Of a DNA stretch of 16,985 nt, positions 1 through 16,985 are shown piece by piece. The stretch's first letter is position 1, and each line of letters opens with the position of its first letter. The notes beneath the pieces are model-generated. The model made no database searches, was not told the origin of the DNA, and worked only from the letters and a program-made list of their open reading frames with translations. Source of the DNA: Vulcanimicrobiota bacterium (GTDB lineage Bacteria; Vulcanimicrobiota; Vulcanimicrobiia; Vulcanimicrobiales; Vulcanimicrobiaceae). The stretch is taken from positions 223 through 17,207 of the forward strand of contig PKZK01000159.1 in assembly GCA_003133025.1 (NCBI GenBank), in the 5' to 3' direction. The position numbers were made by a program, and so were the translations under genes.

Positions 1-1
1 C

Positions 2-355
2 CTCTCGGCGCTGGTGAGCCTCGCTCAACTGTACTTCGACGCGGGGAAGTTCCAGCAAGCATTACCCTATTACAGGCGGGCGCTGGCGCTCGATCCGGCC
101 AATCCCGATACGCGGACCGACTATGCCACGGTCTTGCACGCGACCGGCGAAGACTTGAGCGCGCTCGATCAGTTGAACCAAGTGTTGAAGGAACGGCCGG
201 ATTTTCCGGCGGCGCTCTTCAACCGAGGCGTCGTCGATGCGGCGATCGGTCGACGCACCGATGCCGTCGAGTCGTTCCAACGTTTCATCAAGGTCTCGCC
301 GCACGATTCCAAGCTCGACGAAGCCCGCACCGCCTTGAAGAACCTCGGCGCGTGA
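2..355 (+). CDS. TPR-repeat protein, C-terminal part (5' end lies outside the window)
   Basis: The frame is open from base 2 (LSALVSLAQLY...). TPR-like repeats are present (LAQLYFDAGKFQQALPYYRRALALDP; ALFNRGVVDAAIGRRTDAVESFQRFIKVSP). TGA 353-355 lies one base before the next ATG. Confidence 0.85.
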   Translation, partial: LSALVSLAQLYFDAGKFQQALPYYRRALALDPANPDTRTDYATVLHATGEDLSALDQLNQVLKERPDFPAALFNRGVVDAAIGRRTDAVESFQRFIKVSPHDSKLDEARTALKNLGA

Positions 356-356
356 G

Positions 357-1190
357 ATGAAGCTGTACCTCTCGGCCGACATGGAAGGCACCGCCGCCGT
401 CGCGTCGTGGACCCAAGTCGAGCCGTCGAACGCGAGCGAGTATCCGTACTATCGGCGCTTGATGTCGCTCGAAGTGCGCGCGGCGATCGACGGCGCGCGG
501 GCGGCCGGCGTCGGTGACGTGCTCGTCAACGATTCGCACAGCTCGATGCGCAACGTCATGTGGGACGAATTGCCGGCCGACGTGCGCATGATCTACGGCA
601 ACCGCAAGCCGTTTTCGATGTCCGAGGGAATCGACGCCGGTTTCGGCTGCGCGTTCTTCACGGGGTACCACGCGGGCATCGGGGAGGCCGACGGCGCGAT
701 GGATCACACCTATTCGCCCGATACGCTCTATGCCGTGCGGGTGAACGGCGTGGGCTGCAGCGAGACGTTGCTCAACGCCGCCGTCCTGGGCTTGCACGGC
801 GTGCCCGTCGTGCTCGTGACCGGGGACCGCACCACCGTCGAAGGTGCGCGCAAGCACCTGCCCTGGATCGAGGGGGCGATCGTCAAGGAATCGATCGGAC
901 GCTTTGCGGTCAACTCGCTCTCGCCCGAAGCGGCGCGGGCGCTCATCCGCTCGGCGGCCCGTCGCGCGGTCGAGCGGGTCGACGAGGCCGAGCCCTTCGT
1001 CTTCGCGCCGCCCGTCACGCTCGAACTCGATTTCGCCGGCACGCAAAATGCCGACTTCGCCGAGTTGATTCCCGGCATGGAGCGTATCGGCGGGCGCACC
1101 GTGCGCTTCGTGCACGACGATTACGCCGTCGTCTTCAAAGCCTTCGTCGCGGCCTTCCGCCTCGGCGCGGCGGCGAACGCTCCGGTTTAG
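357..1190 (+). CDS. dppA: M55 family D-aminopeptidase (DppA-like, Zn-dependent)
   Basis: Family motifs: N-terminal LYLSADMEG, VNDSH, FTGYH, DHT, GVPVVLVTGD and VKESIGR. 277 aa, typical for the family. Confidence 0.93.
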   Translation: MKLYLSADMEGTAAVASWTQVEPSNASEYPYYRRLMSLEVRAAIDGARAAGVGDVLVNDSHSSMRNVMWDELPADVRMIYGNRKPFSMSEGIDAGFGCAFFTGYHAGIGEADGAMDHTYSPDTLYAVRVNGVGCSETLLNAAVLGLHGVPVVLVTGDRTTVEGARKHLPWIEGAIVKESIGRFAVNSLSPEAARALIRSAARRAVERVDEAEPFVFAPPVTLELDFAGTQNADFAELIPGMERIGGRTVRFVHDDYAVVFKAFVAAFRLGAAANAPV

Positions 1191-1199
1191 GGTGCCGGC

Positions 1200-1991
1200 A
1201 TGATCGTCGCCTATCAGGGCGAGCCCGGAGCGTTCAGCGAAGACGCCGCGCGCAAGCTGCTCGAGGGCGCCGAGACCCGCGGCTACGGCACGTTCGACGA
1301 GGTATTCTACGCCGCCGTGGCCGGCGAAGTCGACGCGGCGTTGATGCCGGTCGAGAACTCCATCTCGGGCGCCGTGCCCCGGGTCTACGATCTGTTATAC
1401 GCGGAGCCCCGTGCCCGGATCGTGGCCGAAAGCATCTATCGCGTCGAACAGAACCTCATCGGACTCGCGCGCACCGATCCCGCCGCTCTACGCGAGGTGC
1501 GTTCGCATCCGGTGGCGCTCGAACAGTGCCGCGCGTTCTTCGCGCGCCACCCGCACGTGCGCCCGCAGGTCGTCGGCGATACGGCGGGCGCCGTACGCGA
1601 GATCGTCGCTCTGGGCGACCCGGGCGTCGGCGCGATCGCATCGTCGCTGGCCGCGGAGCGTTACGGCGCGACGCTGTTGGAGCGCGGCATTCAAGACGTG
1701 CACGACAACTTCACGCGCTTCTTCTTGATCGAGCGCGATGCGACGCCGCCGCCGCTGCCCACGCGGGCCTGCGTCGCGCTGATCCTACCGCACCGCCCGG
1801 GATCGTTGCGCGACGCGCTCTCGGCCTTCGCCGATGCGGGATTGAATCTGCGCACGCTGGTCTCGCGACCGGCGCTGGACGCGCCGTTCACCTACCGTTT
1901 CTACGTTGAGATCGAACAGGCCGACGCCGCCCGCCTCTCCTCGGCGCTAGGCGAGATCGACGGCGAAGCGCGCATCCTGGGTACGTACTAA
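1200..1991 (+). CDS. pheA: Monofunctional prephenate dehydratase (PDT + ACT domain)
   Basis: Motifs VAYQGEPGAFSE, PVENSISG, SHPVALEQC and NFTRF, followed by an ACT domain (HRPGSL...FADAGLNL..SRP..YRFYVE). No chorismate mutase domain. Confidence 0.95.
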   Translation: MIVAYQGEPGAFSEDAARKLLEGAETRGYGTFDEVFYAAVAGEVDAALMPVENSISGAVPRVYDLLYAEPRARIVAESIYRVEQNLIGLARTDPAALREVRSHPVALEQCRAFFARHPHVRPQVVGDTAGAVREIVALGDPGVGAIASSLAAERYGATLLERGIQDVHDNFTRFFLIERDATPPPLPTRACVALILPHRPGSLRDALSAFADAGLNLRTLVSRPALDAPFTYRFYVEIEQADAARLSSALGEIDGEARILGTY

Positions 1992-2026
1992 CCGTGCCGC
2001 CCGCGCGCGGGCCACGCGCCCGGCGC

Positions 2027-2053
2027 AATCCAAGGGTTTCCGTATACCGTTAG
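2027..2053 (+). promoter_or_regulatory. Putative ECF-sigma promoter, copy 1 (AATCCAA-N14-CGTTAG), upstream of the DUF4331 gene
   Basis: AATCCAA at 2027-2033 and CGTTAG at 2048-2053. The same boxes and spacing recur at 3537-3563, with a close variant at 9183-9207. Confidence 0.7.
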
Positions 2054-2119
2054 GCTGCCAGACGCTGCTCTCACGATAGGCGCATCGATCTCACTAGTTC
2101 CCCCTACAACGAGGTAAAG

Positions 2120-3421
2120 ATGTCGTTTGGAAGGTGGGCCGGCTCGGTCGCAGCCGTTGGCGCGACGAGTTTGGCCGTATTCCTGTACGCCGCGCATCCG
2201 GCGCGAAGCTCCGATCATCAAGACTCCATCGCGGTCGTCAATCGTCCGGGCGCGGACATCACCGACGTCTACGAGTTCCCGGACCCGGCGAATACCAACA
2301 ACGTCGACCTGGTCATGAACATCCACCCGCTCATCCCGGCCGGCGACGGCGGGGAGTATCAACTCGACCCCGGCGTCTTGTATCAGTTCAAGATCGCCCA
2401 CGGTCCGGTCGGCACGCAGAATCCCGAAGACACCGTCCTGCAAGTCGTCGCGAACGGCACGGGCTCGACCCAAACCCTTTCGCTCTACGGGCCGATCACC
2501 CCGAAACTCTCGGGCACGCACTCGGTGCTGAGCGGTCTCTCGAAGGGTACGTTCCCGTTCAATCAGCCGAGCGGCACCACGCTGTCCAACGGCGTCGTCG
2601 CATTTGCGGGTCCGCGCGCGGATCCGTTCTTCTTCGACCTGTTCCAGTTCTTCAAGATCTTGCCGGATCGCTATTACGCAAATCCGCGCACGGGCAACCA
2701 ACTCGGCACCTCGATGCCGACCTTCAACGGCTATGCTTCCGGATCCACCTCGGGTGCGAACGGCACGGGCTATGCCTGCAGCACCGCGGCCTCGACCAAC
2801 GCACTGACCCAGATCAACGGCGGCTTCAACGTGATCTCGATCGTGCTTTCGGTGCCGCGCAACCTGCTCTCTCCGCGCGGCGTCACGCCGATCATCCATA
2901 CGTGGGCGACGGCGAGCTTGCCCACCGGCGAGAAGATCAACGGCCGCGAAGTCTACGTGCAGCAAGAACTGCTCTCGCGCCCCGCGGTGAAAGAACTTTT
3001 CGAAAAGTTCAACCAGCATCAGTACACCAACCAAACGAGCCCCTACGCGGACACCACGATCAAAGCCGCGATCTACAACTTCTCGAATAAGGTCGTCGGC
3101 CGCAGCGAAACGATCTCGCGCGTGCTGCAGAGCATCCTCTACCCCAACGAACTCGCGGCGGACCTCTCGCAGAGCGGCCCCGCAGCCTACTTGGGCGTGG
3201 AGACCGGCGGAGCGACCGGCGGTAAGTTCGGCGGCCGAGGCTTGACCGACGACGTCATCGACATCTCGCTGGGCGCAGTGTTCGGAAACACCATTCCGGC
3301 CCTCACCGGCGTACCCGACGACGGGAAAGAGAATAACTGTCTCACCGACGAGCACGTCACGTCGGGACAAGGCGGAACGCAGACCCAGTCGACGTATCCG
3401 TACCTAGCGCCTCCGCACTAA
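2120..3421 (+). CDS. Secreted DUF4331-family protein (433 aa)
   Basis: GAGGT at 2111-2115. Signal peptide ends ...HPARS. Family motifs recognised: SDHQD, ADITDVYEF, DPGVLYQFKI, FAGPRADPFFFDL, GFNVISIVLSVP, GGRGLTDDVIDISL and C-terminal PYLAPPH. Confidence 0.88.
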   Translation: MSFGRWAGSVAAVGATSLAVFLYAAHPARSSDHQDSIAVVNRPGADITDVYEFPDPANTNNVDLVMNIHPLIPAGDGGEYQLDPGVLYQFKIAHGPVGTQNPEDTVLQVVANGTGSTQTLSLYGPITPKLSGTHSVLSGLSKGTFPFNQPSGTTLSNGVVAFAGPRADPFFFDLFQFFKILPDRYYANPRTGNQLGTSMPTFNGYASGSTSGANGTGYACSTAASTNALTQINGGFNVISIVLSVPRNLLSPRGVTPIIHTWATASLPTGEKINGREVYVQQELLSRPAVKELFEKFNQHQYTNQTSPYADTTIKAAIYNFSNKVVGRSETISRVLQSILYPNELAADLSQSGPAAYLGVETGGATGGKFGGRGLTDDVIDISLGAVFGNTIPALTGVPDDGKENNCLTDEHVTSGQGGTQTQSTYPYLAPPH

Positions 3422-3468
3422 GACCCTCGAGGGCTCCTACGAACCGGCGCGAGCGCGCCGGCCGCGAA

Positions 3469-3508
3469 AGACGCCCGCGAACGATCGTTCGCGGGCGTCT
3501 CTTCTTTC
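3469..3508 (+). terminator. Intrinsic terminator-like hairpin after the DUF4331 gene
   Basis: Perfect 32-bp palindrome AGACGCCCGCGAACGATCGTTCGCGGGCGTCT (3469-3500) followed by the pyrimidine run CTTCTTTC. Smaller hairpins occur at 3424-3433 and 3444-3461. Confidence 0.75.
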
Positions 3509-3536
3509 GACCACCCGGGCCCGAGCGGAGCGCCCA

Positions 3537-3563
3537 AATCCAACCCCAAACGGGGAGCGTTAG
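3537..3563 (+). promoter_or_regulatory. Putative ECF-sigma promoter, copy 2 (AATCCAA-N14-CGTTAG), upstream of the Ni/Co permease operon
   Basis: AATCCAA at 3537-3543 and CGTTAG at 3558-3563. It lies just downstream of the terminator and upstream of the RBS at 3590-3594. Confidence 0.7.
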
Positions 3564-3601
3564 CCCAGTGAACTCTTGAGCCATCCCGAGAGGTCCCGAC
3601 C

Positions 3602-5206
3602 ATCGCACACCTAAAGCGCGGCCTTGCATCCCTGGTGTTTTTGCTCGCCACGCAGGCCGCCGCGCAAGCGCACCCGCTGGGCAACTTCACGATCAACCAT
3701 TTGACGAAGTTGTCGTTCGGAGCCGATCGCGTCGACGTTCGCTACGTGCTCGACATGGCGGAGATTCCCACCTATCAGGAATTGCGAACGGGCGACGACG
3801 CCGGCACTTCCCCCGCGGCCCTGCAACGCTGGGCGCAACGCACGGCCGGACGCTTGCTGCCGCAGCTGCGCCTGAGTGAGGCCGGAACGGCCGTACCGCT
3901 CATCCTCGACGGAGCGTCGGCGCACACTCGTCCCGGCGCGGGCGGCTTACCCACGCTGTATCTGCGCCTCGACGCCCACGGCTCGCTCGCGCCCGCTGCG
4001 ACGGCGCGCGCCCTCTCGTATCGCGACGAAAGTTTTCCCGGACGCCTGGGTTGGCACGACGTCACGGTGGCGCCCGCGACGGAACCGACGCACGAACTGA
4101 CCGCGTATCCCAACGCGCTGCTCGGCTCGCCGCGCGCCGTCACCGGCGTGGACCTCACCGTTCAACCCAGCGGCGCGGCCGCCGTGCGAACCTCGATCGA
4201 TGAAAGTGCGAACGGAAGCGTGCCCGCGTCCGCGCCGCTCGTGCGCTCGAATCAACTCTCCGACATGCTGGCCCACGGCACGAACGATTGGGGCTTCGTC
4301 GCGTTGACGTTCCTGGTGGCGATCGTGCTCGGCGCGCTGCACGCGCTCGAACCGGGGCACGGCAAGACCCTGCTGGCGATCTCGCTCGTCGGCGCGCGTG
4401 CGACCGTCAAGCAGGCCGCGATCCTCGCTTCGAGCCTGACCATCGCGCACACCATCGGCGTCCTCGCCCTGGGCATCGCGATCAACCTGCTCAAAGGTTA
4501 CTTCGTTCCGGAGTCGATCTACCCGTGGATCACGCTGCTTTCGGGCGTCGCGATCGCGATCGTCGGCGCGCGCGCCGTGCAACGTCAACTCCAGGCGCGG
4601 CAACCGCTCGTGCACGTGCATCCGCACCCGCACCCGCGCGCACACGCCCACGATCACGCCCACGTCCACCATCCGCACGGACACGATCACGGTCATGACC
4701 ACGGGCACGGTCACGCGCACGACCACGGCCACGACCACTCGCACGACGACATCGAGCACGCCCGTCTGCACGCGATACCCGGCACCGCACCGCTGACCTT
4801 CGGATCGACGATTTGGGCGGCGATGAGCGGTGCGGTCGCACCATGTCCCGCGGCGCTCGTCGTCCTCTTGGCCGCGATCGCCCTCAACCAAGTGACCTAC
4901 GGCATCTTCGTCATCGTCGCATTCAGCGCCGGACTCGCTGCGACGCTCACGGGTCTGGGCATCGCGGTCGTGCGTTCCGCGGGCTGGCTGCAGAGCCGGC
5001 GCGGCTTCGAGCGCTTCGTCAAATACGGACCACTGGCGTCCGCGGTCGTGATCTCGACGATCGGGGCGGTCTTGGTCGGTCAAGGTTTTGCCCAGGAGGG
5101 CATTCGCGTGTCGCCGCTGGTCGTCAGCGCGATCACCGCGCTGGCCATCGCCGGTTACGCCTTCTCGCACCCCTTCGCGCACCGCCCGATGCAGAGCGCG
5201 GCATGA
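3602..5206 (+). CDS. RcnA-like Ni/Co transporter (NicO/HoxN clan) with an N-terminal periplasmic domain (HPLGNF...) and a His-rich loop
   Basis: RcnA-type motifs LHALEPGHGKT, HTIGV and PCPAA. The loop at 4613-4771 has 24 His in 53 aa. Signal peptide ends AQA|HPLGNFTINH. The start is uncertain: the first canonical codon is GTG 3635, but ATC 3602 follows GAGGT and restores a full signal peptide. Confidence 0.85.
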   Translation: MAHLKRGLASLVFLLATQAAAQAHPLGNFTINHLTKLSFGADRVDVRYVLDMAEIPTYQELRTGDDAGTSPAALQRWAQRTAGRLLPQLRLSEAGTAVPLILDGASAHTRPGAGGLPTLYLRLDAHGSLAPAATARALSYRDESFPGRLGWHDVTVAPATEPTHELTAYPNALLGSPRAVTGVDLTVQPSGAAAVRTSIDESANGSVPASAPLVRSNQLSDMLAHGTNDWGFVALTFLVAIVLGALHALEPGHGKTLLAISLVGARATVKQAAILASSLTIAHTIGVLALGIAINLLKGYFVPESIYPWITLLSGVAIAIVGARAVQRQLQARQPLVHVHPHPHPRAHAHDHAHVHHPHGHDHGHDHGHGHAHDHGHDHSHDDIEHARLHAIPGTAPLTFGSTIWAAMSGAVAPCPAALVVLLAAIALNQVTYGIFVIVAFSAGLAATLTGLGIAVVRSAGWLQSRRGFERFVKYGPLASAVVISTIGAVLVGQGFAQEGIRVSPLVVSAITALAIAGYAFSHPFAHRPMQSAA

Positions 5207-6027
5207 TCGGCGCGGGAGCGTTCGCGGTATTCGCGCTCGGACTGCGCCACGGCGCCGACCCCGACCACCTCGCGGCCATCGATAACCTGACGCGCAACTC
5301 GTTCGACGAGCGTCCCTGGCTCAGCCGCTTCTGCGGCACGCTCTTTGCGGGCGGCCACTCGATCATGGTGCTCGCCATCGCCGCGCTCGTCGGCTTCTTC
5401 GGTTCGCGCTTCGGCGCGCACGGCGCCTTGATCGAGACCATCGGAACCTGGATCAGCATCGTCGTCTTGGTTGCGATCGCGCTGTTGAACCTGCAGCAAT
5501 TGCGCGCCGGCGGTTCGCGACCCGTCGGGATAAAGTCGCGGCTCGTGCCTAAAGCGCTACGCGAAGCGCGCAGCCCGTGGGTCGCAATCCCCGTCGGACT
5601 GCTCTTCGGATTCGGGTTCGAAACGTCGAGCCAGATCGCGACCTACGCCGTGGCCTTCGGCGTCAATTCCGGCGCGTTCGGCGCGCTCTTGGTCGGCGCC
5701 ATGTTCTGTCTGGGCATGATCTGCACCGACACGCTCGATAGCGTGGTCGTGCATCGGCTCGTCTCCGACCGTTCGAGCTTGCGCCCCTCGACGATGCGCA
5801 TCTGGATCTGGTCGGTCACGTTGCTCGCGCTCGCAGTCGCTGCATACGAACTCGCTCAAGTCCTCGGCTGGCAACCGCCGGCGATTATGGGCTACAGTTC
5901 CGACATCTACGCGAGTGCCGCGATCGTTTTGGTGCTCGTCGGGGTATTCGCCTACATAGTATACGCGACTCGTGCCGCAGCGTATGCCGAAGCGCCCGAC
6001 GCAGGCACGATTGCACAGGAGGGGTAA
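5203..6027 (+). CDS. HoxN/HupN/NixA (NiCoT) family high-affinity Ni/Co permease, 274 aa
   Basis: ATG 5203 overlaps the upstream stop (ATGA). NiCoT signature variants GLRHGADPDHLAAIDN, FAGGHS and LLFGFGFETSSQ, plus several TM segments. The ORF-track start at 4813 is a spurious extension. Confidence 0.9.
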   Translation: MIGAGAFAVFALGLRHGADPDHLAAIDNLTRNSFDERPWLSRFCGTLFAGGHSIMVLAIAALVGFFGSRFGAHGALIETIGTWISIVVLVAIALLNLQQLRAGGSRPVGIKSRLVPKALREARSPWVAIPVGLLFGFGFETSSQIATYAVAFGVNSGAFGALLVGAMFCLGMICTDTLDSVVVHRLVSDRSSLRPSTMRIWIWSVTLLALAVAAYELAQVLGWQPPAIMGYSSDIYASAAIVLVLVGVFAYIVYATRAAAYAEAPDAGTIAQEG

Positions 6028-6030
6028 CGC

Positions 6031-6279
6031 ATGATCCATCAGCGCGCAGCCGCACCGGTCGCGATCGCCACCGGGGGCGGCAGCGCCTTCGGCGGACGCG
6101 CGGTCAGCGACGACGTGGTCGACATCTCGCTCGGCGCGCTTTTCGGACACACCCTGGCGGCACCGAAGCTGCAACCCGAAGACAACGAGGAGAACAACTG
6201 TCTGAGCAGCGACAACGTCGCGCAGGCATCTTCTCAAGTCCCGACGGGCTCGTTTCCGTACCTTGCGCAGCCGCACTAA
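6031..6279 (+). CDS. Stand-alone DUF4331 C-terminal fragment (82 aa); either a small protein or an internally deleted paralogue
   Basis: Strong RBS (AGGAGG, ~6017-6022). The segment FGGRAVSDDVVDISLGALFG...ENNCL...FPYLAQPH aligns by eye with the last ~64 aa of 2120-3421 at roughly half identity. Confidence 0.75.
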   Translation: MIHQRAAAPVAIATGGGSAFGGRAVSDDVVDISLGALFGHTLAAPKLQPEDNEENNCLSSDNVAQASSQVPTGSFPYLAQPH

Positions 6280-7591
6280 CCCGGCAATCCTGGCCACGGT
6301 GGCGATCGCGATCATCGCGATCGCCGCCTGGCCGGCCTATATCCGGCGCGACGAGGATGCGGCGCGAGCGGCGGCCTTGCCGACGGCCGCGCCCGTGGTC
6401 GCCGACTATCAGCATCGCGACAAGCTGATCGCCTTTTGGGAACGCGCCGTCGGCGAGAAGCACCGGGGCGACATGCTCAGCCCGCGCGAACTGAGCGGGG
6501 AGTATCTGCAGCGATATCGCGAACGGGGCGACATCGGCGACGTCCTGCGCGCCGAGGCCGCGGCCAAGGCATCGCTCGCGGCGGAACCCCGGGGCAACAT
6601 GGGCGGCGAACTCGGATTGGCCTCGGTCTACCTCACCTTACACCGCTTTCACGACGCTCTCGCGGTAACCCGCGACGTCGAATCGTGGGATACCGGCGAC
6701 CCGTCGATGTACTCCCGCGAAGCCAGCCTCGACATGGAGATCGGCGACTACGCGCGGGCGCAAAAGCGACTCGACGCGGTGCCCGATAAGGATCGGGACG
6801 ACTCGTGGCGGGTCGTCGAATCGCGCTATCTCGAACTGACCGGACACTTGAGCGCCGCGCGGCCGCTCTTGCAAACGGCCGGCGCCTACGTCAACGCCAA
6901 CGTCGACGCGCCCGCGCAGCAGCGCGCTTGGTATTTCTTCCGCGAGGGCGAAATGGCGTTCGAAGCCGGCGACAACGACGAAGCACTGGCCGACGAGCGG
7001 CAGGCCATTGCCATCTTTCCGCATTACGCCGACGGCTTTCGGGTTCTGGCCCGCGTGGAGTGCGCGCTGAAGCAGTGGACCGAATGCCTGCGCGACGCGA
7101 CCACGTCGGCCGACATGGTACCGTATCCGGAGACGCTCGGCTACGAAGCCGACGCGCAGCGCGCGCTGGGACAGGGCGAGGCCGCCGCCGGAACCGACGG
7201 CTTGATCCGTACGGTCGAGCGCATCGGCAACGCCCAGCGGATCTCCGACCGGCTCTTGGCCATCTACTATTCCGAACACGGACTGCACGCCGACGACGCA
7301 TACGCGATCGCCCGGCGCGAATTGAGCGCACGCGACGACATCTTCACCGAAGACACGCTGGCCTGGGCGGCCGCCGCCGACGGTCGCTGGGACGTTGCGC
7401 GCACCGCAATCCGGAAAGCGCTGCGTTTCGATACGGAGAACTCGCTGCTCCAGTATCACGCAGGGATGATCGCCCTACATTTCGGCGATCGCGCCGAGGC
7501 GAAACGCCGGCTCGCGCGCGCGCTCGCGCTCAACGGACAATTTCACCAAGTCTACGCCGATCGCGCCCGCGCAACGCTGGCCACGCTCTAA
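6263..7591 (+). CDS. Membrane-anchored or secreted TPR-repeat protein of the type usually found next to DUF4331 genes
   Basis: TTG start overlapping the previous gene. N-terminal hydrophobic helix (ILATVAIAIIAIAAW), TPR-like helices, and motifs YLQRYRERGD, LTLHRFHDAL, RDDIFTEDTLAWA and LQYHAGMI. Confidence 0.85.
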   Translation: MRSRTNPAILATVAIAIIAIAAWPAYIRRDEDAARAAALPTAAPVVADYQHRDKLIAFWERAVGEKHRGDMLSPRELSGEYLQRYRERGDIGDVLRAEAAAKASLAAEPRGNMGGELGLASVYLTLHRFHDALAVTRDVESWDTGDPSMYSREASLDMEIGDYARAQKRLDAVPDKDRDDSWRVVESRYLELTGHLSAARPLLQTAGAYVNANVDAPAQQRAWYFFREGEMAFEAGDNDEALADERQAIAIFPHYADGFRVLARVECALKQWTECLRDATTSADMVPYPETLGYEADAQRALGQGEAAAGTDGLIRTVERIGNAQRISDRLLAIYYSEHGLHADDAYAIARRELSARDDIFTEDTLAWAAAADGRWDVARTAIRKALRFDTENSLLQYHAGMIALHFGDRAEAKRRLARALALNGQFHQVYADRARATLATL

Positions 7592-8943
7592 CGTTCGAGG
7601 GGCTGGCCGGCGTCCTCGACGCACTGCAAGCCGGCATCCTGTTGGATGCTGTCGTGAGCGCGGCGCGTGTAGACGCGCAATTCGGCGATGTCGCGCGGGA
7701 AGATGAGGCCCAGCGACCAGTCGAATGCGACGCGAAACTGACGATCCCGACCGGGCAGGCGCAGGAGATAATACGTTCGCCAGAGCGCCCAGGCCCAAAA
7801 GCCGGTCAGCAGCCATTTTCCGCGAATTCCCGCGACGCCGCGCCGACCGCCGAGCGAAGCCATCATGCCCATGGCCTCGTATGCGAACGTTTTGGTCGGT
7901 TCTCCGCGCAACGTGGCGACGATGTTCGCCGCAAGCACCGGACCTTCGCGAATGGCGTGTTGCGCCGTCGCCGGATACGTGCCGCCCTTGGGATGCGCGA
8001 TCGAAGCACAGTCGCCGATGGCCCACACGCCGGGATAGCCGGGCACCGACAGATCCGGCGCGACGCCGATCGATCCACCGCGGCCGGTTGCGATCGGCAG
8101 TCCGGTCACGAGCGGGGAGGGCTTGACGCCCGCGCTCCACACGATCGTGGCCGTGCGCAGCGTGCGTCCGTCCTTGAGACGCAGACCCTCGTCGTCGGCG
8201 CCCGCAACGAGCGCCTCCAGCCACACCCGCACGCCGCGCCGTTCCAGCGCGCGCGCACTGTATTCGCCCATCCCGGCCTGCAACTCGGGCAGCAACTTTT
8301 TCCCGCCTTCGATCAGGTAGATTTCGACCTCGCTCGGCGAGACGCGCGGATAGAAGCGCAGAATGCTCTTGAAGAAGTCGACCATTTCGCCCGCCGCTTC
8401 CACGCCCGTAAAACCGCCGCCGACGAAGACGAAGGTCAGCAGTCGCTTTCGCTGCACCGGGTCGAGCGCGTCGTCGGCACGCTCGAGCATGGCGATCGCG
8501 TGGTTGCGCAGACGTTCCGCGTCTTCGAGCGTCTTGAGCGGCAGCGAACGTTCGGCGATGCCGGGCAAGTTGAACGTCGAGGTCACCGAGCCGACGGCGA
8601 AGACGAGCTGATCGTAGTCCTCGGTCCGCCGTGCGTCGTTGAGGATCGAGACCAACTCGACGGTACGAGCCTGCAGGTCGATCGAACGGATGTCGGCGAG
8701 GATGAAATGCGAGCGGCGGAGCTGCGCGCGCACCGGCGTCACCACGTGCCGCGTCTCGAGATTGCCGGAGGAAACTTCCGGCAACATCGGCGTGAATAAC
8801 GAGAAATTGTCGCGGCTCACGATCGTGATCTCGGCCTCGTCCGGCCGCAGCAGACGCTCGAGTTCGCGAGCAGTCTTCATCCCGCCGAAACCGCCGCCGA
8901 GGATCAGAATGCGGCGCTTCGCCGCGGATCCGTTTTGGCTCAT
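7588..8943 (-). CDS. ndh: Type II NADH:quinone oxidoreductase (NDH-2), 451 aa
   Basis: ILILGGGFGG (FAD), FTPMLPEVSSG, VFVGGGFTGVE (NADH), WSAGV, WAIGDCA, ATAQHA and a C-terminal amphipathic region (AWALWRTYYL). Start placed at ATG 8943 (MSQNG...), which overlaps the stop of an upstream small ORF. Confidence 0.93.
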   Translation of the reverse strand: MSQNGSAAKRRILILGGGFGGMKTARELERLLRPDEAEITIVSRDNFSLFTPMLPEVSSGNLETRHVVTPVRAQLRRSHFILADIRSIDLQARTVELVSILNDARRTEDYDQLVFAVGSVTSTFNLPGIAERSLPLKTLEDAERLRNHAIAMLERADDALDPVQRKRLLTFVFVGGGFTGVEAAGEMVDFFKSILRFYPRVSPSEVEIYLIEGGKKLLPELQAGMGEYSARALERRGVRVWLEALVAGADDEGLRLKDGRTLRTATIVWSAGVKPSPLVTGLPIATGRGGSIGVAPDLSVPGYPGVWAIGDCASIAHPKGGTYPATAQHAIREGPVLAANIVATLRGEPTKTFAYEAMGMMASLGGRRGVAGIRGKWLLTGFWAWALWRTYYLLRLPGRDRQFRVAFDWSLGLIFPRDIAELRVYTRRAHDSIQQDAGLQCVEDAGQPLER

Positions 8944-9074
8944 CGCGGCCGGCCGAACCAATCGATCCACGGGTGCCAGACGAGCAAAGCCCAGGCGACG
9001 AACAGCAGCGCGAGGGCCAGCCACAGGCCCGCGGCTATCAGTTTGCTCCGGTTTCCGCTCGGCGGCGCGCTCAG
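8940..9074 (-). CDS. Small single-pass membrane protein (~44 aa) coupled to ndh
   Basis: Sequence (M)SAPPSGNRSKLIAAGLWLALALLFVAWALLVWHPWIDWFGRPR forms a clean TM helix. Its TGA overlaps the ndh ATG (ATGA). GGAG lies 8 nt upstream of an in-frame CTG at 9074; the start is uncertain. Confidence 0.6.
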   Translation of the reverse strand: MSAPPSGNRSKLIAAGLWLALALLFVAWALLVWHPWIDWFGRPR

Positions 9075-9182
9075 CGACGGGACTCCGTGGCAGTCATCGC
9101 GGCTGGCTTCGTGACGTCGGCAGTGGTTGTCCCGTCGCGCACCGTCTTTTTGTAGACGCTGTAAACAAGTTTCGCGAATTCC

Positions 9183-9207
9183 ATCCAAATGCGGCATGCT
9201 TGCGTCA
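9183..9207 (+). promoter_or_regulatory. Putative ECF-sigma promoter, copy 3 (ATCCAA-N14-CGTCA), upstream of the TonB-dependent receptor
   Basis: CCATCCAA at 9181-9188 and CGTCA at 9203-9207, with the same spacing as copies 1 and 2. RBS GGAGGT at 9231-9236. Confidence 0.62.
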
Positions 9208-9240
9208 TCCCTGCGAACCCGCAATCGCCCGGAGGTCGCC

Positions 9241-11616
9241 ATGTTCGCCGTCGCGGTCCTGATGCTCGTCGTGGCCGCGGCCTCTCCGGCGAGTTCGCCC
9301 TCCCCGAGCGCCTGTGCGACGTCCGCACCGCAACCGTCGGCCGCATCACCCGCGCCTTGCCCGAGCGCGAGACCGCTGAGGGAGATCGGCAAGGTGCAGG
9401 CGACCGGCCGGAACGCCAACCTCGTCGGCACGGCGGCCGCGGCCTCCGAAGGCACGATCGGCATCGAGCAGATCACCACGCGGCCGATCTTGCGCCCCGG
9501 CGAATTGCTCGAAGAGATTCCCGGTCTCGTCATCAGCCAGCACAGCGGCGAGGGCAAGGCGAATCAATACTATCTGCGCGGCTTTCAGCTCGATCACGGC
9601 ACCGATTTGGAAAGCACCGTCGACGGCATCCCGATCAACATGGTCAGCCACGCCCACGGCCAGGGCTACACCGACATCAACTGGTTGATGCCCGAGCTGG
9701 TGAGCTACGTCGAGTTCAAGAAGGGCACGTACTACGCCGATCAGGGAGATTTCTCCACCGCAGGCGCCTACAATCTCTACTTCCGCGACACCATTCCGGC
9801 GGTGACTTCCTTCGGCATCGGCGACTTCGGGTACGACCGTTTCTTCACCGCGGCTTCGCCGCAGGTCGGCATCGGACACTTGCTTTACGGCATCGAGATC
9901 TACCACGACAACGGTACCTTCGCGAAGCCGGACGAATACCATAAACTCAACGGCGTTCTTCGTTACACGATCGACAAGGGCAAGAATAACTTTGCCGTAA
10001 CGGGCTTCGCCTACAACGGTGCCTTCGATTCCACCGATCAGATTCCGCAACGTCTCGTGGATGCCGGGTTGCTCAGCCCGTTCGGATACATCGACCCGAG
10101 CGACGGCGGGAACACGACCCGCTACGCCCTCTCGGCGCAGTACCAGCACCAGGATCCCAACGGCGTCACCAAGTTCAACGCCTACGGCGTCGACTATTTC
10201 CTCGACCTCTTTTCCGACTTTACCTATTACTTGTATGACGGCAACAACTACTATAACGAAACGGCAAATCCGATCACCTGCAACGCGGCTTTCACGACCT
10301 GCACGCCCAACGCTCCCGGAGCGCAGCGCGCGCCGAACTACTCGTCGTACTGTCCGGCATACACCGCGCCGAAGAACGCTCCGCCCGATTCGATCGCGCC
10401 CGCACCGTACGACTTTCAGTGCGGTGACCAACGCGAACAGGAGGACAAACGCTTCATCTCGGGGTTCGACCTCTCTCGATCGTTCCTGACGCCGGGTTCT
10501 GCGACGACGATCGGAGCCGATACGCGCAACGACAACATCTCGACGCTCGGGCTCTTCCTGGTGCAGAACCGCGTCCGCCTGCCCGGCGGCACGTTGAGCG
10601 ACGACCACGCGGTCGAGCGAGGTTCGGACATCTACGTCAAGTCCGATATCCGCTTGAACAAATTGCGCCTCGATCCCGGCATCCGCGCCGACTACTACAC
10701 GTTCAGCGATGCGGCATACCTTCCGCACAACAGCGGCGCCGGGTCGGCGGCCATGGTGAGCCCAAAGATGAACGTCGCCTATGCCTTCAATCCGAACAGC
10801 GAGTTCTATCTCGACTACGGCAGTAGCTTCCACTCCAACGACGTACGCGGCGTCACCTACGTAGACGATCCCCAGACCCACGCTACCTTCGATTCCACGG
10901 GCTCGCCGGTGCTGCAGAACCCGTTGCTCAACCGCTCGGTCGGCGAGGAGATCGGCTATCGTTACTCGGCATCGCGGCTGACCAGCACCGTTTCGCTCTG
11001 GGAACTGTACCAGGCCAACGAATTGATCTTCGACGGCGATCACGGCACCACGTCGCTCGGGGGGCCAACGCAGCGCAAGGGCATCGAGCTGACGAATTAC
11101 TACCGGACGACCAGTTGGCTGACGCTCAACGCCGACTTGGCCACCTCAACGGCGCGCTTTCTCGACGACCCGGCGCATCAGGGCACGGGCGTGCCCGAGT
11201 CGCTCAACGGGGTCGTGCAACTGGGCGCGACCGCCGACGAGCCTCACTACGCGGCGAGCCTGATCATGCGCTACTTCGGCCCGCGCACGCTGGATACGCA
11301 GGGCGACGCGAAGTCGCCGCCGTCGACGATCTTCAACACGCAACTGACCGCCAAGTTCAACAAGAACCAGCACTTGTCGCTCGACGTTTTCAACCTGTTC
11401 AACGCGTACGCGGCCGACGTCACGTACTACTACAACTCGTGGCTGCCGTACGACGCGCAGAATCCGGCCAACGCGAACAATCCGCTGATCAATCCGGCGT
11501 TGGGCGCCAACATCGACGGCTCACCCGGCTTCAAAGGCTCGGCCGGAATTCCCGACTATCACTTTCATCCAACGGAGAAGCGCGCCGTGCGCATGACCTA
11601 CGCCACTAAGCTCTGA
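9241..11616 (+). CDS. TonB-dependent outer-membrane receptor, 791 aa, probably for metal or metal-chelate uptake
   Basis: GGAGGT RBS before ATG 9241 and a signal peptide. Plug motifs LLEEIPGLVISQHSGEGKANQYYLRGFQLDHGTD, HAHGQGY and KGTYYADQGDFSTAG. Beta-barrel strands (PGIRADYY, SPKMNVAY, LDVFNLFN) and C-terminal DYHFHPTEKR. The substrate is inferred from context only. Confidence 0.92.
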   Translation: MFAVAVLMLVVAAASPASSPSPSACATSAPQPSAASPAPCPSARPLREIGKVQATGRNANLVGTAAAASEGTIGIEQITTRPILRPGELLEEIPGLVISQHSGEGKANQYYLRGFQLDHGTDLESTVDGIPINMVSHAHGQGYTDINWLMPELVSYVEFKKGTYYADQGDFSTAGAYNLYFRDTIPAVTSFGIGDFGYDRFFTAASPQVGIGHLLYGIEIYHDNGTFAKPDEYHKLNGVLRYTIDKGKNNFAVTGFAYNGAFDSTDQIPQRLVDAGLLSPFGYIDPSDGGNTTRYALSAQYQHQDPNGVTKFNAYGVDYFLDLFSDFTYYLYDGNNYYNETANPITCNAAFTTCTPNAPGAQRAPNYSSYCPAYTAPKNAPPDSIAPAPYDFQCGDQREQEDKRFISGFDLSRSFLTPGSATTIGADTRNDNISTLGLFLVQNRVRLPGGTLSDDHAVERGSDIYVKSDIRLNKLRLDPGIRADYYTFSDAAYLPHNSGAGSAAMVSPKMNVAYAFNPNSEFYLDYGSSFHSNDVRGVTYVDDPQTHATFDSTGSPVLQNPLLNRSVGEEIGYRYSASRLTSTVSLWELYQANELIFDGDHGTTSLGGPTQRKGIELTNYYRTTSWLTLNADLATSTARFLDDPAHQGTGVPESLNGVVQLGATADEPHYAASLIMRYFGPRTLDTQGDAKSPPSTIFNTQLTAKFNKNQHLSLDVFNLFNAYAADVTYYYNSWLPYDAQNPANANNPLINPALGANIDGSPGFKGSAGIPDYHFHPTEKRAVRMTYATKL

Positions 11617-11965
11617 GCGAACCGCTTTCCGCCGTGTCGGCGAACGTGACGGCGATGCCGTCGGCAGCGAGCCAGCGCTCCAGATGGTCGACGTACTGCG
11701 CACCGAACGTATCGAGCAGGCAGCGCCGGTAGAGCCGATATGCCTCGCCCTGGCCCGTGGCGACGTAGTGTTCGAGCGAACGGCGGTGCACGGCCATGTA
11801 GCCGTCGCGCAAGCGTAAACCGCCGTGCACGAGCGACACCAACAGCTCCGTAGCCGAGGCTTCGGGCTTCAGGTCGAGGCGCTGCACGAACCACTCGTCC
11901 AGCGCGCGAGGGAGGCGCACCGAGCGGGTCGGACCGGCCCGCCCGGTGCCCGAAGGACGGCCCAT
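11606..11965 (-). CDS. Hypothetical protein (119 aa) with a ribbon-helix-helix-like N-terminus; candidate regulator
   Basis: ATG start. TRSVRLPRALDEWF...SATELLVSLVHGGL fits the RHH pattern (strand, helix, helix). Natural composition, unlike the overlapping shadow ORFs. Lies 28 bp downstream of the His-rich ORF. Confidence 0.65.
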   Translation of the reverse strand: MGRPSGTGRAGPTRSVRLPRALDEWFVQRLDLKPEASATELLVSLVHGGLRLRDGYMAVHRRSLEHYVATGQGEAYRLYRRCLLDTFGAQYVDHLERWLAADGIAVTFADTAESGSLRA

Positions 11966-11993
11966 GGCCGCCTACCGCGCCGTCGCTCGCGCT

Positions 11994-12218
11994 TTAGTGC
12001 GCGTGATCGTGGTCGTGGTCGTGATCGTGATGATGCTCGTGGTCGTGCTCGTGTCCGGCCTCGTGCGCGTGCGCGTGCTCGTGCTCGCCGTGCTCGTCGT
12101 GGCTGTGCGCGTGGGCGTGTTCGGCGTGTTCGTGGTCGTGCTCGTGGTCGTGATGCTCGTGCTCGTGCGCGTGGGCCGTGCCGTCTTCGTGCGCGTGAGC
12201 GTGGGTGTGCTCGGCCAT
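11994..12218 (-). CDS. Small His/Asp/Glu-rich putative metal-storage protein (74 aa, 33 His)
   Basis: GGAGGT lies 7 nt upstream of ATG 12218. Sequence MAEHTHAHAHEDGTAHAHEHEHHDHEH...DHDHAH, stop TAA 11996-11994. It is in frame with the upstream amidase ORF. Confidence 0.8.
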   Translation of the reverse strand: MAEHTHAHAHEDGTAHAHEHEHHDHEHDHEHAEHAHAHSHDEHGEHEHAHAHEAGHEHDHEHHHDHDHDHDHAH

Positions 12219-12791
12219 GGGGTGTACCTCCGGGAAAGGGGTGCCCGGCGCTTCTGTGCGACGCGCGGCGGAACCCTCAACGAACGCTTCCGCCATTCGG
12301 CTTATCCGGGCGCGGAGTGCGTCGCCCACGCGCTTTGCATCCTCGGGAACGAGCGGCCGAGCGTCGGCTGCGAGGCGCGCGATGTCCCACCGTTGCTCGT
12401 CGCCGGACCCAAAATAGCCGTCTTCGACCGCCGCCTCCGCGTGCGTGCCCACGAACTCCGCCCGGATCGGAATGCGATACCGCGCACAGATCGCCGCGGC
12501 CACGGCGCAGAGCGCGTCGAGCATGTCCTCGCGTAGCGGAAAGGCTCCGAAGTCGTGCGGTGCGGCGCCGGCCATGCCCGCCACCGCGAGACCGCAGGCG
12601 AACGAATTGCGACCCGCAACGTGCGCCGCGTAGCCTTCGTCCGCGGCCGAAAGCGCGCGTGCGTTCGCGCGCAGATCGGCCGTTTCGCAGACGATCGGCA
12701 GGCCGTCTTCATCGAGCGCGACGCAGAAATGATAGGCTGGGAAGACCGAGCGATAGTCTCCCGCCGTCCAGTGCAAAAAGATGCGCCGCAC
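11994..12791 (-). CDS. Amidase_2-type N-acetylmuramoyl-L-alanine amidase-like protein, reading through in frame into the His-rich protein
   Basis: Motifs RIFLHWTAG, YHF, AAHVAGRNS, ICARYRIP, GTHAE and RWD. The domain spans about 12791-12305, and there is no stop until 11994. The start is uncertain (GTG 12791 chosen). Confidence 0.75.
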   Translation of the reverse strand: MRRIFLHWTAGDYRSVFPAYHFCVALDEDGLPIVCETADLRANARALSAADEGYAAHVAGRNSFACGLAVAGMAGAAPHDFGAFPLREDMLDALCAVAAAICARYRIPIRAEFVGTHAEAAVEDGYFGSGDEQRWDIARLAADARPLVPEDAKRVGDALRARISRMAEAFVEGSAARRTEAPGTPFPEVHPMAEHTHAHAHEDGTAHAHEHEHHDHEHDHEHAEHAHAHSHDEHGEHEHAHAHEAGHEHDHEHHHDHDHDHDHAH

Positions 12792-12857
12792 CTCGATATC
12801 GGGCAGCGCCGGGCGCCACTTAGGGAGCCGCGTGCCCCGAGCGCGAAGACCGCCGAC

Positions 12858-13700
12858 GTGCAAGCTCCCGCTCCCGCTCAGCCGCCGGTCTACGAAGGCG
12901 AATACATTCCGCCGCCGCCAAAGCAGGGCGAGCGGTGGAAGACTGCCGGTACGGCCGCGGTGGGCCTGGGACTGGTCGCGGCCAAATTCAAGACGCTGCT
13001 CCTGGTTCTGCTCAATCTCAAGTGGTTCGCGGTCGGGGCGAAGGTGCTCCTGAGCGGCTTTTCGTTCTTCGCCTCGGTCTGGTTCTACGCGCTGTTTTGG
13101 GGCTGGAAATTTGCCCTGGCCTTCACGGTTTTGCTGCTCGTGCACGAGCTCGGCCACGCGCTGGTCATGCGTTTGTACGGCGTTCCCGCGAGCCTGCCGT
13201 ACTTCATCCCGGGCTTGGGCGCGTTGATCCAGTTGAAAGGCCGGCCGGCTTCGGCGCTCGAGGAAGCGTACGTCGCGCTCGGCGGCCCGCTCTTCGGAAC
13301 GCTCGGCGCGCTCGCATGTTACTTGACGGCGCAAGCCACGGGCGATCAGTTTTGGATGGCGGCGGCGTACGTCGGCTTCTTCCTCAACCTCTTCAATTTG
13401 GCGCCGGCGTTGCCGCTCGACGGCGGCCGGATCGTCGGCGCCGTTTCGCCGCGCATCTGGATCTTCGGGCTCGGGGCGCTCGTCGTGGCCGCGATTGCCT
13501 TCCATTGGTGGAACCCGCTGATCCTGATCCTCCTGCTGATGAGCGTGCCGCAAGCCATCGCCGCATGGCGCAATACCGGCAACGATGCCTACCACACGCT
13601 GACCGTTACGCAGCGCGCGGGCGTTGCGATCGCGTACTTCGGCCTGGCCGGTTTCCTGTTCGCCGCGATGCTGGCGTCGCGCGTGACCGTTCCCCACTGA
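12858..13700 (+). CDS. Site-2 protease (M50 family zinc intramembrane metalloprotease)
   Basis: Motifs HELGH, FIPGLGA, VALGGP and NLFNLAPALPLDGGRI. Start placed at GTG 12858 because the ORF-track extension overlaps the amidase gene. Confidence 0.92.
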   Translation: MQAPAPAQPPVYEGEYIPPPPKQGERWKTAGTAAVGLGLVAAKFKTLLLVLLNLKWFAVGAKVLLSGFSFFASVWFYALFWGWKFALAFTVLLLVHELGHALVMRLYGVPASLPYFIPGLGALIQLKGRPASALEEAYVALGGPLFGTLGALACYLTAQATGDQFWMAAAYVGFFLNLFNLAPALPLDGGRIVGAVSPRIWIFGLGALVVAAIAFHWWNPLILILLLMSVPQAIAAWRNTGNDAYHTLTVTQRAGVAIAYFGLAGFLFAAMLASRVTVPH

Positions 13701-15112
13701 GCGACGCCGCGACGCGACGCGCGGCGCTTGCGGGCGCGGTGTGCGCCTTCGCGCTCGCACTCGTGCTGCGCCCGATCGCAACGCCCGGTCCCGCCATGCG
13801 CGATTTCGAAGCGTACCATTCCGCGGGCGCGGCGCGCAACGCCGGCGACGATCCGTACTCGCGTCAACTCTGGCGCAGCGAGCGTCTGGTGCCCGGGGTC
13901 GACGCCGGGCGCGACGAACTCCTGCCCTTCGTCGGGCCGCCGTTCGGATTGCCGCTCTGGGCGGCGTTTGCGCGCCTGGACTATGCGCGCGCGGCGCTGC
14001 TCTGGTCGATCGTGCTGGCGCTGTCGTTCGCACTGCTGGCGGCGGGCTCGCTGCGCCTGGTCGCACCGGCCGCGTCGGTTTTCGAGTATGTCGCGGCGCT
14101 CGCCCTCGGCGCGGGCTTCGGCCCGCTGACCAGCGGCCTCGCGCTCGGACAGGTAGCGGTGCTCGCGTGCGCCGCGATGGTGGCCGCGCAGTTCGCGCTG
14201 CGTGGGCGAAACGTCTTCGCCGCTGCGGCGGGCGCGCTCGTCGCGGCGCTGCAGCCGAACCTCGGCATCGCCCTCGTCGCCCGTCTGCCCGAGCGGCGCG
14301 CCACGCTCGCCTTCGCGCTGGCGGGCGCCGTCGCGATCGGCTGTTCGGCGGCGGCGCTCGGCGCGCTCGACGGCCTGCGACAGTACCTGACGAACCTCGG
14401 CGAACACGCCTCGGCCGAATCGGGCATCGCGATTCAAACCACGCTCGGCGCCGTCGCGGGGGGACTCGGCGCGCCGGCGGAGAGCGCCCGTGCCGTCGGC
14501 TTCGCGGCGACGCTCTTGGTTGCGGCGGCGCTCGTCGCGCTCTTTGCCGGCAAGCGCTACGGCGGCATCGAGCGTTTCGCCGTCACCTCAGCCGCACTGC
14601 CGCTGGCGTTACCCTTCGCGCACGAGCACGACTTCACGATCGCGTTTTTTCCGGCCCTGCTCTGTGCCGTGCGTTGCACGGGCCGCACGTGGGTCGTCGC
14701 TTCGTGCGCAACCGTGTGCATTGCCGTCGATTGGCTCGGCCTGGCCCAGCGCCCGACGGGCTTGCTGCAGAGCGTCTGTTTGGCGGCGGTCGCGGCGCTT
14801 GCGCTGGCCGGGCTCGGCGCGCGCGACCTCGGCCGGCGCCGCTTCTGGCCGCTGGCCGTGGTGCCGCTCGTCGCGCTCGCCGGACTCGCCGCGGCAACGC
14901 ATCCGCTGCCCATCTGGCCCGACGCCTTGCCCGCAGACTTCCGCGTCGAACGAACGCTCGGCAACGCCGCGGTCTGGCGCAGCGAGCAACTCGCCACGGG
15001 CCTCGGCAAACGTGACGCGGTCTGGGCGGCGCTGCGCGCCTGCTCGCTGGCAGGTTGCCTGGCCCTGGCCGTCGCAGCGGCGCGCGGGCTGCGCGCGCCG
15101 GCTCGAGACTAA
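13697..15112 (+). CDS. GT87/DUF2029-like polytopic membrane glycosyltransferase (GT-C fold)
   Basis: TM1 followed by RDFEAYHSAG...GDDPY, PFVGPP, LALGQ, QPNLG and HEHDF, with many TM helices. Start uncertain: in-frame CTG 13697 overlaps the M50 stop (CTGA); the alternatives are GTG ~13739 or ATG ~13796. Confidence 0.75.
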   Translation: MSDAATRRAALAGAVCAFALALVLRPIATPGPAMRDFEAYHSAGAARNAGDDPYSRQLWRSERLVPGVDAGRDELLPFVGPPFGLPLWAAFARLDYARAALLWSIVLALSFALLAAGSLRLVAPAASVFEYVAALALGAGFGPLTSGLALGQVAVLACAAMVAAQFALRGRNVFAAAAGALVAALQPNLGIALVARLPERRATLAFALAGAVAIGCSAAALGALDGLRQYLTNLGEHASAESGIAIQTTLGAVAGGLGAPAESARAVGFAATLLVAAALVALFAGKRYGGIERFAVTSAALPLALPFAHEHDFTIAFFPALLCAVRCTGRTWVVASCATVCIAVDWLGLAQRPTGLLQSVCLAAVAALALAGLGARDLGRRRFWPLAVVPLVALAGLAAATHPLPIWPDALPADFRVERTLGNAAVWRSEQLATGLGKRDAVWAALRACSLAGCLALAVAAARGLRAPARD

Positions 15113-15639
15113 GGGCTTGCGGTGGTGGCGGCGCTCGGAACCGCCTTCCATTCCGCGTCGACGTCGGGCGGCAACTTGTCCATCTGCGCGACGAACATCG
15201 AGAGTTGCCAAATCTGATCGTCGGTGAGCGTTGCGGCGAAGGACGGCATCGCGGTGAAACGGATGCCGTGTTTGATCTTCCAGTAGGATACCGCGACCGG
15301 ATCGTCGGTCACGCCGTCCTTCGCCAGCTGGGGCGCCTCGATGCTGAAGCCCTGCGCGAGGTTTGACGGCTTGCCGTCTGCCGCGCCGTGGCAGACGGCG
15401 CAGTTGGCCGCGTAGAGTTTCACGCCGGCGCTCAAGTTGTCGTTGGTTGGTTGCAAGGGATCGTTCAAGTCCTTCGTATCGCGTGCGATCGTCGCGTGCA
15501 GCGAGGTCTTGGCCACCCACTTCTCCAGGAACGAAGGCTTAGAGTCGGCATTGGCCGGAATGCTGCCCGTCTTGACCGCCGCGAATACGGCGCCGCCCAG
15601 CAGCGCCAGCGCGAAGACGAAACCGTAGATGAAACGCAT
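15109..15639 (-). CDS. Membrane-anchored monoheme cytochrome c
   Basis: N-terminal TM or signal segment, heme motif CAVCH, and WKIKHGIRFTAMPSF containing a likely distal Met ligand. Confidence 0.92.
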   Translation of the reverse strand: MRFIYGFVFALALLGGAVFAAVKTGSIPANADSKPSFLEKWVAKTSLHATIARDTKDLNDPLQPTNDNLSAGVKLYAANCAVCHGAADGKPSNLAQGFSIEAPQLAKDGVTDDPVAVSYWKIKHGIRFTAMPSFAATLTDDQIWQLSMFVAQMDKLPPDVDAEWKAVPSAATTASP

Positions 15640-15656
15640 CGATCCTCTCGGACGGG

Positions 15657-16985
15657 TTAGATGTCGACGTTCAACATGTCGTCGAAGGGCGACACGGGGT
15701 TGGGGTGCCAGTTGCGCAGGTCGGAGTTATACGCGTAGAAAGCGTTCTGAGCGTCGAGCACGATGGTCGGGACGTCGTCGTACACCGCGTGCTGGAGCAA
15801 CGAGATGTCCGCTTTGCGGGCAGTTCGAGCGTAGCTTTCCTTGGCGCGGTCCATCGCGGCCGAAGCGGCCTTGTTGCACCAGCGCGGGTCGTTCTGTCCG
15901 TTGGGCGGGAAGCGATCGCACGAGTACAAGTTGGAGAGGTCTTCGTTGGGATCGGTTCCCCAGGCGAAGTTGACCACGTCGAACTTGCCGCCGTAGATGA
16001 TGCCGCCCTGTTCAATCGGCGCGAAGAACACGGAACCCAGATAGTGCTTTACCGTGATCTCCACGCCGAGCTGCTTCCACCAGCCGCGGATCAGTTCGAT
16101 CTGCGTGTCGGTATCCGGCGTGCCGGTCGCGGTCGCATACTCCAGGCTGAGCCGCACGCCGTCCTTCGCGCGCACGCCGTCGGCGCCGCGCTTCCAGCCG
16201 TCGGCGTCGAGCAGTTGGTTGCCCTTGGCGATATCGAACGGCACCAGCGGCAGGTTGAGGTGGTAGAGCGTGCTGGCCGGCGTCACCGGCGACTCGTCGA
16301 GCAAATAGAGCCCGAAGCGGATCTTGTCGAGCAGCGTCTTGCGGTCGACGCCGTAGCGCAGCGCGCGGCGCACGATCGGATCGCGCAGCGCCGGGTGCGA
16401 CGTGTTGAAATCCATATGGTCGAAGTAGAAGCTGGGCTGTGAGAAGATCGTAACGCCCTCGATCTTCCGCAGGTCGGGCACGAAGTGCGGCGCGACCGGC
16501 GTCCACAGGTCCAGTTCGTGCGTGCGCATCTGCTCGAGCACCGTATTGCGATCGGGAATGATCTTGAATTCGATCTTCTGCAGTTTCGGTTGCCCGCGCC
16601 AATACGTGGGGTTGGGCACCATCACGACCGAGTCTCCGCGCTTCCACTCCTGATATTTGAACGGACCCGTACCGATCGGCGCGGAGTTGTACGGAACGTC
16701 GTTGAGTTCTTTGGCACCCTTGAGGATGTGCACCGGCATGATCGCCGGGTTCGCGCTTCCCGTGGTGAAGAACGTCTGCAAATACGACGAGTAGGGCTTC
16801 GAGAGATGGTACACGACCGTGTACTTGTCGGGCTCGTCGATCTTCTTGATCAGTTCCCAGCCGTCGCGGCTGACCACGTTGTTGTTCGGATTGTTCACTT
16901 GATTGGTGGAGAACACCACGTCATCGGCATCGAACGGCGCGCCGTCCGACCACTTTACGCCCTTGCGCAGGTGCCAGGTGATCGT
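15657..16985 (-). CDS. Family 5 ABC substrate-binding protein (peptide/nickel class), 5' end outside the window
   Basis: The frame is open to the window edge (TITWHLRKGVKWSDGAPFDADDVVFS). Motifs PIGTGPFK, DPIVRRAL and GWKRGADGVRAKDG. Confidence 0.93.
   Translation of the reverse strand, partial: TITWHLRKGVKWSDGAPFDADDVVFSTNQVNNPNNNVVSRDGWELIKKIDEPDKYTVVYHLSKPYSSYLQTFFTTGSANPAIMPVHILKGAKELNDVPYNSAPIGTGPFKYQEWKRGDSVVMVPNPTYWRGQPKLQKIEFKIIPDRNTVLEQMRTHELDLWTPVAPHFVPDLRKIEGVTIFSQPSFYFDHMDFNTSHPALRDPIVRRALRYGVDRKTLLDKIRFGLYLLDESPVTPASTLYHLNLPLVPFDIAKGNQLLDADGWKRGADGVRAKDGVRLSLEYATATGTPDTDTQIELIRGWWKQLGVEITVKHYLGSVFFAPIEQGGIIYGGKFDVVNFAWGTDPNEDLSNLYSCDRFPPNGQNDPRWCNKAASAAMDRAKESYARTARKADISLLQHAVYDDVPTIVLDAQNAFYAYNSDLRNWHPNPVSPFDDMLNVDI

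Follow-up and report, generated by a model that had tools for sequence, protein, structure and literature searches.

Predicted SigK-type ECF promoters ahead of DUF4331, NicO permease and TonB-dependent receptor genes in a Vulcanimicrobiota bacterium, and a candidate second operator

The window analysed here, a stretch of 16,985 nt from the genome of a Vulcanimicrobiota bacterium (G000), carries three copies of a two-part motif, ahead of a DUF4331 gene, a permease operon and a TonB-dependent receptor (TBDR) gene (Table 1). Which regulator reads these copies, and does it serve this island alone? Our analysis suggests that they are the -35 and -10 boxes of promoters, (C/A)ATCC(G/A)-N15-CGTT, that their reader is quite probably a single SigK-like ECF sigma factor (C138) which activates its own gene, and that the predicted regulon is genome-wide, not local.

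Table 1 Features of the island, with positions in the window.
Feature	Position	Strand	Remark
P1, predicted ECF promoter of DUF4331 gene (-35 ATCC 2028-2031, -10 CGTT 2048-2051)	2027..2053	+	Top-scoring site of the genome, 22.6 bits
Possible degenerate remnant of second operator	2057..2073	+	Weak, 7/14 positions
Full-length DUF4331 protein, predicted signal peptide, predicted mature end S-D-H	2120..3421	+	Pfam PF14224, E 1.6e-39
Strong intrinsic-terminator-like hairpin, 14 pairs	3469..3510	+	
P2, predicted ECF promoter of permease operon	3537..3563	+	19.7 bits
NicO/RcnA-like permease (NicO1), exported N-terminal domain, His-rich loop	3602..5206	+	Pfam NicO
Second NicO-family (HoxN/NixA-like) permease (NicO2)	5203..6027	+	
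82-aa C-terminal DUF4331 remnant (split DUF4331 N/C gene pair there in relatives)	6031..6279	+	
TPR protein, conserved last gene of operon	6263..7591	+	
NDH-2-type oxidoreductase, lineage-specific neighbour	7588..8943	-	
TGTAGAC-GCT-GTAAACA, two GTMKAC-type boxes, 9-bp period, likely operator	9151..9167	.	
P3, predicted ECF promoter of TBDR	9181..9207	+	13.7 bits
TBDR	9241..11616	+	Pfam PF00593 and PF07715
119-aa protein, no Pfam family, ribbon-helix-helix-like N-terminus, candidate binder of second motif	11606..11965	-	
74-aa His-rich peptide (33 His), conserved directly upstream of the preceding gene	11994..12218	-	

The two copies of AATCCAA-N14-CGTTAG reported in the original prediction (P1 and P2) were confirmed, with 13 of 13 box positions identical and unlike spacers, as was the third copy (P3), which reads CCATCCAA-N14-CGTCA. 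All three are indeed intergenic and on the coding strand, and end 66 nt (P1, to the ATG at 2120), 38 nt (P2) and 33 nt (P3, to the ATG at 9241) before a start codon. The P2 distance is that to a non-canonical ATC at 3602, the likely start of NicO1, which stands behind a GAGAGG Shine-Dalgarno sequence; the GTG at 3635 lies 71 nt away. ATCCAA-N14/15-CGT was observed three times in the window against 0.20 expected, a count reached by none of 200 shuffles, and AATCCAA-N14-CGTTA has just two copies in the 3.35 Mb genome, both inside the window. A sigma-70 scan of positions 1900-12400 found no plus-strand sites.

The genome scan by which the prediction was to be checked gave a divided answer. The total count of ATCCAA-N14-CGT was not enriched (29 against 12-27 at other spacers), whereas its intergenic share was (8/29 against 14/122 for seven other spacers, with 12% of the genome intergenic). 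A weight matrix trained on 39 sites from other genomes only (NicO1, DUF4331 and fasciclin genes) ranked site 2028 first in the G000 genome, and among sites of at least 17 bits, 9 of 16 were intergenic at spacer 16 compared with 8 of 53 at other spacers (Fisher’s exact test: p = 0.002). In a held-out test, sites of at least 14 bits stood upstream of 38 of 59 SigK-like sigma loci (the G000 gene and two C207-type loci included) at spacer 16, and of 0-1 of the same 59 at seven other spacers. The C44 secreted-protein family reached the same threshold in 13 of 24 loci, and the ferritin-like genes did so in 6 of 25 (0-1 at other spacers; G000 genes included), while 30 of 39 NicO1 homologues and 29 of 82 DUF4331 loci were preceded by the motif in counts that overlap the training set; all these family-wide counts come from kin genomes that are not independent. 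Genes internal to operons had next to no upstream motif (NicO2 0/42, RskA 0/60, TPR 2/53). The motif, with its fixed 16-nt spacing and its position before genes, is conserved through the whole bacterial family, as the prediction had expected for homologues in relatives. Matrix, spacing, strand, position and conservation together support an ECF-type promoter, namely two boxes at fixed spacing, strand-specific and upstream of genes. The regulon is not ‘local’ as first proposed, since the sigma operon, the ferritin-like gene and the secreted-protein family elsewhere are also headed by the motif. Further matrix sites were found on C112, C155, C169, C186, C36 and C59. A 19.8-bit site in a hydrogenase cluster (C195:8184) was dropped because it lies within a gene.

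The prediction called for a SigK/RskA-like factor encoded elsewhere, and the best candidate is the SigK-like sigma and RskA-type anti-sigma pair at G000:C138:17422-18818. The same motif stands before this sigma operon (17.2 bits in G000), in keeping with the suggested autoregulation. The sigma factor, matched in 136 of the 151 genomes of the family, consists of regions 2 and 4 only and is followed at +1 by an anti-sigma carrying zf-HC2 and RskA_C, the arrangement of the SigK/RskA clade. Its best PDB match is SigK (4NQW, E 4e-28) and its nearest NCBIfam models are PRK12519 and SigK; on the SigK model (NF007228) it scores 129.6 bits, under the cut-off of 226, and is thus SigK-like and not SigK proper. 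In 7 of 20 fetched loci (L205-207, L210-213) the sigma homologue lies within a DUF4331/NicO island, in several cases with motifs back to back, and six of these in-island sequences group among C138-type sequences in a tree.

Could another sigma factor, or several cross-talking ECFs, read the sites? A second RskA-linked sigma (C207:85546-86136), SigK/PRK12519-like, follows a fasciclin gene, a linkage as in the SigK cassette, and the GTCCAA-N14-CGTA before its operon has TCCAA and CGT in common with P1-P3; the available part of one paper also states that ECF11/18/26/37/207 motifs may cross-talk (PMC13492112). This is unlikely, however, in view of a close C207 homologue in just 1 of 150 relatives against a family-wide motif, and of a matrix score of -1.2 bits for the C207 upstream site against 17.2 for that of C138. 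The C207 variant, CGTCCAA-N14-CGTA, is present in both genomes with a close homologue. G000 has 21 matches to sigma-70 region 2 at a completeness of 80%, so the sites could also have a different reader, among these sigmas or missing from the assembly. That the boxes bind a non-sigma transcription factor seems very unlikely: paired boxes separated by some two turns of the helix can serve a dimer, and the starts at P1-P3 are predicted only, but the motif is non-palindromic and strand-specific, keeps a short and constant distance to start codons, fits the ECF18/19 geometry in the published sections available, and in most relatives also stands before the ECF gene. In Cupriavidus metallidurans, according to the same partly available source, well-scoring predicted RpoP (ECF18), RpoO and RpoL promoters have no start directly downstream (PMC13492112).

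The C138 sigma thus being the preferred reader, RskA would keep it membrane-bound until released by some envelope signal, and P1-P3 would then be switched on together with a few envelope genes elsewhere. From P1 the freed sigma would drive a single-gene unit ended by the hairpin, from P2 the NicO1-NicO2-remnant-TPR operon, and from P3 the TBDR gene. A separate P2 would be needed because the hairpin would split the DUF4331 unit from the permease operon. Together these products are predicted to capture trace metal by way of N-terminal His sites (the mature end of NicO1 was predicted as H-P-L-G-N-F by signal-peptide comparison with 40 homologue N-termini), the outer-membrane receptor and the NicO permeases. 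The metal is probably Ni or Co and the direction is predicted to be uptake; the best NCBIfam match of NicO1 is an efflux family (PRK10019; 138 bits, under the cut-off of 195). G000 encodes a NiFe hydrogenase, so nickel supply matters to it. The NDH-2-type gene was not found among the related DUF4331 loci examined. Contigs from RNA libraries (4 of 17 RNA sets, with X1 and X2 apparently one data set) cover the DUF4331 gene (2070-3147 and 2100-3429) and leave the bin 1303-1736 uncovered. Their beginnings at 2070 (X1/X2), 2100 (X3) and 3599 (X7, an adapter-like loose end) fit starts just after P1 and P2; as assembled contigs, which cannot show starts, with edges that differ between studies and no DNA control, they were not counted as evidence.

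The proposed tie of the TBDR to the island held in part: the promoter recurs in 10 of 30 TBDR loci at 11 bits or more, but it is the weakest of the three and the other 20 loci score lower. P1 and P2 might be real and P3 a chance or decayed site, with the TBDR mainly under a second operator, and the low score of P3, its CGTC in place of CGTT, and TBDR loci with TGTA(A/G)AC but no ECF motif would agree with this. We regard it as unlikely, since P3 shares the spacing and position of P1 and P2, a near-identical CCATCCAA-N14-CGTCA precedes the TBDR gene of a relative (G009), and other spacers yield 0-2 of 30 loci.

The operator in question is a pair of GTMKAC-type boxes (GT(A/C)(G/T)AC; 9152-9166), lying 14 nt ahead of the -35 box of P3. 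No other exact double box in the genome is intergenic. The pair is a likely operator of repressor type; it is apparently undescribed and forms the new part of the finding. TGTA(A/G)AC precedes 16 of 30 TonB-receptor genes against 23 of 1169 promoter regions, and in relatives double boxes precede NiCoT and NikM/CbiM genes. G079 and G004 have arrays of the form GTCTAC-N3-GTAGAC. The possible remnant near P1 sits at the offset where close orthologues have GTAGAC-N3-GTCTAC. Counted across the family, the second motif did not exceed its reversed-pattern controls (17 and 19 of 151 genomes), and GTMKAC-N3-GTMKAC was swamped by GTCGAC repeats, so the second motif draws its support from location and not from count. 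Reading the boxes as a 5′ RNA hairpin fails because they lie upstream of the -35 box at TBDR promoters. Also considered, as presumptive alternatives, were an IdeR/DtxR-like site for GTTAGGCT and a site of Fur or GntR type for the second motif. The original contrast of ECF control with a repressor (NikR) does not stand, since this repressor-type motif marks the Ni/Co uptake genes of the family. Searches for the NikR_C domain were negative for G000 (80% complete) and for five of five relatives (93-97% complete). More tentatively still than the sigma circuit, the second regulator may add metal-specific control at the array by P3, confined to uptake genes.

How do these parts compare with known systems? 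ECF control of Ni/Co transport is less unusual than first supposed, as CnrH is an established ECF regulator of such transport in the portion of PMC6851896 at hand. CnrH/CnrYX of C. metallidurans resembles the island in that an ECF sigma controls its own operon along with genes for Ni/Co transport (predicted here). As far as the accessible sources go, however, CnrH (ECF291) has the consensus ATACGC/CCCTCA (PMC13492112 Table 4), which differs from the motif here and places the island outside its regulon, acts with a class II anti-sigma and the sensor CnrX instead of an RskA-type partner, and drives efflux, whereas the targets here look like uptake. Closer in kind is the SigK-RskA, ECF19/ECF18/ECF214 clade, whose accessible descriptions share a sigma with the sigma2 and sigma4 regions only, an RskA_C anti-sigma with a zinc finger encoded behind it, ATC at -35, CG(T) at -10, and fasciclin among the targets of relatives. 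The typical ECF19 target has ATC at -35 and CG at -10 in the available text (PMC7826278), and the motif agrees with the ECF19 pattern, in which ATC may be followed by CG or TG at -10. DUF4331 is a listed conserved neighbour of ECF18s13 and ECF214s1 in the parts available of PMC7509140 and PMC7826278. Differences were also evident from the same partial sources: the C138 sigma has no cysteines and so no SigK-type disulfide switch, ECF18 has CGTA at -10 in place of CGTT and is restricted to Proteobacteria (PMC7826278), Vulcanimicrobiota is absent from the listed ECF19 phyla, and the predicted targets here include NicO permeases and a TBDR. The Ang-1/Ang-2 anglerase-permease fusions, in the main text of PMC12537917, where the word ‘sigma’ is absent, also have an exported His-starting N-terminal domain on a Ni-type permease. 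The counterpart here is AQA/HPLGNF (the slash marking cleavage) on a NicO domain, a likeness by description, and the permease there is HupE/UreJ-2 instead of NicO/RcnA-like. The literature searched did not confirm the CCATCC consensus for M. tuberculosis SigK, gave nothing usable on nickel transport in Eremiobacterota, sigma factors in Vulcanimicrobium or NikR/TBDR regulons, and held no paper with DUF4331 in its main text; one supplement names DUF4331 as an ECF neighbour. S. coelicolor SCO3450 (10.1101/247056) was set aside as ECF01 and unrelated, judging from the part available.

The ECF wiring is ordinary in kind. For a soil phylum that has been little studied, it offers a promoter consensus open to testing and names a sigma/anti-sigma pair, and it would bring DUF4331, an uncharacterised family, into the same regulon as Ni/Co-type permeases and a TonB receptor. 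The second operator could point the way to a new family of metal-sensing repressors. A possible, though doubtful, extension is a two-key Ni/Co uptake switch: the cysteine-less SigK-type sigma would open it, and a ribbon-helix-helix repressor specific to the lineage (11606-11965) would close it via GTMKAC arrays, with the co-encoded 33-His peptide as metal buffer or sensor and DUF4331 as a Ni/Co-acquisition protein. If true, this would be an undescribed NikR substitute with a regulon of TBDR, NiCoT, NikM/CbiM and DUF4331.

The product of 11606-11965 is a predicted candidate for this repressor. NikR, MetJ and Arc are ribbon-helix-helix repressors, and proteins of this fold have a beta-strand followed by two helices and form an intermolecular sheet. 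In likeness to those repressors, there is a quasi-palindromic box array overlapping or flanking Ni/Co uptake promoters, and a small RHH-like gene is linked to the island; in contrast to them, the array has a 9-bp period and the candidate falls into no Pfam family, with C-terminal helices that only weakly resemble a B12-binding-domain cap. The monomer model has helices at 20-32 and 38-70 and no strand, with low pLDDT at 5-14, and none of 50 family members has a Pfam RHH match. The Atlas neighbours RHH_1 (0.89) and RHH_9 (0.88) serve as leads only. Foldseek returned nothing at E <=0.001, with residues 1-48 barely tested by fold searches, and a profile search of PDB sequences gave nothing meaningful. 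The best VIA-align match (residues 55-111) had Z 6.2, in a range below 8 that may reflect a common helical arrangement; 5 of the 50 rows listed were B12-binding or CarH-type domains. The exact double box occurs in 7 of 40 genomes with the RHH-like gene and 0 of 13 without (p = 0.17), and with up to one mismatch in 12 of 40 and 3 of 13, an association that is not significant. G090 (96% complete) has the operator but no RHH-like gene was found, G071 has a single box and lacks the gene, and in G005 the gene is reduced to a 3′ remnant. Across G000 and 32 other loci listed, the His-peptide/RHH unit had no consistent upstream ECF motif or operator, although two other such loci do carry an upstream ECF-like site.

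The motifs P1, P2 and P3 lie where the original prediction had put them, and the window, which belongs to contig C108 of genome G000 (3.35 Mb, 80% complete), contains three matches to ATCCAA-N14/15-CGT against 0.20 expected. Its nearest relatives among named sequences are contigs of Vulcanimicrobiota (Eremiobacterota). By Pfam, the genes behind them are a DUF4331 gene, an operon of NicO-NicO-DUF4331 remnant-TPR and a TonB receptor (TBDR) gene, and a terminator-like hairpin separates the first two units. The enrichment upstream of genes expected from a genome scan appeared in position but not in total number: the bare pattern was no commoner in G000 than at other spacers (29 versus 12-27) but was biased towards intergenic DNA (8/29 versus 14/122), as was (A/C)ATCC(A/G)-N15-CGTT (12/35 versus 18/171), on gene calls from our own codon model. 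We built a weight matrix on 39 sites from relatives, chosen by the spacer-16 pattern (gap between the ATCC and CGTT boxes) with G000 left out. It ranked P1 first in G000, and 9 of the 16 sites scoring at least 17 bits were intergenic, compared with 8 of 53 for other spacers. The P1 spacer contains CCGTATACCG. Several NicO1 promoters (L081, L085, L102 and L106) have this sequence too, in their case immediately behind the -10 box and arranged in a 7-nt repeat pattern.

Features of the window, with matrix scores of the three motifs
Feature	Position	Strand	Remark
P1	2027-2053		22.6 bits
P1 spacer	2033-2054	+	
Hairpin	3469-3500		14 pairs
P2	3537-3563		19.7 bits
NicO1 start	3587-3604	+	GAGAGG, then ATC at 3602
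DUF4331 remnant	6031-6279	+	between NicO2 and TPR
Box array	9152-9166		14 nt upstream of P3 -35 box; sole intergenic exact double box in G000
P3	9181-9207		13.7 bits
RHH-like gene	11606-11965	-	
His-rich peptide gene	11994-12218		minus strand; 33 of 74 residues His

Of the 93 family genomes that were positive, 30 supplied DUF4331 loci, to which 40 GTDB loci and 20 longer regions were added. In these relatives, ATC(C/T)-N16-CGT(T) stands at a near-constant distance upstream of the first gene of each unit. It precedes NicO1 in 30/39 loci and DUF4331 in 29/82, counts that overlap with the 39 training sites, and most of the remaining DUF4331 genes are operon-internal copies. Upstream of internal genes it was found in 0/42 loci for NicO2, 0/60 for RskA and 2/53 for TPR; other spacers gave 0-2 throughout. 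Kin genomes are not independent, so the p-values look stronger than they are. Tallies, training and test sets include genomes flagged as unpublished (G008, G018, G020, G027, G028, G040, G050, G095, G099, G108, G119, G133, G141), and no claim depends solely on these.

Of 21 sigma-70 region-2 matches in G000, two form SigK-like pairs with the two RskA_C matches, on contigs C138 and C207. A SigK/RskA-like ECF factor encoded elsewhere had been proposed to read the motif, and the C138 pair fits this, with AATCTAA-N14-CGTTT (17.2 bits) 68 nt upstream of its sigma gene, but is not SigK proper. The C138 sigma was matched in 136/151 family genomes. When sigma loci kept out of training were scored, 38/59 had the motif upstream at 14 bits or better with spacer 16, against 0-1 with each of seven other spacers; in most loci below this threshold it was visible by eye at 10-14 bits. 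Homologues lie within DUF4331/NicO islands in 7 of the 20 longer regions, which had been picked because they showed sigma-island linkage or held the RHH-like gene. Six of the island-sigma rows group among C138-type sequences in a tree of 41 rows; the placement of L212 and of the L208 row, both on long branches, is unsure. For the C207 sigma, also paired with an RskA_C protein, a single close homologue turned up in 150 relatives, and both copies are preceded by a different variant, CGTCCAA-N14-CGTA; its locus (G000:C207:84972-87230) is a rare second fasciclin-sigma-RskA cassette shared with G014.

The C138 protein has SigK as its nearest PDB match and PRK12519 and SigK as nearest NCBIfam models, under both cut-offs. 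It contains no cysteines, and its partner carries zf-HC2 and RskA_C. The supplementary entries of PMC7826278 give ATC/CG as the ECF19 promoter and TGCATCTT/CGTA as that of ECF18, do not define ECF19 by cysteines, and name DUF4331 as a neighbour of ECF18s13 and ECF214s1. Because of these entries, the below-cut-off likeness and the partner domains, the C138 sigma most likely belongs to an ECF19-related clade and is predicted to act in the SigK-RskA manner.

The regulon is of SigK type, real, well conserved and of an already known kind. It is not local, as first proposed, since the motif also precedes the sigma operon, a ferritin-like gene on C40 (6/25 loci) and a secreted-protein family on C44 (13/24 loci), the last two kept out of training. 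Fasciclin genes of three relatives, part of the training set, carry it as well. The C44 protein (G000:C44:3822-4442; 206 aa, no Pfam family), found in 79/101 family genomes, is a conserved regulon member. ECF control of Ni/Co transport had been called unusual, which is overstated because CnrH is such an ECF factor (PMC6851896). PMC13492112 advises caution: RpoP and related ECFs have predicted promoters without a start directly downstream, and cross-talk among related groups is possible.

The data establish the motif, with its spacing, position and conservation, and the copy ahead of the sigma gene. In the mechanism proposed on this basis, RskA would release the sigma factor upon an envelope signal and the freed sigma would co-induce the three units. 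Metal would be captured via predicted mature N-termini, namely H-P-L-G-N-F in NicO1 (compare anglerases, PMC12537917) and S/A/G-S-D-H in DUF4331, predicted in 50/52 sequences. Repression via the GTMKAC-type array near P3 would be the least certain step.

This array apparently represents an additional, undescribed layer, a putative operator beside the SigK-type regulon. GTAGAC-N3-GTCTAC follows the -10 box by 6-7 nt in close DUF4331 orthologues, and GT(A/C)(G/T)AC lies downstream of 17/66 island promoters versus 0/61 sigma promoters. TGTA(A/G)AC, the top de novo 7-mer upstream of TBDR genes, precedes 16/30 of them (G000 counted) versus 23/1169 promoter regions of G000. The 3-nt spacer is specific: with no more than one mismatch allowed, it was found in 15/53 genomes and any other spacer in 0-4. 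The three spacer-3 matches in genomes without the RHH-like gene are GTCGAC-type, at least two of which look like DUF4331 coding sequence. TCTACNNTGTAGAC occurs at 21 family loci, 13 called intergenic, and ten, in eight genomes, precede TBDR, NiCoT, NikM/CbiM-like or DUF4331 genes; those starting with MHIPDG we take to be NikM/CbiM-like. We consider the operator probably real. In G004, GTCTAC-N3-GTAGAC precedes each of two NikM/CbiM-like genes (L312, L333), one with an AATCC box just downstream. TBDR promoters without the ECF motif (L226, L227, L229, L232, L235, L241, L243) have (A/C)TGAATAC or TTGAATAC in common, in many cases forming the right-hand part of GTRRWC-N3-GAATAC; this may be an operator variant or another promoter type.

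As for the protein bound there, a search of G000 and five relatives found no NikR_C. The RHH-like gene product is a tentative candidate: the gene has matches in 49/150 relatives, is present in 36 of 39 having the TBDR, and occurs in seven of the eight genomes with TCTACNNTGTAGAC before such genes. However, the co-occurrence of boxes and gene falls short of significance (p 0.17), boxes are present in G090 and G071 with the gene not detected, and the RHH fold is only a lead. In a 1.84-billion-protein library, 44 50%-identity representatives matched. The gene usually lies directly behind the His-rich peptide gene, and the two form a conserved unit beside TBDR or NiCoT genes. In the RHH-like protein, the C-terminal helices bear a weak likeness to the cap found in B12-binding domains of the CarH type. 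At L309/L250 (G005:C1:238126-238230), it is reduced to a 3′ remnant directly upstream of the TBDR, with a single TGTAAACA box.

Moss, plant and peat metagenomes yielded RNA-library contigs that agree with the DUF4331 gene over 2070-3147, 2100-3429 and 2351-3390, differing at 0-1 positions, and others that match parts of the permease operon. This indicates presence only, because such libraries can contain DNA. NicO1 probably starts at a non-canonical ATC, since there is an in-frame stop at 3578-3580 and a start at GTG 3635 would cut the signal peptide short; a contig from an RNA run has the same letters there. The DUF4331 remnant is the leftover of a split N/C pair found between NicO2 and TPR in relatives; in G000 its place is taken by a paralogue further upstream, fused and full-length, that has a promoter to itself. 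A second split pair (L024; G000:C233, about 1775-1900) is divergent from a binding-protein gene, presumably ZnuA-like, and has no ECF motif but a near-palindrome that we take to be Zur/Fur-like; DUF4331 may therefore also be under zinc control.
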